From contig CAVZPM010000038.1 of NCBI GenBank assembly GCA_963777155.1, positions 35,615-99,614 of the forward strand: a stretch of 64,000 nucleotides of DNA. Reading direction: 5' to 3'. This DNA is from Candidatus Bathyarchaeota archaeon (GTDB lineage Archaea; Thermoproteota; Bathyarchaeia; Bathyarchaeales; Bathycorpusculaceae). Below the pieces are notes generated by a model. That model saw only the letters and a program-made list of their open reading frames with translations. It was not told the DNA's origin and searched no databases. The translations under genes were made by a program, and so were the position numbers. The stretch's first letter is position 1; the number at the start of each line of letters is the position of its first letter. Shown in pieces: positions 1-64,000 of the stretch.

Positions 1-993
1 AATCATCAACTCGGATGGATAATAATAGATAAAGAAATTGACGAGATTGACGCTAGAATAATAGAAAATCTACTGGCAGATGCAAGAAAAAGTTTTCGTG
101 AAATCGCACAGGACTGTAATTTATCCGTTACAACAATATGGGATCGCTTTGGGAAACTAGCAAATGCAGGAATCATCACCGGTTCAACAATTCTAGTAAA
201 TCACAGAGTTTTAGGTAGCAAGATGACATGTAGTATTATAGTGGCTGTACATAAAGAGGAAATCAAACAAGTCTTTGAATATTTTCAAAAACTGCCTTTC
301 AAAATAGGGCTAATATACCAAGATCCAAAAAATCGCATTGGTCTTATTGTTGGTCTGAATCACCCAGATGACCTAGGCAAGTTGAAAGAAAGCATAAAAA
401 GGAACACTTTTGTTACCGATGTCAGGATTGACGTTTGGACTGGCATCAAGAATCTAATTGCGAATGTGGAGATAGGACAACAAGGTAATAAAAAAAGAGA
501 CATTAAACCATTTGAAAAACATGTCATTGAAGAGTATGATTTAGACGACATTGACCATCGACTGATTGATGCTTTAATTCTGAATAGTATTCAGCCATTT
601 GGCAAACTTTCAGAACAGATAGGAGTTTCAGTCAACACAGTATCAAGAAGATACAAGAAATTGATCGATTGTGGCGTAATTAAATCTGCAATTCAAATCA
701 ATGTTCTGAAACTTGGCTATTGTGCAAATGTCAGTTTTGCCTTATCTTTTTCGTCCCAAGTTGACCAAAGTGACGCGATAAAAGAAGTTCTAGCAATAAA
801 AAATAATTACCTTACAATAAAATTAAACGGTCCATACGATTTGATTATTCATGTACTATTAAGAGACCTCAATCAATTACTTCTTACCCAGAAACAGATT
901 GCAGATTTACCCGGAATATCAAGGTTTGAAATGCTGATATATCCTGCTATTCCACAGTGGCCCGTCAGCGGCGGTTATATATCGACATTTTAG
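1..993 (+). CDS. Tandem (double) Lrp/AsnC-family transcriptional regulator, 5'-partial or longer than the ORF track shows
   Basis: The frame of the 223 ORF is open back to base 1 and encodes a first AsnC HTH (IDEIDARIIENLLADARKSFREIAQDCNLSVTTIWDRFGKLANAGII). A second HTH (LDDIDHRLIDALILNSIQPFGKLSEQIGVSVNTVSRRYKKLIDCGVI) follows. Each HTH is followed by a RAM-like domain. Confidence 0.85.
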   Translation, partial: NHQLGWIIIDKEIDEIDARIIENLLADARKSFREIAQDCNLSVTTIWDRFGKLANAGIITGSTILVNHRVLGSKMTCSIIVAVHKEEIKQVFEYFQKLPFKIGLIYQDPKNRIGLIVGLNHPDDLGKLKESIKRNTFVTDVRIDVWTGIKNLIANVEIGQQGNKKRDIKPFEKHVIEEYDLDDIDHRLIDALILNSIQPFGKLSEQIGVSVNTVSRRYKKLIDCGVIKSAIQINVLKLGYCANVSFALSFSSQVDQSDAIKEVLAIKNNYLTIKLNGPYDLIIHVLLRDLNQLLLTQKQIADLPGISRFEMLIYPAIPQWPVSGGYISTF

Positions 994-1245
994 TTTACCT
1001 TCAACCGATTGAAATCTGAGGTAATAATGGTTTTCGAAAATGTGGAATTAATACAGTTACTTACGAATCTAATTCACGATACAAAACAGACCCGTGTTTT
1101 ATCATTAACTTTTTGAACTTTTCCGTTTTTTTAATCATCAAATTATCTGTTTAAGCAATCTTGAACTAAAAGCTAAAAAAATCCTGGGAGAACTTTCTTT
1201 CAAAAGAAAAAAGAGGTAATCTGGTGATATCTCCACTTTGCGAGG

Positions 1246-1260
1246 GGTTCAAATCCCCCC
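1246..1260 (+). repeat. tRNA T-arm-like fragment GGTTCAAATCCCCCC (copy 1 of the 12-mer TTCAAATCCCCC)
   Basis: Read directly: gaggggttcaaatcccccc forms GGGG-TTCAAAT-CCCC. The same 12-mer is at 1970-1981 and, reverse-complemented, at 13365-13376. Confidence 0.45.
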
Positions 1261-1560
1261 TGTTCACAAGAATAACTCCAGGACATTTTGGGATTTATTT
1301 TCTTTTTCTGAAAAGCATGTTTTCGCCGGAGTCTACCACTTCACAGAGTATTTAGCCCTATAAGCTTATAGATTCTTTCAAAAAAACTTTTGTTATTCTT
1401 CTTGCGGCAAGGACCCAATTACTAAGAAAAAGATAATTTGTGAAATGGGAATAAGGGTTAAACAAAAACCAGTAATTAAAATGTTATTTCCATAAGTAGA
1501 GCCAAAATCAAAAAGAAAAAGGATTTGTTAATTGAGTAAAGATGTTATAAGCTTAAGAGC

Positions 1561-1704
1561 TTAATATCTGCGTGGTGGTCTTCGTTTTGAGTAGCATTCT
1601 CGGCAGTATACTGGCCTGCTTCCGTCTGGTTTGAATGGAACGTCGCATTCTTTTCCGCAGTCTGCGCAGGTTGCCTTGTGCATCTCTTTATTGCCATATG
1701 ACAT
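1561..1704 (-). CDS. CxxC-x17-CxxC small zinc-finger protein, 47 aa (not in ORF track)
   Basis: Manual translation MSYGNKEMHKATCADCGKECDVPFKPDGSRPVYCRECYSKRRPPRRY, with exactly 17 residues between the two CxxC motifs and the family-typical VPFKPDGSRPVYC segment. Confidence 0.9.
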   Translation of the reverse strand: MSYGNKEMHKATCADCGKECDVPFKPDGSRPVYCRECYSKRRPPRRY

Positions 1705-1966
1705 TTCTATTTTTCACTTCCTTTTACTACTTTGCAAATTCCTCTGCATGCTTGTGTAGCGCGGTGCTTACACTAAAACTTATCCGTTAAAAAAAAGCTT
1801 TCCGAGGTCGTTATTGCTTTCACTCACAAACAACCCCCCAACCGCAAGCCACGAAAACTGTGCGATAATAACCGCAGAGGTAGCGTGTATTTTCATATTC
1901 TTATATCTCGTTAATTATTCCAAAGTTAAAGAAAGAGTTATGCGAGTGAATCCTTTTCTCTGTCCT

Positions 1967-1981
1967 GGTTTCAAATCCCCC
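1967..1981 (+). repeat. tRNA T-arm-like fragment GGTTTCAAATCCCCC (copy 2)
   Basis: Shares TTCAAATCCCCC with 1248-1259 and with 13365-13376 (reverse complement). Confidence 0.4.
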
Positions 1982-2104
1982 AGTCCGCTTAATTCTTGAA
2001 ACTATCTGTTAAAATCAGTTGTCTCCCTGGCCATCAATGAGTCGGCGGGGCAACTTCAGGGTTAATTTATTAACGCATTGGAATTGCAGATTTGCTTGGA
2101 AGAA

Positions 2105-2725
2105 TTAAGGAGAGGGAGCGTAGTATGAAATGGGTGTGGCTTGAAACCAAGCATCAGGGTTCTGGAACTTTACAAATGGCACATTGCTTTCCTGTTTCTT
2201 TTCAGCAGTTAATTGATTAATTGTTTGAAGTATCTCAATGTGACGTTCTTCATCTGTAATAATTTTTAAGAATATCTTTTTTATTTTAGTTAAATCAACA
2301 GAATATTTCTCATTTATAAAAGCTGTCATCCTTTCAAGCGTCTGCATTTGTATCAGCATGTAGTATTCTTCGCCCATCTGACTTTCCAAGGTAATTAGAA
2401 TTTCACTTATTTTCGGCAAATTCTCTGAGGAGACTTTCTCTATCTTTGCGAGGTCTTTAATGAAATTAGTTATAGTTTTCAGCGTCGGGTTGTTTTTTTG
2501 GCATTCTTTTAGTTTACACTTCGGTTACCTGAAGCTGTTACTTACTCCACTAAGCATAATGGAATGTTTTTGGCTATCTAACTCAATTTCTTTTAAGAGT
2601 GTTTTTACTAGAGGAATATCAACTTTATCACATAAAGCTCCGTATAGTAAACTAGTCTGGTTCTCTAGGATACTCTGGCAATTTAGGTATTCCGAAATCT
2701 TGTCTGCTTCATTGTTACTCATCAA
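2105..2725 (-). pseudogene. Ferritin/rubrerythrin-like diiron protein interrupted by one in-frame TAA at 2525-2527
   Basis: ORFs 2525..2725 and 2105..2419 are in the same frame, joined by 35 open codons (PKCKLKECQKNNPTLKTITNFIKDLAKIEKVSSEN). Ferritin-like motifs E..(D/E)xxH occur in both halves (ELDSQKH, DEERH). Confidence 0.65.
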
Positions 2726-2815
2726 TAACTGCTTCCTGAATGTTTAGACCTTTTTTTCCATATATTGTTTATGAACTCTCAATAAGTAAGTTACGACATT
2801 TTCATCTACTCAAGA

Positions 2816-2836
2816 CTGACAGAACTATTCTGTCAG
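2816..2836. promoter_or_regulatory. Perfect 9-3-9 inverted repeat CTGACAGAA-CTA-TTCTGTCAG, putative operator
   Basis: Read directly. Lies in the divergent intergenic region between the ferritin-like and FAH genes. Confidence 0.5.
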
Positions 2837-2992
2837 ACGAGATTTTATTTTCCACGAGTTTTTACAGCAAAGAAGAACAGGCAACAAGTTGATCTTTTAA
2901 CGCACCCTTGCACGCCCTGGCTTTTAATAGAAAAGGGCAAATACAAAGCATCCCTAGATTAATCGAGTAATTAATGCTACATAGACGCGTCG

Positions 2993-3889
2993 GTGATAGG
3001 TGAAAAGATGAAAATAGTTAAGTATCAATACAAAGGCAAAGAAAACTATGGCATCATACAGTCTGAGAAGCTTATGTGTCTTACTGATTTAGCCAAAAAC
3101 TATGAAATCGATTTGCCTAACACAATTGAAGATTTTATCAAAAGTCCAACAGCTGAGAAAAATGCAGACAGAATACTTGCGGAAACGACAAGCAGTGAAC
3201 TCGATGCATTTTCTATACCTACAAGTAAGACAAAACTTCTGACGCCAATAATTTCTCCACCCAAAATACTCTGTTTAGGTCTAAACTATGCTAGTCATGT
3301 GAATGAAACAAAAGAAAAAAGACCTGAGCAGCCAGTTGTTTTCATGAAACCAAATACAACTGTAATTGGACCCAATGACAAAATAATCAAACGCCCTTTT
3401 GTGGAACAACTCGACTATGAAGCTGAACTTGCAATAGTCATAGGCAAGCAAGCTAAAGATATCGCCATTTCGGAGGCGCCTAACTATGTTTTTGGCTACA
3501 CTATACTAAACGATGTTTCAGCTCGGGATTTCCAGTTTAAAGGGAGCCAATGGACCCCTGGTAAAAGCTTCGATACTTTTGCACCTATCGGTCCTTGCAT
3601 AACCACAAGAAAGCAAGTGCCCAACATTAACAACCTTGCAATCAAGACATGGGTAAATGGAGAATTGCGCCAAGACGGTAACACGCGGGATATGATTTTT
3701 AGCGTTAGCGAAATAATCTACCATTTAAGCCGAATCATGACGTTAAAACCATGCGACATAATCGCAACAGGTACCCCATCTGGTGTAGGAATGGCTATGC
3801 GACCGCAAAAATGGCTAAACAGCAACGACAAAGTTAAGATAGAAATTGAAGGTATAGGTATTTTAGATAACACCGTTGAAGAGAAATAG
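2993..3889 (+). CDS. Fumarylacetoacetate hydrolase (FAH) family protein
   Basis: KILCLGLNYASH, FMKP, LDYEAEL, GYTILNDVSARD, GKSFDTFAPIGP and IATGTPSGVG motifs. Confidence 0.93.
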   Translation: MIGEKMKIVKYQYKGKENYGIIQSEKLMCLTDLAKNYEIDLPNTIEDFIKSPTAEKNADRILAETTSSELDAFSIPTSKTKLLTPIISPPKILCLGLNYASHVNETKEKRPEQPVVFMKPNTTVIGPNDKIIKRPFVEQLDYEAELAIVIGKQAKDIAISEAPNYVFGYTILNDVSARDFQFKGSQWTPGKSFDTFAPIGPCITTRKQVPNINNLAIKTWVNGELRQDGNTRDMIFSVSEIIYHLSRIMTLKPCDIIATGTPSGVGMAMRPQKWLNSNDKVKIEIEGIGILDNTVEEK

Positions 3890-4033
3890 GCTTACTTGTC
3901 GGATAGTTCTGGGATCTGCTGAGTCAACAAAGAACAGTTTACAGAAATACTCTGCTGATAATTAACCAGTTTAACTGATACGGTTAGGTTATTAAGGGAG
4001 AAATCGCTTAGTTTAAATCCAGGTGATTTTCTT

Positions 4034-4363
4034 TTGGTTTTAGCAAGAATGAGTAAATGGACTTTTAAAAAAGATAAACGGAAAGAAGCTTTCTTAGAGC
4101 TAGACCATTTGTTAAATACTTTAGTCCATCAAACTGAGGGATTTCGAGGCTCCATGGCGATGCTTTCTCAAGATTTGAACTCTGCAACAATCTTAACTCT
4201 ATGGGTAGACATAGAGGCATTAAACAGATCAGAAAAAGACGTATTCAAGCAAGCCATCAAAAAAGTCCAAGATCTACTTGAGTGCCCTCCACAAATTGAT
4301 AACTTCATGATTTTCCGAACAGAGCTCTTTCAAAGTTCACAATGGCCTACTCACTGGGGTTAA
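4034..4363 (+). CDS. Small dimeric alpha/beta-barrel (ABM, antibiotic biosynthesis monooxygenase-like) protein
   Basis: About 100 aa with the ABM-like pattern (W.FK..KR.EA ... EGFRGS ... TLW.D.EAL). Confidence 0.55.
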   Translation: MVLARMSKWTFKKDKRKEAFLELDHLLNTLVHQTEGFRGSMAMLSQDLNSATILTLWVDIEALNRSEKDVFKQAIKKVQDLLECPPQIDNFMIFRTELFQSSQWPTHWG

Positions 4364-4577
4364 TTAGCACAGAACATTTCGACATAGCACCGTTTAGATA
4401 CAGTCAGCAACAAAGTCGCAGATAGTCTGCTAAACCAAGAGCCTTTCATTCAACTCTCCACACCTGCTTCCGATTATTCTTAAAATTCAATCGATAATTA
4501 GAATTGATTTGAAAAACAAGACGAATTGTTGTTCTAAAAGAGCTAAAAAGAAGAATGGGATTGTTTTGATTTTAGCC

Positions 4578-4757
4578 TTATGGGTGTTTCCTGAGGAGTA
4601 ACACTGTCGCCACGGCAACTGCTAGAATGATTGCGATTGCCGCGATTGCTGTGTAGGTCATCAAGTCTGTTGTAGTTGCTATATTTGATATTGGAGTGGC
4701 TGTTGGCGCTGGAGTAACTGATTCGCTGACGTGGAAGGATGTTTCAGCAGCTTTTTT
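4578..4757 (-). pseudogene. Orphan 3' fragment of a PQQ-like surface-protein gene (stalk, TM helix, RKHP tail)
   Basis: Manual translation AAETSFHVSESVTPAPTATPISNIATTTDLMTYTAIAAIAIILAVAVATVLLLRKHP*, which matches the C-termini of 22480.. (KKRP*) and 54856.. (RKHP*). An in-frame TGA lies immediately upstream and there is no start codon before the stalk. Confidence 0.75.
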
Positions 4758-4844
4758 TCAAGGACAAAATTTGTGAAATAAACTTAAAACAAATGGATTG
4801 AATAACTAAGAAAATGAAGTAGGGATTTTTATTTGAAATTTTTG

Positions 4845-5110
4845 TAAGCGCTTCTGGATCATAATTACTAATTTAACACTGGCAATTGCTATTCAAAAAT
4901 TTTTGCCAATACCTTATGTGAAATACACTTCAGTTGGTGGAAGCACAGTTAATGGATATGGTGAATCTGTTGGATCTACTGGGTTATAACAAAGGATGCT
5001 TCAGCGGGTGATAGCCAATATGATTTGCTAACGCTAAATATCGCATATACCAAGTATATCTGTTGTTATTGATAGCTGTAGTGTCAATTTGCACGGTTGT
5101 TGCAGTATCA
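4845..5110 (-). pseudogene. Heavily eroded second 3' fragment of the same surface-protein family
   Basis: Across frames and stops it reads TATT.AN.HYSYQ.., YLVYAIFSVSKSYWLSPAEASFVIT, PTDSPYPLTVLPPTEVYF and IAIASVKLVIMIQKR. This aligns with GTATTDALG..YKVFATFAGSDSYWQSSSETAFNV..ADLYF..TM..RKHP of the 54856 ORF. Confidence 0.6.
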
Positions 5111-5183
5111 AAGATGGTACTGTGATAAAGAGAAAAGATATGTTAGGTTTTTTCGGTTTAAGTAGCGTTAAAAAAATAAAGAG

Positions 5184-5252
5184 CTACTTCTTTCCGGTTT
5201 TTTCTTCGTGTTTTTTCTTTTTTGCTGCATTCTTTTTTGCTAACGATGGCAT
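5184..5252 (-). CDS. Putative 22-aa Lys-rich peptide MPSLAKKNAAKKKKHEEKTGKK
   Basis: ATG at 5252 preceded by GAGGA, TAG at 5184-5186, an AT-rich TATA-like tract upstream and a T-rich tract downstream. Confidence 0.45.
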   Translation of the reverse strand: MPSLAKKNAAKKKKHEEKTGKK

Positions 5253-5385
5253 AATATTCCTCAGTTAATTCCTTGCTACATTATTATGCAGTAAAGCGCC
5301 TAAAAGCTTAACTATCAAAAAAACAGGTAGATGAATTAAATTATATATAATGGATCATACAGTTTCATGAAAAGCATAGTTAACT

Positions 5386-5838
5386 GTGATTTGGGGGAGA
5401 AATTGGTTGGATGAAATCTTAGAAATGCTAGATAAAACAGCAAAGCGTATACAGAAAGACGCGGACGAAACCAAAGAAGCCACTGCAAAACAAACAGCTA
5501 TTTATGAGGGTCTTCTTGTTTCACCACTGGCGTCTCAAGAACAAAAATTAAGAGCGTTCATTGGAAAAACACTTGAATTAGACCGATTAGAACGGCTGAA
5601 TTCTCAATTAAGCCTGCTCTATACGTTGCAGATCTTCGCGTTCAAAGTTAAAGTGATTGAAGTTTCAGTTTGCAAAATAAATGAGCAACTTGTAAAATCT
5701 GGGGTTTTACAGAAGAGCGGCGAAGTAGAAGACATAAAGAAGAATATTGATGCCCTCAAAATCCTAATCGAAGCCCACTACGAGTCGATGAAAGAAATAA
5801 ACGAAACACAGAACAAAAACTTGGGTTATATTCAATAA
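5386..5838 (+). CDS. Hypothetical helical/coiled-coil protein
   Basis: 150-aa ORF with heptad-like charged helices. No family recognised. Confidence 0.7.
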   Translation: MIWGRNWLDEILEMLDKTAKRIQKDADETKEATAKQTAIYEGLLVSPLASQEQKLRAFIGKTLELDRLERLNSQLSLLYTLQIFAFKVKVIEVSVCKINEQLVKSGVLQKSGEVEDIKKNIDALKILIEAHYESMKEINETQNKNLGYIQ

Positions 5839-5916
5839 AATAAATTAAATAAAAAGGGCAGCCTGGTGGTCTTCACCACTCTTCAGGTTTTTTCTGCCTG
5901 CAACAGTTTAGCTTTT

Positions 5917-6839
5917 TTAGAAGAGTTTTTCCCAGCTTGTGACTAGGTCGAGAACTTCTTGACCTGCTTTTCCGCCGTAACTCTTCAGGCGTTCGCGTGT
6001 GTCTTTTTCTGCAATTGCTGTCTTTCTGGAATTCTTGCATTTGTGCTGCTTTGTCTGTGAGGTATAGGAGGCCGTCTACGCCTGCGCGTGCCATGCGGAC
6101 TGAGACTGTTAAGAGTTCACTTGCGGTTGGTGTTTCTTTTGGATCGTCGCCGGGCCCGATGACGTAGAGTGCAATGTTTAGTTTGACGTCTTTGAAGAGT
6201 TTCTTGAAGTTGCGTGTAAGCATTTCCCAGTACCATGGTGTAGCGTAGTTCTTGCTGAACATTACAACGAACATTTCGGTTGTGAGTGGTAGCATGTCGT
6301 CGAAGTTGACGCCGAAGCGTTCATAGTTTGTAACAGGGTCTGGTAGGACACCGATGTAGAATGGTTTCTTTGCTTTGTTGATATACGCGTCGCTTACTTG
6401 TGCCATGTAGTCTGTGACTTCTTTGCGTCTCCATTCATACCATGATAAGTCCGCTTTTTGCGTGTAGTTCTTTGCATCGTGGGCATGTGCAGTGGCCGTG
6501 TTCTGCGAAGTGGATGCTGTTTAGCCAGATGCCTTGGCTTTTGCGTGCGACGTCTTCCATGTAGTCGAGTTGTTCTGCTCGGTGTTCTGGTTGTGTTGCG
6601 CAGAGGACTTCCCAGCGTACGTTGTAGTTGTCGTTGGTTCTCCATGCGGGTCCCAGGTCGGATTGGCTGATCCAGTCTGGGTGAATGCGGGCGGTTACGT
6701 TGTCTCCGAAAATTGCGATGTTGCTGTGCATGTCAGCTTTTGGCGGCATTCGTCTGCCTACTTCAGGTTTTACTCGGAAAAGGTCATAGTCGAAGCCTGG
6801 AACTTTCTTTGCTTCAAACATGTATGTGCCGAATTTCAT
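5917..6839 (-). CDS. Putative glycoside-hydrolase-like (GHL/DUF187-type TIM-barrel) protein with a CxCxxC motif, split by two frameshifts
   Basis: ORF 6435..6839 (WEVLCATQPEHR..HFAEHGHCTCPRCK) continues via ..WYEWRRKEVTDYM into 5873..6406. A second shift near 6025 gives ..TAIAEKDTRERLKSYGGKAGQEVLDLVTSWEKLF* ending at 5917. Confidence 0.55.
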
Positions 6840-7148
6840 CTTACTTCTACCTTTTTAGAAACCAAAACGTTCGGCGCTGTTATAAAGTTTTGCATAATAA
6901 GACTAAAATAATTTTCAGAACCTAAATCGGTGTTTCGCGATTGCTTAATTTGCAGTATTGCATGGAGTGTTATGATTAATACACTGAAATTCAAGAATAC
7001 TAGAGCCCACTGAAAATAGAGATAGACAACCTCTCCTTTGAGGAGTTTGTAAAAAGATTACTAGTATCCTTCAAATAATATATTGCCTGAAAAAGTCAGG
7101 TATATTCTTATCAGCTTGACGTGCAATATAGAAAATGAGGCTAAACTG

Positions 7149-7973
7149 ATGAGAAACCAAAATGATTGGCAACAAATCCTGCACGAATGTAAAAACAAGG
7201 TGCAAACAGCCATTAAACCCTGCCTCAAAAACCTAAAGGAAACAGAGTCGAATCTGGGTACAGGTGCAGGCGGCGACTTGATGAAGCCTGTGGATTTAGC
7301 TGCGGAGACTGCAATCGTTGAAACACTAAAAGGACATGACGTTTCTTTTACGTTAATCAGTGAAGAGTCAGGCATCAAAAAGTACGGTTCAGAACCTCAT
7401 GACTGCTATGTCACAGTTGACCCAATTGATGGAACAACGAATCTGGTGCATGGCTTACCCTTCTATGCTTCTTCAATTGCCATTTCCCAGAAACCAGAGC
7501 TCGCTGATGTTTATGCAGGCATGGTTGTTGATCTTGCGCATGATGTGGCATACACGGCTTTTGAAGGCATGGGTGCTTTTCGAAATGGCAAAAAAATCGA
7601 AACCTCCAGAGTTGAAACCTTAGATGACGCAGTCGTTGGTTTGGACTTAAACACCTATAAAGCCAAAGATGTTGTATCGAAAGTCACTGCGTTAATTGTT
7701 AACACAAAACATATCAGACATTTTGGCGCCAACGCCCTCGAGGTCTGCTTTGTCGCGGATGGTTTAACCGATGCCTTTATTGATTTGCGGGGAAAAATCC
7801 GCACCACTGATGTCGCCGCAGGGTTTCTCATCGTTAAAGAGGCAGGCGGTATAGTATCCACCCCAGATAATCAAGCCTTAAATGTCAAGTTGGATCCCAC
7901 GCAAAGGTTAAGCTTCATAGCTTCAGCTAATCTTGAGATTCATAGAAAAATCGTAAGCTTGGTTAAACCCTGA
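7149..7973 (+). CDS. suhB: Inositol monophosphatase / archaeal bifunctional FBPase-IMPase family
   Basis: LISEESG, DPIDGTTN, GANALEVC and DVAAG motifs. Likely start is ATG 7149 (ORF track starts at 7083). Confidence 0.88.
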   Translation: MRNQNDWQQILHECKNKVQTAIKPCLKNLKETESNLGTGAGGDLMKPVDLAAETAIVETLKGHDVSFTLISEESGIKKYGSEPHDCYVTVDPIDGTTNLVHGLPFYASSIAISQKPELADVYAGMVVDLAHDVAYTAFEGMGAFRNGKKIETSRVETLDDAVVGLDLNTYKAKDVVSKVTALIVNTKHIRHFGANALEVCFVADGLTDAFIDLRGKIRTTDVAAGFLIVKEAGGIVSTPDNQALNVKLDPTQRLSFIASANLEIHRKIVSLVKP

Positions 7974-8815
7974 TGTTAAATCTGCTTTTACCCAACCCTG
8001 CAGCTATAGCAAAATCAGATAAAACCAAGACTCTTCTTATCGCTGATCCGCATTTGGGCTGGGAAATGCAGCTTCAAGAAAAAGGCATCCATGTACCGAG
8101 TCAAACATCCAAAATACTCAACAAGTTAACTGCAATTATATGCAAGTACAAACCCGATAGGCTGGTTATTCTTGGCGACGTAAAATACACGGTGGTTTCG
8201 CATGAGTTTGGTGAGTGGCAAGATATTCCAGATTTTTTTAGAAAACTTCAAGATATTATTGGCAATATAGCTATCGTGCGGGGTAATCATGACGCAAATT
8301 TAGAACCGTTGCTGCCAGAGAGTATTGAGCTTCTGCCTGCGACGGGGGAAGTAATCGGGGACGTTGGGGTTTTTCACGGCCACAAATGGCCTTCGCCAGC
8401 GCTTTTAGGGTGCAAAACATTGGTTATGGGACATCTTCACCCTGTGGTTGTTTTTCATGACCCAGCAGGTTTTAAGATGACAAGGCAAGTGTGGATGAAG
8501 ACTAAGGTTGATAGCGAAGGTTTAGCCAAGATTTTACTTAAGAAGGCTGGCGTAAAAATAGAGAATTCAGTAACTGAAACCCTGAGGAAACATTACAGTG
8601 TCAAACTCAAAGCTTCTGAACTCTACATAATGCCTAGTTTCAATGATTTTCTAGGTGGTAGACCCGTAAACGAAACAAGACCGCGGAAAGATATCGGTAG
8701 TGAAAAGTTGATTGGGCCTGTTTTGCGTTCGGAGGCGGTGGATGTTGATGATGCCGAGCTTTACCTTTTAGACGGCACTTTTCTTGGATCTTTAAATCAG
8801 CTTCGGCAATTGTGA
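7973..8815 (+). CDS. Calcineurin-like metallophosphoesterase (ICC-like)
   Basis: ADPHLG, LGDVK, RGNHD, FHGH and GHLHP metal-binding motifs. Translationally coupled to the IMPase (TGATG). Confidence 0.88.
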   Translation: MLNLLLPNPAAIAKSDKTKTLLIADPHLGWEMQLQEKGIHVPSQTSKILNKLTAIICKYKPDRLVILGDVKYTVVSHEFGEWQDIPDFFRKLQDIIGNIAIVRGNHDANLEPLLPESIELLPATGEVIGDVGVFHGHKWPSPALLGCKTLVMGHLHPVVVFHDPAGFKMTRQVWMKTKVDSEGLAKILLKKAGVKIENSVTETLRKHYSVKLKASELYIMPSFNDFLGGRPVNETRPRKDIGSEKLIGPVLRSEAVDVDDAELYLLDGTFLGSLNQLRQL

Positions 8816-8894
8816 CCAGTTAGGGATTGCTACGCTAACTCTTATATCTGCCACATATTATATGCATGATATAGTTTGAGGAGGATAAAACAAA

Positions 8895-9047
8895 TTGAAA
8901 TTAGTAACAGTCCTATTACCAGAAGCTTACCTTGAAGGTTTAGATGAGTTAGTCCGAGCCAACATGTACCCAAGCAGAAGCAGCGTTATCAGGTCTTCGG
9001 TTCGCGACTTGCTTAAAAAAGAGCTTTGGGAAAACAAACGCAGATAA
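8895..9047 (+). CDS. Ribbon-helix-helix (CopG/Arc/MetJ) regulator, 50 aa, CdrS-like (not in ORF track)
   Basis: Manual translation from TTG: MKLVTVLLPEAYLEGLDELVRANMYPSRSSVIRSSVRDLLKKELWENKRR. GGAGGA SD upstream. Confidence 0.85.
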   Translation: MKLVTVLLPEAYLEGLDELVRANMYPSRSSVIRSSVRDLLKKELWENKRR

Positions 9048-9056
9048 AAACTGCGA

Positions 9057-9824
9057 CTATATCCCTTTTATTGAATCATAGAGCGTACGGGCGGTTAGGG
9101 CTGGGTCACCCGAGTTAGTTATTTCTCTTCCAACGATCAAGTAACTGGCACCTGCTTTAATCGCTGTTTCCGCGGCACCGCCCTGCGCTCCTACACCTGG
9201 CGCATAAATGGCAACCTTTTCACCGAGTATCTGCTTGACTTCAGAAATCTTTTGAGGAACCGTGGCTCCTACCACCACGCCATCAGCGCCCCATTTTAAA
9301 GCTTTCTGGGCAAAAGAAACATATTGTGGGATTTGTTGGTTTGTTTCTTGGTCAATTATTGTTTGCCCGTAGCCTTCGCTTGCGCCTTTGTGACTCATAT
9401 AAGTGAGAAGTATGACACCTCGATTGAGCCTTTTTGAAACATCGAAGAGCGGTTTTAAGCCTTCTTCCCAACCAACGAAAGGGTTAGCAATTATTGCATC
9501 AAATCCCGCGGCAAAATAGTATTCAGCGATTACTTGGTTAGTGTTGCCGATGTCGTTGACTTTGGCATCCATGATTGCAAGCATGCCCTCGCCACGTATT
9601 CGCTCCACAAGCTCCTGTACCCCATCAAAGGTGCCAAGAGGCAGAGTCAAATGATGATTAATCTTAACCGCACAAACGTAGGGGTGAACAGCTTTGAGTA
9701 CCCTTTGCGCCTTACCCAAGATCTTGTCTCGGTTCACAGCAGCTTCGAAGGGAAAATCCAACGCCAATACTAAGCGAGAATTCTTGCTTTTTTCTGCTTC
9801 CTGCATTTTCGTTTTAAACGACAA
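9057..9824 (-). CDS. pyrF: Orotidine-5'-phosphate decarboxylase
   Basis: LALD, AVKIN, DAKVNDIGNT (DxKxxDIxxT), PGVGAQGG and IVGR motifs. Confidence 0.95.
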   Translation of the reverse strand: MSFKTKMQEAEKSKNSRLVLALDFPFEAAVNRDKILGKAQRVLKAVHPYVCAVKINHHLTLPLGTFDGVQELVERIRGEGMLAIMDAKVNDIGNTNQVIAEYYFAAGFDAIIANPFVGWEEGLKPLFDVSKRLNRGVILLTYMSHKGASEGYGQTIIDQETNQQIPQYVSFAQKALKWGADGVVVGATVPQKISEVKQILGEKVAIYAPGVGAQGGAAETAIKAGASYLIVGREITNSGDPALTARTLYDSIKGI

Positions 9825-9972
9825 TCGGTTATGCCTCTTTATGTAATGTTTAGCGCTTAACTATTTCATTTTTTCCGTTAAAAAAGAGTTAAGCCTTTGA
9901 GGTTTATCGAGTCTTAAAATTTTCCCTTCTCAATCTGGCTATAACTAACACTAAAGAGATGGGGAAAAAGGG

Positions 9973-10662
9973 TTAGACGTTCCAGACTGTGCAGCTAATA
10001 AGTTTCCATGTGATGGCTTCGGTCTTTAAGGGGTTGTTATAGGCAGTCATGTTGTTTAAGTTAACAAGCATACCTGTTGCTTTATCAAAGTAAACGGCGG
10101 TGAAGTCGTAGCGTAATGTGCCTTGTGTTGGGTCGTTGACGTCATAGAACTCGTTTTCGATAAACCAATAGTTTCTTTGGCGAGTGCTGTCAGCATATGT
10201 TTTGGTATCTGTCGCGTTAACGGTTAATCTATCATCGGTTGGGCGTATCGGATCTCCTACTTTTAGGTTAGCTGAGTAGATAGCCCAGAATCCGTTTTCG
10301 ACACTTTCTCGACCATCTGTCAAATTAATCGTTAGCTGTCCATTCACCTCTGTCCCGTTTAGGAACCGCCATACCGTACTAAGAGAAACATTTGTGTCGC
10401 TGATCCCTGCAACTGATACTTTGTAATAATCAGTCTGGTTGTACTGCTCAAACCCAGGGCTTACTGTTGCCTCCTCACTTTGCAACGTTGAAATTCCCGT
10501 AATACTATAAGTAAAGCTGTCACCAACATGAACACCGACCGTCGCCTTCTTTAGAGGAGGCAGGGTTGCATAATATAATGCTACAAAGGCAACAACTATT
10601 ATGACAACAAGAGAGATGGTTAGGTAGAGATTCTTGTGTGAACCTTTCTTTTTGAAAGCCAT
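9973..10662 (-). CDS. Hypothetical membrane-anchored extracellular beta-rich protein
   Basis: N-terminal basic stretch plus TM helix, VGVHVGDSFTY and YFDKATGMLV motifs, and several NxS/T sequons. Resembles 60527..61192. Confidence 0.75.
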   Translation of the reverse strand: MAFKKKGSHKNLYLTISLVVIIVVAFVALYYATLPPLKKATVGVHVGDSFTYSITGISTLQSEEATVSPGFEQYNQTDYYKVSVAGISDTNVSLSTVWRFLNGTEVNGQLTINLTDGRESVENGFWAIYSANLKVGDPIRPTDDRLTVNATDTKTYADSTRQRNYWFIENEFYDVNDPTQGTLRYDFTAVYFDKATGMLVNLNNMTAYNNPLKTEAITWKLISCTVWNV

Positions 10663-10754
10663 AGCTTAACCATTGCTTAACTCAAGTATTTAGTTGTTTT
10701 CCCAAAAGTCATCTAGAGACAGCGGCATTTGCCTGAAGGTTAAATAGGTCAATT

Positions 10755-11129
10755 TTATAGAAATTTTATGTTGCTTTGACCGTCTTCCTTAGATTTGAAT
10801 GATTCTGATTCAGAAGGGGTTTTTTCCTGGGTCTGCTTTTTGTTTAAACGAATCAGAAGCTTATGGTTTTTCTTAACCAAAACTACATCGGCTTCCTCTA
10901 CATTCTCCGCCGTTACCTCTCCATTGTACTTCATTCGGTTAACATAACCCAATTCTTTTAGTTCGCTCATCAAAACCTCGCGTGACTGCCGCAAAGCTTC
11001 GCTGGAAGTCTGTGGACCTCTCTCGAAGCAAAAAGTCAAAACCTTCTTTTCAGAATCATAGCTTGCCTTAGTGCCTTTGCCGATCTTTTCTACTTTACCC
11101 CATTCTATTTTTTCAGTGGGATTAGTCAA
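10755..11129 (-). CDS. Hypothetical protein, 124 aa
   Basis: ORF starting 14 nt downstream of the eIF2-alpha stop. No family recognised. Confidence 0.6.
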   Translation of the reverse strand: MTNPTEKIEWGKVEKIGKGTKASYDSEKKVLTFCFERGPQTSSEALRQSREVLMSELKELGYVNRMKYNGEVTAENVEEADVVLVKKNHKLLIRLNKKQTQEKTPSESESFKSKEDGQSNIKFL

Positions 11130-11143
11130 GTATCTGCTACCTT

Positions 11144-11933
11144 CTATTTTTCTCGTTTGAAGCTTCCATTTCCGCCGGCTTTAGTGATGTTCTTCACTAC
11201 GTTCTCACTTACTTTGTCAAGCACTTCTTCGGCGCGTTTCCAATTGTCAGCTGAAACTTCAACGCTGTATTTTGGGGCAGCTATAACTGAAAATTCTATT
11301 TGGGCATCTTTTGCCTCTTGAGCTTTCTTGGCTCCTGTGAATGCTTGCTGGATACAGCGAACCCCGTTGGGTTTCATGCATCGAACCTCGATGACGCCTC
11401 TGACCTTTACTGTCTTAATTTTTATGCGTTCCTCAGCAACTTGAACAATAACTTTAACGAGGTCGTCAGGGATATTGAGCTTTAGTTAAGACCTCTGAGC
11501 CTTCTTTAACCACTTTTTCGAAGCCATCGTATAAACCAAATTTTTCCTCAAGAATTGCTCCGGCTTTCTGATAGACTTCATGTATTGGTAAACCTGTTTT
11601 TTCTGCAACTGCATGCAGCAATGCGTCGCCTTTACGGTCTTTTTTCCAAGATTTAATTTTCTCGATTCTTTCACGTTTGGTTACTCGTCTTAGGGATAAG
11701 TCAATGTGTCCTTTTTCAATGTCTACGCGGAGAACTTTAAGGACCATTTTCTGGTTTTCACGAACGAAATCTCGAACGTTTCGTATGCGGGCGCTGGAGA
11801 TCTCGCTGATGTGGAGAAAACCGCGTCTGCTATACTCATCTAGGTTAGCGTATGCCCCGTAATCCATCACACTTTCAATTGTGGCAATTACCAAGTCGCC
11901 GGATTCAGGCCATTCAGGTTTATGTTCAGACAT
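11144..11933 (-). CDS. eif2a: Translation initiation factor aIF2 alpha subunit (one frameshift near 11480)
   Basis: S1 domain PESGDLVIATIESVMDYGAY..GFLHISEIS..KGHIDLSLRRV. The C-terminal AAPKYSVEVSADNWKRAE is in the next frame, and removing one A from ACTAAAGCTC restores continuity. Confidence 0.93.
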
Positions 11934-12200
11934 TATCTACATCCTACTCAAGGAAGACCTATCTTTGTTTTGACTGGTTTGTATTGTATGTTAAAGATAA
12001 GTTTTTCTACCCAAAGAAACAGCTTTTGGAACACTTTAACGTTTTGATATGTTGATGCAGTGGAATTCGGATTCTCGATCTTGTGGAGGCATCACCGGCA
12101 TTTCCCACTTTTTTCTTTAGTACAATCAAGCCTTTACGTTACTACAACAATTTTGGGAGATAAGAAAAGCGACTAACTCCAAATTTCCAAGCGCAGGTTC

Positions 12201-12464
12201 TCACCATACTATCTGGTTTATTTCAAGTTGTCTACGTATAACCTGTAATGATATATCCCAGCCAGTCAGATGATAAATTAATTCTTTGAAGTCGGGTAAA
12301 TTCATATCCGTTTTTTCTTGCTCTTTGATAATGGTGTAAATTGTGGATAGAGGAAAAACTTCCAAATTAGGTAGAGAACTTCTTACTTTCTTCGCAAGAC
12401 GTACTAAATCTTCAGTTTGCATAATTTCTTTCTTTCTCCAAATAGCGTCTACTTTCTTGTTCAT
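12201..12464 (-). CDS. Hypothetical protein in accessory region
   Basis: 87-aa ORF with protein-like composition. No family recognised. Confidence 0.45.
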   Translation of the reverse strand: MNKKVDAIWRKKEIMQTEDLVRLAKKVRSSLPNLEVFPLSTIYTIIKEQEKTDMNLPDFKELIYHLTGWDISLQVIRRQLEINQIVW

Positions 12465-12777
12465 TTTAGAAAGATGCCTCGAGCCAGTTTATAGTTTTTT
12501 GAAAAATTCAGCAACCTTAATTGTCAACTTTAATCAATTTTTGCAAACTCAACTTGACAAAGCATGTTAAGTTTAGCAGATTTGCCATTTTGAGACCAGA
12601 AGAACTTTACACTAAAAATCAGAACACCACACTGCTGGAACTCTCCGAAACAACGAATCTGACAAGAAAAGGATTCGTTGTTACAAGAAATATGCGAGTT
12701 TTAATTTGGGTATAATTCGGTAAAATCTTAATCTACGTAATTAGGTATAAGCAAAGAAAAAACTATTGGTGGTAGAA

Positions 12778-12870
12778 ATGGATTTACATCAATTCATTTC
12801 CGATTTCCTAAATTCTTCGAACATACGCATCATTAAATTCGGAAGATTTGCAACAGAAGAGGAGTATTAA
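12778..12870 (+). CDS. Putative 30-aa peptide MDLHQFISDFLNSSNIRIIKFGRFATEEEY
   Basis: GGTGG SD upstream. Its TAA overlaps the ATG of the next ORF (TAATG), suggesting translational coupling. Confidence 0.35.
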   Translation: MDLHQFISDFLNSSNIRIIKFGRFATEEEY

Positions 12871-13262
12871 TGATAAAAGAAGCACTAGATAAGAGCACAT
12901 TCGGGCGACAATACCTCAATCTGGTCGGCAGAGATAGCTACATCGGAATAGAACTAACAGGGCAGGACACTGACGAACTTTACGCAGATTATTTAAAATC
13001 AGGCAAAAGTTTTGAGGATTGGGCGAGAAAACAAATGCCAGATAAAGTTTTCGCAGAGCTGAACGTGAAGATAACGAGTGTCATAAGCATCAAGGATACC
13101 GAGTATCTTGAGGATGCGTTGGCTGAAATCCTTCGCAAGATGGGACTGAAAGGCACAGTAAATAATCCTTGGGGAAATGACCTGACAATCGAGAAGGGAG
13201 AAAGATGCCAAGAAATGAACATCAACAAATACCTTCTAAAAATCGGAGGATGCAGACTCTGA
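12870..13262 (+). CDS. Hypothetical protein in accessory region
   Basis: 130-aa ORF with GAGGAG SD. No family recognised. Confidence 0.55.
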   Translation: MIKEALDKSTFGRQYLNLVGRDSYIGIELTGQDTDELYADYLKSGKSFEDWARKQMPDKVFAELNVKITSVISIKDTEYLEDALAEILRKMGLKGTVNNPWGNDLTIEKGERCQEMNINKYLLKIGGCRL

Positions 13263-13357
13263 ATACCTTAGCGATTTTGACGCCATGAGAATCTTTAGAA
13301 AACGCAAACTTTAACAAAACTATCACCCGAGCGGACCCCCATACGTTTTGCTTATAT

Positions 13358-13378
13358 TGGTGCAGGGGGATTTGAACC
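13358..13378 (-). mobile_element. Degenerate duplication of the tRNA-Leu 3' end (att-like site)
   Basis: The minus strand reads GGTTCAAATCCCCCTGCACCA versus the tRNA 3' end GGTTCGAATCCCACCCCCTGCACCA. The terminal 12 nt (plus-strand TGGTGCAGGGGG) are identical to 14209-14220. Confidence 0.65.
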
Positions 13379-13559
13379 GCCAATACGCTGACGACATCGT
13401 CAATTCCTCGTGTTCTACGCAACCATCTTCCTTTTTTTTAGACGAATAGGTTGCCAGTCTTTTTTTGCTACAAAAAGAAGATGTGTTAGAGGCAGGGGAA
13501 GAAGTGCTATTGTCTACCAACAAAACAAAAATGGAGGATACCCCTTTGAGATTCTTATT

Positions 13560-13787
13560 CTAAACTGCAGTGACCAATTTTTCCGTTTCCAGTATTTTGG
13601 TTACGAGTTCCTTCCCTATGTTCTTGGACGCATCAAGAACTTCAATGCCTATTATACGACCTCTTTTGTCAAGGTCCATAATCACATTTTCCGCTAGCTC
13701 TTCGCTTATGTCATACTTGGCTCTCCTAAGCCAAATGTACATGGCATCACTCTTCTCGCTGTATTCTACTCGCACCATAATCGTCAA
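13560..13787 (-). CDS. DUF2283-family protein, predicted antitoxin partner
   Basis: VEYSEKSDAMYIWL..SEELAENVIMDLDKRGRIIGIEVLDAS pattern. Overlaps the upstream gene by ATGA. Confidence 0.85.
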   Translation of the reverse strand: MTIMVRVEYSEKSDAMYIWLRRAKYDISEELAENVIMDLDKRGRIIGIEVLDASKNIGKELVTKILETEKLVTAV

Positions 13788-14008
13788 GGTCTCCTAGTCC
13801 AGTAAACTGTCACGACGGTTATTTTATCGTTGCTCTTATCATAAATGACTTTCAGATACTTGTCTCCTTTCTTTTTGACTGCGATCATTCTACCCGAACG
13901 AGACAGCGCAGTAAAGGAGGGCTGTGAAATCGCTTCTTCAACCTCTGTCTTCGAAATCTTCCTGAAATCCATTCTCGCCTCTGAATGCTCGGTGTAAGTT
14001 ATTCGCAT
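13784..14008 (-). CDS. DUF4258-family protein, predicted RelE-like toxin
   Basis: YTEHSEARM..RKISKTEVEEAI..P..GR..LKVIY..ITVVTVY pattern. Confidence 0.85.
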   Translation of the reverse strand: MRITYTEHSEARMDFRKISKTEVEEAISQPSFTALSRSGRMIAVKKKGDKYLKVIYDKSNDKITVVTVYWTRRP

Positions 14009-14208
14009 TATTTACCTGTTCAGTCAATTAAACGCTCTGCGAATAAAACATTTGCTGCCTAACTTCTTTTGGAAGAAGATGATTACTTTGTATGTTTCAA
14101 TAGACTTTTTGACACGGATTATTCTCTCTTACCCGTCATAGAGAAAACTTCCACCGCCGAAAATTCTTCGTTTCAAGAGAAGATCATGGGGCTTACTTTG
14201 TTTATGAG

Positions 14209-14296
14209 TGGTGCAGGGGGTGGGATTCGAACCCACGAACGCCTACGCGATAGGGTCCTAAGCCCTACTCCGTTGACCTGGCTTGGAGACCCCTGC
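14209..14296 (-). tRNA. trnL: tRNA-Leu(TAG), CCA encoded
   Basis: GCAGGGG/CCCCTGC acceptor stem, TAGGG-CTTAGGA-CCCTA anticodon arm, long variable arm, GTGGG-TTCGAAT-CCCAC T arm. Confidence 0.96.
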
Positions 14297-14667
14297 ACAC
14301 GGTTTGCGCAGTGTGAAATAGGCTAGGTTGCTTTAATATTTATTTGCCACTTCGTTTTCAGGTATTGTGTGGGTGTGGGGCTATAAAATTGCCCACTACA
14401 CTGTGGGGTTTGGAAATGGTTGCTTTCTTGGTTTGGACTGTTTTCCTCTTAGGGTTTGAGTGTGGGAAGAGAGTTTAGCCCACACAGTCACCATGGACGC
14501 TATGTTGATAGTGCGGGTGTGAGTGTGGAAGCATGTTAACGTTACGATTGTGGGGTGGGCGGTTGGAGAAGGATTGTTTTTGGAGCTCTTCTTTGTTGCA
14601 ACATGATAGTGTAACCGTAAGCTCTTTATTGCATACCGCAATCACTTTCAAGAAGAAAAAGAAAAAT

Positions 14668-14744
14668 GCCTTCGTAGCCTAGCCCGGTGGGGCGTTACCT
14701 TGGTAAGGTAATGGTCGCGGGTCCAAATCCCGCCGAAGGCTCCA
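14668..14744 (+). tRNA. trnT: tRNA-Thr(GGT), CCA encoded, atypical T-loop TCCAAAT
   Basis: GCCTTCG/CGAAGGC acceptor stem, TTACC-TTGGTAA-GGTAA anticodon arm, GCGGG-TCCAAAT-CCCGC T arm. Confidence 0.92.
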
Positions 14745-14842
14745 CAACTCGCACCGATTCTTTAAATTAAGTTGATTTGAATTCTGATTCAAGTCATCAA
14801 TTCTATGACTTGGGCGAGAATTAATTTCTTATTTTTGGCAGA

Positions 14843-15067
14843 CTAACGCTTGAAAATAATTAGGTAGTTTTTATTCTCTTCGATGGAAAACATTGTATTC
14901 TTGAGAAATAACTCAATTTGTGATCGGTCATAGTTGCCTTTAATTTTCAATTGGTACTTGTCTGGTTTTCTCTGTTCAACTATAACTAAATTAGGTTGAA
15001 CATAACCTTGGGCAACTAACTCGGTAAATAGAGCTACCGCTTCTTTCCTATTCAATTTGTTCCCCAT
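14843..15067 (-). CDS. Small hypothetical protein
   Basis: 74-aa ORF with an ATG start and protein-like composition. Confidence 0.55.
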   Translation of the reverse strand: MGNKLNRKEAVALFTELVAQGYVQPNLVIVEQRKPDKYQLKIKGNYDRSQIELFLKNTMFSIEENKNYLIIFKR

Positions 15068-15308
15068 GGTCCTTGCCTGCTTGCCACACTAATAACACTT
15101 TGGTAGGTCCAAAAAAAACCGACCCAAATTTGGTGTCAGCAGAATGTGAAGAAAAAGTTGCAAAAATCGTCTCTCACTTGCGATTAAAGTCCAAACTGCA
15201 CGCAGGGAAGATACGAAAAATACCGTAGAACATTCTCAATAATAGAGGGCTGTTTTTGGAAAAAGCTTCTTATTCGATGGTATCGAGTATTTCTCCTGAG
15301 GGGAAACC

Positions 15309-16554
15309 GTGGTTGACTTCTCGTTTGCCAAACGCGAGATTATTATTTTAGCTTTGGTGCTCTCCGTTTCCGCCTTAGTCAGGGCTCTACTATTTCCCAT
15401 GCAGGGGTTTCCCACTGACACAGGAGATTTCATCTCTTGGTTTACAACTGCCTCTCAGCACGGCATAAGACCATTCTATTCCCTAGCAGGCTTCGCCGAT
15501 TACCCTCCCTTTAACGTTTATATCTTCTGGGCGTTCGGATCACTTGCAAACGCTCTCAACCTAAACATGGCAGCAATGGTTAAAGTTGTTCCGAACCTTT
15601 TCGATTTGGCGACGGCAACACTGATTTTCTTTTTTGTTAGAAAACAGTCATCCCTTAATGTAGCCCTTGCATCTACAGCACTCTACACGTTTAACCCCGC
15701 GGTAATCTATAACACGGCGATTTGGGGGCAATTTGACGCCGTCTACACCTTCTTTCTTGTCTTGTCAGTTATGCTTGCATTAAAATCCAAACCAGTACCC
15801 TCTGCAGTAGTGTTTGCGCTTGGGCTTCTAACCAAACCACAAGGTATAGCTTTGCTCCCATTGATTATTCTGTTGATTTACAAGAAGAATGGGTTGAGAA
15901 AGTTGTTGTTTTCTGTGCTTGCGTTCGCAACCACGGTTTTTGTTGTTGTTTTACCCTTTGAAGAACATTTCAATTTCTTTTCTAACGAATATCTATTCCT
16001 CTGGCTATGCCTACTATAATTATGGTTCAGTCAACGCTTTTAACTTGTGGGGTTTGCTTGGGTTAACTTGGGTGCATGACGGTAGTCTATATGTTGTAGG
16101 TTGGGTTTTGTTTGGGGCATTCGCAGCTTTCACCTTGTATGTTGTGCATAAGCGTTTTCACGTTTCGGGGGATTATTTGGCGATTTTTGCAGCATTCATG
16201 TTGCTGTTTTGCTTTTTTATGTTGCCCACACGGATTCATGAGCGCTATATGTTTCCAGCGATAAGCATGTTAGCTCTAATGTTCCCCTTAATCAAAAAAA
16301 CACGTTTAATTTATGCCACACTGACTGCAACGCTTTTTCTCAATGAAGCTGTGGTTCTCAATTGGCTCAATAACGGTTATCCTTCTGATTTTCCTTTTGA
16401 CCCTGTGATTTTGGCTGTAAGCGCTATTAATTTATTGATGCTCGCTTATGCTTCAATACTAATGTGGCACGAGCTAAAAGGACACGTATGGCTCAAAGTC
16501 GAACCTACCCCTGCCGCACTAAACCAAACCCAATCGAGAGATGAGCCAAAATGA
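15309..16554 (+). CDS. GT-C fold lipid-phosphate-sugar-dependent mannosyltransferase-like membrane protein (frameshift near 15960)
   Basis: DYPPFNVY, WGQFDAVY, LTKPQG and PTRIHERYMFP motifs spread over ORFs 15309..16019 and 15919..16554. Multi-TM. Confidence 0.8.
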
Positions 16555-18413
16555 ACTTCGACTTAAAAATCACGAAAAAAGACATCGTAACTATGATTCT
16601 GCTATCGATCGTCTTTTTTGGCATCGCTGTTTGGAATGTGGGAGAAGTAAAAGCGCCAGTGACAAATTGGCAGAGTACCACAACGCAGTATTTCTATATT
16701 GATTTAGGTTCAGTTCAGCATGTTCAGACGGTTTATTTTTGGGTTCAAAGCGGCAACGCCTCAGTCGAGGTTTCGTTAGGTACACCAGGAAACTGGAGCC
16801 ACACCGGACAACTAACAAATGGGCTTCAACCTCGAGCTACAGACTATCAAGTCCAGCAATCTATAACTTTAGACGTTAACACACGGTATCTGGAATTCAA
16901 CGTTTCAGCCCAAAACTACGATTCGAGACCTAACTTCTACTGGTCTGTTCCTAACCCCTCTGACCAGGAACCATCACCCTTCATCGCTGTCTCGGAAATC
17001 GGTGTATCAAACCCAGCCAACGAGCAAATTCCTATTGTTGGTATAACAGGGGAAAACGGCACAGACACAACCTTGACCAAACTTGTAGATGAGCAGGGTT
17101 TGCTTCAGATTCCGCCGACATATATGTCAAAAATGTATTTTGATGAAGTTTACTTTGCCAGATCAGCAGTCGAATTTGTCAACCATCAAATACCTGAAGA
17201 GAGAACTCATCCAGATTTAGGAAAACTAATTCAGGCAGTTGGAGTGGCAGCCGTTGGGGTGACACCGTTTGGCTGGCGTATAATGGGAGTAATATTTGGC
17301 ACTTTGATTGTTGCGGTTATGTACTTGTTGGGCAAGAAGCTGTTCGGAACATGGATTGGTGGGTTCTCAGCAGCGTTCCTGATCACGTTTGACTTCATGC
17401 ATTTCACAATGGCACGTATCGGAACCGTAGACACATACCTAATATTTTTCTCGTTGCTCTCCCAATTATTCTTCCTAATCTACCTAACGAAAGTTCTCAG
17501 AGTTGGCTGGAAAAAAACTTCAATCTTGCCGTTGATGTTAGCTGTGGTTTTCTTCTCGCTAGGGTTCTCCACTAAGTTTGGGTTTCCGCTTTTTCCAGCG
17601 TTGGGTTTGCTTGTGTTACTTGCAGCAATTCGTCTACGGGAGATCCGGAAGCAAAATGGAAGTTTAGCCGACAAATACGTTGCTTTCTTTGACCATCCAT
17701 TCCTGTTGCTTATAGCCTGCATCGGTCTTGTAGCTTTAATTTACTTCGCAACCTACATCCCCGACATGCTCTTTGGCGACTCGTTCCCGTCGATTGTTAA
17801 GTTGCAGTTTGCCATGCTTAGCTTCCACGGAGGCGCCGTTGTTGATTCATCTTCCGCGCCGTGGTGGTCTTGGCCCTTAATGTTGGGTACAGGCACAGTT
17901 CCAAGATGGTTTGACATAACATATCTGCCTAACAACGTTGTTTCTACAATTTCTGTTTTCGGTAACCCCGTGGTCTGGTGGGTTGGTTTTGCATTGATGC
18001 TTGTGCTCGCTGAAAGAGCAATCCATGGTAGAGCGTTAGTAGCGAACCTTTGGAGCAGAATCTCCAAGTCATCTGTGACACAACAGGTTAGCATACGTGG
18101 AAGCGGATGGGATTTGCCAGCTATCTTCATAGTTGTGGTGTTTGCCTTTTCTTGGTTGCCTTACGTTTTCATTGGCAGAGCAACCTACATCTATCATTAC
18201 TACCTCAGCGTGCCTCTGATTTGCCTGGCAACAACATACTTTATCAACAAATATTGGAGTACTCGACTGGGTAAAGTCGCTGCAATAGCCATATTCGCGG
18301 GCGCAACGGCGATGTTTCTGCTCTTTTACCCTGTTATTTCAGGTGCTCCCGTCTCATCTTCCTTCATAAATGATTATCTCAGATGGTTCCCAAGCTGGGG
18401 GGCTTACGCGTAA
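16551..18413 (+). CDS. Dolichyl-phosphate-mannose:protein O-mannosyltransferase-like (PMT/GT39) with an extracellular beta-sandwich insertion
   Basis: Catalytic YFDEVYF, THPDLGK, PFGWR, ARIGTVDTY, WWSWPL, GNPVVWW, YIYHYY and FYPVISG motifs. Confidence 0.85.
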   Translation: MNFDLKITKKDIVTMILLSIVFFGIAVWNVGEVKAPVTNWQSTTTQYFYIDLGSVQHVQTVYFWVQSGNASVEVSLGTPGNWSHTGQLTNGLQPRATDYQVQQSITLDVNTRYLEFNVSAQNYDSRPNFYWSVPNPSDQEPSPFIAVSEIGVSNPANEQIPIVGITGENGTDTTLTKLVDEQGLLQIPPTYMSKMYFDEVYFARSAVEFVNHQIPEERTHPDLGKLIQAVGVAAVGVTPFGWRIMGVIFGTLIVAVMYLLGKKLFGTWIGGFSAAFLITFDFMHFTMARIGTVDTYLIFFSLLSQLFFLIYLTKVLRVGWKKTSILPLMLAVVFFSLGFSTKFGFPLFPALGLLVLLAAIRLREIRKQNGSLADKYVAFFDHPFLLLIACIGLVALIYFATYIPDMLFGDSFPSIVKLQFAMLSFHGGAVVDSSSAPWWSWPLMLGTGTVPRWFDITYLPNNVVSTISVFGNPVVWWVGFALMLVLAERAIHGRALVANLWSRISKSSVTQQVSIRGSGWDLPAIFIVVVFAFSWLPYVFIGRATYIYHYYLSVPLICLATTYFINKYWSTRLGKVAAIAIFAGATAMFLLFYPVISGAPVSSSFINDYLRWFPSWGAYA

Positions 18414-19156
18414 CTGCATCAACAAACAACCCCGTCCAATCTATCCAGATTTCGGTGGTTCTTCCTGCTTACAACGAAGTAGACTATCTGCAGCCAGCGG
18501 TAGAAAAAACCATTCAAGCCCTAAAAGAGTTCACCGATTCCTATGAAATTATTATTGCTGAGGACGGCAGCATCGATGGCACGGCTCAGCAAGCAGATGA
18601 ATTGGCGCAGAAGACTCCAGGAGTTAGACACATTCATCGTGAAAAGCGGCTGGGAAGAGGAACTGCCCTAAACAATGCGTTTAAGCATAGCCGCGGGCAA
18701 GTTTTGGTCTACATGGATTTGGATTTAGCTACCAATCTTATCTATCTCAAACCGTTGGTTGAAGCCATAACCGTTGAAGGCTACGATTTTTCAACAGGTT
18801 CAAGAATGCTTCCCCAAAGCAGAGCTGAACGCACCTTTAGTAGAAGTTTAAGTTCTAAAACTTACAATTTTCTGGTGCGACACATGCTTGGTTCTAAACT
18901 CTATGATCACCAATGTGGCTTTAAGGCCTTCAAACGCGAGCCCCTTTTGGAGTTGCTAGATAAGGTGGAGGCGACTCATTGGTTCTGGGACACAGAAATC
19001 TTGGTCAGAGCCCATAGGCGGGGTTTTAAGATAAAAGAGATTGCAGTAGAGTGGAAAAGCGGCAGGGGTACAAAAGTTAACCTGCTTAAGGATTCGTGGA
19101 AAATGTTCCGGCAGATAATGGGACTCTGGTGGAAACTAAAGATAAAGAAGAAATGA
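18383..19156 (+). CDS. GT2 glycosyltransferase, dolichol-phosphate mannose/glucose synthase-like
   Basis: VVLPAYNE, IAEDGSID, GRGTALN, MDLD (DxD), DHQCGFKAF and WFWDTEIL motifs. Confidence 0.88.
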   Translation: MVPKLGGLRVTASTNNPVQSIQISVVLPAYNEVDYLQPAVEKTIQALKEFTDSYEIIIAEDGSIDGTAQQADELAQKTPGVRHIHREKRLGRGTALNNAFKHSRGQVLVYMDLDLATNLIYLKPLVEAITVEGYDFSTGSRMLPQSRAERTFSRSLSSKTYNFLVRHMLGSKLYDHQCGFKAFKREPLLELLDKVEATHWFWDTEILVRAHRRGFKIKEIAVEWKSGRGTKVNLLKDSWKMFRQIMGLWWKLKIKKK

Positions 19157-19158
19157 AC

Positions 19159-19698
19159 TTAGCGCTTAGCTAATAAAACAAAACTGCGAGAAATCAGCGC
19201 TAAACCGAAGATGAGCATTATTCCTGCCCAGAAAACAAACCATTCGCTTGGTATAGTCATGTTAACTAGGTAGGTAATTATTAGGTAGCTTGTACCAAGC
19301 CAAAACACGATGTTTTCTATAGTTTCAGCTTTACGTGGAACAGGCGAGTGAAATCCAACCCTGAGCAATAAGATTATGATTTCTAATATTCCTACTGCCA
19401 AAGCAAATTGGAAAGCTGCGATGTACAGATTTATATGGGCAGCTGGATCTGCGGGTGCAGGCAAAGAGATGCCGGTTGAAGGAACCACGGAAAGCTTAAG
19501 TGATGTAAAAAAGTTCACCAAGTCGCTCCAAAGGTTATTCGATATATGAATGTAGTAAACTACAGCTAAAATTATGAATACGGAGCCGATGTAAATGGCG
19601 TTTAGGAGGCTTTCTTTTCGCTTATCTGCTAACGAACCTAAACCAAAGTCAATCTTCAAGCCAAGTTTCTCCATTCGAAAATGCAGGGTTTGCCACAT
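19159..19698 (-). CDS. Hypothetical 4-TM membrane protein (paralog of 40657..41169)
   Basis: Hydrophobic helices. Shares the LPAPADPAAH, ILLLR..HS, FWLG and WF.FW..GL.LI.R pattern with 40657..41169. Confidence 0.75.
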   Translation of the reverse strand: MWQTLHFRMEKLGLKIDFGLGSLADKRKESLLNAIYIGSVFIILAVVYYIHISNNLWSDLVNFFTSLKLSVVPSTGISLPAPADPAAHINLYIAAFQFALAVGILEIIILLLRVGFHSPVPRKAETIENIVFWLGTSYLIITYLVNMTIPSEWFVFWAGIMLIFGLALISRSFVLLAKR

Positions 19699-19775
19699 AT
19701 ATCTTTCTCTTTAAGCGGCATACTGCATGTTTTAAATACGTAAAGCAGATAAACTATTATTTGGGATGAAAATTC

Positions 19776-20195
19776 ATGTCGTATTGTCCAAAATGTGGCA
19801 ATAAAGTGGATGAGACTATGGCTTTTTGCCCACGTTGCGGGGCTTCGTTAAAAACAACGGAACAAGTACACTCTACACCACCACCTGCTCAGCCATACCG
19901 GCGGCGGGATGAGAAATCAGAGAAAAATGAGAAGCAAGAAAAACAAGAGAAAAACCAAAGTTCCCAGCGTGGCGAAAAACAAGAGAAAGGCGAAAGCGGC
20001 TTTATTGGCTACTTAATTGGTGGACTTATTCTTGTCACTCTTGGTTTTTTCTCTGTGCTTCAGATAAGCGGTTACTTTACTGCAAGTTCTGGTCAAAGTT
20101 GGGCAGTTATGCTGTTAATCATTGGCATAATCATCATTGTTGGCGCTATCTATGTTGCTTTGATTGCACGTCGACGCTCTCCGCAACCACCCTAA
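19776..20195 (+). CDS. Zinc-ribbon domain membrane protein
   Basis: N-terminal CPKCG..CPRCG, a charged EK-rich linker and two C-terminal TM helices. Confidence 0.8.
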   Translation: MSYCPKCGNKVDETMAFCPRCGASLKTTEQVHSTPPPAQPYRRRDEKSEKNEKQEKQEKNQSSQRGEKQEKGESGFIGYLIGGLILVTLGFFSVLQISGYFTASSGQSWAVMLLIIGIIIIVGAIYVALIARRRSPQPP

Positions 20196-21331
20196 ATTAT
20201 CCTCCCTAAAAACGCTCGATAAAGCCGATGTTCTAGAAGTGTTGATGTTTTCTTTCTTCCGAATACTCGGTAATGGTTTTTTCCTGCAGCTTCAATCAAG
20301 TCTCCAATTTCGTAGCGTGGAAACATACATGAGGAAACAATCAAGCTACCCCATTCGCCCCTTCTTAGTTCATGCAACATCTTGATACCCCTGCCCGTTG
20401 CAACTTCAAACAAATATGAGTCGTAGTTTGGGGTAATGTAGGGTAAGTCGTCGAGTTGTTGACCGAAGACTCCTTCTGTGGCAGTGTACATTTCCACAAT
20501 TGGCACTTCGCCGAAATATTTTTTGAGGATAGGTCCATATTTGAAATGGATTTTAGGAACACTGGTGCAGAATATAGCTTGGGTTTTCCATAGATCTGCG
20601 GGCTTCTTTCCGTATTTGCGTTTAATGTATCTGGCGAAGGACAGGATTACGGGGGTTACACCCATGGCTGCAGTAACATTTTGGTTTTGAGCCATCTGGT
20701 ATGCAAGGTCGAAGCGTTTCTCCCAGTCTGCTCTGCCGACACCACTTCCTAAAACGTCGATTTCTTCTTGTCTCGGAAGAAGACTTACTCTGTCAAACAT
20801 CGGGTTAAGCCGTGCATAGGTTCCTGAACTGTAGCCATATGTAACTTGTTTGCCGTCAACTTCCATGGTGTGGACATTTGAGGGAAAATTTAAGTTGAGT
20901 ATTACACCCATAAAGACCTCATAGCTTTTTTTCCTAACGGCATAGTTGATGAGTCCTCTTGCGCCACAACTATAGATTTGTTTTAGGTGGGTTTGAGTTG
21001 CAGGTAGGACTTTCGATTGTCCTGTTGATCCTCGTGTCATAACCCAGGTTTCTGGCGGTTCAGACAAAAATGCCTTGTAACTGCGTTCTTTTACCTGAAT
21101 CAGATATGGAGTGAGCTCTGAATAATTAATTATGGGAAAATTAGCACGATAATCAGAAATGTTTTTGACTTGGGAGACATTGTGACTTTGGCCATATTCA
21201 GTTGTCTGATATTTCTGAACCAAATCATCAAGCACCTGTCTCTGTGCTTTCTCAGGATTTTCGATTGAGTCATACCATGGTTGAACGTATGGTCGCAATA
21301 TACTGTTCACAGCATCTTGGTCAGGTAACAT
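20192..21331 (-). CDS. GH3 auxin-responsive-promoter family acyl-adenylate-forming enzyme
   Basis: YQTTEYG, FPIINYSEL, MTRGSTGQSK (P-loop-like motif I), MYTATEG (motif II) and RYEIGD (motif III). Confidence 0.8.
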   Translation of the reverse strand: MLPDQDAVNSILRPYVQPWYDSIENPEKAQRQVLDDLVQKYQTTEYGQSHNVSQVKNISDYRANFPIINYSELTPYLIQVKERSYKAFLSEPPETWVMTRGSTGQSKVLPATQTHLKQIYSCGARGLINYAVRKKSYEVFMGVILNLNFPSNVHTMEVDGKQVTYGYSSGTYARLNPMFDRVSLLPRQEEIDVLGSGVGRADWEKRFDLAYQMAQNQNVTAAMGVTPVILSFARYIKRKYGKKPADLWKTQAIFCTSVPKIHFKYGPILKKYFGEVPIVEMYTATEGVFGQQLDDLPYITPNYDSYLFEVATGRGIKMLHELRRGEWGSLIVSSCMFPRYEIGDLIEAAGKNHYRVFGRKKTSTLLEHRLYRAFLGRII

Positions 21332-21406
21332 AACTCTCGCTAAGTCTTTGTCATGGTTTTGCTTATATGCTTCTCCACTAATAGACTAAAAATAGGTTGA
21401 AGCATC

Positions 21407-22330
21407 ATGGCAGAAATAGTTAAAGACACAGCGGAAAGAATAAGAATGCTCCAAGTTCAAGGCGCCCGAAACGTCGCCATAGCCGCTGTCAAAGCCATCC
21501 AAACACAAGCAGAAAAAACCAGAGCAAAAAACAAAGCCGCCTTTCTATCTGAACTTAAGGAAGCCCAAACCATCTTTGTTGCTTCCAGAGAAACTGAGCC
21601 ATTGATGCGAAACGCCATTCGCTTCATAAACACAAAAGCCCAAGGTGCAGATACAGAAAAAGTTGCGGAGTTGAGCCGTCTGGTGTCTTCTGCCGCAAAC
21701 CAGTTTTTGACTGAGTTGGATGCGTCAAGGGAACGCGTTGCAGAAATAGGCGCAAAACGAATCTGGGATGGCATGGTTATTTTTACCCACTGTCACTCCT
21801 CAACCGTAACACGTATGATGGCTAAGGCAAAAAACCAGGGCAAAAATTTCAAGGTAATCTGCACCGAGACGCGCCCTGCCTTTCAGGGAAGAATAACCGC
21901 CAAAGAGCTTGTGGACTTAGGCATTGAAACCACATTTATTGTTGATTCGGCAACGCGAACTTTCATTGGTGATGCAGACTTTGTGGTTGTCGGTGCAGAC
22001 GCAATAACCTCCGAGGGCAATGTCGTAAACAAGATTGGAACAAGCGCTATTGCAGTACTAGCCCATGAGGCCCGCAAACCGTTCTATGCGGTTTCGGAAC
22101 TCCTTAAGTTTGATCCGGAAACCCTTGGCGGCGAATGTGAAAAAATCGAGCAAAGAAGCCACACAGAAGTTTGGAGCGAAGCGCCACCAAAGCTTACCAT
22201 AAGAAATCCCGCTTTCGATGTCACCCCAAACCGTTACATTCACGGCCTAATTTGTGAAGAAGGTATAATCGCTCCACAAGTGGTCGTGGAAGTTATGCGT
22301 CGCAGGTTTCCATGGGTTTTCCTCTCTTAA
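21407..22330 (+). CDS. e2b2: Ribose-1,5-bisphosphate isomerase (eIF2B-related)
   Basis: VQGARNVA, RETEPLMRN, THCHS (catalytic Cys), ETRP..QG, VGADAIT (catalytic Asp), NKIGT and NPAFDVTP motifs. Near RuBisCO and AMP phosphorylase. Confidence 0.9.
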   Translation: MAEIVKDTAERIRMLQVQGARNVAIAAVKAIQTQAEKTRAKNKAAFLSELKEAQTIFVASRETEPLMRNAIRFINTKAQGADTEKVAELSRLVSSAANQFLTELDASRERVAEIGAKRIWDGMVIFTHCHSSTVTRMMAKAKNQGKNFKVICTETRPAFQGRITAKELVDLGIETTFIVDSATRTFIGDADFVVVGADAITSEGNVVNKIGTSAIAVLAHEARKPFYAVSELLKFDPETLGGECEKIEQRSHTEVWSEAPPKLTIRNPAFDVTPNRYIHGLICEEGIIAPQVVVEVMRRRFPWVFLS

Positions 22331-22479
22331 CCTGCCAAATTGCTTACTATCGATCGCCTGTTTTACGTTGGATTAGTACAAAATAGTGTGTGAAGGATAA
22401 CTGGTGAAAACTGAAATATTAGCCCTTAAAAAACATAAAATAAAAAAAGGAGAGATTGTTTTTTGTTTGTGTGGTTTTT

Positions 22480-25029
22480 TTATGGTCGTTTCTTCATCAT
22501 CATTACTACTAGTAGAACTAGTACTATGATGATTAAGACGAATAGACCTGCAATTGCTGGTACGAAGTATGTGTCAGCTGTTGATGCTGGTGTTGGTGTT
22601 GGTGCTGTGGTTGCTGCTGGTTGGTCTTCAACGAAGAAGGCGCTTTGAGCGACTGATCCATAGTATGCTTCAGAGCCTGCGAAGGTGACGTAGACTGTGT
22701 ATGAGCCTGAGATGTCTGGTTTCCAGTTGAGTTTGTATGCGCCTGTGAGGTCGCTTGTGGTTGTGCCAACTACACGGTAGTTTCCGTTAGCGTCAAGGAC
22801 ACTAACAGTTAATGGAACACCACTTGCGTTGTTTGGACATTCGAATTGCTTGTAGACATAGAGCATCCATGCACTTTGGCTTGCGTCAGAGACTGCTGGA
22901 ACACCATTGGGGAACCGTGTTTTTAATGCGTCTGTTTGAGTGCCTGCTGAAGTGTCGACTACTGTGCCCTTTATAACGACAGTTTTGCCGAATTCAACTG
23001 ACACGTCAGGAGCTGTTACTGTTAGTGCTGTTGGTCCTTTGCCGATTGCGTAGATACGTTGGTCGTATGTGTCCATGGTTGCTATGATGCTGTCGCCGAT
23101 GATGCCGTTACCGCCCCAGCGGGTTTCACGGTACATACCGTTAACACGCCAAATTTCTGATGCCGTCAGTTGCGTTGATGCATATGTATGGTCCGCCTCT
23201 TGGTATTGGTTGTTCAGCTGAGTGCTCAAGGGTGCCGATATAGATTTTACCGTCAGCAATCAAGTCAATCCAGCCCCACCAGTTCTCGCCAGTGACAGGT
23301 TCATTGTATGGGTCAGTCATTTGGTAGGTCCATGTTGTTGCGCCAGTCTTCAGGTCGTAAGCATATAGTATGCCTGCGACACCGACTGAGTAGAGTTTGC
23401 CGTATGCATAGTACCAGGTGTGTTCAACGTTGCCCCAGCCGTACATGTCTAAGTAGTTTTCAGAGGCAGTTGCCCATAGGTATTGGCCGGTTTCAACGCT
23501 AAAGGCGTAGTGGGTTCTTAGTTCTTTGTCCCAGACTGCGATGACGCCGTCTTTGACATAGTTGGTTGCGCCGGAATAGTGCAGTGTGTTTGAGCCAGAG
23601 AGCCATTCAGAAGGTGCTGCCCAAAATACATTGAAGAGCAATGATGTTGATGTTGAAGTTTTTGTTAAGCCTGCGAGGTTTAGTGCCCATACTTCAACGG
23701 TGGTTTGGTTGAAGTAGATTGACATAATTCTGTCATTGTTGTAGACTTTTGCAAATGGTGCAAAGAAGGATGTGCCAGCTGTAATTCCTGAGGGGATTGT
23801 TACGTTCCATGAGTAGGATTTTGGATTTGTTGCAACGAGTGTCTTTCCGTGTACGTTGCTTGCCCAACTACCCAAGTCTGGAGAGTTTACGGTTGTAGTC
23901 TGTAGTCCACAAAGTGTTGAGTTCCAAAGTGCCATCCAATGGTTTTGGAAGTCTATTTGGTAGATTAGAATTTCACCGCTTGGACCGCGAACAGTAGCTA
24001 TGCCTGAAGGAACGTTTGTGAAGGTGAATTCCCATGATCCGTCAAAAGGATCGTATGCATTCCATGTTGTGCCTTGGTTTGCGTAGACGTATGTGTATAC
24101 ACCGTCGACGTTGTAGCTGTTCCAGTATAGAATTTGGCCGAATGATAGTGCTGTATTGTTCTTGAACCAGAGATCTTTTCCTGTGTGCAGGTCAACTGCT
24201 TTTATGCCTTGTACACCAAGAGTGCTGCTGTATGTTCCTCCTGGTGCGACGTTGTAGTAGAGTATACCGTTCATTATTATTGAGCCACTGAATTTGCCTT
24301 CGTATGCGTCGCCTGATTCAGAAGATGCTGGAACTTGTCCATCGCCCCACAGTCCACCGGTTAAACCGCCAGTGGTTAAGTCTTTAGCCCATAGAGTGTG
24401 TGCGGTGGTTGGTGCATCATCATTGTAGAGTGCTATTGAGTTTTCTGGTATTGTCACCCAGTTGCCTGAGATGGAGTACCATTCTCTTAGCTGTGGATCG
24501 ATTGGGCGACTCCAGTATTCAGTTGGAAGAGCATGACCTGGATAAGATAGTAATGGTTCAGTGGTGACTTCAAGGGTCATTGTGGCTGTGCTTGCTAGCA
24601 TTACTGTGCCTGGGAGCAATGTAGGAGCCTCGTTCAAAGTCCATGAATCCAGGGACTGCTACTGTGTTGTTGGGGAAGTTTGTCGTTATCGTATAGTTTC
24701 CTTCCTGGGTTGGTGTGTATGTTGTGAAGCTTGAGCCTGTGGAGTCTGTGCTGAATGGGCCAAGTGTTTCTGTGGTGCCGTCAGGTTTTACAACAGTTAT
24801 TGTAATACCTGTCCACTTTCAGATCGGCGGAGCCTAAGGCTTGAGAGATACCGAATTTGAGTAGTGTTTCTTGTCCAACTCCTGTTGGGCTGGGTATTGC
24901 GTCAGCTATGGCGTAGGTTTTCTGTGTAATTGCTGCCTGTGCATTTACAGGGCTTATGTGTACCGATGTTACAACGGACATTAGAAATGCAAATATCAAT
25001 AACATTCCGATTGCATTTTTTGTTTTCAA
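22480..25029 (-). CDS. Large secreted PQQ-like beta-propeller surface protein with an Ig-like domain, Thr/Pro stalk and C-terminal TM anchor (several frameshifts)
   Basis: Signal peptide in 24781..25029, propeller blades (AVDLHTGKDLW, AYDLKTGATTW) in 23141..24637, and YAIGKGP..TTAPTPTPAS..TM-KKRP* in 22480..23259. The segments join by frameshifts. Confidence 0.8.
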
Positions 25030-25434
25030 TTTTTTTTCCTCTTTGTATTTTTCTTTCTATCTTTTTTGAATAGGTAAACTATGTTTTATTCAAACAAAGG
25101 ATTACCTATCTGCAAATCTATCATAAAATTCGCTTATAAGACTTTCTGGCAAGCGGTCACTGTCACCTGAGAAAAACGCCAATTTTTCATTGTAATGGCT
25201 AAAATGACAATGTCTTAAACATCTCAGGACCATGATAGGCACTACATAAGAAGGAAAGTCTACTTCTAATACGCACCGCAATAATTGTCCTATAGACCTC
25301 TTTTAACTCTGCTCAAGGAGCAGAATTTTTCATCACTGGAATCAGAAGCACACTTTTTCAGAAAAACTATACAGAGGAGTATTTGGGAGAGATTCTGTTC
25401 CGCTATAAACATGCGTGATAGATCTGTTGATAGT

Positions 25435-26658
25435 CTATACTTTCCATCGTTTTAGTGCATCATCAAGTTCCTGATGACTCTTTGCATATTCATCAAGGGT
25501 TTTGCCTTCCAAAGTGGCGTCAACGGCTTGACGCATTGCTGTGGCACCACAGATTGTTCCATTTGGATGCCCATGGATGCCGCCGCCTGCTTGGATGACT
25601 AAGTCGTTGCCGAAAGTCGACATCAGAGCAGGAACCAAACGAGGATGTAACCCGCCACTTGCAACAGGCAAAACTGGCTCAAGATCGCCCATTTCTGCTT
25701 TGCAGGAAGATATGTTTTCGAGGACTTCGGCTTTGGTTTCCGACATTTTACCGACAACCGTTCCGACGTGGAGTTGGTCTACGCCAATGATTCTGGCGAC
25801 TGACGCGATGGGTTTCATGGAGATACCGTGCTGCTGGTTTTTGGTGAAAGCAGCGTGTCCAGCGCGGTGGGCGTGAATGACGAGTTTGAAGTTTTGGTCT
25901 CTTAGCGTTTGGAGGGCTGACCATCCACATGTGAGAATATCCACCATGACGTATTCGCCACCTTGGTCAAGGACGCTTTGGGCGCGCTTAAGCATGGTGT
26001 TTGTTTCTGCAGTGATGTTTATCATGTAGACTTTACGTTCACCTGTTTCTTTTTGGGCTTTGTCTCGGCTCTCCAAAGTCTGTATCAAGCGGGTTTCAAA
26101 CGGGTTGAAACTCTGGCTACTCAGGTTTTCATCATCCTTTACAATGTCGCAGCCGCCTAGCCACGCCTCATATGCCACTTTAGCATGGTCTTTGGTCTCT
26201 AACCCAAGTTTAGGTTTGATTATTGTTCCTACCAGTGGACGCTTGGGAACTTTGAGGAGCTTACGGATTCCGCTGATCCCAAAGGCTGGACCTTTAAAGC
26301 TATCTAAAAGTTGTTTTGGGAATTCTATGTTAAGTAGACGTAGGTTTTTTAGTGCTTTTAAGCCAAAAACGTTTCCTGCTATGCTACTTAGGATATTTGG
26401 CATGTTAGCTGGTTCAAAAAGTTCGGGAGGATATGCTATTTTTACTACGTTATCTTCGATTCTAAAGACGTGGGCAGCAAGTCGCTTGACGTAGGGCTTC
26501 TCAGTGGTTAGTTCTGTCCATGTGCCCACTGAACTCTCCGCCGCCACACCTCCTGCAGCTTCCTTTAGGCTTAAGCCTTCGGGGTCAACTTGAAAAGTAC
26601 ACACCAATTCTGTTTCTTTGGGTTCGTAGGTTAAATCGACAAAGTCAAGATACTTCAA
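25435..26658 (-). CDS. rbcL: Form III ribulose-1,5-bisphosphate carboxylase/oxygenase
   Basis: AAESSVGTW, GTIIKPKLGL, GGCDIVKDDENL (carbamylated Lys motif), HAHRAGH, HVGTVVGKM, SGG and QAGGG motifs. Confidence 0.96.
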   Translation of the reverse strand: MKYLDFVDLTYEPKETELVCTFQVDPEGLSLKEAAGGVAAESSVGTWTELTTEKPYVKRLAAHVFRIEDNVVKIAYPPELFEPANMPNILSSIAGNVFGLKALKNLRLLNIEFPKQLLDSFKGPAFGISGIRKLLKVPKRPLVGTIIKPKLGLETKDHAKVAYEAWLGGCDIVKDDENLSSQSFNPFETRLIQTLESRDKAQKETGERKVYMINITAETNTMLKRAQSVLDQGGEYVMVDILTCGWSALQTLRDQNFKLVIHAHRAGHAAFTKNQQHGISMKPIASVARIIGVDQLHVGTVVGKMSETKAEVLENISSCKAEMGDLEPVLPVASGGLHPRLVPALMSTFGNDLVIQAGGGIHGHPNGTICGATAMRQAVDATLEGKTLDEYAKSHQELDDALKRWKV

Positions 26659-26738
26659 AGAGTAATCCTCGCGTCTGCTAATGAGAAATGGGGTTTCCTT
26701 AAAATCTTTAACTATTTCCCAGCTTAATTGGTATTGAC

Positions 26739-28292
26739 GTGTTCGAAATGGAGTTAAGCGTTGAAACCTTGATGATCACTACGGGTGGTAGCAGAATCGC
26801 ACTACTTAGCGAGCAAACCGCCAGCCTTTTAGGAGTACATAGTTCAGACAGGATAAAAATAACCTGCGAAAAACAAGAGATGATAGCCATCGCCAACATC
26901 GCTGATTATTTTCCACAAAACCGCGTTGGACTCTACCGAGAAACCGTTACAGCACTCGGAGTTAAGGAAGGCGAAACTGTGAATGTGCAGTTAGCACCAT
27001 TGCCTGAATCGCTCTTTAACATACGCGCCAAGCTGCATGGGGAACGCTTACGCGAGAAAGATATTATGGCCATCGTAAAGGACGTTATAGAGAGACATTT
27101 AAGCACGGTTGAAATCGCCGCGTTCCTTACAGCACTTAGCATCCATGGATTGAGCACGGGTGAGACCGAATCTCTTTCAAGAGCCATGATTTCTACTGGC
27201 AAAACAATTGATTTCGGCAAAAGACCCATCCTAGACAAGCATAGTGTAGGTGGAATCCCAGGTGATAAAACTAGCATGCTCGTTGTACCCATTGTGGCAG
27301 CGGCAGGTTTCACGATCCCCAAAACTTCCTCGCGAGCCATCACCTCCCCAGCTGGCACAGCAGACCGAGTTGAGACCCTTTGCCCAGTCAACTTATCCAT
27401 AAAAGAAATCAAAGAAGTCGTCTCAAAAACAAATGGTTGCCTAGTCTGGGGTGGGTCTTTGGAGCTTGCGCCAGCCGATGATCTCTTCATTCAAGTTGAA
27501 TACCCTCTGGGAATCGACCCTATGCTTTTACCTTCGATTCTAAGTAAGAAGAAAGCCATCGGAGCAACACATGTAGCAATCGACATCCCGACGGGTATGG
27601 GTGCTAAAATCAAAACCCGAACTGAAGCCTACACTTTGGCATCCGATTTTGTAGATTTGGGTAAACGGTTAGGGTTAAACATCCAATGCGCGTTGACTTT
27701 TGGGGAACAACCCTTGGGTTACGGAATCGGACCCGCCTTGGAAGCAAGGGAAGCGTTGACTACTCTTATGGGTGCGGGTCCACCTGATTTACGTGAAAAA
27801 GCCGTTTCCCTCGCTGGAATGCTCTTCGAAATGGTAGGAGCCAAAAACGGTCGAGCCATGGCTGAAAAAATGATTGATTCGGGCAAAGCAATGAAAAAGA
27901 TGCGTGAAATCATAGCTGCTCAAGGCGGAAATCCATCGGTTAAGCCTGAAGAGTTGCCTATTGGTCAAGAATCAGCTATTGTGCGTTCAGAGCAGGCAGG
28001 CAGAGTCCTCTGGCTAAGCACAGACGACATTGTGAGGATAGCTAGAGAAGCTGGGGCACCAAAAGAGAAGGGAGCAGGCGTTGTTTTGCATGCAAAGTTA
28101 GGCGGGACAGTTCACAAAGGTGGTGTGCTCCTTGAAATCTATGCTGAGCGAAGCAGCAAGTTGGCTTCAGCGCTAGAACTAGCGGGGAAACTCTCTCCGA
28201 TTGTATTAAGTAAGAAACCAGAGGAAAAAATGATTCTGGACAAAGTACCAGAGAAAACCAGACATGAAAAAGCGTTCAATATAGACAGGTAA
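26739..28292 (+). CDS. deoA: AMP phosphorylase (archaeal thymidine-phosphorylase family)
   Basis: N-terminal double-psi barrel plus DKHSVGGIPGDKTS, PKTSSRAITSPAGTAD and GIGPALEA motifs. Divergent from rbcL with an 80-nt gap. Confidence 0.93.
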   Translation: MFEMELSVETLMITTGGSRIALLSEQTASLLGVHSSDRIKITCEKQEMIAIANIADYFPQNRVGLYRETVTALGVKEGETVNVQLAPLPESLFNIRAKLHGERLREKDIMAIVKDVIERHLSTVEIAAFLTALSIHGLSTGETESLSRAMISTGKTIDFGKRPILDKHSVGGIPGDKTSMLVVPIVAAAGFTIPKTSSRAITSPAGTADRVETLCPVNLSIKEIKEVVSKTNGCLVWGGSLELAPADDLFIQVEYPLGIDPMLLPSILSKKKAIGATHVAIDIPTGMGAKIKTRTEAYTLASDFVDLGKRLGLNIQCALTFGEQPLGYGIGPALEAREALTTLMGAGPPDLREKAVSLAGMLFEMVGAKNGRAMAEKMIDSGKAMKKMREIIAAQGGNPSVKPEELPIGQESAIVRSEQAGRVLWLSTDDIVRIAREAGAPKEKGAGVVLHAKLGGTVHKGGVLLEIYAERSSKLASALELAGKLSPIVLSKKPEEKMILDKVPEKTRHEKAFNIDR

Positions 28293-28300
28293 CTACTTAG

Positions 28301-28657
28301 TTACCGTGTTATTGCTCCGCCGATTAAGCCGCCTATGGTTGCAATAACAGTAACAACGACGGCGAGAACAATTCCGAGCACTAAACCAGCTAATCCCCCA
28401 AACAAGAAGCCTAGCAAACCATGCCTAACTGTTTCAAGAACGATTATATGGAGAAACGCTAGGATCGCAAAAACAATCGCACTTAGTACGCCCGCAACAA
28501 AACCAGCCATTGTGCCGCCTATAACGCCCCTTGCAATAAGCCCTGCGATTATTCCACCCAATAAGGCACCTAAGATGTGGCCTACACCGGGAAAGATTAC
28601 TCCAAGAATCATTGTAACCACGAAACCTAACAGTGCACCTAAACCGATGTTGACCAT
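28301..28657 (-). CDS. Small Gly-rich membrane protein (DUF5518-like)
   Basis: GxxxG-rich TM helices ending GGLIGGAI. Confidence 0.7.
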   Translation of the reverse strand: MVNIGLGALLGFVVTMILGVIFPGVGHILGALLGGIIAGLIARGVIGGTMAGFVAGVLSAIVFAILAFLHIIVLETVRHGLLGFLFGGLAGLVLGIVLAVVVTVIATIGGLIGGAITR

Positions 28658-28707
28658 TTTTTCTTCATTTATTGGTTGATTACAAAAAAGAAGATAAAGG
28701 TTTGTTT

Positions 28708-29406
28708 TTAGCGTGCCCTTGCATTGCGTACTTTGGGTTCAAGCAGCGTCCAGAGCCATTCAGTGAATTCTTGCATGTTCTTAGTTTGAATGTGGACGTC
28801 ACCGGGTCCCGTGATTTGGGTAACTAAGCCTTCGCCGCTAAGCAGGGTTTCTTTTAATCCACCCAATCTTGTGACTTTGTAACTGCAAGATTCGCTAAAA
28901 CCTACGAGATGAAAGTTGTCAACGATCAAGGTTTGCCCTGGTCTAAGGGTATGAGTGTCGATAGCACCAAACGTATTGATGAACATCTGTCCGCTGCCTA
29001 TGGCTTTAAGCATAAACAAACCTTGCCCAAACAAGCCTTTGGTGAATCCTTCCCACTTAACATCCAAATCAATACCCGATGTAGATGCCACGTAAGCAGA
29101 TTTCTGGATGACATAGCCACTGCCAGGGGCAATATCCAATTGCTTGATGTCACCCACTGGCGCCGCAACAAATGCTACTTCTGCTGGACCGCTTGTGGCG
29201 GTGTAGTCGTTGACCCAAAACGATTGCCCACCGATTAGGCTCAAGCCTAACGTTCCAAGAAGACTTTTTTCTCGTTTACGTGTGTGGACTTCGATGGCTG
29301 GGTCCATGTAAGTCATAGCGCCTGATTCAGCGGTGATTGTTTCACCTTGCTCAAGCGTAGCAACTAACATCGCGTATGAAGGTTTATACTTAACTTCAAA
29401 CTTCAA
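28708..29406 (-). CDS. TIGR00266 / AIM24 family protein
   Basis: ITAESGAMTYM, GGQSFWVN, FGQGLFML and LLSGEGLV motifs. Confidence 0.88.
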   Translation of the reverse strand: MKFEVKYKPSYAMLVATLEQGETITAESGAMTYMDPAIEVHTRKREKSLLGTLGLSLIGGQSFWVNDYTATSGPAEVAFVAAPVGDIKQLDIAPGSGYVIQKSAYVASTSGIDLDVKWEGFTKGLFGQGLFMLKAIGSGQMFINTFGAIDTHTLRPGQTLIVDNFHLVGFSESCSYKVTRLGGLKETLLSGEGLVTQITGPGDVHIQTKNMQEFTEWLWTLLEPKVRNARAR

Positions 29407-29501
29407 GTTATTCTTCTCCTAACATGCGTTACTTATAAAAGACGGTTACGTAGACCTTCTTAATAAAAATTTAAAGCTTCAAAGCCTAATAGGGTCAGCA
29501 A

Positions 29502-30194
29502 ATGGAAACCTCTGTCGTAGTAATCTTAAAGAAGACTTTCAGTTTAGCATTAGTCTTCAACGCACTCATAACAATAGCTGCCGTTGCAGGAATCATATTT
29601 GGCTACTACAGGTCTTATCCATACTGGCAGCCTTATACGCCATGGTTAATCAACGGCAACCTATTTTGGTTTGCAATCGCAGCCGCAATAATCAACATCT
29701 TCCCGAGCGCAGCCATCGGCAGAGCCTTGCACACAGGGCGTTTCCTGTTTCACCACTACGTTTACGGCTTCTTTGTATTGATTTCCTCTTCAGCGTTTAT
29801 CACCGTCTTTACGCCTATTCCGTTACCTAGCCTGTTTCTTGTGGAATCTAACAGTGTAGCGGTCAATGCTGGACGAGTCTTTGAGTTAGCGGGTTTAACC
29901 TTGCTATTGGATGATTTGCCTGATGTCAGTAAGAAGGTTGAAAGAGGTTTAAACTGGATTAAGACAAAGGCGTACAAAGTGCGAAAGAGCCTCCATGTTT
30001 TTCAATTCGCCACTGGTTGTTTTGCCTTCTACTGCGGCTTTTCCATTCTACTCGATACAATTGGAAATAGCGATCGTGCTCTGCCGAACTCTTTTGCTAT
30101 CGTCAGCCTGCTGTTAACTGGCGTTACTTCTTTTGCTTGTGTAAAGAGAAAATCGTGGCTTAAGATTACACCGCCTCAGTCAGAACAACTTTAG
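29502..30194 (+). CDS. Hypothetical multi-TM membrane protein
   Basis: Five to six hydrophobic helices and an FLFHHYVYG motif. No family recognised. Confidence 0.75.
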   Translation: METSVVVILKKTFSLALVFNALITIAAVAGIIFGYYRSYPYWQPYTPWLINGNLFWFAIAAAIINIFPSAAIGRALHTGRFLFHHYVYGFFVLISSSAFITVFTPIPLPSLFLVESNSVAVNAGRVFELAGLTLLLDDLPDVSKKVERGLNWIKTKAYKVRKSLHVFQFATGCFAFYCGFSILLDTIGNSDRALPNSFAIVSLLLTGVTSFACVKRKSWLKITPPQSEQL

Positions 30195-30907
30195 CCTTTT
30201 TGGTTGATGATTTCTTTTCCGATGGCTTCAAGCTGTTCCCGTGAAAAATTAGATGAACTCCTGTATGTTGTGAGGTGTATTAGCAGTTGGGGAAGTCTCA
30301 GGACAGTCACGGTCGGGTTATTGATTTTGATTGAAGCATGCTTGTTTGTGAACACTACAACCCCTTCAACCCAGACGCTTAATTGTCTTAGGTTGGGTGA
30401 ATTCTGGATCAATTGTTGGATTTTTTGCAGCGTTCCGCTTTACCCGCCGGCTTGGGCTACCTGAAAAATTTCGTTTGCCTGCTCTCTGCCATTCGTCGCC
30501 GTTGCAGACGATATTGCCGCTCCAGTTCTTTGTCTCTAAAACGAAAACACCGCTGGGCCCTAAAACGATGTGGTCTATATCTCCGCCGCCGTCGCGCAGG
30601 TACAAGTCGTTTAAAAGATAATAATCGTCATTCAATGCGTGGGTTAAGAGTTTTGCGACTTGTTTTTCGCCTTGCCAGCCGCCATTATAGATACGGTATT
30701 TGCGAAGGAAAAAAAGAAAACACCCAAGGGAAAAAGCAAGAAAACGAGTCCTACTTCCTCTAAAATCCCAATTTGAAAGGTTGATAAAACTCTATAGATC
30801 AAGATTGCGAAGGCAGCTGCAAACACGAAAGCACTGAGGGCTGCTTTGGAAAGGTTTTTTCGAACCTGATTCTTTAGGTAGTTGCTTGAACCTTTGAGTT
30901 TTCGCAT
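30191..30907 (-). CDS. Membrane-anchored NERD (PD-(D/E)XK-like) domain protein, two frameshifts
   Basis: N-terminal two TM helices (30644..30970), then G.QGEK.V, LLNDLYL..GDIDHIVLGPSGVFVLETKNW (30366..30635), then GVVVFTN..LRLPQL (30191..30412). Confidence 0.75.
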
Positions 30908-31085
30908 ATAATCAATTCTTTGGCATGTAACTATATTACCATATGGCAATCTAGCCGTAACTTGCATCACGATAATAAACCTAATAATAGCTGCATACGT
31001 CGCAGTGTTAACAGTGCTGCTAATCTATAAAGCCAAAAACAAAGAAGAAAAACAGAAAGGAGTCTCAAAAAGAGACTAAAATGGC

Positions 31086-32510
31086 TTATTTTTTGTTTGT
31101 TAGGTATTCGTGCATGGCTTTGGCTGCGCGTTTACCTGCACCCATTGCGCTAATGACTGTGGCTGCGCCTGTTGCAACGTCTCCGCCTGCGTAAACTCCA
31201 TCTAAGCTGGTTTTACCAACTTCGTTGACGCATATGGTACCGTGTTTTGCATCGCTTTGGAGACCGTCTGTGGTACGTTGGATAATTGGGTTCGGTGTTT
31301 GTCCGATAGCGATTATGACTGTATCGACATCCATCGTAAATTCTGAGCCTGGAACTGTTTTGACACCTCGTCTGCCTTTTGCGTCTGGCTCCGTGAGTTC
31401 CATTGCGATGACTTTCATGCTTTTAACCCATCCTTTTTCGTCGCCGTAGAATTCTACTGGCGCCGCAAGGAATTTACAGACTAATCCTTCTTCCTCAGCA
31501 TTCTCGATTTCTTCATGCCTTGCAGGTAGTTCATCACGCGAACGTCTGTAGAGTAAACATACTTCAGATCCAAGACGCATGCTACTTCTTGCGCAGTCCA
31601 TAGCTACGTTTCCGCCACCGATCACAACTACGTGTTTGCCGATGCGTATTGGTGTATCGTATTCTGGGAACAGGTAGGCTTTCATGAGGTTAACGCGGAT
31701 GAGGAATTCGTTGGCCGAGTAGATTCCGCCAAGGTTCTCTCCCTTACAACCAGTGAACTGTGGTAAGCCTGCACCGCTTCCGATGAAAACTGCCTCGTAA
31801 CCGTTCTTCATCAGCTCAGGTATTGTGTGGATTCTACCGACCAAGTTGCCAAGACGCAAGTCAACACCAAGTTTCTGGACATAGTTGACTTCGTTTTGAA
31901 CGATGGCTTTGGGCAGACGGAACTCTGGAATACCGTACATAAGCACTCCACCGCCTACATGCAACGCCTCAAACATGGTGATTTCGTGGCCAAGCTTAAC
32001 GAGGTCGGCTGCAACGGTTAGTCCCGCTGGACCTGCACCGATAACTGCTACTTTTTTGCCTGTTGCCGGAGCTGTTGGTGGAAGTTGAGAACCATTGTCT
32101 CGTTCCCAATCTGCTAGAAAACGTTCTAAACGTCCGATGCTTACGGGTTCACCCATCTTACCAATGACACATTTTGCTTGGCATTGTACTTCTTGGGGGC
32201 AGACACGTCCGCAAACGGCTGGCAACGCGTTTTTTGCTTTAATGGCAGCTATGCCTTCGGCATACTTCTTTTCTCTGATGCATTTGATGAATGTTGGAAT
32301 TGGAACTTCCACTGGACATCCGTTCCGACATTGAGGATTGGGACAGCAAAGGCATCTGCTTGCTTCTTCTTGGGCTTCTGCTTCAGTGTATCCCAAAGCG
32401 ACTTCACTGAAATTTTTGGCGCGAACCTTAGGCTCTTGTTTTGCCATTTCTACGGCTTTCTTGTTTAACTTTGGTTTAGGCTTTGTTTCTGCCACACTTA
32501 CAACCTCCAC
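31086..32510 (-). CDS. nfnB: NfnB/SudA-type large subunit (NADPH-dependent glutamate synthase beta-like)
   Basis: NFSEVALG..EASRCLCCPNPQCRNGCP, GRVCPQE.QC..C, GAGPAGL, GGGNVAMD and AGGDVATG motifs. Confidence 0.9.
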   Translation of the reverse strand: MEVVSVAETKPKPKLNKKAVEMAKQEPKVRAKNFSEVALGYTEAEAQEEASRCLCCPNPQCRNGCPVEVPIPTFIKCIREKKYAEGIAAIKAKNALPAVCGRVCPQEVQCQAKCVIGKMGEPVSIGRLERFLADWERDNGSQLPPTAPATGKKVAVIGAGPAGLTVAADLVKLGHEITMFEALHVGGGVLMYGIPEFRLPKAIVQNEVNYVQKLGVDLRLGNLVGRIHTIPELMKNGYEAVFIGSGAGLPQFTGCKGENLGGIYSANEFLIRVNLMKAYLFPEYDTPIRIGKHVVVIGGGNVAMDCARSSMRLGSEVCLLYRRSRDELPARHEEIENAEEEGLVCKFLAAPVEFYGDEKGWVKSMKVIAMELTEPDAKGRRGVKTVPGSEFTMDVDTVIIAIGQTPNPIIQRTTDGLQSDAKHGTICVNEVGKTSLDGVYAGGDVATGAATVISAMGAGKRAAKAMHEYLTNKK

Positions 32511-33321
32511 TCATTTCTGACAATACTGAACTCAACCTTTCTTCAGGAAGCATCGTTCGTTGACGCAGTATTAACTCGTCAAAATCTGTTTTGTGACCGT
32601 CAAATTCTGGTCCATCCACACAACCGAACATCATTTTGCCATCAACTGTAACTCGGCATACCCCGCACATACCCATCCCATCAATCATTATGGGCGTAAG
32701 TGTTACGATTGTAGGTATGTTGTAGGGCTTGGTTATTTCGCTGATGTCCTTCATAAGAATAACTGGACCCATGACTACACAACGATCAAACTTTTCTGTC
32801 TTAAGCAATTCTTTCAGGAAATCTAAGCCTTTGTAGCCTTTTGACCCATCGTCGGTTGCAACGTAGACTTTTTCACTGAGCGCTTTAGCCTCGTTCTCCA
32901 TCATAACGAATTCTTTGGTTCGGGCACCTAAAACTGTAGTTACTTTGTTCCCTGCTTCCTTCATAGCTTTAGCCTGTAATAGCAATGGCGCAATCATTAC
33001 GCTTCCGCCCACACAGAGTACCTTGCCAAAGTTTTTGACTTCTGATGGGTTGCCCAGCGGACCAGTAACATTGTCTATACATTCTCCTTGATTCAGCAAG
33101 CCCAAGTTTTTCGTGGTTTTGCCGACTTCATGGAAAGCAAAGGAAACCGTGCCCTTCACTGTGTCATATCCACAGATTGTTAAGGGTATACGTTCACCTG
33201 TTTTTCCATGAATTACTATTAGAAATTGACCAGCGTGCGATTGAACAGCAACGTCTGGTGCCTCAACTTCAAAGAGTTTGATCTTGGGAACTAATTCTTT
33301 TTTCGATACTATTTTGTACGT
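32476..33321 (-). CDS. nfnA: NfnA/SudB-type small subunit (FAD, [2Fe-2S]), apparent ACG start
   Basis: The frame is open 54 codons upstream of the track start: (T)YKIVSKKEL..EVEAPDVA..AGQFLIV..GERIPLTI. C-terminal IMIDGMGMCGVCRV..GCVDGPEFDGH. Confidence 0.88.
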   Translation of the reverse strand, partial: TYKIVSKKELVPKIKLFEVEAPDVAVQSHAGQFLIVIHGKTGERIPLTICGYDTVKGTVSFAFHEVGKTTKNLGLLNQGECIDNVTGPLGNPSEVKNFGKVLCVGGSVMIAPLLLQAKAMKEAGNKVTTVLGARTKEFVMMENEAKALSEKVYVATDDGSKGYKGLDFLKELLKTEKFDRCVVMGPVILMKDISEITKPYNIPTIVTLTPIMIDGMGMCGVCRVTVDGKMMFGCVDGPEFDGHKTDFDELILRQRTMLPEERLSSVLSEMSGGCKCGRNKA

Positions 33322-34535
33322 TTTGCAGTCGCCTCCACAGCTACTTCACGTTTGGGTAAAGCACATATTTTCTTATAGAATTCATCGAGTTTTGTTTCGA
33401 AGTCGCCAGCGCATCTGGGTGATTCCTCGTAGAGTTCAAATCTATCAATCAAACCCAGCTTTTTAAGTGAAACTTGCAATGCAGCCACGTTGCGTTCTGC
33501 TGCGCTTCTTCCTTCTTGAAGTTTACAGTCCTTTGAGGAGCAAACCACACCCATGACGCCGTCGAAGCCACAGTTTAACGCGTTTATGATGTGGACAGGG
33601 TCGAGGGATTTAAAGCATGGAACTTCAAGAGCTAAGACATTTTTACCTTCGAACGCTTTATTCGGGTTATCTAATGCCGAAAACTCGGACCATTGACAGA
33701 CGAATGCAAGAACTGCGGGTCCTTTGTTTTTTGCTTTTAATTGTGCGAGCGATTTGCCGTAGCGGTCAACTACGTCTTCGAACTCGAAGCCTTTCACCTG
33801 TATGGCATGGTGAGGACAAACCAGTTGGCATGCGCCGCAGCCAGTACATTTTTCTTCATTCACTTTTGGAGTTGCAAACGATTCAAACTCAAGTGCACCG
33901 TATGGACAGATAAAGATACATTTGTCACATCCCACACAAGCTTGCACATCGTAAACGGCTTTGCGAGAAAATTTTATGACTTTGACCGCGTTCTCGTCGT
34001 ACCCTAATTGTTTCAAAACATTTTTCGCTAAAACGAGTCGCCGAGTGTTAATTTTTGTGCCTTCTTTATAGCGGCAGAATGGGTCTTCACATTGAATCGA
34101 AACAATGTTTTTTACACCAGAGTTTAAAGCATCAAAAACAAAGTCTGTTGGAACTCTTCCTGCACAGGGCAAACGCAACGCCATGTAGTTGTCAACCTTC
34201 AACCCTTGCGCTTTAAGGATGTCTTGAACTTCACCTGTTGAAGGTGAGTTTCCTCGGCACATTAAAACAAGGGTTTCAGCTGCAGTTTTGGACTTTTCTT
34301 GGGCCTTTTTAAGGTAGTCAGAAAGTTTGTCATAGGTGTAATATTGCATTTTTATGGCTGCAGATGGACAAGCACTGTAGCATATTCCACAAACTTGGCA
34401 GTCCTGGCTGTTGACTTCAACTTTGCCCGTTGAATCCGCTTTTATAGCTTCATACGGACAGATAGATTTGCAGACGTAACATCGACTGCATAGGTCTTGA
34501 TCGATTTCCACTACAGCAAGACATTTTTCACTCAT
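33309..34535 (-). CDS. Tandem ferredoxin-MvhD(FlpD)-ferredoxin-MvhD fusion protein
   Basis: Four CxxCxxCxxxCP motifs in two pairs. Each pair is followed by an MvhD-like domain with four Cys (MCRG/LPCAGRV/QCEDPFCRY and VCQW/VPCFK/VCSSKDCKL). Confidence 0.82.
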   Translation of the reverse strand: MSEKCLAVVEIDQDLCSRCYVCKSICPYEAIKADSTGKVEVNSQDCQVCGICYSACPSAAIKMQYYTYDKLSDYLKKAQEKSKTAAETLVLMCRGNSPSTGEVQDILKAQGLKVDNYMALRLPCAGRVPTDFVFDALNSGVKNIVSIQCEDPFCRYKEGTKINTRRLVLAKNVLKQLGYDENAVKVIKFSRKAVYDVQACVGCDKCIFICPYGALEFESFATPKVNEEKCTGCGACQLVCPHHAIQVKGFEFEDVVDRYGKSLAQLKAKNKGPAVLAFVCQWSEFSALDNPNKAFEGKNVLALEVPCFKSLDPVHIINALNCGFDGVMGVVCSSKDCKLQEGRSAAERNVAALQVSLKKLGLIDRFELYEESPRCAGDFETKLDEFYKKICALPKREVAVEATAKRTK

Positions 34536-34638
34536 TTGTAAACCTCATTTCACTCGTTTTAAACCTAATATCGCTTTGGCAGAGCTTAAGCTGATTGAAA
34601 ACATGAAAAGAGTTTAAGAATATTATAATCCTTTCTCT

Positions 34639-35571
34639 CTATTTTCTGTAATATGGTCGTCTAATGTAACTGTAAGCTTCCAAAGCCGCAGTTATGCCTT
34701 GACCCACAGCAGTACCCACCTGCTTTATCGGTTGATCTGTAACGTCACCTGCCGCGAACACTCCAGGCAAGTTGGTTTCCTGCCGTACGTTGACTTTGAT
34801 GTAGCCATGCTCGTTTATGTCTACACCTGCAGTTTTAGCAAGTTGGCTGTTTGGCGCCTCTCCAATCTGAACAAAAACTGCGTCAACAGCTACCTCGTTT
34901 GTTTCTTTAGTCATGTTATCGAATAATGTTACTGTTCTGACTTGTTTGTCTCCTTTGATTTCTTGGATTTCGGTGTTCCACATTATGCTGACGTTACTTT
35001 TTGTCGAAATATCCGAAACCAAACTCGCTTCTGCACGGAAGGCTTCCCGCCTGTGGATAACAAAAACCTGAGACGCCAAACCTGAAAGATAAAGTGTTGT
35101 GACACATGCGGTGTTTCCTCCGCCAACAACAAGGACTCGTTTGCCCTTAAAGAATGGCCCATCGCATACTCCACAATAACTTACTCCTTTGCCTTTGAAT
35201 TCGGTTTCGCCTTTAACGCCAAGCTCCCTATAATGTGAGCCTGTGGAGTAGATGACGGCTTTGGTTTGGTATGCGGCGCTGGAGGTCTTCACGGTCTTTG
35301 CTTCGCCTGCGAGATCAAGTCCAGTAACAGGTTCAATGTCATGGATAGTTGCCCCCACTGTTCTAGCATGGGATGTCATTTTTTCCGAGAGTTCGCCACC
35401 GCTTATCTCAGCAAAACCAGGGTAATTAACGACTTTTGAAGCGTCAGAGATTGCGCCGCCAGCAAATTTTTCGTCTAAGATAAGTGTCTTCAAGCCACTT
35501 CGAACTGCGTAAATGCCAGCCGCTAAACCAGCAGAGCCAGCGCCAATAATTATAACATCCCAGTTCTCCAT
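34639..35571 (-). CDS. trxB: Thioredoxin-disulfide reductase
   Basis: GAGSAGLAAG, GVSYCGVCDGPFFKGK, GGGNTA, HRREAFRA and FAAGD motifs. Likely start is ATG 35571. Confidence 0.93.
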   Translation of the reverse strand: MENWDVIIIGAGSAGLAAGIYAVRSGLKTLILDEKFAGGAISDASKVVNYPGFAEISGGELSEKMTSHARTVGATIHDIEPVTGLDLAGEAKTVKTSSAAYQTKAVIYSTGSHYRELGVKGETEFKGKGVSYCGVCDGPFFKGKRVLVVGGGNTACVTTLYLSGLASQVFVIHRREAFRAEASLVSDISTKSNVSIMWNTEIQEIKGDKQVRTVTLFDNMTKETNEVAVDAVFVQIGEAPNSQLAKTAGVDINEHGYIKVNVRQETNLPGVFAAGDVTDQPIKQVGTAVGQGITAALEAYSYIRRPYYRK

Positions 35572-35690
35572 AATATACAACTCTTTACGGTAAATACTGA
35601 GCATGACAGGTTATAAAATTGTTCGATTTGCCTGAACTCCAATAAACTGATAAGTACCTATTGATTTAGTTTCTAATAGCTTTTTGAGGT

Positions 35691-37457
35691 TTGATTATGG
35701 CGAAATACAGGTGCACAGTCTGCAACTACGTTTATGACGATGCGAAAGAAAAAGTGAATTTTGCTGATTTACCAAAAGAATGGGTATGTCCGGTTTGCGG
35801 AGCGCCCAAGTCAGTCTTTGTGCTTCTTGCGGAGAAATCCGAGGAGAAAAAAGTAATTGACCATACGGTTTCTGAAGTTCTGATTAACCAAATTGCTGCT
35901 TGGGGTGTGCAGTACGTTTTCGGTATTCCCGGAACATCAACATTGGGTATTGTGGATGCCATACGCAAAACTAACGGCAAAGTCAGGTATATACAGGTGC
36001 GCCATGAAGAAACTGCGGCGTTTATGGCTTCAGCTTACGGCAAGTTAACTGGGCATGTTGCGGCTTGCCTCGGAATTTCTGGTCCAGGGGCAACCAACCT
36101 TGTGACTGGCCTGTACGATGCGCAACTGGATCATTCCCCCGTTTTAGCCTTGACAGGCATGGTTGCTCGCAAACAGATAGGCCAAGGCGCAATACAAGAA
36201 ATTGACCATCAAGCATTCTTTGAGCCCTTAACAGTCTACAACAAAACTCTGATGACAGAAGAACAAACCACAAGCATCACAACTTTGGCGATTAAACATG
36301 CACTTCTAGATCAAGGTGTGGCGCACATCGGAATTCCCAACGATGTCCAAAAGTTGCCATATAAAGCTGAGATTTTGCCGTTTGAGGGCAGAATGCCTAA
36401 CATGGCGTATGGGCAGGAAGAGGGGGTGATCGAGAAGGCAGCAAAAGTTATCGATTCAGCGAGTAGACCGGTAATTTTAGTAGGGTTTGGCGCAAGAGGA
36501 CAAGGTAACAAACTGTTGAAGCTCGCGTCGAAGATTGGTGCGCCAATTATGGCTACTTTTAGGGCCAAAGGTGTCGTTGACGAAAACGAGACGCTCTATG
36601 TTGGTTGTCATGGCGGTGTAGGTTCAACTGCGGCAGGTGAACTCATGACAAAATCAGATTTGCTCATTGCGATTGGCTCGTCGTTTTCGGATTTGTCGCT
36701 GATACCTCAGAAACGTACGGTGCAAATTGACATTAATCCATTGATGATTGCCCGTAGGTACCCAGTTGAAGTCGCCTTGCTGGGCAACAGCGCCGTTCTG
36801 ATTCCGAAACTGACAGAGAACGTCGCACAAAAACAAAACACAGATTACTTAAATGAAGTTGCAAGATTAAAACAAGCTTGGGCGGAACAACTAGAAAAAG
36901 AAACAAACCCAACCACCAAGCCAATCAGACCACAATACATAATGAAGGTATTAAACCAAAAAATCGCCGATAATGCAGTCATTTCGCTAGATGTTGGCGA
37001 GAACTGCTGGTGGTTTGGTAGAAACTTCCGCATGAAGAAAACGCAAAAAATGGTCATGAGCGGCGGTTTAGCGACAATGGGCTTTGGTTTGCCAGGAGCA
37101 TTGGCTGCAGCGCTGGCTTACCCTGAAAGGCAGATTGTGTGTTTAACAGGCGATGGCGGCTTAACTATGGTTTTAGGCGACTTCTTAACTGCCCTCAAAT
37201 ATAATTTGCCAATCAAAGTGTTTGTAATAAACAACAAGCGGCTTGGAATGATTATGCAAGAGCAGAAAGTAGAGGGCTACGAGAGTTGGCAAACTGACTT
37301 ATTCGATTACAGCTTCGCTGACTTCGCTGAACATTCGGGGGGCATGGGTATCAAAGTCACTGAGCCAAGTGAGCTTGAGGCAGCAGTTGACAAAGCACTC
37401 AAATCTACTAAAGCCACAATCGTTGACATAGATACTGACCCGAGAAGGTTTCTGTGA
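35691..37457 (+). CDS. Rubredoxin fused to a pyruvate oxidase-like ThDP/FAD enzyme
   Basis: N-terminal [21 protein letters not shown], then [21 protein letters not shown] and [15 protein letters not shown] motifs. Confidence 0.88.
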
Positions 37458-37466
37458 GGTGAAAAT

Positions 37467-37880
37467 GTGAGTGAAAAACAAGGATTAACGCTTGCATTTG
37501 TAATTTCACTAGTCGGAGCGTTAATTGTTCTTATCTTTAGCTTGGCAAATTTGGTGTGGTTTGGTTCCAATGCGCCAAATTGGGGAGGATTTGGCGACTA
37601 CATGCGTAATATGATGGGTGGCTACCACAACTTCATGGGCAGCTATAGCAGCTCAACGGGTTTCTTCACGGCGATTTCAATTGTTAGCTTTGTTTGCGGA
37701 GTTATCATGCTAATGAGTGCGCTTGTTTTGAGGATTCATCCGCAGGAACATTTTCTGTGGGGAATAGTCATCGTTGTGTTTTCCGCCATAAGTTTCGTTG
37801 GCATGGGTGGATACTTTGTCGGTGCAACTTTCGGCATAGTTGGAGGAGTACTTGCCTTAACCTACAAACCACTAATATAG
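37467..37880 (+). CDS. Hypothetical 3-4 TM membrane protein
   Basis: Hydrophobic helices, a Met/Gly-rich loop (MRNMMGGYH) and GGYFVGATFGIVGGVL. Directly downstream of the rubredoxin fusion. Confidence 0.7.
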   Translation: MSEKQGLTLAFVISLVGALIVLIFSLANLVWFGSNAPNWGGFGDYMRNMMGGYHNFMGSYSSSTGFFTAISIVSFVCGVIMLMSALVLRIHPQEHFLWGIVIVVFSAISFVGMGGYFVGATFGIVGGVLALTYKPLI

Positions 37881-38339
37881 TTAAAGCGCCGAATCTCGCT
37901 AAAGGTGTGCCAATCTATTTGGTAGATTATCTGGAATGTTTGTTGTCTGAAAGAAGAAGAATTTTTTCGCAAGAGCGTTTTTTCTTCTTCTTTCATGTTA
38001 GACGTTGTTTTGATTTCTGATCATGCCTTTTCTGTGTTTGTTTAGTGGAAGAACAAAAACAACATAATTTCCAGAAATCGATCAGTTGTTGTTCTTTAAG
38101 CTTTAGTTTATACATAATTTGTGTGCAGAATGTGCGAAAAGGCTATGAAAGGTGAGCTTTTCTTGCGGTAGCTAACTGAGCCAGAAAGTAATAAATCTAA
38201 ATTATTAAATTGAAAATAGATAGACACAAAATAATGCATACCGCTCAGATTCAATATAGCAATGTACATAATCTGTTGAGGGATATTTGGAAAGCGCCAA
38301 GAAAAGAGGCTGCTTTTGGCTTTTTCCAAACCAAAAATG

Positions 38340-38600
38340 TTAACTTTTCGTCTTAGATATGGTTTTAATCGTTTTTTCCGCTGTTGACGCACTAAAGAGG
38401 AGATCGTCTATGGTCGCCGTGAAGGTGGCAAGTTTACAATCACAATCAATCTCGGTGATTACCTTGTTATTATCACGAGTTGTCTTCACTTTCAACCCAA
38501 TTGGGGTTTTAAAGTTGTCAGGTGAAACCGCTTCGGCAACCGCTTGCGCCGTTTTCTTATCTTTATACTCAAGCGTGACTGTTGCCTGCAAGTTTTTCAC
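38340..38600 (-). CDS. pcc1: KEOPS complex subunit Pcc1
   Basis: About 85 aa with the A.AV.PDN..P and ATIDDLL motifs, in the canonical position after the rps15-DHH pair. Confidence 0.8.
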   Translation of the reverse strand: MKNLQATVTLEYKDKKTAQAVAEAVSPDNFKTPIGLKVKTTRDNNKVITEIDCDCKLATFTATIDDLLFSASTAEKTIKTISKTKS

Positions 38601-40035
38601 CCTTCAACTGCCTACCCACCAACTCATCAGCCAACTTTAGAAAAGTGTCAATCTTCTCCAAAGGTACCTGTGCACCAGCGGCTATGTTGTGACCTCCACC
38701 TTTGCCACCGTTGGCTTCCGATGCAAGTCGCATGACATCGCCAAGGTTAACGCCTTTACGTAATGCAGCTTCAGTGGTTCTGCCGGAAAACTTTGCAGCC
38801 TTCTCTGCTTCGATGTTAGCGAAGGCTAAGAGTGGTTTTTCGTTGTTAGCAAGGCTTGAAACAATAATGGAGGAAACTGTACCTATGATTTTTTCGTTGA
38901 TAAAGTTCTCACCGTAAATTACGTAGATGTTTTGGAGTTCACGCATGCGTTCGGGTTTTTCGCTCACCCAACTGAGATATTTGTTGATGTTTTTGCGGTA
39001 GTCTTCAAGGATTTTGTTGGATTCTTCCAATGCTGCTTTGCGGTCACCCATACAGATTGCGATGCCTAGGCTCGGTCGATCCATACGTCCTGTCGAATTC
39101 AAAACCACTGCAAACTCGCGTCCATCACGAAGCGCTGTGTTGGGTTCTTCCTTGGTTAAAATGTAAACATAGCCAATAAGGTTGTCAACTTCCATGTGTA
39201 AGCCCTTGGACAACAGGTAGTCGGCCAGAGCTGTACATAGTCGTTTGCGTTCTTCGTCAGTTAAATCGCATAATGCTCGAAGTTTGTCACCCTGCTTTAG
39301 TGGTATACCTAAGTTGGCAACAAAATTTAGTGCTTCAGTTTCCTGACCGCTCAAGCCAGGAATAAACGGGTTTGTTGTGGTTGCCAGCATCTTGTAGATG
39401 GGACGGGTTTCTCTTCCAAAGAAAATCAAGTCTTTCTCTACCCTAAGCAATCCCGCTGCGACACCATCGTTAACTATTATCTCGTTTAGACTGCGCAGAC
39501 TACGTTGTTCATACTTGTCTTGCATATCCCCCAACGCACCAACGAGGGCTATGGGCGCCAAATCCACGTTCGCGGAATTTACAGCTTTAGCTGCAAAATA
39601 AGCTACACCTGAACCGCTAACATCTGTTGCCCCATCTATGCCAAAAAGGTGAGGGTTTACCTGAACAAAGTTGGGGTTAGCTACTTTACTTGTAATTTGA
39701 TGATGGTCAAGAATGACGACTTTAACGTTTGGGATTTTCTCGTTTAGCAGGTCAAGGTAGCCGCTTCCAAAGTCAGTGAGGATTACAAGACTCGGTTTAT
39801 CAGCGATTACTTCGCCCACGATTTTCTCATCAACCCATTGCATTACTCTGATGCGGAAACGGGCCTCAAGCCGACTGAGCATTTTGCCTATAACGCCTGC
39901 TGCGGCAACTCCATCGGCATCCAAATGTGAAAACGCAAGAATAAAACCGTCTTTTTTGACCGTTTCCAAAATGACTTTTGCTGCCTCGTTTGCTGAAACC
40001 AAGAAGTCTTCGATGGATTTTTGCTGTGCCGCCAT
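38569..40035 (-). CDS. DHH/DHHA1 family phosphoesterase (RecJ-like)
   Basis: SHLDADG, TDFGSG, LDHH, GALGDMQ and GGGHNIAAGA motifs. Confidence 0.9.
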   Translation of the reverse strand: MAAQQKSIEDFLVSANEAAKVILETVKKDGFILAFSHLDADGVAAAGVIGKMLSRLEARFRIRVMQWVDEKIVGEVIADKPSLVILTDFGSGYLDLLNEKIPNVKVVILDHHQITSKVANPNFVQVNPHLFGIDGATDVSGSGVAYFAAKAVNSANVDLAPIALVGALGDMQDKYEQRSLRSLNEIIVNDGVAAGLLRVEKDLIFFGRETRPIYKMLATTTNPFIPGLSGQETEALNFVANLGIPLKQGDKLRALCDLTDEERKRLCTALADYLLSKGLHMEVDNLIGYVYILTKEEPNTALRDGREFAVVLNSTGRMDRPSLGIAICMGDRKAALEESNKILEDYRKNINKYLSWVSEKPERMRELQNIYVIYGENFINEKIIGTVSSIIVSSLANNEKPLLAFANIEAEKAAKFSGRTTEAALRKGVNLGDVMRLASEANGGKGGGHNIAAGAQVPLEKIDTFLKLADELVGRQLKGEKLAGNSHA

Positions 40036-40126
40036 GCCAAATCACTTCTTCGAGCTAAGAGGTGTTAATCGGATTTAAAGCTGGCGCATAAAAAAACAAT
40101 AGAAATAGAATTAAAGAAAGAGATGT

Positions 40127-40567
40127 TTAGGTTACTGAAGCGATTTTTGGAACGTATTTCCAGTTCTTGGCGATTACGCCTTCACGTTTGTAGTACCGGC
40201 TGAGCTTGTGGATTCTTGCTTCGATTATTTGCATATTGCGTTTGTTGTGAAGGTCTTTCTTGTTTTTGTCCATGTGCACTGCGAGGCTCTGGGCTTTCTT
40301 CATCAGGTTGGATAGGTCTTCAGGCATTGTTGGAGCTAGGTTTGAGGCTTTTAGTGTGTCGCTTATGCTTTTGCCTGTGAGTGGTTTAACAAGCGGGATG
40401 GCGTATTGGTCGCGTAGGACAGTGCCTATGCTGCTTAGTGAATGGCCTTCTTTAGCCAATTTAATTATGAATGATTCTACTTCTTCAGGCTGGTACTTAC
40501 ACCAACTTGGAGGGCGCCTGCTGACAGGACGCATCGAATGAGATTTCCCTTTTTCTTGCTTTGGCAT
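40127..40567 (-). CDS. rps15: 30S ribosomal protein S15 (uS15)
   Basis: KGKSHSMRP, SSIGTVLRDQYAIP, PEDLSNL and EARIHKLSRYYK motifs. Confidence 0.96.
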   Translation of the reverse strand: MPKQEKGKSHSMRPVSRRPPSWCKYQPEEVESFIIKLAKEGHSLSSIGTVLRDQYAIPLVKPLTGKSISDTLKASNLAPTMPEDLSNLMKKAQSLAVHMDKNKKDLHNKRNMQIIEARIHKLSRYYKREGVIAKNWKYVPKIASVT

Positions 40568-40656
40568 CGTTACACCTTAAACTGCACCCTTATCCACACC
40601 CAACGAATATTTAAAAGTAATCCCCTACAGAAGAAAAAACCGATTTTTCTATCTTC

Positions 40657-41169
40657 TTATTCGTGCTTCCGTCTAGATCTACTTATAAAATACACGAAGA
40701 ACCTTGCTATCAATGATAAACCGATGAGCACAATTAATGAGGACCAGAACTGGAACCAGCCGTTATGTGTTCCCGTCAACAGGAAAACATTGGCTACGAT
40801 GGCGGCGCCCAGCCAGAATATCAAGTCGCCAACACTTTGAGCTATCCGCCTAATACGCGAATGCACAACCAATCTGAGAGCTAAGATCACGATTTGTAGG
40901 ACCCCGACTCCTATCAGGAAAGTTAGGACTGCCGTGTAGAAGCCCTGGTGTTCGGCTGGATGTGCTGGTGCGAGTAGACTCGCGGTTGAACCCGGGCTGC
41001 CAAATGGAAAAGTCACTGTGGTTAGGTCTGAGAAGAATGCGCTGGTTTTCTCTGCTATACCAGGGGTGAATGCGAATACGGCACCTAAAAGTATGAAGAA
41101 TCCGCCTATGGATATGGCGGTGATTAAGCCTTCATGCAAATACCCGTGTCTAACCGCACTGTAAACCAT
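40657..41169 (-). CDS. Hypothetical 4-TM membrane protein (paralog of 19159..19698)
   Basis: Shares LLAPAHPAEH, ILALR..HS, FWLG and WFQFW..GLSLIAR with 19159..19698. Confidence 0.75.
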   Translation of the reverse strand: MVYSAVRHGYLHEGLITAISIGGFFILLGAVFAFTPGIAEKTSAFFSDLTTVTFPFGSPGSTASLLAPAHPAEHQGFYTAVLTFLIGVGVLQIVILALRLVVHSRIRRIAQSVGDLIFWLGAAIVANVFLLTGTHNGWFQFWSSLIVLIGLSLIARFFVYFISRSRRKHE

Positions 41170-41239
41170 GTTATTGCGCCTTCACTAATTCTGCTTATGC
41201 AACAATTGCAATATAACACTTTGTTTTGGGATCTGTTGG

Positions 41240-41836
41240 CTAATGACTCTTGTACCATTTGGCAAACTTACGAATAGCAGCTGCCCGGTGCGAGTAACTA
41301 TTTTTTTCCTCAATGGTCATTTCGGCAAAAGTTTTGATGCTTCCTTTTGGCTGGAAGATGGGGTCAAAACCAAAGCCTGACTTGCCCTGTTCTATGTGTT
41401 CAACCAATGTTATGACTCCTTTGGATTCACCGTCAAAGCATAGAGGTTCGAAAGGATTTTGGCTATCGCAATATGCGATGACAGATTGGAAGTTGGCATG
41501 TCTGTCTTTGGAGTTTTCCAAAAGTTTTAGGATACCGCTGTTTTGGATGGTGTGGAAAACGTAAGCTGCATATGGTCCGGGAAAACCGCTCAGGGATTCT
41601 ATGAATAAACCAGCATCTTCAACAAAAATGGGTAGTCCACACCGTTTGTAAGCATTTAAAGCGCTTTTTTGGGCTATTTCTTTTAGGCTCTCACTTTGGA
41701 TTTCGTCGCCTTTCAGCTTAAGCATACCCACCGCTATGCCATGCTGGCTAAGGATGCTACGTGACCTCATTGAACTTGTTAATGTTTCCCGTCGCAAAGA
41801 AAACAACTCGGTGCTTGGGAATTTGGCATATCTCAT
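41240..41836 (-). CDS. rdgB: RdgB/HAM1 non-canonical purine NTP pyrophosphatase
   Basis: EDAGLFI..GFPGPY, GFGFDPIF and SHR motifs. The conserved N-terminal VVFFATGNINKFNEV is present in a shifted frame, implying compensating indels. Confidence 0.9.
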   Translation of the reverse strand: MRYAKFPSTELFSLRRETLTSSMRSRSILSQHGIAVGMLKLKGDEIQSESLKEIAQKSALNAYKRCGLPIFVEDAGLFIESLSGFPGPYAAYVFHTIQNSGILKLLENSKDRHANFQSVIAYCDSQNPFEPLCFDGESKGVITLVEHIEQGKSGFGFDPIFQPKGSIKTFAEMTIEEKNSYSHRAAAIRKFAKWYKSH

Positions 41837-42528
41837 TGTTTACGTTCTTCGACATAGCGGCCACGCCTCTCTATCTCCCTAATTTTCTCATAAACCTTTT
41901 CCGCGACTTCTATGCCAACGACGGATGAATAGCCGCATAACACATCCTTGAAGCATTTTTCCCAAAACATGTAATGGGTACTCTGCAACGCCCGCTTCAT
42001 CAAATGTAAATCCACCCCTTGCGCCTCCAACTCCTCATTTTTTTCGCCCAAACCAAAGTCAACAAAAAAAAGTTTGCCTTCAGGCGTCAGAATCATGTTT
42101 GAGGTGGTTAAGTCGCCATGGATTAATCCGTGACTGTGAAGTTGTCCTACGGATTTGCCGATTTTAAGGCATAAGTCATGGCGGTCGACTTTTGAAGCTT
42201 TGTTCAAAATTTGTTTTACCTGCTGCCCTTCGACATACTCCATGATAATGGAGGCATCAGGAACGTTTACCATATAGATCAGCGGCGTAGACACCCCAGC
42301 GGTTTTAGCTTCATGCATAAGTTGCGGCTCATGGACCGTGCGGAAACTCCGAATCTGTTCATCCAAAGCTCGAGGACGGTACATTTTGGGGATGCGGACT
42401 TTGATTATTACTTTGCGTCCATGCCAATCGGCGAGGAATAGGCTAGCTTCGGCACCTTTCTTTAGCAGTTTTGCTTCATCTATTTTGTCTATTGTATCCA
42501 TGGCACATCCACCTTGTCCACTCGCCAA
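41833..42528 (-). CDS. bud32: KEOPS kinase Bud32
   Basis: KGAEA, RTVHEPQL, IHGDLTTSN, DFGL and DLHL motifs. Confidence 0.92.
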   Translation of the reverse strand: MASGQGGCAMDTIDKIDEAKLLKKGAEASLFLADWHGRKVIIKVRIPKMYRPRALDEQIRSFRTVHEPQLMHEAKTAGVSTPLIYMVNVPDASIIMEYVEGQQVKQILNKASKVDRHDLCLKIGKSVGQLHSHGLIHGDLTTSNMILTPEGKLFFVDFGLGEKNEELEAQGVDLHLMKRALQSTHYMFWEKCFKDVLCGYSSVVGIEVAEKVYEKIREIERRGRYVEERKQ

Positions 42529-43523
42529 CGCAATTTCACAGAACTTTCATCAACTGGCGTAACCAACCCATGTCTAAAAGCCAAGACGCCTGTCCAAGCA
42601 ATCATAGCACCATTATCAGTGGCAAACTCCAGCGGAACCACACTGAACTTAGCATTATGCTCCTGGGCGATGATCGCAAGCATTGATTGCAGGCGCTTAT
42701 TTGCCGCTACACCACCAGTAAGTAAAACCTCCTTCTTCTCGGTATGTGCCAATGCCCGTTCGGTGATTTCGGTAACCATTGAGAAGGCATGTTCTTGTAG
42801 ACTGTAACATAAATCTTCAAGTCGATAGCTGCCTTTCTGCCACGCAGTTGTCGCCGCCGTCAACAATCCGCTAAGCGACAAATCCATCCCCTTCACTACA
42901 TATGGCAACATAACAAGTTTTTCACCTTTAGACGCCAACTGTTCGATTGCAGCGCCCAGCGGCAAACCCCTCCGGTGCTTAAGCCCAGCTTCCCTAGCGA
43001 AGACATCAAGACAGTTGCCAAGAGCAATGTCTAGGGTTTCGCCGAAAATTCGGTAGCGTCCCGACTCCAAAGCTGTGACCATGGTGTTACCGCCTGAAAC
43101 GTAGAGCGTTACTGGGTCTTGGGCGCCAGTTTTGAGTTTACCGATTTCGATGTGGGCAACGGAGTGGTTTATACCAACTAGTGGAATCCCAAGGTATGAA
43201 GCTAAAGCTCGAGCAACAGTGGCTCCTGTGCGGAGGGATGGCCCTAAACCTGGACCTTGAGAGAAAGCAATAACTGATAATTCGCGCGGTTTCACACCAG
43301 CCTTTACGAGTGCCTCATGCAGGACTTTGTCTGCTACTTCCGCGTGGTGCCGTGCAGCTTCTCGAGGATGGATTCCACCTTCAATTGGGATGTAGCTATC
43401 AGATTTATTAGCCAAGATTTCACCGTTAAACGTGGCGATTCCAACACCAAAATCGTCGGCTGAGGATTCAATACCAAGGCAGTAATTGCCCGAATTGTCT
43501 TTTCCAGTTTCTTTCATTCGCAA
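42489..43523 (-). CDS. kae1: tRNA N6-threonylcarbamoyltransferase Kae1
   Basis: GIHPREAARHH, GPGLGPSL, NHSVAHIE, LYVSGGNT, ETLDIALGN and DNGAMIA motifs. Confidence 0.95.
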   Translation of the reverse strand: MRMKETGKDNSGNYCLGIESSADDFGVGIATFNGEILANKSDSYIPIEGGIHPREAARHHAEVADKVLHEALVKAGVKPRELSVIAFSQGPGLGPSLRTGATVARALASYLGIPLVGINHSVAHIEIGKLKTGAQDPVTLYVSGGNTMVTALESGRYRIFGETLDIALGNCLDVFAREAGLKHRRGLPLGAAIEQLASKGEKLVMLPYVVKGMDLSLSGLLTAATTAWQKGSYRLEDLCYSLQEHAFSMVTEITERALAHTEKKEVLLTGGVAANKRLQSMLAIIAQEHNAKFSVVPLEFATDNGAMIAWTGVLAFRHGLVTPVDESSVKLRWRVDKVDVPWIQ

Positions 43524-43599
43524 TTCACATTTAAGTGGGGATACATATTTTTATGTGAATCCAACGCTTATATTACTGTATTATTTGGAACTGATCTAA

Positions 43600-44019
43600 A
43601 TGCCTAAGCGTAATGACCTTGAACAGAAAGCACTCCACTATGTTGTCGGTACAGGCTATCAGGGTGTGCTTCAATCAGATTTATGGCGTGAACTGGGCGC
43701 AAGCAGCCGAGAAGGCAGCCGCGTATCCATTAAATTGGAAGAGAAAGGGCTTATCAGAAGAGAAAAAGAACTCCAAGAAGGCAGATGGACCTATAGGCTC
43801 TACCCAAAAAGGTTGCCTGCATCCATAGAAACCATCGTGGACTGCCCATGTCTACTTTGTCCAGATAACGCAAGATGTGATCCAACAACCGCCCTTTCAC
43901 CAAAGAGTTGCCCAAAACTAACCGATTGGATACTTAACTTGGGAAAAGAAGCTCCAGCAAGCTTGCTCCTGAAGGTCCAAGCGCAGTATCGTACCAGAAC
44001 CCAGCATACCCGAGGATGA
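43600..44019 (+). CDS. tfeB: Transcription factor E beta subunit (RPC34-related winged helix plus [4Fe-4S] domain)
   Basis: wHTH (GVLQSDLWRELG..SR..KLEEKGLI.RE..GRWTY) followed by CPCLLC..RC..SPKSCPKL.DW. Confidence 0.75.
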   Translation: MPKRNDLEQKALHYVVGTGYQGVLQSDLWRELGASSREGSRVSIKLEEKGLIRREKELQEGRWTYRLYPKRLPASIETIVDCPCLLCPDNARCDPTTALSPKSCPKLTDWILNLGKEAPASLLLKVQAQYRTRTQHTRG

Positions 44020-44657
44020 TTCCGTTGCCGAAAGCTTGGATACGTGAAAGAAAAAACGAGTATTATTATAAGAAAGCCAAGGAAGAAAATTATCGCAGCC
44101 GATCCACATACAAGCTGGTTCAAGCTAACGAAAAATATGGCTTCATCAAACTTCGCGATATTGTTGTTGATTTAGGTGCCGCACCGGGCGGCTGGATTCA
44201 AGCCGCAAGAAAAATGACCGGCAAATATGGCTATTTACTGGGCATTGACTTGAAACCCATAGAACCTTTCACCCAAGAATATATACGCACAATAATTGCG
44301 GACTTCACTGAACCAGGGATAGTTGATCAAATTCTCTCATTTATTCCACGCAAAGCAGATGTGGTTCTTTGTGATGCTGCCCCAAATATTACTGGGGTGT
44401 GGGAAGTTGACCATGCAAGACAAATTGACTTAGCAACTCAAGCCTTAGAAATCGCCCAATGCATTCTACGACCAAACGGCAACTTTTTTGTCAAAGTCTT
44501 CGAAGGCGACCTGCTCAACGATTTCATGCTAAACATGAAGAGGCTATTTGAGGAGGTAAAGTTGGTGAAGCCTCAAGCAAGCCGACAGCAAAGCAGCGAA
44601 ATGTATCTTTTAGCGTTGGGTTTAAAGACGGCGCGTGAATGTGCAGAAGAAAGCTAA
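44016..44657 (+). CDS. rlmE: 23S rRNA Um2552 2'-O-methyltransferase
   Basis: YRSRSTYKL, DLGAAPGGW, DAAPNITG, KVF and KP.ASR..S.E.Y motifs. Confidence 0.94.
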   Translation: MIPLPKAWIRERKNEYYYKKAKEENYRSRSTYKLVQANEKYGFIKLRDIVVDLGAAPGGWIQAARKMTGKYGYLLGIDLKPIEPFTQEYIRTIIADFTEPGIVDQILSFIPRKADVVLCDAAPNITGVWEVDHARQIDLATQALEIAQCILRPNGNFFVKVFEGDLLNDFMLNMKRLFEEVKLVKPQASRQQSSEMYLLALGLKTARECAEES

Positions 44658-44696
44658 TTTTCCTGCTTTAACTTCATGTTTAGATAGGTGTAATAT

Positions 44697-45389
44697 TTGA
44701 AAGTTATATCGGCGGATTCTGCTGCGGCAATATTAGATGAGCATTTTAATGCTATTTATCATGTTGCTTCGGTGTCGGTACTGGTTGAACCACCTTATAG
44801 GGAACCATCTTTTCGTTTGGCTGAACCTATTTTTAGGAAAGTAGATGAGGGGTTTGATTTGATTGTTCATGAAGCTGAACTCTGCCGAGGTTTATTGGAT
44901 AAAATGAAGGCGGATATCGTGCATTTGGATATGTCTTTGGGCGGAGTTTCTGTCGAGGAATTATCACCTGTGGAACTCATGAACCTAAGGGCGTCCAAGG
45001 CAGGAAGACAAAGCATTCTCAAAATACTGCCCAGGCTCAGGAAAATTGCGTGTGAAATCAAGCGGGTCCACGGCATAGATATGTTGGCTATTGGCAAAGA
45101 GAGTGTTCCTGTGCGGATTGCTGAGTTGACGGCGGGGGCAGAAGCTATTCTGTTTGCTTGTCAAAGAGCTCTTGATGAAAAAGATAGTGTTCTGTTGGGG
45201 TTGCCATTGAGTTGTCAACCCAGGTTTATCGGTAACTATGTGTATCTGCAGTCGCTTTTGGCAAACGAGCATGACGTACGAGGTTTTAGCGTGGATACGC
45301 TGGATGTTTTGACAAAGGTTAAATTATCAGAAACGTTAAACCCTACCGCAAGAGGATTCCGAGCTTTAAAGATAAAACCAGAAAAATAG
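44697..45389 (+). CDS. DUF4152-like conserved archaeal protein
   Basis: VISADS..ILDE..VLVEPPYR, HLDMSLGG and GKESVPVRIAE motifs. Confidence 0.7.
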   Translation: MKVISADSAAAILDEHFNAIYHVASVSVLVEPPYREPSFRLAEPIFRKVDEGFDLIVHEAELCRGLLDKMKADIVHLDMSLGGVSVEELSPVELMNLRASKAGRQSILKILPRLRKIACEIKRVHGIDMLAIGKESVPVRIAELTAGAEAILFACQRALDEKDSVLLGLPLSCQPRFIGNYVYLQSLLANEHDVRGFSVDTLDVLTKVKLSETLNPTARGFRALKIKPEK

Positions 45390-45403
45390 GAGATTAATTT
45401 GAA

Positions 45404-45985
45404 ATGAATTATCCCTCATTTTGGAAAACCGCTTCACTTAGACGCAAGAGGATTTACTCGATTATATTCATGTTTGCGTTTGCGGTATCTTTGACTGTAA
45501 TTGGCTCATTAGTGCCACTTAGTCCTCAATTTGCAAAAGAAATAAATGACAGCATAAATCAAACAAGAACTCAGGGATTAGAAAACGGCACATTGATTCC
45601 GTCGATTCTTCTGAATAATTTTGGTCTTTGTCTTGCAATGTTTATTCCTCTCGCAGGCGCCGTCTTAGGCTTGTTCATAATGTTTAATACTGGTCTTGCT
45701 TTTTCGGCTGCGTTTCAAGTGCAAAGCACAACTGCAGCTTCAACGCCTCCTCTTGACATATCACCTACTACAGCAGTCATTGCCTTGCTGGTTTTCGGCC
45801 TTGTGTTTCTACTAGAATATGTTTCCTATTCAATCGCTATCGCAGAAAGTATATGGCTGTTTCGACGACTAAGACAACGGAAGTGGGGAGAACTCAAAAA
45901 TGCGGCGATTCTAATTGGAATTGTTGCAGTCCTGCTCATTGTTGGCGCTGTTGTGGAAACGTGGTTAATTTCAACCATCGGTTGA
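45404..45985 (+). CDS. Stage II sporulation protein M (SpoIIM)-like membrane protein
   Basis: ILLNNF..FIP..G..FNTG, LLE..YSIA and GAVVETW pattern. Confidence 0.75.
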   Translation: MNYPSFWKTASLRRKRIYSIIFMFAFAVSLTVIGSLVPLSPQFAKEINDSINQTRTQGLENGTLIPSILLNNFGLCLAMFIPLAGAVLGLFIMFNTGLAFSAAFQVQSTTAASTPPLDISPTTAVIALLVFGLVFLLEYVSYSIAIAESIWLFRRLRQRKWGELKNAAILIGIVAVLLIVGAVVETWLISTIG

Positions 45986-45993
45986 CGATTGGT

Positions 45994-46852
45994 TTACTCT
46001 TTTTTCACTATTTCCAAACTTATGTCAAGAGCTTTAACAGTGTGAGTGAGTTCACCCAAACTTATGATGTCCACCTGCGCCGCTGCATACTCAAGTAGAT
46101 TTTCGCTCGTAATTCCTCCACTTGCCTCAAGTAACACCATGCTAAACCCTGCTTTTCTCAATTGTTTGGACAGCATCTTTAGCTTGTTTGGGAGAAAAAT
46201 TGTCCAACAATACTATGTCAGCACCAGCCTTTGCAGCTATCACAGCATCCTTAGTGCTGGTTACTTCAACTTCGATTTTCTTGGTAAAAGAAGCATTAGC
46301 TTTTGCCCTCTTTACAGCTTCCTCAACACTTCCCACAATGGATAGGTGGTTGTCTTTAATCATAACCATGTCATCCAAATGCAACCTATGCGGATCCCCG
46401 CCCCCAAGGACCACAGCTTTTTTGTCGAAGTAGAGCAACCCGGGCGCGGATTTGCGTGTTGCCGCAATCTTTGCTTTCACGTTTGCCTTCTCAAGTTTCT
46501 CAGTCAAGGAGCGAGTTTTGGTCGCAATACCGCTCATTCGCGAAAGAAGATTAAGCAAAGTCCGCTCGACTGTAAGCACAGTTTGGGCATCTCCTGAAAC
46601 CTGCATCAGAATTTGCTTGTTCTTTATTCTCTCTCCATCAGCAACCATAGCTTTAACAGTTAACCCCAAGCATTCAGCAAGTAATGTGGCTTCTTCGATC
46701 CCCGCTATTATTCCAGCTTCTTTTGCAACAACCTCTGCATTAACTTTCAAATTTGCGGGAACAACTGCTGACGCTGTTACGTCGCCCAATCCTATATCAT
46801 CGGCGAGGATTTGTTTGAGCTTCTCCTCCACGATTCGCTTTGGAATAAACAT
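45994..46852 (-). CDS. nadC: Nicotinate-nucleotide pyrophosphorylase (frameshift near 46165)
   Basis: DDIGLGDVT, ERTLLN..RMSGIAT, TRK, HRLHLDD..IKDNH, EVEV and LLDNF motifs. The C-terminal LEASGGIT is in the next frame. Confidence 0.92.
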
Positions 46853-46949
46853 ACTTGTAGTGTTGACGTTTAGAGCTTAAAATGCTTGCCTTTCCTTGGT
46901 TGAAGTAAGCTATAGTTCAAATATATTCATGCAGTAACCAGTATACCAT

Positions 46950-48094
46950 ATGCGACTGCTACTCAGCTGCTCCGAACTCGGATTGGGACATGTTTCGCGA
47001 ATCATTCCTCTAGGGAAGCTGCTGAAGAAAAACGGTCATGAATTATTCTTTTTTTCCGGCGGAAAAGCCTATGAATTGCTCCAAAAAGAATTCAGCCACG
47101 TCTATAAATGCACACCAATTTCATGGTACGAAAATGCCCATGGCATAATCACCTCCGCCTCACTAATCAACCTGTTATTTCCCCTTCCACTCTTCAACGT
47201 GGAACTAAACAGACTAGAAATGAAAAGATCCAACGCCATGGAAACCATCAACCGCTACTATGATTTAAGAGAAAACCTGCATGATATTGCACCAGATATG
47301 CTTATCGCCGACGGTGACATAAACGCTCTAAGGCTAGCTCAAAGATGGAAAATTCCCTCAGTCTACATTGCAAACATGATTAGACCAAGCTACGGCTTCT
47401 CATCTTTTCTAAGCCCAGGCGAACGGTTAGTCGAACGGTACGTTAAGCAGTGCTCAAAAATAATAATTCCCGACAACCCGCCACCCTACACTGTATCCGA
47501 ATATAACATCGGCAACTTGGACAAAATGAATCTAAACCGAAAAAGTTGAGTATGTAGGAAGCTTTGTCGATACCACACCCGTTGCAGGTGAGCAAGAGCA
47601 TATTTTCGCTCCAATAAGCGGTCCCAGTAGGAACAAGGGCAAAGCTAACGAAGACTCTTTTGCCAGTGCTCGAAAAACTAAAAACAAAATGCGTCATAAG
47701 CTTGGGCACACCTGGCAGGAAGGCTTCAGCGAAAATTGGCAACTGCGAAATCCACACCTGGCTGTCGCCTGAAGAACGCGAACAAGCTATGCGAAATGCC
47801 AAGTTTGTAATTTTCAGCGGCGGACATGCAACATGCTTTGAAACGATCAAGTACGCTAAACCAAGTATCTGCATCCCCACACAACCCGAACAGTTGGGCA
47901 ACGCAGCTAAACTGCAGGACTTAAACTGTTCAATAACTGTAAAAAACCAGAAAGCAACTTGAAAAAGCAGTTGAAAAGATGGAAGAACAAAAAATAGACT
48001 ACGAACAGAAATGTGGAAGCGTTAAATCAGTTTTCTAATAGATATAATGGTTTGAACCGAGCGGTTTCGATTAGTTGAAAATCTACTGGATTAA
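46950..48094 (+). CDS. GT-B glycosyltransferase (GT28 / MJ1255-like), at least three frameshifts
   Basis: GLGHVSR N-terminus, DMLIADGD, SGGHATCFE and IPTQPEQLGNA..L motifs across ORFs 46950..47549 and 47660..47962, plus the intervening and trailing frames. Confidence 0.75.
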
Positions 48095-48096
48095 GG

Positions 48097-48756
48097 CTAT
48101 TGTTTTGTTAGGTTTAATCGTTTGATTTCGCCGTTTGGTGTTACTTCATCAAAGACGATAGCTTTGAATTTGTAGATTCTAGCATCTTTAGTTAGCCAGC
48201 TGTCTGGGGGCACGCCTGCTTTCATGCAGCATTGACACAAAAACTCCTCCTCGCACCAACCCCATTCCACTGGCACCTGCGGCAAAAGCAATCCCTTGTA
48301 GGGACCCCGCTCAACGATTAAGCCGTCTTCGCCGACTTTAATTTTGCTTACGTATTCCTTTGGGTTTGCCACTTCCACAAGTTCAGGTGGTGTGAGCACG
48401 CTTACTTCAAAAACAACCTTTTCCAACTCATCTGACGATAAGGGCTCAAACCTTGGGTCTTCTGTAGCAGCATTAATGGCGTTGTCAATCACTGCCTCTA
48501 CAAGTGGACATGTAGGGTATGGATAGCCGATACACCCACGGAGCTCCTTCTCATCACCTCGGAGGCTGTTTATGGTTACAAAAACGCCACATTGTGAAAA
48601 GAGTTTTTTGGGTGTCTCTTTTGGTGGTTTAAGGGCTTTGCCCGTTTTGAGGTACTGTTGTACGGTGTTTCTTGCAAGTTGGATTAGGAATTTTCCTTCT
48701 TCTTGGGTTAATTCAAACGACATACTTTTTCTACCTTCAAGGAGCCTATGCACCAC
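48097..48756 (-). CDS. AMMECR1 / AmmeMemoRadiSam protein A (TIGR00296)
   Basis: GVFVT..LRGCIG, AATEDPRF, FEVSVLT, GLLLPQVPVEWGW and CMKAG motifs. Confidence 0.92.
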   Translation of the reverse strand: MVHRLLEGRKSMSFELTQEEGKFLIQLARNTVQQYLKTGKALKPPKETPKKLFSQCGVFVTINSLRGDEKELRGCIGYPYPTCPLVEAVIDNAINAATEDPRFEPLSSDELEKVVFEVSVLTPPELVEVANPKEYVSKIKVGEDGLIVERGPYKGLLLPQVPVEWGWCEEEFLCQCCMKAGVPPDSWLTKDARIYKFKAIVFDEVTPNGEIKRLNLTKQ

Positions 48757-48800
48757 TCAATAGCTCAGTTAACTAAAAAAATATTAAAAAGAAGAATAGG

Positions 48801-49500
48801 TTAAAACTTTATGGATTCTTCGGAGACGCCTTCCTTAGTTATGATAAGGAAGTCAATGCCGTCGCCACTCATGGAATCTCTACTTACCGCAGACTTTATT
48901 GAGCGAGTGACGAGTTCTTTTGCTTCTTTCAGGCTCATGGTTTCTTTGTATCCTTCTTCTAAAACACCCATAGCGATTTCTGTGCCTGAACCCACAACGG
49001 CATACTTGTCAGGAATTAAGTGAACCTAAGACGTCAAGCACATAGAGTGATGCACCTTCTTCATCTAAGCCGCCGACGATTGTCTGGGTGAATAATGGTG
49101 AGTATCGTCGGTTGAACAGTACGTTAGCTAAGAGTTTGGATGCTGAACGTACACTGATTTTTCTTCCGACATCCATACTGAAAAGGTTCGCTTGCGCCTG
49201 CATTTCTTTGGCAAGAATCTGCATGTCTCCTACCAACCCCGCACATGCTACGCCGATTTGGTCTGTTACTTTGAAGACTTTTTTGCCGCCTTTACTCATG
49301 ATGAAGTTTCCATATGTGACTCTTTTTTCTGAAGCTAAAATTACTCCATCTTTGAAGATAGCGCCCACTGTGGTGGCGCCTGGCATCCATCCGCCTCCTT
49401 GCTGGGCTTGGTTGCCTTGAGCTTGTTGCTGGTCTTGCGGCATCAGCTGGATTTGTGGAATATTTGGTAATCCAGGTAATTGTGGTCCATAACCTTCCAT
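48801..49500 (-). CDS. psmB: Proteasome beta subunit (Ala at the Thr1 position; frameshift near 49015)
   Basis: PG-ATTVG, LASEKR..KKVF, AGLVGDMQ, GSGT and RDSMSGDG motifs. Removing one A from CTTAATTCCT joins the two ORFs. Confidence 0.9.
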
Positions 49501-49581
49501 AATTTTCGCCTTTTCTTGATATACACAACACAAATAATTAAGGTTACTTATAACCATTATAGAGTAAGCGGAGAGGCTTGA

Positions 49582-49752
49582 ATGAGTGAGTCTAAACCGT
49601 TAAAGTGCCTAAAATGCGGCAAACTCATCGGTTATATAACCGTAAGTGCCAAGAGCTTGTTAGTTACTAAACCTGACGTGGATAACGTTAAGTTGACTGC
49701 TACCTGCATTGGTTGCTCTGGTCAAAACAGTTTTTATATCAGAAACTTTTAA
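49582..49752 (+). CDS. Small CxxC..CxxC zinc-finger protein, 56 aa (not in ORF track)
   Basis: Manual translation MSESKPLKCLKCGKLIGYITVSAKSLLVTKPDVDNVKLTATCIGCSGQNSFYIRNF. GGAGAGG SD-like sequence upstream. Confidence 0.7.
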   Translation: MSESKPLKCLKCGKLIGYITVSAKSLLVTKPDVDNVKLTATCIGCSGQNSFYIRNF

Positions 49753-49791
49753 CATGCACTCCGACCATTCATCCACGGAGGATCGGTAGAA

Positions 49792-50376
49792 ATGATTGAA
49801 GTCTACAACCAAAACTTTGATAACACATGGTTTTCAATCGCCATAGATCAACAACAAATCGTGGCATCATCGTTTGGAGCAGACCAATCCGCAACCGTAA
49901 AAAATGTTTTAGGCAACATATCCTTCAACTGTCCTTTTCAGGTCTTCCTTGAACCCACAACATTTGCCAAAAACGCGCTTGCAACATTGAAGAACATTTA
50001 CGACGGAAAGAAAGTCACCCTCAACTTGCCCTTGGCAATAGACAATTTACGATCCTACACCAAGAAAGTATTAAGAACAACCTTGACTGTCCCGCTTGGG
50101 TACGTAACTTCTTATGGTGCAATTGCTAAAGCGGTTGGCGGTGGTCCAAGAGCGGTTGGAAATATCATGGCATCTAACCCGTTTGCCCCTATAGTTCCTT
50201 GCCACAGAGTTGTTAGAACGAATTTTTCGTTGGGTGGTTATGGTTTTGGTTTGAAAACAAAGATTGAGCTGTTGGGAAGAGAAAAACAAGGATTTTCTTC
50301 TTGTAGAGAAATTGAGGTTCTGGGCGGGCGACTTATGGTTTTTCCAGTTGAACAGGTTCTCCGAAACTTCGCCTAA
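49792..50376 (+). CDS. ogt: Methylated-DNA-protein-cysteine methyltransferase
   Basis: VPLGYVTSYG, RAVG and NPFAPIVPCHRV motifs. Confidence 0.92.
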   Translation: MIEVYNQNFDNTWFSIAIDQQQIVASSFGADQSATVKNVLGNISFNCPFQVFLEPTTFAKNALATLKNIYDGKKVTLNLPLAIDNLRSYTKKVLRTTLTVPLGYVTSYGAIAKAVGGGPRAVGNIMASNPFAPIVPCHRVVRTNFSLGGYGFGLKTKIELLGREKQGFSSCREIEVLGGRLMVFPVEQVLRNFA

Positions 50377-50433
50377 ATTTCTGTGCACAAATCATAAATG
50401 CAGGCGAGCCCCACTCAAAGCAAGTGAGCAATC

Positions 50434-50958
50434 ATGGTTACTCGAGGCTTATATGTTGGAAGATTTCAGCCTTTTCATCTGGGACATCTAGACGCCATCA
50501 AGTATGCCTTGAAAAAGGTTGATGAATTAGTAATAGTCATTGGCAGTGCCCAATACAGCCATAACTCGAACAACCCGTTTACGGCAGGCGAACGGCTGGT
50601 TATGGTTCGCCGGTCGCTGTCGGAGGCTAAAGTGGATTACTCGAAACTCTGGATTGTTCCAGTGCCAGACGTTCACCTGCATATGCTTTGGGTAAGCGCA
50701 GTTGAAGGCTATACACCAAAATTCAGCGTCCTATTCTCCAACGAGCCCTTAACCAAGAGACTCTTTATGGAAGGCGGTTATCAGGTCAAAACTATTCCGC
50801 TGTTTGAAAGAGAAGTCTATAACTCAACTTTTGTTCGCGAAAAAATGGTTAAAGACAACAGCTGGACCGAACTAGTTCCCAAGAGTGTAGTTGACTTTAT
50901 TTTGGAAATAGACGGGGTCAACAGAATTAGGGACCTAACCAGAACAGACAGGGTTTAG
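50434..50958 (+). CDS. nadM: Nicotinamide-nucleotide adenylyltransferase
   Basis: GRFQPFHLGH, GSAQYSH..NPFTAGER and W.ELVP motifs. Confidence 0.94.
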   Translation: MVTRGLYVGRFQPFHLGHLDAIKYALKKVDELVIVIGSAQYSHNSNNPFTAGERLVMVRRSLSEAKVDYSKLWIVPVPDVHLHMLWVSAVEGYTPKFSVLFSNEPLTKRLFMEGGYQVKTIPLFEREVYNSTFVREKMVKDNSWTELVPKSVVDFILEIDGVNRIRDLTRTDRV

Positions 50959-51522
50959 TTAAACAACCACTTTATCCTTTGAAGCCTTATTGTAGTATCG
51001 CCAAGCCAACAGGTAAACTGAGATCAATACGAAAAGTTCTGCAAATATCCCTAAAAACATGTCACCTGAAAGAGCTATAAAATTGTTGGCTATGTGAAGG
51101 CTCACAGAAAGTAGGTAATAGGGCAGGGGATTCTTTTTGGCTATGCCGTAAGCAGTTATAGCTGCACTGGAAGAGTGAAAAATAATGCCTGGAAATCTGG
51201 AAATAGGAGAAGCTCCTAAAGAGAAAACGTACAAAACAAACTCCGAAATACCAAAACCCAACCCAATCAAAACGCCCAAGGTAACATATGATCTCTCTGT
51301 TTCTCCATGTCTATAGAATAGCGGGAAAACCTTTGCAAGCTCCTCGATGAAGGGGGCCAAAATAACAACCGCCAAAGCCGCAGGAAACAGAGTATAGAAT
51401 TGAGAGAAGAACAAAGCAAATGGAATGCTCACAAGAATTCCAGAGGAAAAAAAGAACACTAACTCTCTAATGGTCGGTTTATGAATTGGAATAACACATT
51501 GGCGCTGGGGTTCAGATTCCAC
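50959..51522 (-). CDS. PrsW-family intramembrane glutamic protease
   Basis: APFIEELAK, GLGFGISE, FH and LHIANN motifs in a multi-TM protein. Confidence 0.82.
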   Translation of the reverse strand: MESEPQRQCVIPIHKPTIRELVFFFSSGILVSIPFALFFSQFYTLFPAALAVVILAPFIEELAKVFPLFYRHGETERSYVTLGVLIGLGFGISEFVLYVFSLGASPISRFPGIIFHSSSAAITAYGIAKKNPLPYYLLSVSLHIANNFIALSGDMFLGIFAELFVLISVYLLAWRYYNKASKDKVVV

Positions 51523-51583
51523 AAAAACGAGCTCCTACAAAATAAAGAATATTTTCTTCCTTATCTGCTTTTTTACTAAGACC

Positions 51584-52954
51584 CTAAAAGCCTGAGGATA
51601 TAAGGTCTGAGGGCTTGATTATTTCCCTTAATACCACCGTGGCATAGGAGCCTCTTAGCAACATAAAACTCATCTTTGCCTCAGACGTGCCTTCTTGATT
51701 CGCCGAAACACTCTGCAACTTAAAATCGCGGACAGGAGTAACAACAGCACGTAAACCTCCTCGTCCACCCGTCCTTGAAAGTACGTTTACCTGCAACCCT
51801 TCAGTTCCGATTCCTTCTTGCACAAGAACCTGATTTTCTATCTGCCCCATGATACCTTGGGAAAGCTTTTGTTTGATCCCAAAAATTGGCAGAGCAACAC
51901 GCAATCGTCCAGTTTTGATTTGAGCGTTAATTTCAACCAAATTCTCGTTAGACGCAACTTTAGCAACGTTTGTCATGGGCAATCCAGAACGTTCCACACC
52001 AACTACAAAATCACCTGCAACCGCCTTATTCAAAGGTAAATCATGCTTGACCCGTTCGCTTAGGAAACGATTAAACAAGTAGGATTGGTGGGCTTGAACA
52101 AAAAGCGCTTGCAGTTTAAGTGGTAAACGTTGGAAAGCTCCGGTGAAATCATCTGGATGATCGGATAGATGGTTTAGCATTTGCCGTTCGAATCGGAGTT
52201 GTTTAGGGAAACTGTCTTTGGCTAATTTGAAGTCTTTGGTGGTTTCTAATTCTTGGCGGGCTTGTCTTGAAGCAGGGTGTTCATGAACGCTGGGTTTAGC
52301 CAGAAAAAGCATCGTTGCCTCCTCAAAATCACCTTGAACAAGGGCTTTTCCAACCAGATGAGTGATTGGACGGGTGGTCCCGAATCGCTGATGACCGAAA
52401 AAGTTTGGGGCTCCGCCCAAAACATTTAGTTCGTGGATTGTTTGGGTTATGCGCTCGACTACTTCCACCTCTGACAGATTTAGGTTCTTAATAGTTATCG
52501 TAAAGTTGTTTCCTAACAGGTAGAACAAAGACATCTGCTCTCGGACGTAACCAATTGGATGCACTTCAACGTCTTTTAATTCGACTTTCTGGGCATCCTC
52601 TACAGAAACGTTCGTTATGCTGACATGCTGGGCAGTTACTGCCTTAGCGTCTTTTATCCCTGCAAACTGGACTCTTGTCTGATCGACGCCCAGGGACTTA
52701 GCCACGTTTTTAACAGCGATAAAAGTGTCCCAGTTACGCTTAACCAAGATACAAAGCAGGAAACGCTGCCTCTGAAGCGTGGAACCCAAAACTTGACTCG
52801 GAACTGAACCATCCACGGAAGCTTTAGAACCATCTACAAGAATCTCTTCAACCACAAAATCATCGACTGACTGTTTGATTTTGCCACCGATGCCTTCAGT
52901 TGTGGTGGTGTAGACTTTCATGCCAAGAATGTTGTCGATTTCAGGAACAATCAA
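51584..52954 (-). CDS. truD: tRNA pseudouridine(13) synthase
   Basis: DFVVEE, FAGIKDAKAVTAQ, GNNFTI, PNFFGHQRFG and F.L.RGSYAT motifs. Confidence 0.95.
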   Translation of the reverse strand: MIVPEIDNILGMKVYTTTTEGIGGKIKQSVDDFVVEEILVDGSKASVDGSVPSQVLGSTLQRQRFLLCILVKRNWDTFIAVKNVAKSLGVDQTRVQFAGIKDAKAVTAQHVSITNVSVEDAQKVELKDVEVHPIGYVREQMSLFYLLGNNFTITIKNLNLSEVEVVERITQTIHELNVLGGAPNFFGHQRFGTTRPITHLVGKALVQGDFEEATMLFLAKPSVHEHPASRQARQELETTKDFKLAKDSFPKQLRFERQMLNHLSDHPDDFTGAFQRLPLKLQALFVQAHQSYLFNRFLSERVKHDLPLNKAVAGDFVVGVERSGLPMTNVAKVASNENLVEINAQIKTGRLRVALPIFGIKQKLSQGIMGQIENQVLVQEGIGTEGLQVNVLSRTGGRGGLRAVVTPVRDFKLQSVSANQEGTSEAKMSFMLLRGSYATVVLREIIKPSDLISSGF

Positions 52955-52962
52955 AAAATCGC

Positions 52963-53326
52963 CTATAGCAGCTTGAGTTTACCAGTTAATCGGTCAATCA
53001 TAGCTGATGGCGCTGGACCAATACCCAAACAAGTAATAGTTCCCTCAGGAATCTGAGTTAAACCACGGTCAACAATCAACGCATGAGGCAACCCAAAATC
53101 CTCTGCAGCCTCCTCCAAATCGCATAACTCTTTCTCTGTCTGAACCTTAACTGCGACTTTCTTTTGCCCTTCATACAACCATGCGTCCCACCATTTTTTA
53201 TGGTGTACGTATGCATCTTGGGCTGCGGAGATGGCTGCATGTCCTGCTTGCGCTGCGATTTTACCTTTACCCATTTGCAGGTCGGTGCGGAAAGACGAGG
53301 ACTTGTTTGTATTCGAACTGACTCAT
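52963..53326 (-). CDS. pth2: Peptidyl-tRNA hydrolase Pth2 (one extra base near 53290)
   Basis: MSQFEYKQVLVF-RTDLQMGKGKIAAQAGHAA, GQKKVAVKV, DRGLTQI and GIGP motifs. Confidence 0.92.
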
Positions 53327-53360
53327 TTTAGTTCCCGACTGTATGTTAGCACTGGAGATT

Positions 53361-54613
53361 TTAAGGGTTTGCAGACAAGTAAAGCAGCCCAAAGTAGAGG
53401 AGAGCGGCTGCCATCGCTGGCTTCTGAACAGCGGTTAGCAACATTTTACCCTGAAAATCTATTTCATCCACTTCACGTAATGTTTTATCGACACCCAACT
53501 TGCCACAGACGTGAAGCATCTCATCTAACTTTTCGTCGGAAAGAGAATTAAGAAACCGCCTTAGCCTTAACATAACGTTAAAGTCGAAACGCATCAAAGA
53601 ATCACAACGCTTCTGATACGCCTGCAAAACTCTAGAAGAAACATCGTCTTGCGCAATGGCTTTAGCCTGCTGCTTCCGCAGCTTCCTTTGCAGCGGTTAA
53701 CCCGAAGATGACGCCGCCGCCAGTGGTAGGCTTCACTTGGGAAGCACAATCGCCAACAGCTAGAAAACCGTTGGTGTATGCCTGCGGAATTGGACCAGCC
53801 AAAGTGATCGCGTGGAAGCCAACATTTGTCATTGTTGGCTTTTGCAAGTTGTTTTGAAGCAATTGGATGTCTTGTCATTAGTCTTTTTAGGTATTCTCGT
53901 GGATCACCTTTGTTTGTCGCTAACCCCACTTTTGCTGAGCCATCAGGCCTTGGAATAAGCCAACCATAAAAGCCCGGTGCATAAGCCTTTCCAAAATAAA
54001 CTTCAACCGCGTCAAGGTCAACATTCTGAACATTTTCCATTTCTGCCTCAACAGCGTACACTATTCCGTTTGGTTTGAGTGGAGTTAAGCCTGTTTGCCG
54101 CAGAAGTCTCGATGAGATCCCTTCAGCGTCCACTACAATTTTGGAGTTAACTTGCACTATAGCGCCATGGTCCTGGAAGACATTGATGCCTTTAACATAT
54201 CCATCAGCCATTGTCAGTGATTGAACAGGGGAACTTAATGCAAAGGTTGCTCCAGCAGCCTCGGCTTGCCCTGCCAAATACTGATCAAAGCGTGTCCTGT
54301 TCAAAGCAACGGTAACTGGACAGGAAAGGTGTAGCGAGAATTTGGTGCCGTAGGGTGAGTAAAAGTTGGCGGTGCAAAACTTGTTCTCCAAAATGCCATC
54401 GGGAAGTGGATAGAGACCCATTGTTTTTAGACTTCGAATGCTGATATGTCCAGCGCAGTGTGAGGGCACTCCAATTTGTGGATGCTCCTCAAAAACTGTG
54501 ACCATGACACCTTTTTTTGCCAGGTTTAGTGCTGTATATGAACCGACTGGTCCACCCCCAACTACAATAACGTCTGGATTATTGGCTATGAAGGGTTGCT
54601 TGTGGGCAGTCAT
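53361..54613 (-). CDS. Geranylgeranyl reductase family flavoprotein (two frameshifts)
   Basis: VVGGGPVG, PSHCAG, RTRFD, GFYGWLIP and AVGDCASQVKPTTGGG motifs spread over ORFs 53594..54613, 53662..53862 and 53361..53627. Confidence 0.85.
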
Positions 54614-54855
54614 GATTATGCAATAAAACTAAATCGTATATAAGCAAAAGGGCAAATCGTTAGGCTCAGTTTAAAGTACCTTGATATACGATGTCACATA
54701 TTTTTGGAGCTATAGGACTCATCAGAGAATAACTGGATCTAGAACCTCAAGGGCAGATTTATATCACTGTTTTTTCGAAAAACTTTGTTAGAAATGAATA
54801 GAATCAGAAAGAGATAAAATAAAAAAGAAAAGGGAGTTGTTTTTTCTCTATGGTT

Positions 54856-55251
54856 TTATGGGTGTTTTCTTGCTACTGACCAGACTACTACGGCTATGAG
54901 AACTATTATGAGAACAATCATAACAGCGGATAGCGGTAGGAAGTATAGGTCAGCCATTGATTGTGGCGCTGCAGTAGTTGGTGCAGGAGTGATATTAGGT
55001 GTTTGCATGACGTTGAATGCGGTTTCAGATGACGATTGCCAGTATGAATCTGAGCCAGCGAATGTTGCGAATACCTTGTATGTTCCTGGAACTTCTGGTT
55101 TGTATGCTGTAGCGAACACGCCGAGTGCGTCTGTTGTGGCAGTACCGATGACGTAAGAGTTACCGTTGGGGTCAATGGTCGATAGAGTGACAGTTACTCC
55201 TGTTGCGTTAGCTGGGCGTGGTCCTTGTTGATACACGTACTGCATTGTCAT
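54856..55251 (-). pseudogene. 5'-truncated 3' module of a PQQ-like surface-protein gene (Ig-like domain, stalk, TM helix, RKHP)
   Basis: MQYVYQQGPRPANATGVTV..DPNGN..IGTATTD..KPEVPGTYKV.ATFAGS.SY..ADLYF-TM-RKHP parallels 22480..23259. No signal peptide or propeller is upstream. Confidence 0.75.
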
Positions 55252-55514
55252 ATCGTTAGATTTGACTAAGGGGTTTGGACAGCGACCAAATCTACTGCAA
55301 ATTCTCCTCTTTCACTAGAAACGAGACAATAAAAATAATCATAGCTTTAGATTTACGATTTTTCGTTTTTCTTTTCTCCTTAAAGTTTTGCGGAAAGACC
55401 AAGTGAATTGACTTACAAAAGTTGCGGAAAATATGAAAAGGTAAAATCACAAAAATCATATGAAGAAAAAACGTTATTAACAAAAAAAATTAATATACAA
55501 AAAAATGAATTGCT

Positions 55515-55751
55515 TTAACGTTGTTGAACCAATTCGATTCGGCGTTTGCCACGAGACATCGATGAAGTGCGGATTTTACCACTTACCTCAAGCTTTAGCA
55601 ATAGTTCATTGAAGTCCTTGAAGCCAAGATCTTCGTACTCATCTTTAAGCGAGTCAAAAAGGTCGTCGTCTGTGAGGTCGCCCTTCTTAGTTAAGACTTC
55701 TAGTAGATAAAAATAAGCTGGTCGGGTTTTCCAAGTTTTCATCTGTGGCAT
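55515..55751 (-). CDS. Small winged-helix protein downstream of cdc48
   Basis: MPQMKTWKTRPAYFYLLEVLTKKGDLTDDDLFDSLKDEYEDLGFKDFNELLLKLEVSGKI, a helix-helix-helix-wing pattern. Starts 11 nt after the cdc48 stop. Confidence 0.7.
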   Translation of the reverse strand: MPQMKTWKTRPAYFYLLEVLTKKGDLTDDDLFDSLKDEYEDLGFKDFNELLLKLEVSGKIRTSSMSRGKRRIELVQQR

Positions 55752-55762
55752 AAACGTCCTTC

Positions 55763-57934
55763 CTATGCAACTGGGGTTGCTGGCTTTTGTACTTGTCGGA
55801 TTTGCTGCATGAAGCTCTTGTACCACTTTTCCATGTCAGGTGTAATCGATGGACCCATCTCTTTGAGGGCATCCTGGAAATCCTTCATCGTGACTTCTGT
55901 AGAGTTAACGTTCTTTCGGAGTGCATGCATCGCAGCTTCGCGGCACAGCGATTCTATGTCAGCGCCAGAATAGTATTTAGTTGCAATTGTTATCTGGTTT
56001 AAGTCCACATCTTTGGCAATTGGCATACCCTTCGTGTAGATTTTGAGGATTTGCAAACGGCTCTTCTCATCAGGCTCAGGCACATAGATTAAACGGTCAA
56101 AACGTCCGGGACGCAACACAGCCGAATCAACCATGTCAGGACGGTTAGTAGCAGCGATAACTACGATGTCTTGCAACGTCGTAATACCATCCATCTCCGT
56201 TAATAGTTGGCTTATGACACGTTCGGAAACACCGCTATCAGACATACCCATCCCACGTCTGGGAGTAAGAGAGTCGATTTCGTCGAGGAATACAATTGCA
56301 GGCGCTGCCATGCGGGCTTTGCGGAAGACTTCGCGGATGGCTTTTTCTGATTCGCCGACCCATTTGCTGAACACTTCAGGTCCTTTGATGGATATGAAGT
56401 TGGCTTCGCTCTCTGTTGCCACTGCGCGTGCTAGCAGGGTTTTCCCGCAGCCCGGTGGGCCATAGAGTAAGATGCCTTTGGGTGGTCTGATTCCAAGTTT
56501 GGTGAATATTTCCGGGGTCTTGATTGGCCATTCTACGGCTTCGATTAGGTGCTGTTTTACGTCGTCGAGTCCGCCTGCATCATCCCAGTGGACAGTTGAG
56601 ACTTCAATGTAGACTTCACGCATAGCTGTGGGTGTGACTTCTTTGTATGCCCCCAAGAAATCGTCCATTTTAACTTCCATTTTCTCCAATACAGCGGGCG
56701 GGATACGTTCTTCTTCAAGGTTAATCTGTGGCAAATAGCGTCTTAGTGCTTTCATGGCGGTTTCTCTGCCTAAAGAAGATAAGTCGGCTCCTGTGTAGCC
56801 GTGTGTCATGGCTGAGAGTTTCGGAAGGTCAACATCTGTTGCCAGCGGCATACCTCGAGTGTGGATTTGGAGAACTTCATAGCGTCCTTTCTTGTCAGGG
56901 ACACCGATTTCTATTTCCCGGTCAAACCTGCCTGGTCGACGCAGTGCTGGATCAAGGGCGCCAGGGCGGTTGGTCGCTCCGATGACGATGACGTTTCCTC
57001 TACCTGACAAACCATCCATGAGAGCTAGGAGCTGGGCAACCACGCGTCTTTCCACTTCACCTGTGACTTCTTCACGTTTAGGAGCTATGGCGTCAAGTTC
57101 ATCAACAAAGATTATGCTCGGAGCATTCTGTTGGGCCTGCTGGAAAATTTCTCGGAGCCTAGCTTCTGATTCGCCATAGAATTTGCTCATGATTTCTGGT
57201 CCATTGATGCTGTAGAAGTTAGCTTCTGACTCGTTTGCGACTGCACGAGCGAGCAGGGTTTTGCCGCAGCCTGGTGGACCATGTAGCAGCACACCTTTTG
57301 GCGGTTCAATTCCTAAACGTTGGAAAAGCTCTGGGTGACGAAGGGGCAACTCGACCATTTCACGGACACGTTGGATTTCCGTGTGAAGTCCACCGATGTC
57401 TTCATAGTTTGTTCTGGGCAAACCTTTGCCTTCGGGTGCTGGCTCGTTTAGGATTGTGAGTTTTGTTTCAGCAGTAACTTTAATGATACCGTGCGGACGC
57501 GTTTTTGAGACTGTGAAAGGTATAGCATGTCCTAGCATCATAACCAGTGTAGTGTCGCCTTCGACTAAGGTACGTTCCATTAGCCGATTTTTAACGAAAT
57601 TGGTGAAGTCCTCATCCACGTTAAGACGCATATCTACAGGCGCGAGAGTTATGGAAAGGGCGGTTTTGACTTTTGCAGGTCTAATAACCACGTACTCGTT
57701 TATTGCGACTCCAGAGTTTTTACGTGTGAACCCGTCGATACGAATTATGTCGCGGTTCTGGTCTTCACTATACGCGGGCCAAGCAATAGCGGATGTGGTA
57801 CGTTTATTCACGATTTCAATTACGTCTCCAGCACTAATGCCTAGTTTCTGCATTGTTCGCTGATCAATTCTGGCGATTCCTCTACCCACATCTCGTTGTC
57901 TTGCATCTCCAACACGTAGTTGTATTTCGCTCAT
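55763..57934 (-). CDS. cdc48: CDC48/VCP (VAT) AAA+ ATPase
   Basis: N-domain plus two AAA modules (GPPGCGKT twice, DELD/DEID, RPGRFDR twice). Confidence 0.97.
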
Positions 57935-58072
57935 GAATAATTTCTCCTAAATAATCCTGACTTGCATTTTATGGATGCGTTTGAAAAAGCGGTTATGACT
58001 ATATAAACTTTAAAGCGTAATCCGAAATACTCCCAAGATGACATAGGGGAGGAAAAGTTTGGTTTTTGTAGT

Positions 58073-58351
58073 TTAGTCGCGGCTTGTTCTGCGTATCTGG
58101 AATGTTTGAGCTTGGCTTACACCAGGGATTTTTGCGAGTTTCTCTTCGAATTCATCAACTAGACCTGATTTATCTTCAGGATATCTAATTTGAACTAAGA
58201 GTGCTACGAGCCCAAAAGCAACTGGTTCTTCGCCGTATCCTTCAATTGCGGCGAATTCAGGCAGGATTGCCTTGATTTGGGTTTTGAGGCCATCAAAACT
58301 TGGCATGATGTCTTCTGGGAAAACCTTATAGGTTACAAGTACACTACCCAT
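58073..58351 (-). CDS. ef1b: Elongation factor 1-beta
   Basis: YKVFPED, EEPVAFGLVAL and GVSQAQ pattern, downstream of the DUF1610 gene as is canonical. Confidence 0.9.
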   Translation of the reverse strand: MGSVLVTYKVFPEDIMPSFDGLKTQIKAILPEFAAIEGYGEEPVAFGLVALLVQIRYPEDKSGLVDEFEEKLAKIPGVSQAQTFQIRRTSRD

Positions 58352-58363
58352 GCGGTTCGCCTT

Positions 58364-58543
58364 TTAAGGTCCACTAAAGCCGCATTTGGGACATCTGTAG
58401 AGGCGACCGAATTTGCGGCATTTTCCGTCTCGTTTAACCTGGATTTCTCCGCATTGTGGGCACAGGAACTTTGTGGATTCGCTGCCTGGCGGGATTGGTT
58501 TTCCGCAACTTGTACATGTGACTAGGGACAACTTTTCCGACAT
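58364..58543 (-). CDS. DUF1610 / HVO_2753-like zinc-finger protein, 59 aa (not in ORF track)
   Basis: Manual translation MSEKLSLVTCTSCGKPIPPGSESTKFLCPQCGEIQVKRDGKCRKFGRLYRCPKCGFSGP. Confidence 0.9.
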   Translation of the reverse strand: MSEKLSLVTCTSCGKPIPPGSESTKFLCPQCGEIQVKRDGKCRKFGRLYRCPKCGFSGP

Positions 58544-58810
58544 AAACTTTGCACTTCTGTGCCGTCATAATTGTAAGGGTTCCTTATATTTGCTATGCTT
58601 AAAAAGTGCGCTTAAGCCAAACTTATGAACGCCAACTGCTTCTGCCTTAACCATAAGTCCTTATTTAGACGTGGAATAAACTCATTCGGAAATGCTCTTT
58701 GATTTAAGCAGTCTACCCACCCCCTTACCCACAGAGACAAAGGGTTAGCAGGTTTCTATCATGTTGATGCCCCGTTTGAGGATTTTCTAATTTGCCTTGT
58801 CGGAATGTGT

Positions 58811-58850
58811 ATTGCGCACCGCAATGCCTATAAGTAAATATTCTAATATT
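58811..58850. promoter_or_regulatory. Two adjacent inverted repeats (ATTGCG-CAC-CGCAAT and AATATT-CT-AATATT) around a TATA-like tract upstream of the 58991 gene
   Basis: Read directly at 58811-58825 and 58837-58850. Confidence 0.45.
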
Positions 58851-58877
58851 ATAATATATGCTTTGAAGTTGTAAGTT

Positions 58878-58945
58878 GAAACAACAGAAAACAGCCATTC
58901 AAATGCCGTATAAAACGTTTCAAAAACTGTTTCACAACCGTTTCA
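58878..58945. repeat. Three phased GTTTCA direct repeats plus one inverted TGAAAC
   Basis: GTTTCA at 58917, 58929 and 58940 (spacing 12 and 11), and TGAAAC at 58878. Confidence 0.45.
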
Positions 58946-58990
58946 ACCAACTCCTATACCACTCCAAAGCCATAGTAATAATATCAAAAA

Positions 58991-59821
58991 ATGGAGGAAC
59001 AAAAAATGAAAATTTGGAAAATATTAACAGTCTCGATTGCCGCTTTCGCGGTAGTCGCAGCCCTCTTAGCTTCAACAGTCTATGCCATGGGTCCATTTGG
59101 TGTTAACGCCTACGGTGGATACGGTGGCATGATGGGCGGGCGCGGAATGATGGGAGGCGGATACGGGTATGGTTACCCAACCCAAACCACACCAAACGGC
59201 CAATACTACCAACCCGTTTACCCGTCTATGTTCGGAGGCATGATGGGCGGATTCGGCCACGGCTTTGGTGGAATGATGAGAAGCTACGGATATTCAGCGC
59301 CATATGCTTACACTGGAACGCCGCTGACAATAACTCAAGTCCAAACCATCGCTCAGAACTATGTCGCTTCAACCGGTAATCCGGACCTAGTGGTAAAACA
59401 GATCGAAGAATACTCAGCCAACTTCTATATCCAAGTTAACGAGAAAAGCACCGGCAACGGAGCCTTCGAACTCTTAATCAACAAATATACCGGTAGCATT
59501 TACCCAGAGATGGGACCCAACATGATGTGGAACACCAAGTACGGCATGATGCGAAGCGGTGCTCTTGGCGGAATCTACGGAACCCCAACAACAACCCTGC
59601 CAGTCAATTTAGCCCAAGCAACAACTGACGCACAGCAGTACCTAACAAGCTACGTGCCTGGAACAACAACAGGAGACGTCACAACCTTCTACGGGTATTA
59701 TACCATAGAAGTCCTCAACGGAACAACCACATATGGCATGCTAAGCGTCAATGGTTACACAGGACAAGTTTGGTACCACACTTGGCACGGAACCTTCAAG
59801 CAAGAACTACAAGTTAGTTAA
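58991..59821 (+). CDS. Exported Gly/Met/Tyr-rich protein with two PepSY-like domains
   Basis: Signal peptide, GMMGG repeats, then the duplicated module (AQ.Y..G..E/TF..NF/YY..V/I..G..FE/GML.IN/VN.YTG.I/V.). Confidence 0.75.
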   Translation: MEEQKMKIWKILTVSIAAFAVVAALLASTVYAMGPFGVNAYGGYGGMMGGRGMMGGGYGYGYPTQTTPNGQYYQPVYPSMFGGMMGGFGHGFGGMMRSYGYSAPYAYTGTPLTITQVQTIAQNYVASTGNPDLVVKQIEEYSANFYIQVNEKSTGNGAFELLINKYTGSIYPEMGPNMMWNTKYGMMRSGALGGIYGTPTTTLPVNLAQATTDAQQYLTSYVPGTTTGDVTTFYGYYTIEVLNGTTTYGMLSVNGYTGQVWYHTWHGTFKQELQVS

Positions 59822-59892
59822 TTGGTTCCACTAACCTTCAGTTTTTCTTTAGTTTTTTGTCTTAATGTAAAGCATAAATGGGTGAGAGAATG

Positions 59893-59906
59893 TTAGAATA
59901 TTCGAA
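59893..59906. promoter_or_regulatory. Imperfect palindrome TTAGAATATTCGAA, putative ArsR operator
   Basis: Perfect GAATATTC core 14-27 nt upstream of the likely arsR start. Shares AATATTCTAA (opposite strand) with 58837-58846. Confidence 0.5.
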
Positions 59907-59919
59907 TAAGAGGCAAAAT

Positions 59920-60270
59920 ATGTCTAATCCAGAATTCGATCTAACCATATACCAGCTGCAGGCGGAAATTTCCAAAACCTTAGCCCACCCCCTGCGACTG
60001 GCGATCCTGCATAACCTAAAAGGCGGAGAAAAAACAGTCAACCAACTAACCCAAACCATCGGCGCAAGCCAATCCAACATATCCCAGCACCTAGCGATTC
60101 TACGGCAACGACAAATCGTCAAAACACGAAAAGATGGAACAAACATCTACTATCGCGTGGCAAGCCCCAAAATCAGCCAAGCCTGCGATATGGTGCGCGA
60201 AGTGCTCATAGAGCAACTTAACCAAAAACATGAATTAGCAAAAAACTATGCACAGGGAGTTGAGTTTTAG
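59920..60270 (+). CDS. ArsR/SmtB-family transcriptional repressor
   Basis: KTLAHPLRLAIL..GEKTVNQL..SQSNISQHLAILR..RKDG.NIYYR pattern with a single alpha5 Cys (QACD). Likely start is ATG 59920. Confidence 0.92.
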   Translation: MSNPEFDLTIYQLQAEISKTLAHPLRLAILHNLKGGEKTVNQLTQTIGASQSNISQHLAILRQRQIVKTRKDGTNIYYRVASPKISQACDMVREVLIEQLNQKHELAKNYAQGVEF

Positions 60271-60426
60271 ATGTGTGGTTGTGGATGCGGCTGTGGTTCG
60301 GATTCCAGCTACGAACGAACAGAAACAGCTCCAGAAGTTGAGATGAATCCCTGCAAGTACTGTGGGGCACTCTTCCAACAAACCGCTACGTTTTGCCCAA
60401 ATTGCGGAGCCAAACGAACAGTATAA
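60271..60426 (+). CDS. Cys-rich 51-aa peptide with an N-terminal CGCGCGC and a zinc ribbon (not in ORF track)
   Basis: Manual translation MCGCGCGCGSDSSYERTETAPEVEMNPCKYCGALFQQTATFCPNCGAKRTV. The ATG abuts the arsR TAG and is preceded by GGGAGT. Confidence 0.8.
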   Translation: MCGCGCGCGSDSSYERTETAPEVEMNPCKYCGALFQQTATFCPNCGAKRTV

Positions 60427-60526
60427 CACAAATTAGAAAACCCTAAAGACCACTTAGATTCAAAATTGAAGGAGATTCTTAAAAATACCCAATCTTAAAA
60501 TTTTCTTAACAATCATTCTTTCAGTA

Positions 60527-61192
60527 TTGTTTTTAGCAGTTTTAGTTTTTCCAGTTTTCGCAGTAACATATAGTGCTGGAGTAATGTCAGGTCAATATGT
60601 TAAATACGGCAATTTCGCCGAATTTGGCCCGGGATTTGAAGGGTTAGGCGACCAAGACTCGCTTACCCTACAAGTTACGAATGTTGCTGGAAGCCAGGTG
60701 ACGCTGCTTTCAACGGGACAATTCAAGAACGGTTCCGCTGTTCCTGGTAACGGCACAGTTACTGTTTGGGATGTTGCAACTGGAACAGAAAATGGGGCAC
60801 TAAGCACTCAAGGTCCCATAATTGCCGCCAACCTCAATGCGGGCAACCCGATTCCACCCTCAGATACTTACACCGTAAACAGCACAGAAAGCCGCCAGTA
60901 CCTGGGTACCACCAGAAATGTCAATATCCTCAGCATCACAATATCTACGCCGGACTACAATTCAAGCTTAACTTACATTTACGATAAAACCTCAGGAATG
61001 CTGCTTGAATCCTCCTCTCAGACGACCGCGCAAGGCGAATCTGGACCAGTCACATCCGAATATTCATACAGCATCACTCAAACAAACATTTTTGCACCAG
61101 CCCCATCCATACCTGAAACAACATTCACAGTTGCCGCGATAACAGCAGTTATTGTCATCGTTGTATTGGTGTTACTAAGGAAAAGAATCTAG
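60527..61192 (+). CDS. Hypothetical secreted beta-rich protein with a C-terminal IPE-TM-basic anchor
   Basis: Signal-like N-terminus, AGVMSGQYVKY and YIYDKTSGMLLE motifs (cf. 9973..10662), and a PSIPET-TM-RKRI C-terminus. Confidence 0.75.
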   Translation: MFLAVLVFPVFAVTYSAGVMSGQYVKYGNFAEFGPGFEGLGDQDSLTLQVTNVAGSQVTLLSTGQFKNGSAVPGNGTVTVWDVATGTENGALSTQGPIIAANLNAGNPIPPSDTYTVNSTESRQYLGTTRNVNILSITISTPDYNSSLTYIYDKTSGMLLESSSQTTAQGESGPVTSEYSYSITQTNIFAPAPSIPETTFTVAAITAVIVIVVLVLLRKRI

Positions 61193-61239
61193 CAAACCTC
61201 TTAAGATTGTTCCATGCCTATCATTTTTGTGGAATCGTT

Positions 61240-62268
61240 TTGGGCGTAAACTTCAAAGACCTCATACCAAAAACACCCGTGAAACTTGAAGATTTAGGCG
61301 GCAAAATCATAGCCATAGACGCATACAACGCCATCTACCAGTTCCTCAGCATAATTCGCCAACCCGACGGCACGCCTCTAAAAGACAGCACTGGCAGAAT
61401 CACCAGCCACCTAAGTGGGCTCTTTTACCGCACAAGCAACCTAATCGAAATGGGCATCAAACCCATCTATGTCTTTGATGGCGAATCCCCAACTTTGAAA
61501 GCCGCTGAAATTGAGCGTCGCAGACAAGTAAAAGTTGCAGCAACAATCCACTATGAGAAAGCCGCGGCAAAGGGCGATACAGAAAAAATGTTCACATACG
61601 CTCAAGCATCGACTAGTATGAAAGATTACATGTTGGGTGACAGCCAAAAACTCTTGGAACTCATGGGTTTGCCGTGGGTTCAAGCGCCGAGCGAGGGTGA
61701 AGCTCAAGCAGCATACATGAACAAAAAAGGTGACGCAGACTACTGCGCGAGCCAAGACTACGATAGCCTCCTTTTTGGAGCATGTAAACTGCTTAGGAAC
61801 GTGACTATTTCTGGGAGAAGGAGGAGAGGAAGAGTCATGATTGAGGTTGTGCCTGAAGTTGTTGAATTGCCTAAGACGCTTCATGAATGTGGTTTAACCC
61901 GTGAGCAGTTGATCGATGTTGGTATCTTGATTGGCACTGACTTTAACCCTGATGGTGTAAAAGGGATTGGACCAAAAACCGCTTTAAAACTCATAAAACA
62001 ATACGGCACTTTGAAGAATGCAGTGCCGCATTTGGAAAATGTAACTTTCGTTGATAAAATAGAAGAAATACAGCAGATTTTCTTGCACCCAAAAGTAACC
62101 GACAACTACAAGATAGAATGGAAAGAACCCGATGAGAACGGTTTAATTGATTTCATGTGCCGCGAAAAAGAGTTCGGAGAGGAACGAATCAAAAAAGCCA
62201 TAGAAAGGATGACTGCTGGAAGTAAGAAACAGAAGGGGAAAGTTTCGCTGGAAAAATGGTTCAGCTAA
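61240..62268 (+). CDS. fen: Flap endonuclease 1
   Basis: IAIDAYNAIYQFL..IRQPDGTPL, VFDG, SEGEAQAA, SQDYDSLLFG, GTDFNPDGVKGIGPK and a C-terminal PIP box (SLEKWF). Likely start is TTG 61240. Confidence 0.96.
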   Translation: MGVNFKDLIPKTPVKLEDLGGKIIAIDAYNAIYQFLSIIRQPDGTPLKDSTGRITSHLSGLFYRTSNLIEMGIKPIYVFDGESPTLKAAEIERRRQVKVAATIHYEKAAAKGDTEKMFTYAQASTSMKDYMLGDSQKLLELMGLPWVQAPSEGEAQAAYMNKKGDADYCASQDYDSLLFGACKLLRNVTISGRRRRGRVMIEVVPEVVELPKTLHECGLTREQLIDVGILIGTDFNPDGVKGIGPKTALKLIKQYGTLKNAVPHLENVTFVDKIEEIQQIFLHPKVTDNYKIEWKEPDENGLIDFMCREKEFGEERIKKAIERMTAGSKKQKGKVSLEKWFS

Positions 62269-62278
62269 GAAGATAAGG

Positions 62279-64000
62279 TTACTTTACCGTAACCGATTTT
62301 GCTAGGTTGCGGGGCATGTCGGGGTTAAATCCTTTCTCCAGAGCTACATAGTACGCCAACAGTTGTAGCGGCACCGCAAAGGGGATGGGCGAGAGTATGC
62401 TTGGTATGCCTTTTGGTACTTCGATATAATCGTCAGCTAAGGATTTGATTTCTTCATCTCCTTCCTCTATGACGGCGATTATGTTGGCGCCTCGGGCTTT
62501 CATCTCCATGATGTTGCCGATGATGGTTCTATGGGTGTCATCTCTTGGACATATGAATACAACGGGGAAGCCGTCTTCAATTAGGCTGATTGGGCCGTGT
62601 TTGCTTTCGCCTGCAGGGAACGCAATTGATGGGATATAGGCGATTTCCATGAGTTTGAGTCTACCCTCGAAAGCAGTGGCTGTGCTTATGCCTCTGCCTA
62701 AGAAGAAGAACACTTTAGAAGCCGCGTATTTCTTGGCGATTTGCTTTACCTTTTTCTCCTGTGTTCTAACAATCGTTTCGACGTCGTCTGGCATCTTTTT
62801 AAGGTTCTCTTGCAAGCAGTCGATTTCGTCCTGAGAAACCTTGCCGCGTTTCTTGGCAAGTTTGAGCGCAAGTTGAGCTAAAACCGAAAGTTGAGAAGTA
62901 AAAGTCTTGGTAGCTGCAACGCCGATTTCTGGACCTGCCTGTGTGCCGATATAAACTCTGGAAATACGCGTCATAGATGAACCGATGACGTTTGTTAGGC
63001 TTAGCACGGTTGCTGCCCTTTGCTGGGCACAGCTTACCGCAGCTATGGTGTCTGCGGTTTCGCCTGATTGACTCACAGCTAATAGTGTGCTGTCGATGTT
63101 AACGGATTTGCCACATTGCTCCAAAAACTCTGAGGCATACACGGGGTAGGTGGGCAAGAAACGCCAGTTTAGAGAACATATAGGAAGCTGCTAGGCAAGC
63201 ATGGTAACTTGTTCCACATGCAACCAAGAAAACTTCGTTGGCACGGTCAAGGAAAGTAGCAAGCAAATCCAAGTAGTGATCCTGAATACGCAAAGTGTTG
63301 CGAAGCGTTTCAGGTTGCTCATGAATTTCCTTAATCATAAAATGTGGATATCCCTGCTTAACCGCCATCTCTGCAGTCCACTCTACGGTTATTGGTTCGC
63401 GCTCAATTGCACTGTTATCTGAAATTCTTCTGATTTCGTAACCATCGGCGGTGAGGATGACGAGTTCGCCGTTGTTTATCATAACGGCTTTGTTGGTAAC
63501 CTCTAAAAACGCCGGAATATCAGAGGCGCAAAATACACCTTTGCCGTTGATTCCCAAGACGAGGGGGCTTTCGTTTCGGGCGCAGATTATCTTGTCGGGT
63601 TCACGTGTAGAAATTATGGCAAATGCGTAGGAGCCTTCTATCCGTTTGAGGCTAGCCAAAACAGCTTGTTGGAGTGTGAGGTTAGGGCTTTGTTTTAGTG
63701 TTTCCTCGATCAGATGGGGCATAACTTCGGTGTCTGTTTTTGAGACGAAGGTGTGACCGAGGTTTTGGAGTTCAGCTTTGAGTTCTATGAAGTTTTCGAT
63801 GATACCATTGTGGACTACGACGATTTCGCCTTTGCAGTCGACGTGGGGGTGAGAGTTAATTTTCAGGGGTGCACCGTGGGTTGCCCAACGCGTATGGCCG
63901 ATGCCTATGCTGCCGGGCATATCGTCCAGGTTTACTATTTTGTGTACCTCATCAATTTTTCCCGAGTCTTTTTTGATGAAGATTTTTCCGTCTGAAATGG
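62279..64000 (-). CDS. glmS: Glutamine-fructose-6-phosphate transaminase (5'-partial, frameshift near 63158)
   Basis: GIGHTRWATHG, HNGIIENF, SQSGETAD, GPEIGVAATKTF, ESKHGP and NLAKSVT motifs. The frame is open to the window end. Confidence 0.95.

Follow-up and report, generated by a model that had tools for sequence, protein, structure and literature searches.

Described systems closest to the locus

Nfn enzymes balance the NADH, NADPH and ferredoxin pools of anaerobes and, to our knowledge, all those characterized consist of two subunits or of one fused chain and use free ferredoxin. In the FlxABCD-HdrABC systems of sulfate reducers, an NAD(P)H-oxidizing PyrK-like flavoprotein, Fe-S proteins and an MvhD-like subunit lead to Hdr; Flx is not known to include a bifurcating subunit of the GltD/NfnB type, its FlxD corresponds to one MvhD, and hdrABC is adjacent. 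The locus described here lies in a 64-kb stretch of DNA (hereafter the window, the whole of which was analyzed). Like the enzymes of T. maritima (4YLF) and P. furiosus (NfnI, 5JCA), its NfnA and NfnB are full-length homologues scoring above curated cutoffs, with the cluster and flavin motifs kept and the genes overlapping. Unlike the characterized enzymes, however, it has a conserved third gene 5' of nfnA, whose 408-aa product, the adaptor, is predicted to hold six clusters. It also differs from the NfnABC/Bfu and Stn types, which are reported to be built from NuoF/HydB-like parts (PMC11829005, PMC12018979, PMC10482914).

The adaptor shares parts with several other systems. MvhD, as found in MvhAGD-HdrABC, FdhAB-MvhD-Hdr and Elp-Hdr, is a connector that joins a donor module to a flavoenzyme, a role to which we liken that of the adaptor, and the FlpD domains of the latter have the same fold and the same four conserved cysteines. 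However, MvhD is a separate subunit of about 140 aa, its gene lying with mvhAG or hdrA, whereas the 408-aa protein is no such stand-alone subunit beside mvhAG, fdhAB or hdrA: its MvhD domain is preceded in the same chain by a 2x[4Fe-4S] domain, occurs as a tandem duplicate and is paired with NfnAB. In the Elp-Hdr structure, electrons travel via [4Fe-4S] clusters in a terminal domain of HdrA to the [2Fe-2S] cluster of an MvhD homologue beside the bifurcating FAD (PMC12350162). Each adaptor half matches the C-terminal ferredoxin and MvhD portion of HdrA2, the HdrA-MvhD fusion of Methanosarcina acetivorans, in which the MvhD domain carries one [2Fe-2S] cluster (PMC5296606); the thioredoxin-reductase-like FAD domain of HdrA2, the ferredoxin domain inserted in it and the hdrBC partner are all missing from the adaptor. 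GltD/NfnB-type modules, MvhD and ferredoxin domains also meet in one system in the MetVF-HdrABC-MvhD complexes of Moorella and Sporomusa and in ANME-1, where the Moorella HdrA carries a GltD domain (PMC9430772) and the ANME-1 HdrA an NfnB insert (PMC9012536); there the module sits inside HdrA, whereas here NfnAB is intact and it is the HdrA flavin domain that is missing. Finally, the adaptor may be likened to the polyferredoxin MvhB, a multi-cluster, non-catalytic protein encoded with redox enzymes and acting as a fixed relay. Solved MvhB (9sw6_G) is the best PDB sequence match for the adaptor's Fer4 motifs, with no FlpD domain matched in the alignment; it consists of about 412 aa of repeated Fer4, whereas the adaptor is not a chain of Fer4 and nothing else, its four Fer4 motifs being interleaved with two FlpD domains.

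Results

The locus and its 408-aa adaptor

The genes lie on the minus strand in the order trxB, adaptor, nfnA, nfnB, with the following features:

35604..34639, minus strand: trxB, from the ORF list, with the likely true start at Met12 (35571)
34583..34630, minus strand: spacer elements, candidate promoter and operator, from an alignment of 51 spacers
34535..33309, minus strand: adaptor gene, tandem (Fd-MvhD)2, 408 aa, from Pfam, Cys motifs, AF2 model and Foldseek
34514..34338, minus strand: first ferredoxin domain (Fd1), residues ~8-66
34283..33966, minus strand: first FlpD domain (FlpD1), residues ~85-190
33962..33786, minus strand: second ferredoxin domain (Fd2), residues ~192-250
33722..33354, minus strand: second FlpD domain (FlpD2), residues ~272-394
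33319..33336, minus strand: nfnA translation start region, contained in the 3'-terminal part of the adaptor gene
33321..32476, minus strand: nfnA (NfnS), 281 aa from ACG, by NF004862 and the 5jca_S match
32510..31086, minus strand: nfnB (NfnL), 474 aa, by TIGR01316 and the 4ylf_B match
31035..31077, minus strand: terminator-like element 3' of the nfnB stop; the hairpin is read in the sequence and its function is putative

Rfam and tRNA scans of the window returned two tRNAs only, both far from the operon, and an exact look-up in the contig collection found no exact copy of the window protein.

The sequence-only reading had described the 408-aa protein as an internal duplication of a 2x[4Fe-4S] ferredoxin plus an MvhD domain, and our analyses agree with it. 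Pfam places PF02662 (FlpD/MvhD) in two stretches (124.7 bits) together with four Fer4 motifs, and no Pyr_redox or FAD family was found by Pfam in this protein. The halves, residues 1-190 and 191-408, align with 28% identity (E 8e-21). The best NCBIfam match is the HdrA2 model NF040770 (179.7 bits; cutoff 1100), and the section matched is C-terminal (positions 573-750 of 777); likewise, when HdrA served as tblastn query, both Fd domains were matched by its residues 582-655, which form its C-terminal ferredoxin domain. Among 18 family members with 29-64% identity, 24 of the 28 cysteines are invariant, namely four CxxCxxCxxxC motifs plus C93/C124/C149/C154 and C280/C307/C332/C337. The latter two sets are also invariant in 73 sequences beyond the 18 diverse ones, and the four FlpD cysteines line up with those of solved MvhD. 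From these motifs, four [4Fe-4S] and two [2Fe-2S] clusters are predicted. The AF2 model (pLDDT 78, pTM 0.75) has MvhD (5odc_D) as its top Foldseek PDB match, with a TM-score of 0.80 and an rmsd of 2.6 A; this match covers one domain only, and the PDB search returned no full-length structural relative. Foldseek matches to [FeFe]-hydrogenase and a sugar isomerase (TM below 0.25) were discarded as noise.

NfnA, NfnB and an ACG start

The nfnA product scores 345.1 bits with NF004862 (cutoff 220) and matches the small subunit of P. furiosus NfnI (5jca_S) over residues 1-253 (E 6e-75), with the [2Fe-2S] motif DGMGMCGVCRV...GCVDGPEF retained and aligned. By sequence, it is a PyrK-like subunit with predicted FAD/NAD-binding domains and a [2Fe-2S] site. 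The nfnB product scores 580 bits with TIGR01316 (cutoff 471.75) and aligns with T. maritima NfnB (4ylf_B; E 3e-163) in both Cys clusters, which identifies it as a GltD-like subunit with two predicted [4Fe-4S] clusters, FAD and an NADPH site. The predicted activity of NfnAB is NADH- and reduced-ferredoxin-dependent NADP+ reduction. Alignments to the solved structures revealed no obvious insertion in NfnA or NfnB that could be used as a docking site, and in this respect NfnAB looks like a canonical two-subunit Nfn using free ferredoxin.

Special attention was given to the beginning of nfnA, where no ATG, GTG or TTG is found at the place required. The earliest canonical start, GTG 33159, would yield 227 aa and was rejected: the 55 codons upstream of it align to solved NfnS from residue 9 of the chain, they are stop-free with a dN/dS of ~0.08, and 25 of 53 sequences contain no canonical start within them. 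The start signals that we identified are a GGAGG (33336..33332) followed, after 10 nt, by ACG 33321..33319. At the aligned position, the genome loci carry ACG in 55 cases, ATG in 18, GTG in five and CTG in one, with the same spacing from GGAGG. An ATA at 33315, in an 'ATAG' overlap, is a less likely start than ACG, because relatives begin with ATG or GTG two codons earlier (M-Y-K-I) at equal GGAGG spacing. A programmed -1 frameshift at A-AAA-C, fusing the adaptor to NfnA, was rejected as a general mechanism, given that the A-run varies (GAAACG, ACACG, ATAACG) while the ACG is conserved. The conserved initiation position here is ACG, so that the adaptor gene and nfnA overlap by 13 nt. Of the stop/start overlaps proposed from the sequence, that of nfnA with nfnB (35 nt) stands as it was, whereas that of the adaptor gene with nfnA requires this non-canonical start.

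Conservation of gene order, family tree and fusions

Conservation of the linkage to nfnAB had been set beforehand as a test of the sequence-only reading, and our survey of genomes and metagenomes found it kept wherever the flanks permit a check; only loci with flanks long enough were counted. The order adaptor-nfnA-nfnB occurs in all 80 Bathyarchaeia genome loci whose contigs extend far enough (64-93% identity), all from one archaeal class. In metagenome loci found by a scan with one of our alignments (A4; 45-69% identity), nfnA comes next in 58 of 58 and nfnB in 44 of 44 checkable cases. Another Bathyarchaeota lineage (CP070835) has the same order at 53% identity, as does the P0126/P0439 subclade at ~40%; across the range of 38-53% identity it persists although all other flanking genes differ. 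A rubrerythrin or a rubredoxin-fused enzyme is a neighbor of the cluster.

In a rough NJ tree (computed without support values), the Nfn-linked adaptors form one clade, apart from sister clades linked to metVF. Most other clades of the family adjoin metVF rather than nfnAB, and for this reason the adaptor family is better regarded as a general module. In addition, two natural fusions were identified. One, P0200 (702 aa), consists of Fer4_20, Pyr_redox_2, a Fer4 dicluster and FlpD, its Pyr_redox_2 part having 42% identity to the NfnB of this locus; the other, P0235, has the same layout. The idea of an adaptor dedicated to NfnAB thus gains from the conserved order and from the NfnB-Fd-MvhD fusions, but not as a property of the family, which is not specific to Nfn.

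Redox partner genes in the window and in relatives

The absence of hdrA, mvhAG and fdh from the window, also claimed earlier, is confirmed within the following scope. The tblastn searches with HdrA, an HdrBC-like protein, MetV, MetF, MvhD and the [NiFe] large and small subunits found no match in the 64-kb window beyond the 408-aa gene, and Pfam scans and Cys counts agree that it holds no hdr, mvh or metVF genes. For fdh, the evidence is ORF size and Cys content, by which there is no FdhA-like ORF in the window.

Relatives are more varied. In one subclade the operon runs on into mvhD and [NiFe]-hydrogenase genes, as at locus L091 (adaptor-nfnA-nfnB-mvhD-[NiFe] small-large-hycI). Elsewhere, hdrA-mvhD-trxB-adaptor-nfnA-nfnB follow one another on a single strand (L150), or the operon is preceded by etfAB, hdrA-mvhD and an hdrD-like gene and followed by [NiFe] genes (L144). 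Because relatives carry such hdr or mvhD/[NiFe] genes at the locus, the idea of a remote HdrA partner gains indirect support. It is important to note that hdrA-mvhD lies within 6 kb upstream in only 12 of 30 loci of relatives, an hdrD-like gene in only 15 of 30, and [NiFe] genes near the operon in only 5 of 27. In view of the two hdr counts, the likeness to Flx, whose cluster adjoins hdrABC, is only partial.

Discussion

A proposed third Nfn subunit or, less likely, a free electron carrier

These observations suggest that the adaptor and NfnAB make up a previously undescribed version, in three parts, of an electron-bifurcating enzyme. On balance, we favor, with some confidence, the reading in which the 408-aa protein is a dedicated electron-transfer subunit through which NfnAB is connected to a partner, be it a hydrogenase, Hdr or ferredoxin. 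Carrying cofactors only, the protein would serve electron transfer. Each half may be seen as a copy of the Hdr 'input wire': MvhD together with the ferredoxin domain that ends HdrA, a pair that in the solved Hdr complexes relays electrons from the donor module to the bifurcating FAD. In the Bathyarchaeia lineage this wire would have been freed from the HdrA flavin domain and then duplicated. Produced together with NfnAB through translationally coupled, overlapping genes, the adaptor could assemble with NfnA and NfnB into a three-subunit complex and join one end of the Nfn cluster chain, most likely at the ferredoxin-side [4Fe-4S] of NfnB, to a partner docking as Mvh/Hdr partners do. This partner would vary: in the P0126/P0439 subclade it might be a [NiFe]-hydrogenase of the Mvh type, in many of the other relatives HdrA-MvhD with an HdrD-like protein, and, in the genome at hand, either a protein encoded elsewhere or soluble ferredoxin. 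The net outcome, including any bifurcation, would be partner-dependent NADP+/NAD+ reduction or the reverse, and the NADPH from Nfn may feed, among others, the neighboring TrxB.

Other explanations deserve consideration. The adaptor may instead be a free 'large ferredoxin', a soluble six-cluster carrier acting as the specific low-potential substrate of NfnAB (and of MetVF in the sister clades), which diffuses without forming a stable complex. NfnAB looks canonical, and canonical Nfn takes diffusible ferredoxin; the window holds no partner gene; and the sister clades pair with MetVF, for which reduced ferredoxin has been proposed as donor (PMC8760232). However, translational coupling and a gene order strictly kept at deep divergence usually point to subunits, covalent NfnB-Fd-MvhD fusions occur, and MvhD-type domains are fixed connectors within complexes in every solved case; we therefore consider this unlikely. 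Still less probable, in our judgment, is that the adaptor serves a remote Hdr complex as an MvhD substitute, its synteny with nfnAB and trxB reflecting co-regulation in a thiol/NADPH regulon rather than contact with Nfn. The makeup of each half, MvhD behind the equivalent of HdrA's C-terminal ferredoxin domain, would fit this, as would the hdrA-mvhD and hdrD-like genes found directly upstream of trxB-adaptor-nfnAB in relatives and the rubrerythrin or rubredoxin-fused enzyme adjoining the cluster. Yet the adaptor gene is always joined to nfnA, while hdr is often not nearby and is missing from the window; the hdrA genes of relatives already carry or adjoin an MvhD of their own, and the natural fusions involve NfnB, not HdrA alone. 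As the 80 genome loci come from a single class, common descent by itself accounts for some of the synteny; that the gene order is nothing but a neutral inherited accident, with adaptor and NfnAB functionally unlinked, is nevertheless highly improbable against the persistence of the order at 38-53% identity amid differing flanking genes, the gene overlaps and the fusion proteins.

If the adaptor is indeed a conserved third Nfn subunit, the bifurcating core could be plugged into redox modules, as HdrABC is into Mvh, Fdh or Elp, and a testable route to NADPH from H2 or other low-potential donors would open up for the uncultured Bathyarchaeia that abound in peat and wetland soils. A bolder proposal, which we regard as doubtful though worth stating, is that the ferredoxin branch of NfnAB has a [NiFe]-hydrogenase of the Mvh type, or an Hdr module, permanently wired into it, the whole constituting an unrecognized class of flavin-based bifurcating/confurcating complexes. 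Free ferredoxin would in that case give way to H2 or a thiol/disulfide couple, and the enzyme would couple H2 plus NADH with the reduction of NADP+ or, in the other direction, the oxidation of NADPH with H2 evolution and reduction of NAD+. The sister clade linked to metVF would, in Dehalococcoidia and ANME-1-like archaea, supply the corresponding wire to methylene-tetrahydrofolate/H4MPT reductase. That clade bears in any case on the electron-donor question for MetVF-type methylene-tetrahydrofolate reductases. Our literature search, with most subscription journals beyond its reach, found no paper linking MvhD-type proteins with NfnAB operons. The result singles out a protein family and an operon that are open to cloning and assay.

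trxB, transcription signals and transcripts

The upstream gene on the same strand is trxB, as had been reported. Its product scores 348.1 bits with TIGR01292 (cutoff 343.45) and has a CGVC active site and the NADPH motifs GGGNTA and HRREAFR (HRRxxFR), by which it is annotated as an NADPH-dependent thioredoxin reductase. Nearly all of the 80 genome loci have the gene upstream of the adaptor in the same orientation, as do 36 of 57 metagenome loci. The spacer between trxB and the adaptor gene contains a TATA-like GATTATAATA (34630..34621) and a palindrome AGCTTAAGCT (34592..34583), candidates for the unit's own promoter and operator; GAGGT (34546..34542) is the predicted ribosome-binding site of the adaptor gene. 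Across 51 aligned spacers, the 80% consensus comprises GATTATA..ATTCT, CTTTT, TT.AGC and GAGGTTT. The overlapping genes fit the tight operon proposed earlier, and transcription of adaptor-nfnAB probably begins from a separate promoter, located downstream of trxB. In one wetland metatranscriptome, all four genes are covered by short RNA contigs (up to 257 nt, none of them shown to cross from one gene into the next). After the nfnB stop, a terminator-like hairpin, AGTCTC-TTTTT-GAGACT, is followed by T-rich runs.

Architecture of the adaptor and of its operon

The window derives from a Bathyarchaeia archaeon. The adaptor gene is located on its reverse strand, between trxB and the two genes of the NfnAB transhydrogenase (NfnA, the small subunit NfnS; NfnB, the large, GltD-like subunit NfnL).

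Features of the operon and its surroundings
35691..37457, forward: rubredoxin-fused TPP enzyme of the pyruvate-oxidase type (Pfam, NCBIfam), divergent from trxB
35604..34639, reverse: trxB (ORF call)
34583-34630, reverse: TATA-like box and perfect palindrome AGCTTAAGCT, largely kept in 51 relatives
34535..33309, reverse: adaptor, 408 aa (ORF call)
33319-33336, reverse: nfnA translation start region, GGAGG and ACG (relatives' aligned starts)
33321..32476, reverse: nfnA, 281 aa (start reassigned to the ACG codon)
32510..31086, reverse: nfnB (ORF call)
directly 3' of the nfnB stop, reverse: hairpin and T-run (sequence)

Pfam recognizes two FlpD/MvhD stretches and four Fer4 motifs in the adaptor, and its best NCBIfam match, found twice and far below the cutoff, is to the last 200 positions of the model of HdrA2, the HdrA-MvhD fusion of heterodisulfide reductase. 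The internal ferredoxin-MvhD duplication with its expected cysteines, claimed in the sequence-only reading, is confirmed: the halves align with each other at 28% identity (E 8e-21), and 24 of the 28 cysteines are invariant among family members of only 29-64% identity, arranged as four CxxCxxCxxxC motifs plus two FlpD quartets, whose cysteines align with those of solved MvhD. Both ferredoxin domains match the C-terminal ferredoxin domain of HdrA. The top PDB match to the AF2 model (pLDDT 78, pTM 0.75) is MvhD 5odc_D (TM 0.80), and the PDB fold search with this model found no full-length structural relative. Based on these domain, HdrA2, cysteine and fold matches, each half corresponds to the terminal ferredoxin domain of HdrA joined to MvhD. 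The expected cofactors of the whole protein are 4 [4Fe-4S] and 2 [2Fe-2S] clusters. It has been reported that in Elp-Hdr electrons pass through [4Fe-4S] clusters of a terminal HdrA domain to an MvhD-type [2Fe-2S] beside the bifurcating FAD, MvhD being termed an electron-transferring connector (PMC12350162).

Sequence comparison bears out the identities of NfnAB and TrxB. On TIGR01316 (cutoff 471.75) NfnB reaches 580 bits, and its match to T. maritima NfnB has E 3e-163; for NfnA the figures are 345 bits on NF004862 (cutoff 220) and E 6e-75 against P. furiosus NfnI-S. The cluster motifs are retained in both. TrxB, which had been described as an NADPH-type enzyme encoded upstream on the same strand, indeed lies there; it passes the TIGR01292 cutoff and carries the CGVC and HRRxxFR motifs, and is therefore NADPH-dependent.

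Conservation of the gene order

The linkage to nfnAB, seen at first in this window only, is conserved. In 80 species-level genome loci with adaptors 64-93% identical to that of the window, the order adaptor, nfnA, nfnB is kept wherever the contig permits checking, and trxB is upstream in nearly all of them. A further 80 metagenome loci (45-69% identity), found with a profile built from more divergent family members, have nfnA next to the adaptor in 58 of 58 cases and nfnB next in 44 of 44, with trxB upstream on the same strand in 36 of 57. In CP070835, from a second Bathyarchaeota lineage (53%), the order is trxB, rubrerythrin, adaptor, nfnA, nfnB. Complete Bathyarchaeia chromosomes with the operon are OY970280.1, OY969560.1, OY970286.1, CP070714.1 and CP070835.1. 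All close relatives of the adaptor come from Bathyarchaeota/Bathyarchaeia MAGs of peat, bog, wetland and soil.

The protein divergent from trxB joins a rubredoxin domain (residues 5-43) to an entire TPP enzyme of pyruvate-oxidase/acetolactate-synthase type; its best NCBIfam match, pyruvate oxidase, is below the model cutoff. Its gene keeps its place beside trxB in the majority of these 80 genomes, and another lineage has a rubrerythrin gene at the neighbouring position.

Start codon of nfnA and probable promoter of the unit

The automatic ORF call places the nfnA start at GTG 33159, giving 227 aa. We rejected this start because the frame is open and conserved for 55 codons upstream, which align with the N-terminus of solved NfnS and show a dN/dS of ~0.08 without stops (strong purifying selection); no canonical start occurs inside these codons in 25 of 53 sequences. 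In relatives with ATG or GTG, NfnA begins M-Y-K-I-V, about 10 nt past GGAGG, and at the aligned position 79 genome loci have ACG (55), ATG (18), GTG (5) or CTG (1). The window has ACG (33321..33319) at this same codon and no canonical start there. The conserved codons and the relatives' aligned starts therefore place nfnA at 33321..32476, most likely with initiation at ACG, which looks like an initiation codon shared across the lineage of this archaeon. A -1 frameshift fusing the adaptor to NfnA was also considered and rejected, since the slippery run is not conserved. The claimed overlap between the adaptor stop and the nfnA start thus exists, at 13 nt, with the correction that the start is non-canonical.

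Three elements of the 103-nt spacer between trxB and the adaptor are kept in 51 relatives: GATTATA, which is TATA-like, the palindrome, and a GAGGT ahead of the ATG. These conserved elements suggest that the adaptor-nfnAB unit probably has its own promoter; positions 34583-34630 could be this promoter with a regulator-binding site, and trxB is perhaps transcribed separately. In one wetland metatranscriptome short contigs cover all four genes, and among these short contigs none was established to span a gene junction.

A wider family of tandem ferredoxin-MvhD proteins

Among the 1.84 billion cluster representatives searched, about 20 clusters show the tandem architecture at full length; their contexts form two groups. 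Members adjacent to metV/metF (P0125, P0129, P0130, P0133, P0135, P0136, P0139 and P0341; loci L081-L090) belong to sister clades found in Dehalococcoidia-labelled bacteria (P0130/P0341) and in archaea; P0129 has mtr genes nearby, and P0133 lies in a CODH/ACS cluster, preceding a double hdrA, mvhD and metV. Members adjacent to nfnAB (P0126, P0439, P0505 and the P0469-like loci L093/L094) form one clade in a rough NJ tree. Based on these two contexts and this clade, the adaptor is modular and has been joined in evolution to two or more flavoenzyme systems. Its Nfn attachment is old and stable. The metVF-linked clades may represent the electron-input subunit so far missing from MetVF-type methylene-tetrahydrofolate/H4MPT reductases.

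Candidate partners and proposed function of the adaptor

A search of the whole 64-kb window found no hdrA, mvhD, hdrD-like or hdrBC-like, or [NiFe]-hydrogenase partner genes, in agreement with the claimed absence of hdrA and mvhAG. Such genes do occur beside relatives. The operon of locus L091 reads adaptor, nfnA, nfnB, mvhD, [NiFe] small, [NiFe] large, hycI, and upstream of it lie an hdrBC-like gene and two pairs of hdrA-mvhD; the P0126 contig is similarly arranged. Many loci of 58-65% identity carry hdrA-mvhD, etfAB and an hdrD-like gene directly upstream of trxB and [NiFe]-hydrogenase genes a few kb downstream, and in L150 hdrA-mvhD, trxB, adaptor, nfnA and nfnB share a single strand. Among relatives, hdrA occurs within 6 kb at 12 of 30 loci, an hdrD-like gene at 15 of 30, and [NiFe] genes within 8 kb at 5 of 27.

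In L144 (1-17176), whose hdrA-mvhD is a 793-aa HdrA2-type fusion, and in L150, we observed a 'redox island' of etfA, etfB, this fusion, an hdrD-like gene, trxB, adaptor, nfnA and nfnB, followed by a 933-aa fusion of an ADP-forming acyl-CoA synthetase with a GNAT acetyltransferase and then by the small and large [NiFe]-hydrogenase subunits.

The best-supported reading, which we favour on balance, is that the adaptor is a third, cofactor-only subunit coupling NfnAB to a docking partner; where it attaches, which way electrons would flow and any bifurcation are our inference. That it is instead a diffusible, dedicated 'large ferredoxin' seems rather unlikely. A role as an Hdr-serving substitute of MvhD, merely co-regulated with nfnAB, is less probable still. 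We give very little credence to a neutral synteny of adaptor and nfnAB.

The coupling-subunit reading can be compared with known systems: ANME-1 HdrA has an NfnB insert, a GltD/NfnB module joined to the Hdr part (PMC9012536), and the Moorella MetVF-Hdr-MvhD system has a GltD domain within HdrA, with pull-downs in which MvhD contacts HdrA, HdrB and MetF (PMC9430772). Rosetta-stone evidence comes from two proteins, P0200 (702 aa) and P0235 (556 aa), which are natural single chains of an NfnB/GltD-like flavoprotein with one C-terminal ferredoxin-MvhD unit; P0200 has Fer4_20 and Pyr_redox_2, then a Fer4 dicluster, then FlpD, its NfnB-like part being 42% identical to the window NfnB, and P0235 has the same layout. 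In a literature library with limited coverage of subscription journals, we found neither a tandem ferredoxin-MvhD family described nor any nfnAB operon reported to encode an MvhD-type protein: the parts are all known, and the combination and the family are undescribed. The finding bears on electron bifurcation research and on Bathyarchaeia physiology.

Other genes in the window

The archaeal AMP/pentose-bisphosphate pathway has its three enzymes encoded close together here: an IF-2B-family protein of the ribose-1,5-bisphosphate isomerase type (21407-22330, forward), a RuBisCO large subunit (25435-26658, reverse), probably of archaeal form III given its context, and an AMP-phosphorylase-like glycosyltransferase-family-3 protein (26739-28292, forward). 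A 498-aa ORF (23141-24637, reverse) has no Pfam match at E <= 1e-8; its Thr/Pro-rich N-terminus and many Trp/Tyr/Gly repeats suggest that the product may be a secreted, beta-propeller-like protein. The glmS gene (62279-63920, reverse) is split into overlapping ORFs, the GATase part at 63099..63920 and the SIS part at 62279..63157, and a geranylgeranyl-reductase-like ORF (53594-54613, reverse) has an Arg/Cys-rich tail, seemingly out of frame; in both cases a frameshift is possible, reflecting an assembly indel or a pseudogene.

Follow-up and report, generated by a model that had tools for sequence, protein, structure and literature searches.

A conserved multi-copy ArsR–microprotein cassette of Bathyarchaeia as a candidate soft-metal response module

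In a 64-kb stretch of DNA from a member of the Bathyarchaeia, referred to here as the window, a gene for an ArsR-type repressor stands between the gene for an exported, Met-rich protein and a very short Cys-rich reading frame, raising the question of whether these genes form one regulatory system and, if so, to what it responds. The original prediction described a three-gene metal or thiol stress system with a shared operator; all the features that it described are present at the positions it assigned to them, and the case is stronger with comparative data than from the window alone. The gene order PepSY-like gene, arsR, microprotein gene and PEF-CTERM-like exported protein gene recurs at ~50 Bathyarchaeia genome loci, bearing out the expected co-conservation of the first three genes and adding a fourth conserved gene (60484/60527–61192), which lies beyond the region originally described. 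Searching from the PepSY-like side, relatives that are at least ~60% identical were found to have ArsR and the microprotein encoded after them. The cassette hosts are wetland and soil Bathyarchaeia, with anoxic wetland or peat as habitat, and a single MAG carries several paralogous cassettes with differing flanks, the EF-1beta/FEN1 flanks being common to only some of them; the neighbours of the window cassette are housekeeping genes. Judged by gene-order comparison, the cassette is a real four-gene module, conserved and present in multiple copies in wetland and soil Bathyarchaeia. Full-text literature searches turned up no account of this four-gene cassette.

The 51-residue microprotein (MCGCGCGCGSDSSYERTETAPEVEMNPCKYCGALFQQTATFCPNCGAKRTV; 60271–60426, forward strand, as are all genes of the cassette) had been proposed to be a gene missed by the ORF track. 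In the window, its ATG at 60271 comes immediately after the arsR TAG, in frame with arsR. Among related loci, the distance from the arsR stop to the microprotein start is 0–18 nt in 45 of 48, the frame differs from that of arsR in about two thirds, and some copies start with TTG or GTG. With a pN/pS of 0.07, and a variability of 0.38 at codon position 3 versus 0.03 at position 2, the microprotein is evidently a genuine gene, translated and under strong purifying selection, so that the alternative starts, the independence of frame and the substitution pattern together uphold the proposal. Stop-codon read-through and an ArsR–microprotein fusion were ruled out, as the two frames differ in about two thirds of loci; one apparent fusion (L001/P0015) comes from a contig full of errors, where frameshifts have also broken the PepSY-like gene and CDC48.

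The window copy of the microprotein consists of a (C)GCGC(GC) N-terminus, a charged linker and a C-terminal CxxC...CxxC zinc ribbon, with eight Cys at positions 2, 4, 6, 8, 28, 31, 42 and 45. The ribbon matches PF13248 marginally (E 3.3e-6, 26.8 bits, cut-off 27), homologues carry precomputed PF13248/PF13240 annotations, and the ribbon with its linker recurs, as a generic module, at the C-terminus of many unrelated archaeal proteins. The ribbon residues C28, C31, C42 and C45 are invariant, and beyond them only two Cys, in the form of CxC, are kept among 48 homologues: the CGCGCGC run is not retained as such, nearly all homologues have G-C-G-C, and many read GCGCGGG, GCGW or GCSW. This pattern bears on a reading of the SmtB–SmtA type, in which the microprotein would be a metallothionein and, by sequestering several ions of Zn, Cd or Cu, the main effector of the regulon. 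Eight Cys in 51 residues, the CGCGCGC run of the window copy and the adjoining gene for an ArsR/SmtB-family repressor speak for such a role, which we nevertheless consider highly unlikely, given that the kept Cys are the CxC and the four of the ribbon, and that no metallothionein family model matched the microprotein. Additionally, the predicted cotranscription and translational coupling behind the repressor would place the microprotein at repressor-like levels rather than among strongly induced products. The description of the microprotein as metallothionein-like, correct in counting eight Cys in the window copy, is thus too strong, because four of these form an ordinary zinc ribbon and just two more are conserved.

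The accompanying analogy with SmtB–SmtA is likewise loose. Both systems combine an ArsR/SmtB-family repressor with a small Cys-containing protein, and in both a palindromic AT-rich operator, here a candidate one, overlaps the promoter; however, neither alpha3N nor alpha5 sites are present in this ArsR, its small neighbour combines a single zinc ribbon with a CxC in place of a multi-metal thiolate cluster, and the predicted regulon adds two exported proteins. The microprotein gene, moreover, follows the repressor gene in what is predicted to be a single operon, with translational coupling in the manner of a partner protein, and is not a divergent, separately induced effector.

The regulator itself (116 aa, 59920–60270) belongs clearly to the ArsR/SmtB wHTH family (NF033788, 7.8e-25, 86.5 bits, cut-off 55; PF01022, 9.5e-12, 45 bits, cut-off 22). 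Its ORF spans 59878–60270, including the TAG stop at 60268–60270, and its true start is likely the ATG at 59920, which is preceded by GAGG at 59910–59913. An N-terminal extension reading ‘MLEYSN’ was ruled out, since its ATG is missing in several loci, conservation there is at the nucleotide level with no third-position wobble, and the bases that follow vary in both sequence and length. None of the recognised metal-sensing sites (alpha3 CxC/CxxC, alpha3N, alpha5 Asp/His, alpha4C, C-terminal Cys triad) was found in the protein; in a hand alignment with SmtB, D104, H106 and H117 are replaced by Ser, Lys and Val, and E120 is kept as Glu. The sole Cys, Cys89 (counted from the Met at 59920), lies in the middle of alpha5 in the motif ISQACD and is present in 48 of 48 ArsR copies, which have no other Cys. 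The original prediction, of an ArsR without the SmtB alpha5 Asp/His and alpha3 Cys sites and with one alpha5 Cys, was therefore accurate.

Among the 25 solved ArsR-family relatives matched by the window ArsR, the closest are Rv0081 (the best), BigR (2.5e-13), PagR and an SqrR-type ArsR (3.9e-11), which are non-metal or thiol sensors, with NolR also ranking high. These matches sustain the view that the protein sits closest to non-metal or thiol-sensing members, and they raise the rival explanation of a thiol/redox or reactive-sulfur switch, in which oxidative or sulfide stress would link Cys89 to the microprotein Cys-x-Cys through mixed disulfides or polysulfide bridges and so free the repressor, with the secreted proteins serving envelope protection and any copper association being incidental. 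The sensing mechanism of BigR and SqrR is indeed Cys-based and does not use a canonical metal site; BigR ranks second among the NCBIfam models, the single ArsR Cys is invariant, and the habitat is anoxic wetland or peat. BigR and SqrR, however, need two Cys per protomer, whereas here there is one, located ~9 residues away from the alpha5 position of BigR Cys108, and the alpha2 Cys position is occupied by His31; the BigR model (NF040642) gives 66 bits against a cut-off of 155, placing the protein outside that family. Furthermore, it is copper genes that recur around the cassettes, and not genes for sulfide:quinone reductase, persulfide dioxygenase, rhodanese or TauE-type proteins. We consequently hold a thiol or sulfur switch to be decidedly unlikely, and the persulfide-sensor part of the original prediction falls for want of a second Cys.

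Whether one repressor could serve both promoters depends on the DNA that these share. The 10-mer AATATTCTAA occurs at 58837–58846, and its reverse complement TTAGAATATT at 59893–59902. These are the only two exact copies in 64 kb, where 0.26 are expected, and 4 of 100 shuffles reach two, so that within the window alone the significance of the pair is weak. Across 53 related loci (487 kb), 42 exact copies precede arsR, 27 precede the PepSY-like gene and 4 lie elsewhere, at −27/−30 from the arsR start and at −130 to −171 (one at −243) from the PepSY-like start. This positional enrichment confirms the predicted sharing of one 10-mer, in palindromic contexts, by both promoters, and both thus carry the same conserved operator-like element, as a single ArsR regulon predicts.

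The 10-mer forms part of a ~20-bp operator-like element (ATGTTAGAATATTCGAAT / ATATTAGAATATTATAATAT) located just 3′ of TATA-like boxes. In the arsR promoter, the putative TATA box GCATAAAT (59872–59879, forward strand; consensus cttAAaaGg, 11–22 nt 5′ of the operator in 48 loci) is followed by the candidate operator ATGTTAGAATATTCGAAT (59890–59907), an imperfect palindrome around GAATATTC with conservation of 90% or more at 14 positions across 48 loci and with variable flanks; it is non-coding, as its ATG is absent in several loci. In the distal promoter of the PepSY-like gene, the box CCTATAAG (58827–58834, forward strand), for which YYTWTAAG is kept in related loci and which would act as a TATA element, precedes an operator-like array, AATATT-CT-AATATT-AT-AATATA (58837–58858; consensus ATATTAgAATATtAnaATaT in 22 loci), that contains the 10-mer; a 14-mer in the window array is the exact reverse complement of AATATTAGAATATT, which is present in most relatives. 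When variants of the recognition helix, SQSN[IVL]SQHLA, and of the operator were compared, both proved invariant across loci, an unchanging helix accompanying near-invariant operator DNA. By these alignments, the 10-mer appears to be the core of a real operator, to which ArsR would bind, although another factor might bind the element instead, or it might belong to the core promoter. The operator was not detected at copper ATPase promoters, the one exception being a shared divergent region (L040). The T-runs at 59842–59858, 3′ of the PepSY-like gene on the forward strand, lie in T-rich stretches kept in the intergenic alignment and likely constitute an archaeal terminator dividing two transcription units.

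The regulatory elements originally described turned out to be incomplete, in that the PepSY-like gene has a second conserved cis-element in addition to the shared operator. This is a triple direct repeat, GTTTCA-N6-GTTTCA-N5-GTTTCA (58917–58945, forward strand), unique in the window and found in 43 of 83 fetched loci, all 43 of them cassette-bearing, at a fixed place ~79–94 nt before the start. The same architecture occurs 5′ of small exported Cys-ended proteins that are encoded divergently from a membrane wHTH protein. Over the GTTTCA/PepSY-like 5′ region there was neither an Rfam match nor a consensus structure (alifold 0 kcal/mol, z 0.1), which ruled out a riboswitch or structured leader 5′ of the PepSY-like gene. 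Closer to the gene, the upstream alignment contains an AT-rich box (58972–58985) and a Shine–Dalgarno sequence, GGAGG (58993–58997), both on the forward strand and with functions presumed from their position.

The PepSY-like protein is encoded by an ORF at 58991–59821, with a likely start at the ATG at 59006 that gives 271 residues (59006–59821). Its features include a signal peptide and a disordered Gly/Met/Tyr-rich stretch that carries four tracts (GGMMGG, GMMGGG, GGMMGG and GGMM), in agreement with the predicted upstream exported protein carrying GMMGG/Met-rich tracts. The motifs PNMMWNTKYGMM and HTWHG are invariant, and the GGMMG tracts are conserved, with paralogues having GGGC[HIM]G instead, an alternation of Met and Cys. 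Its assignment to PepSY fell below the Pfam threshold (PF03413, E 0.39, 11.5 bits, cut-off 24; 23.2 bits in the distant relative L148), yet it is supported by the predicted fold: the AF2 model contains two units of a helix and four strands (residues 109–168 and 202–259, pLDDT 73–87), and the PDB structures that it matches best are the YpeB C-terminal domain (5e-4) and YpmB, with overall TM-scores kept low by disorder in a third of the chain. In environmental data, the protein matched more than 5,500 cluster representatives; among the best 120 of these, all that are named bear the label ‘hypothetical’, and Pfam domains are absent throughout. Contigs from metatranscriptomes (n = 3) cover the PepSY-like gene only.

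The fourth gene (60484–61192, forward strand) has, in the window copy, ATA at 60484, where relatives have ATG, and its first canonical start is the TTG at 60527. Its product is an exported, beta-rich protein with a PEF-CTERM-like C-terminal anchor, PSIPE(T/F)-TM-RKR, which reads PSIPET-TM-RKRI in the window copy and PSVPEF-TM-(K/R)(K/R)(K/R) in most relatives; among the NCBIfam models, no PEF-CTERM match to it was obtained. The AF2 model is of low confidence (pLDDT 61), and a fold-based function was dropped, with just weak LolA/ependymin-like matches. As the protein has no Cys, no His and few Met, it is not an obvious metal protein.

A protein of this kind, devoid of metal ligands and with a PEF-CTERM-type sorting signal, would fit an envelope module, in which a non-sensing ArsR-type wHTH, acting in the manner of PagR or Rv0081, is joined by a generic zinc-ribbon adaptor and by surface proteins without a direct role in metal homeostasis, and in which the Gly/Met/Tyr-rich tracts could be structural low-complexity sequence. 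Rv0081, the best solved match, has no metal sites, PagR and NolR also score high, the ribbon module is widely reused, and the window cassette sits among housekeeping genes. Such a module, however, leaves unexplained the Met-to-Cys alternation in the tracts, the invariant ArsR Cys together with the conserved CxC, and the recurrence of copper ATPase, HMA and TRASH neighbours across distant relatives, and it seems to us unlikely.

These neighbours support a link to a soft metal. P1B ATPases (TIGR01511 2.5e-185, CPH motif, Met/His-rich termini) lie within ~5 kb of the cassette at 10 of 53 loci and fall into two sequence groups, ~80% and ~42% identical to the reference ATPase; weaker P-type ATPase matches were found at three more loci, and an HMA protein near the cassette at four. 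Distant PepSY-like relatives adjoin CopZ and CopA, including beyond Bathyarchaeia, or a PadR-TRASH regulator and an ATPase, and others adjoin membrane wHTH proteins with GGMMG loops. The GGMMG tracts that alternate with GGGC[HIM]G, the invariant PNMMWNTKYGMM and HTWHG motifs and the invariant ArsR Cys also fit a soft-metal ligand pattern. On the other side, the ArsR is devoid of established metal sites, the microprotein keeps just two Cys outside its ribbon, and no copper genes were found within the 64-kb window itself. Of the soft-metal or sulfur inducer originally suggested, it is the soft metal that gains support from these paralogues and distant relatives, and a copper or soft-metal response system is the most likely function because relatives adjoin copper pumps.

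We thus see about an even chance that the locus represents one of several copies of a soft-metal response module specific to Bathyarchaeia, with copper as the most likely inducer, comprising two transcription units under the following regulation. The protein with the Met-rich tracts and the two PepSY-like domains, supplied by the first unit, would bind Cu(I)/Ag(I) outside the cytoplasm, and the second unit would be an operon running from arsR through the microprotein gene to the gene for the PEF-CTERM-like-anchored surface protein. An ArsR dimer would bind the ~20-bp AT-rich palindromic operator around TTAGAATATT and thereby keep the arsR operon as well as the PepSY-like gene repressed; lying between the TATA-like box and the predicted transcription start in both promoters, the bound dimer would block TBP, TFB and RNAP. 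The microprotein, made in step with ArsR and presenting a Cys-x-Cys thiolate site at a flexible N-terminus that is held by a structural zinc ribbon, would be a thiolate-rich metal-binding partner that communicates with ArsR. It could do so as a chaperone or buffer handing metal to ArsR, or as a co-sensor whose thiolates and Cys89 together make up a composite site, and metal loading would free ArsR from the DNA.

This proposed arrangement recalls copYZAB of Enterococcus hirae, in which CopZ, encoded right after the repressor gene, delivers Cu(I) to CopY, a repressor with a sensory site built from CxC motifs. In both cases a repressor gene is followed by that of a small metal-handling protein (here a putative one), a CxC motif is involved, at the N-terminus of the microprotein in our case, and copper ATPases lie near, among the cassette paralogues. 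The differences are that the repressor here is an ArsR wHTH and CopY is of the BlaI/MecI type, that the CxC is on the small protein and not on the repressor, that the microprotein is a zinc ribbon whereas CopZ has an HMA ferredoxin fold, and that the ATPase is outside the operon.

The archaeal cop cluster, as outlined in PMC7830388, joins CopR/CopT (HTH plus TRASH), the CopT/CopM chaperone and CopA in copper homeostasis, and it resembles the cassette in combining a regulator, an optional small Cys-containing metal-binding protein and a P1B ATPase. The ArsR-type regulator, however, has no fused TRASH domain and the microprotein is not a TRASH domain, and the absence of TRASH from both sets the cassette apart from cop clusters. 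An ATPase, moreover, adjoins only about a fifth of the cassettes (10/53) and none in the window, and the cassette adds the Met-rich PepSY-like and PEF-CTERM-like proteins.

A more specific arrangement, which we put forward tentatively and think unlikely to be right in full, is that of a split metalloregulator, in which the microprotein Cys-x-Cys, acting in trans, and ArsR Cys89 would together form a site for Cu(I)/soft metals or for polysulfide, with a membrane-tethered DUF7343 wHTH (GGMMG loop) on the triple GTTTCA repeat as an extracytoplasmic branch. To our knowledge, no such two-polypeptide sensor has been described in the ArsR/SmtB family, and a microprotein acting as the sensory partner of ArsR would represent a new architecture in one of the best-studied metalloregulator families. 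Likewise, if the Met-rich PepSY-like family binds Cu(I), a widespread extracytoplasmic copper protein would gain a name. Bathyarchaeia are among the most abundant archaea of anoxic soils, peat and sediments, and their regulation is barely known; the locus offers a defined candidate transcription factor–operator pair, a microprotein validated as a gene and a testable link to copper handling.

Finally, small archaeal proteins built around C(P)xCG zinc-binding knuckles, such as Haloferax HVO_2753 (PF07754), bear a general likeness to the microprotein, which differs in belonging to another family, with one ribbon and a GCGCG tail, in being tightly linked to arsR and in being restricted to Bathyarchaeia. 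A true homologue of HVO_2753 is present in the window at 58364–58543, 1.7 kb upstream.

The cassette lies on the plus strand of the window at 58.8–61.2 kb, flanked by archaeal housekeeping genes, with CDC48 (55763–57934), aEF-1beta (58073–58351) and an HVO_2753-type zinc-finger micro-protein (58364–58543; four-knuckle, PF07754 1.5e-16) on the minus strand, as well as FEN1 (61207–62268) and GlmS. It encodes an exported PepSY-like protein of 271 aa (59006–59821; signal peptide MKIWKILTVSIAAFAVVAALLASTVYA, with a Gly/Met/Tyr-rich region containing GGMMGG tracts), an ArsR/SmtB regulator (59920–60270; NF033788 7.8e-25, PF01022 9.5e-12), a 51-aa microprotein with a C-terminal zinc ribbon (60271–60426; Zn_ribbon_3 3.3e-6) and, absent from the original prediction, an exported beta-rich protein (60484/60527–61192) ending in PSIPET, a TM helix and RKRI. 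The HVO_2753-type gene is directly upstream of aEF-1beta, a pair kept in syntenic Bathyarchaeia loci (L004–L006, L016; L- and P-numbers denote fetched related loci and homologous proteins).

Tblastn searches of the fetched loci with the four window proteins recovered the order PepSY-like protein, ArsR, microprotein, exported protein in about 50 loci, bearing out the proposed co-conservation of three genes and adding the fourth. Several MAGs carry two to three cassettes, on separate contigs or at separate places. Because the EF-1beta/zinc-finger/FEN1 flanks of the window are common to only a subset of cassette loci, the linkage is more than simple inherited synteny. In a reciprocal search of JGI metagenome contigs with a PepSY-like alignment, relatives of ~60% identity or more had ArsR and the microprotein downstream, usually with the fourth gene, where sequence sufficed, and those at 40–55% identity had no ArsR and microprotein after them. 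The ArsR-microprotein pair was also present without the two exported proteins (L053), so this pair is the tight core. The PepSY-like family extends beyond the cassette. Some cassette contigs (L041, labelled Sulfotelmatobacter; L022, labelled Nanoarchaeia) and proteins of a typical Bathyarchaeia cassette (P0002, Binatia; P0164, Chloroflexi; P0242, Acidoferrales) have public records that assign them to unrelated taxa, probably through binning errors.

The microprotein ORF, with eight Cys, begins on the base right after the arsR TAG, as originally predicted. We retrieved 16 close homologues (50–59 aa) from a search of 5.8 billion proteins and 80 loci from a pattern scan of GTDB species representatives, in which full-length matches were nearly all from Bathyarchaeota/Bathyarchaeia MAGs of peat, bog, palsa and soil. 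Where the ORF was definable (48 pattern-scan loci), it starts with ATG (44), TTG (3) or GTG (1), and lies 0–18 nt from the arsR stop in 45 of the 48. Since the arsR and microprotein frames differ in about two thirds of loci, read-through of the in-frame arsR TAG of the window was ruled out. Ribbon codons gave a pS of 0.75 and a pN of 0.054 (ratio 0.07), and variability was 0.38 at codon position 3 versus 0.03 at position 2, a substitution signature indicating a translated, constrained protein. An apparent in-frame ArsR-microprotein fusion (P0015, 80 aa; L001) most likely reflects an error of assembly or long-read sequencing; its syntenic contig (ERZ25039545 contig_47568, 2000–5000) contains many frameshifts, with CDC48 split into four calls and both the PepSY-like gene and arsR broken.

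Three parts of the microprotein are conserved: an N-terminal G-C-G-C core (as MCGCGCG, MCPCGCGCG, M(C/F/A)PFGFGCGCG or MFGCGCGS), a charged linker with a hydrophobic end (REVIREVVMIP) and the ribbon, PCKYCGxLFxQTATFCP(N/H)CGA(K/R)R. As homologues keep the core in these varying forms, the CGCGCGC run of the window copy is an expanded local form of a conserved Cys-x-Cys; of the metallothionein-like composition originally described, the ribbon and CxC are conserved, and the full run is not. A metallothionein function is very unlikely, since the conserved Cys are too few and the operon logic is wrong. A profile of the microprotein matched 953 proteins among 1.84 billion cluster representatives, only a handful of which covered it entirely; most matches comprised linker and ribbon only, as a C-terminal module of 80–230-aa proteins. 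The ribbon is thus a structural module of generic type, and what is particular to the microprotein is its CxC tail. At the loci inspected, the N-terminal parts of such larger proteins looked Spo0M/arrestin-like, PH-like or membrane-spanning. The linker and ribbon module (KEVIREVVMIPCKYCG..FCPNCGAKR) is widely reused in larger archaeal proteins (L047 1145–1735, L059 4476–5078, L054 4677–5105, L057 4428–5105, L048 4515–5111, L055 4602–5090, L060 4854–5114).

The 10-mer predicted to be shared by both promoters, AATATTCTAA / TTAGAATATT, was confirmed at 58837–58846 and, inverted, 59893–59902, with no other copy in the 64 kb, and recurs before both genes across 53 loci (487 kb), where exact copies number 42 before arsR, 27 before the PepSY-like gene and 4 elsewhere. 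Alignment of spacers from the PepSY-like stop to the arsR start in 48 loci showed a block, ATGTTAGAATATTCGAAT, in which 14 positions are conserved at 90% or more, between variable flanks. This block is non-coding, because its ATG is replaced by ACG, ACT, ACA, GCA or ATA in several loci, third-base wobble is absent and the downstream bases differ in length. It forms an imperfect palindrome centred on GAATATTC. A TATA-like consensus, cttAAaaGg (window GCATAAAT, 59872–59879), precedes it by 11–22 nt, and an SD-like AGG/GAGG and the start codon follow it. Such a placement, after the TATA box and ahead of the start, is classical for archaeal repression. The PepSY-like promoter has a conserved YYTWTAAG box (window CCTATAAG, 58827–58834) followed by ATATTAgAATATtAnaATaT, ~130–170 nt before the start. 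Here, the AATATTCTAATATT of the window is the exact reverse complement of the AATATTAGAATATT found in most relatives; as this two-base change affects the spacer that separates two palindromic AATATT hexamers, orientation would be immaterial for a dimeric binder. Alongside the operator, the ArsR recognition helix, SQSN[IVL]SQHLA, is invariant, and the pattern looks like that of an autoregulated repressor with a second target, presumably bound by the cassette ArsR.

The ArsR has no canonical metal site and a single Cys, Cys89 in alpha5, invariant in 48/48 copies, in agreement with the original prediction. Its nearest solved structures are Rv0081, BigR, PagR, SqrR-type proteins and NolR, and a conserved His31 occupies the position of BigR Cys42. 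Sulfur species were one of the two inducer types initially suggested; a switch responding to thiols or reactive sulfur is improbable, given the lack of a second Cys in ArsR and of sulfur genes nearby.

By clustering flanking ORFs of cassette loci, we identified recurrent neighbours. A P1B ATPase (TIGR01511 2.5e-185) with a CPH motif and Met/His-rich N-terminus (MHAGMEHKM...GGSMHMMHTGM) and C-terminus lies within ~5 kb of the cassette in 10/53 loci, although none is present in the window itself, and three further loci have weaker P-type ATPase matches. The linked ATPases form two sequence groups, whose identity to the reference ATPase is about 80% in one and about 42% in the other. As genomes carry one to few such ATPases, yet a fifth of loci and more than one sequence group show this adjacency, it is far above chance. 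The second group (L024, L028, L007; ~8200–8420, minus strand) begins with the Cys-bearing LAKDPICGMYVDEK, which looks YHS/TRASH-like, unlike the Met/His-rich N-terminus of the CPH group. Other neighbours are an HMA/CopZ-like protein (4 loci), a GGMMG-loop DUF7343 regulator (about 11 loci) and a TM-GGMMGGG-TM-KaiC-like protein. Distant, ArsR-less PepSY-like relatives occur in a CopZ(HMA)-CopA(2xHMA)-...-PepSY-like string (L148), near a PadR-TRASH regulator and P-type ATPase (L153), near ATPases (L138, L145, L150) and adjoining DUF7343 regulators (L108, L115, L116). An envelope module with a non-sensing regulator would leave both this copper neighbourhood and the conserved Cys unexplained, and we consider it doubtful.

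The PepSY-like protein matched >5,500 cluster representatives (E <=0.001); the best 120 carry no Pfam domain, and those named are hypothetical bar one evident mis-annotation. Its AF2 model (mean pLDDT 61, folded parts 73–87) has a TM/signal helix, disordered residues 25–96 and two helix-plus-four-strand units; its best PDB matches, both of PepSY fold, are YpmB and the C-terminal domain of YpeB (5e-4). Within the family, GGMMGG is conserved, a second tract is GGMMG or GGGC(H/I/M)G depending on the paralogue, and PNMMWNTKYGMM and HTWHG are invariant. Cu(I)/Ag(I) proteins show Met/His/Trp patterns of this type, which by analogy offer a lead towards these metals. Gly/Met-rich loops (GGMTGSGMGMMGSGGMGM, GGMGWWMMFGG, GMMDGYGYGMMSGG) are also encoded beside PepSY-like genes (L146 4260–5711, L150 2754–3011, L142 2582–2821, L018 28–450), both in small TM-SHOCT proteins and in a histidine kinase, on its extracytoplasmic side; they may represent a general motif for sensing or binding outside the cytoplasm.

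The fourth protein carries a signal peptide, and its conserved beta-rich domain (~170 aa) contains neither Cys nor His; its structure model is of low confidence, and most relatives end in PSVPEF-TM-basic, a PEF-CTERM-like signal. Window positions 60484–60486 read ATA where close relatives have ATG (P0138 begins MPNLSTF; L003 reads ATG CCT AAT), which could reflect a mutated start codon, use of a non-canonical start or an error in the consensus; if translation began at TTG 60527, the first canonical start, the signal peptide would be without its charged N-region.

The most likely reading, to which we give about even credence, is a thiophilic-metal-induced module repressed by ArsR, leaving the original interpretation partly supported and its observation confirmed. 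ArsR would shut both promoters through the shared operator until a thiophilic metal, most likely Cu(I), lifts repression; the microprotein, made stoichiometrically with ArsR, would provide the thiolates that ArsR lacks, as a chaperone or buffer, or as a co-sensor together with Cys89; and the Met-rich PepSY-like protein would handle metal outside the cell, with no part assigned to the anchored fourth protein. Both the inducer and the microprotein role are inferred here. The cassette would work most like the regulator and small-metal-protein pairs SmtB-SmtA and CopY-CopZ, belonging to neither. The archaeal CopR-CopT-CopA cluster (PMC7830388) is a third such system, likewise combining a regulator with a small metal protein, and the cassette is not a member. 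In contrast to all three, its regulator is an ArsR without a recognised sensory site, its small protein is not a metallothionein, nor an HMA or TRASH domain, and its two exported components have no described counterpart. Literature searches found no published description of the cassette, the parts of which are well defined and open to testing.

The PepSY-like leader also contains a triple GTTTCA direct repeat with 11–12-bp spacing (58917–58945), unique in the window and found at a constant distance ahead of the start in 43/83 fetched loci, all cassette-bearing. Positions of the repeat outside the window include L030 ~2094, L033 ~1400, L035 ~1407, L063 ~2405, L038 ~9048, L013 ~3786 and L056 ~2847. 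It is followed 3' by GC(G/C)AACTATC..CACTCCAAG, an AT-rich box and GGAGG. Neither an Rfam match nor a consensus RNA structure was found for this leader, so the triple is a DNA element. It hints that the PepSY-like gene receives a second input, possibly from an extracytoplasmic sensor tethered to the membrane. Genes of small exported Gly/Tyr/Gln-rich proteins with C-terminal Cys motifs (GMCMCGRFW, GYGPCWAR), each divergent from a TM-(GGMMG loop)-TM-DUF7343 wHTH gene, have this architecture upstream as well, and these promoters may constitute a second regulon under such a membrane-tethered sensor.
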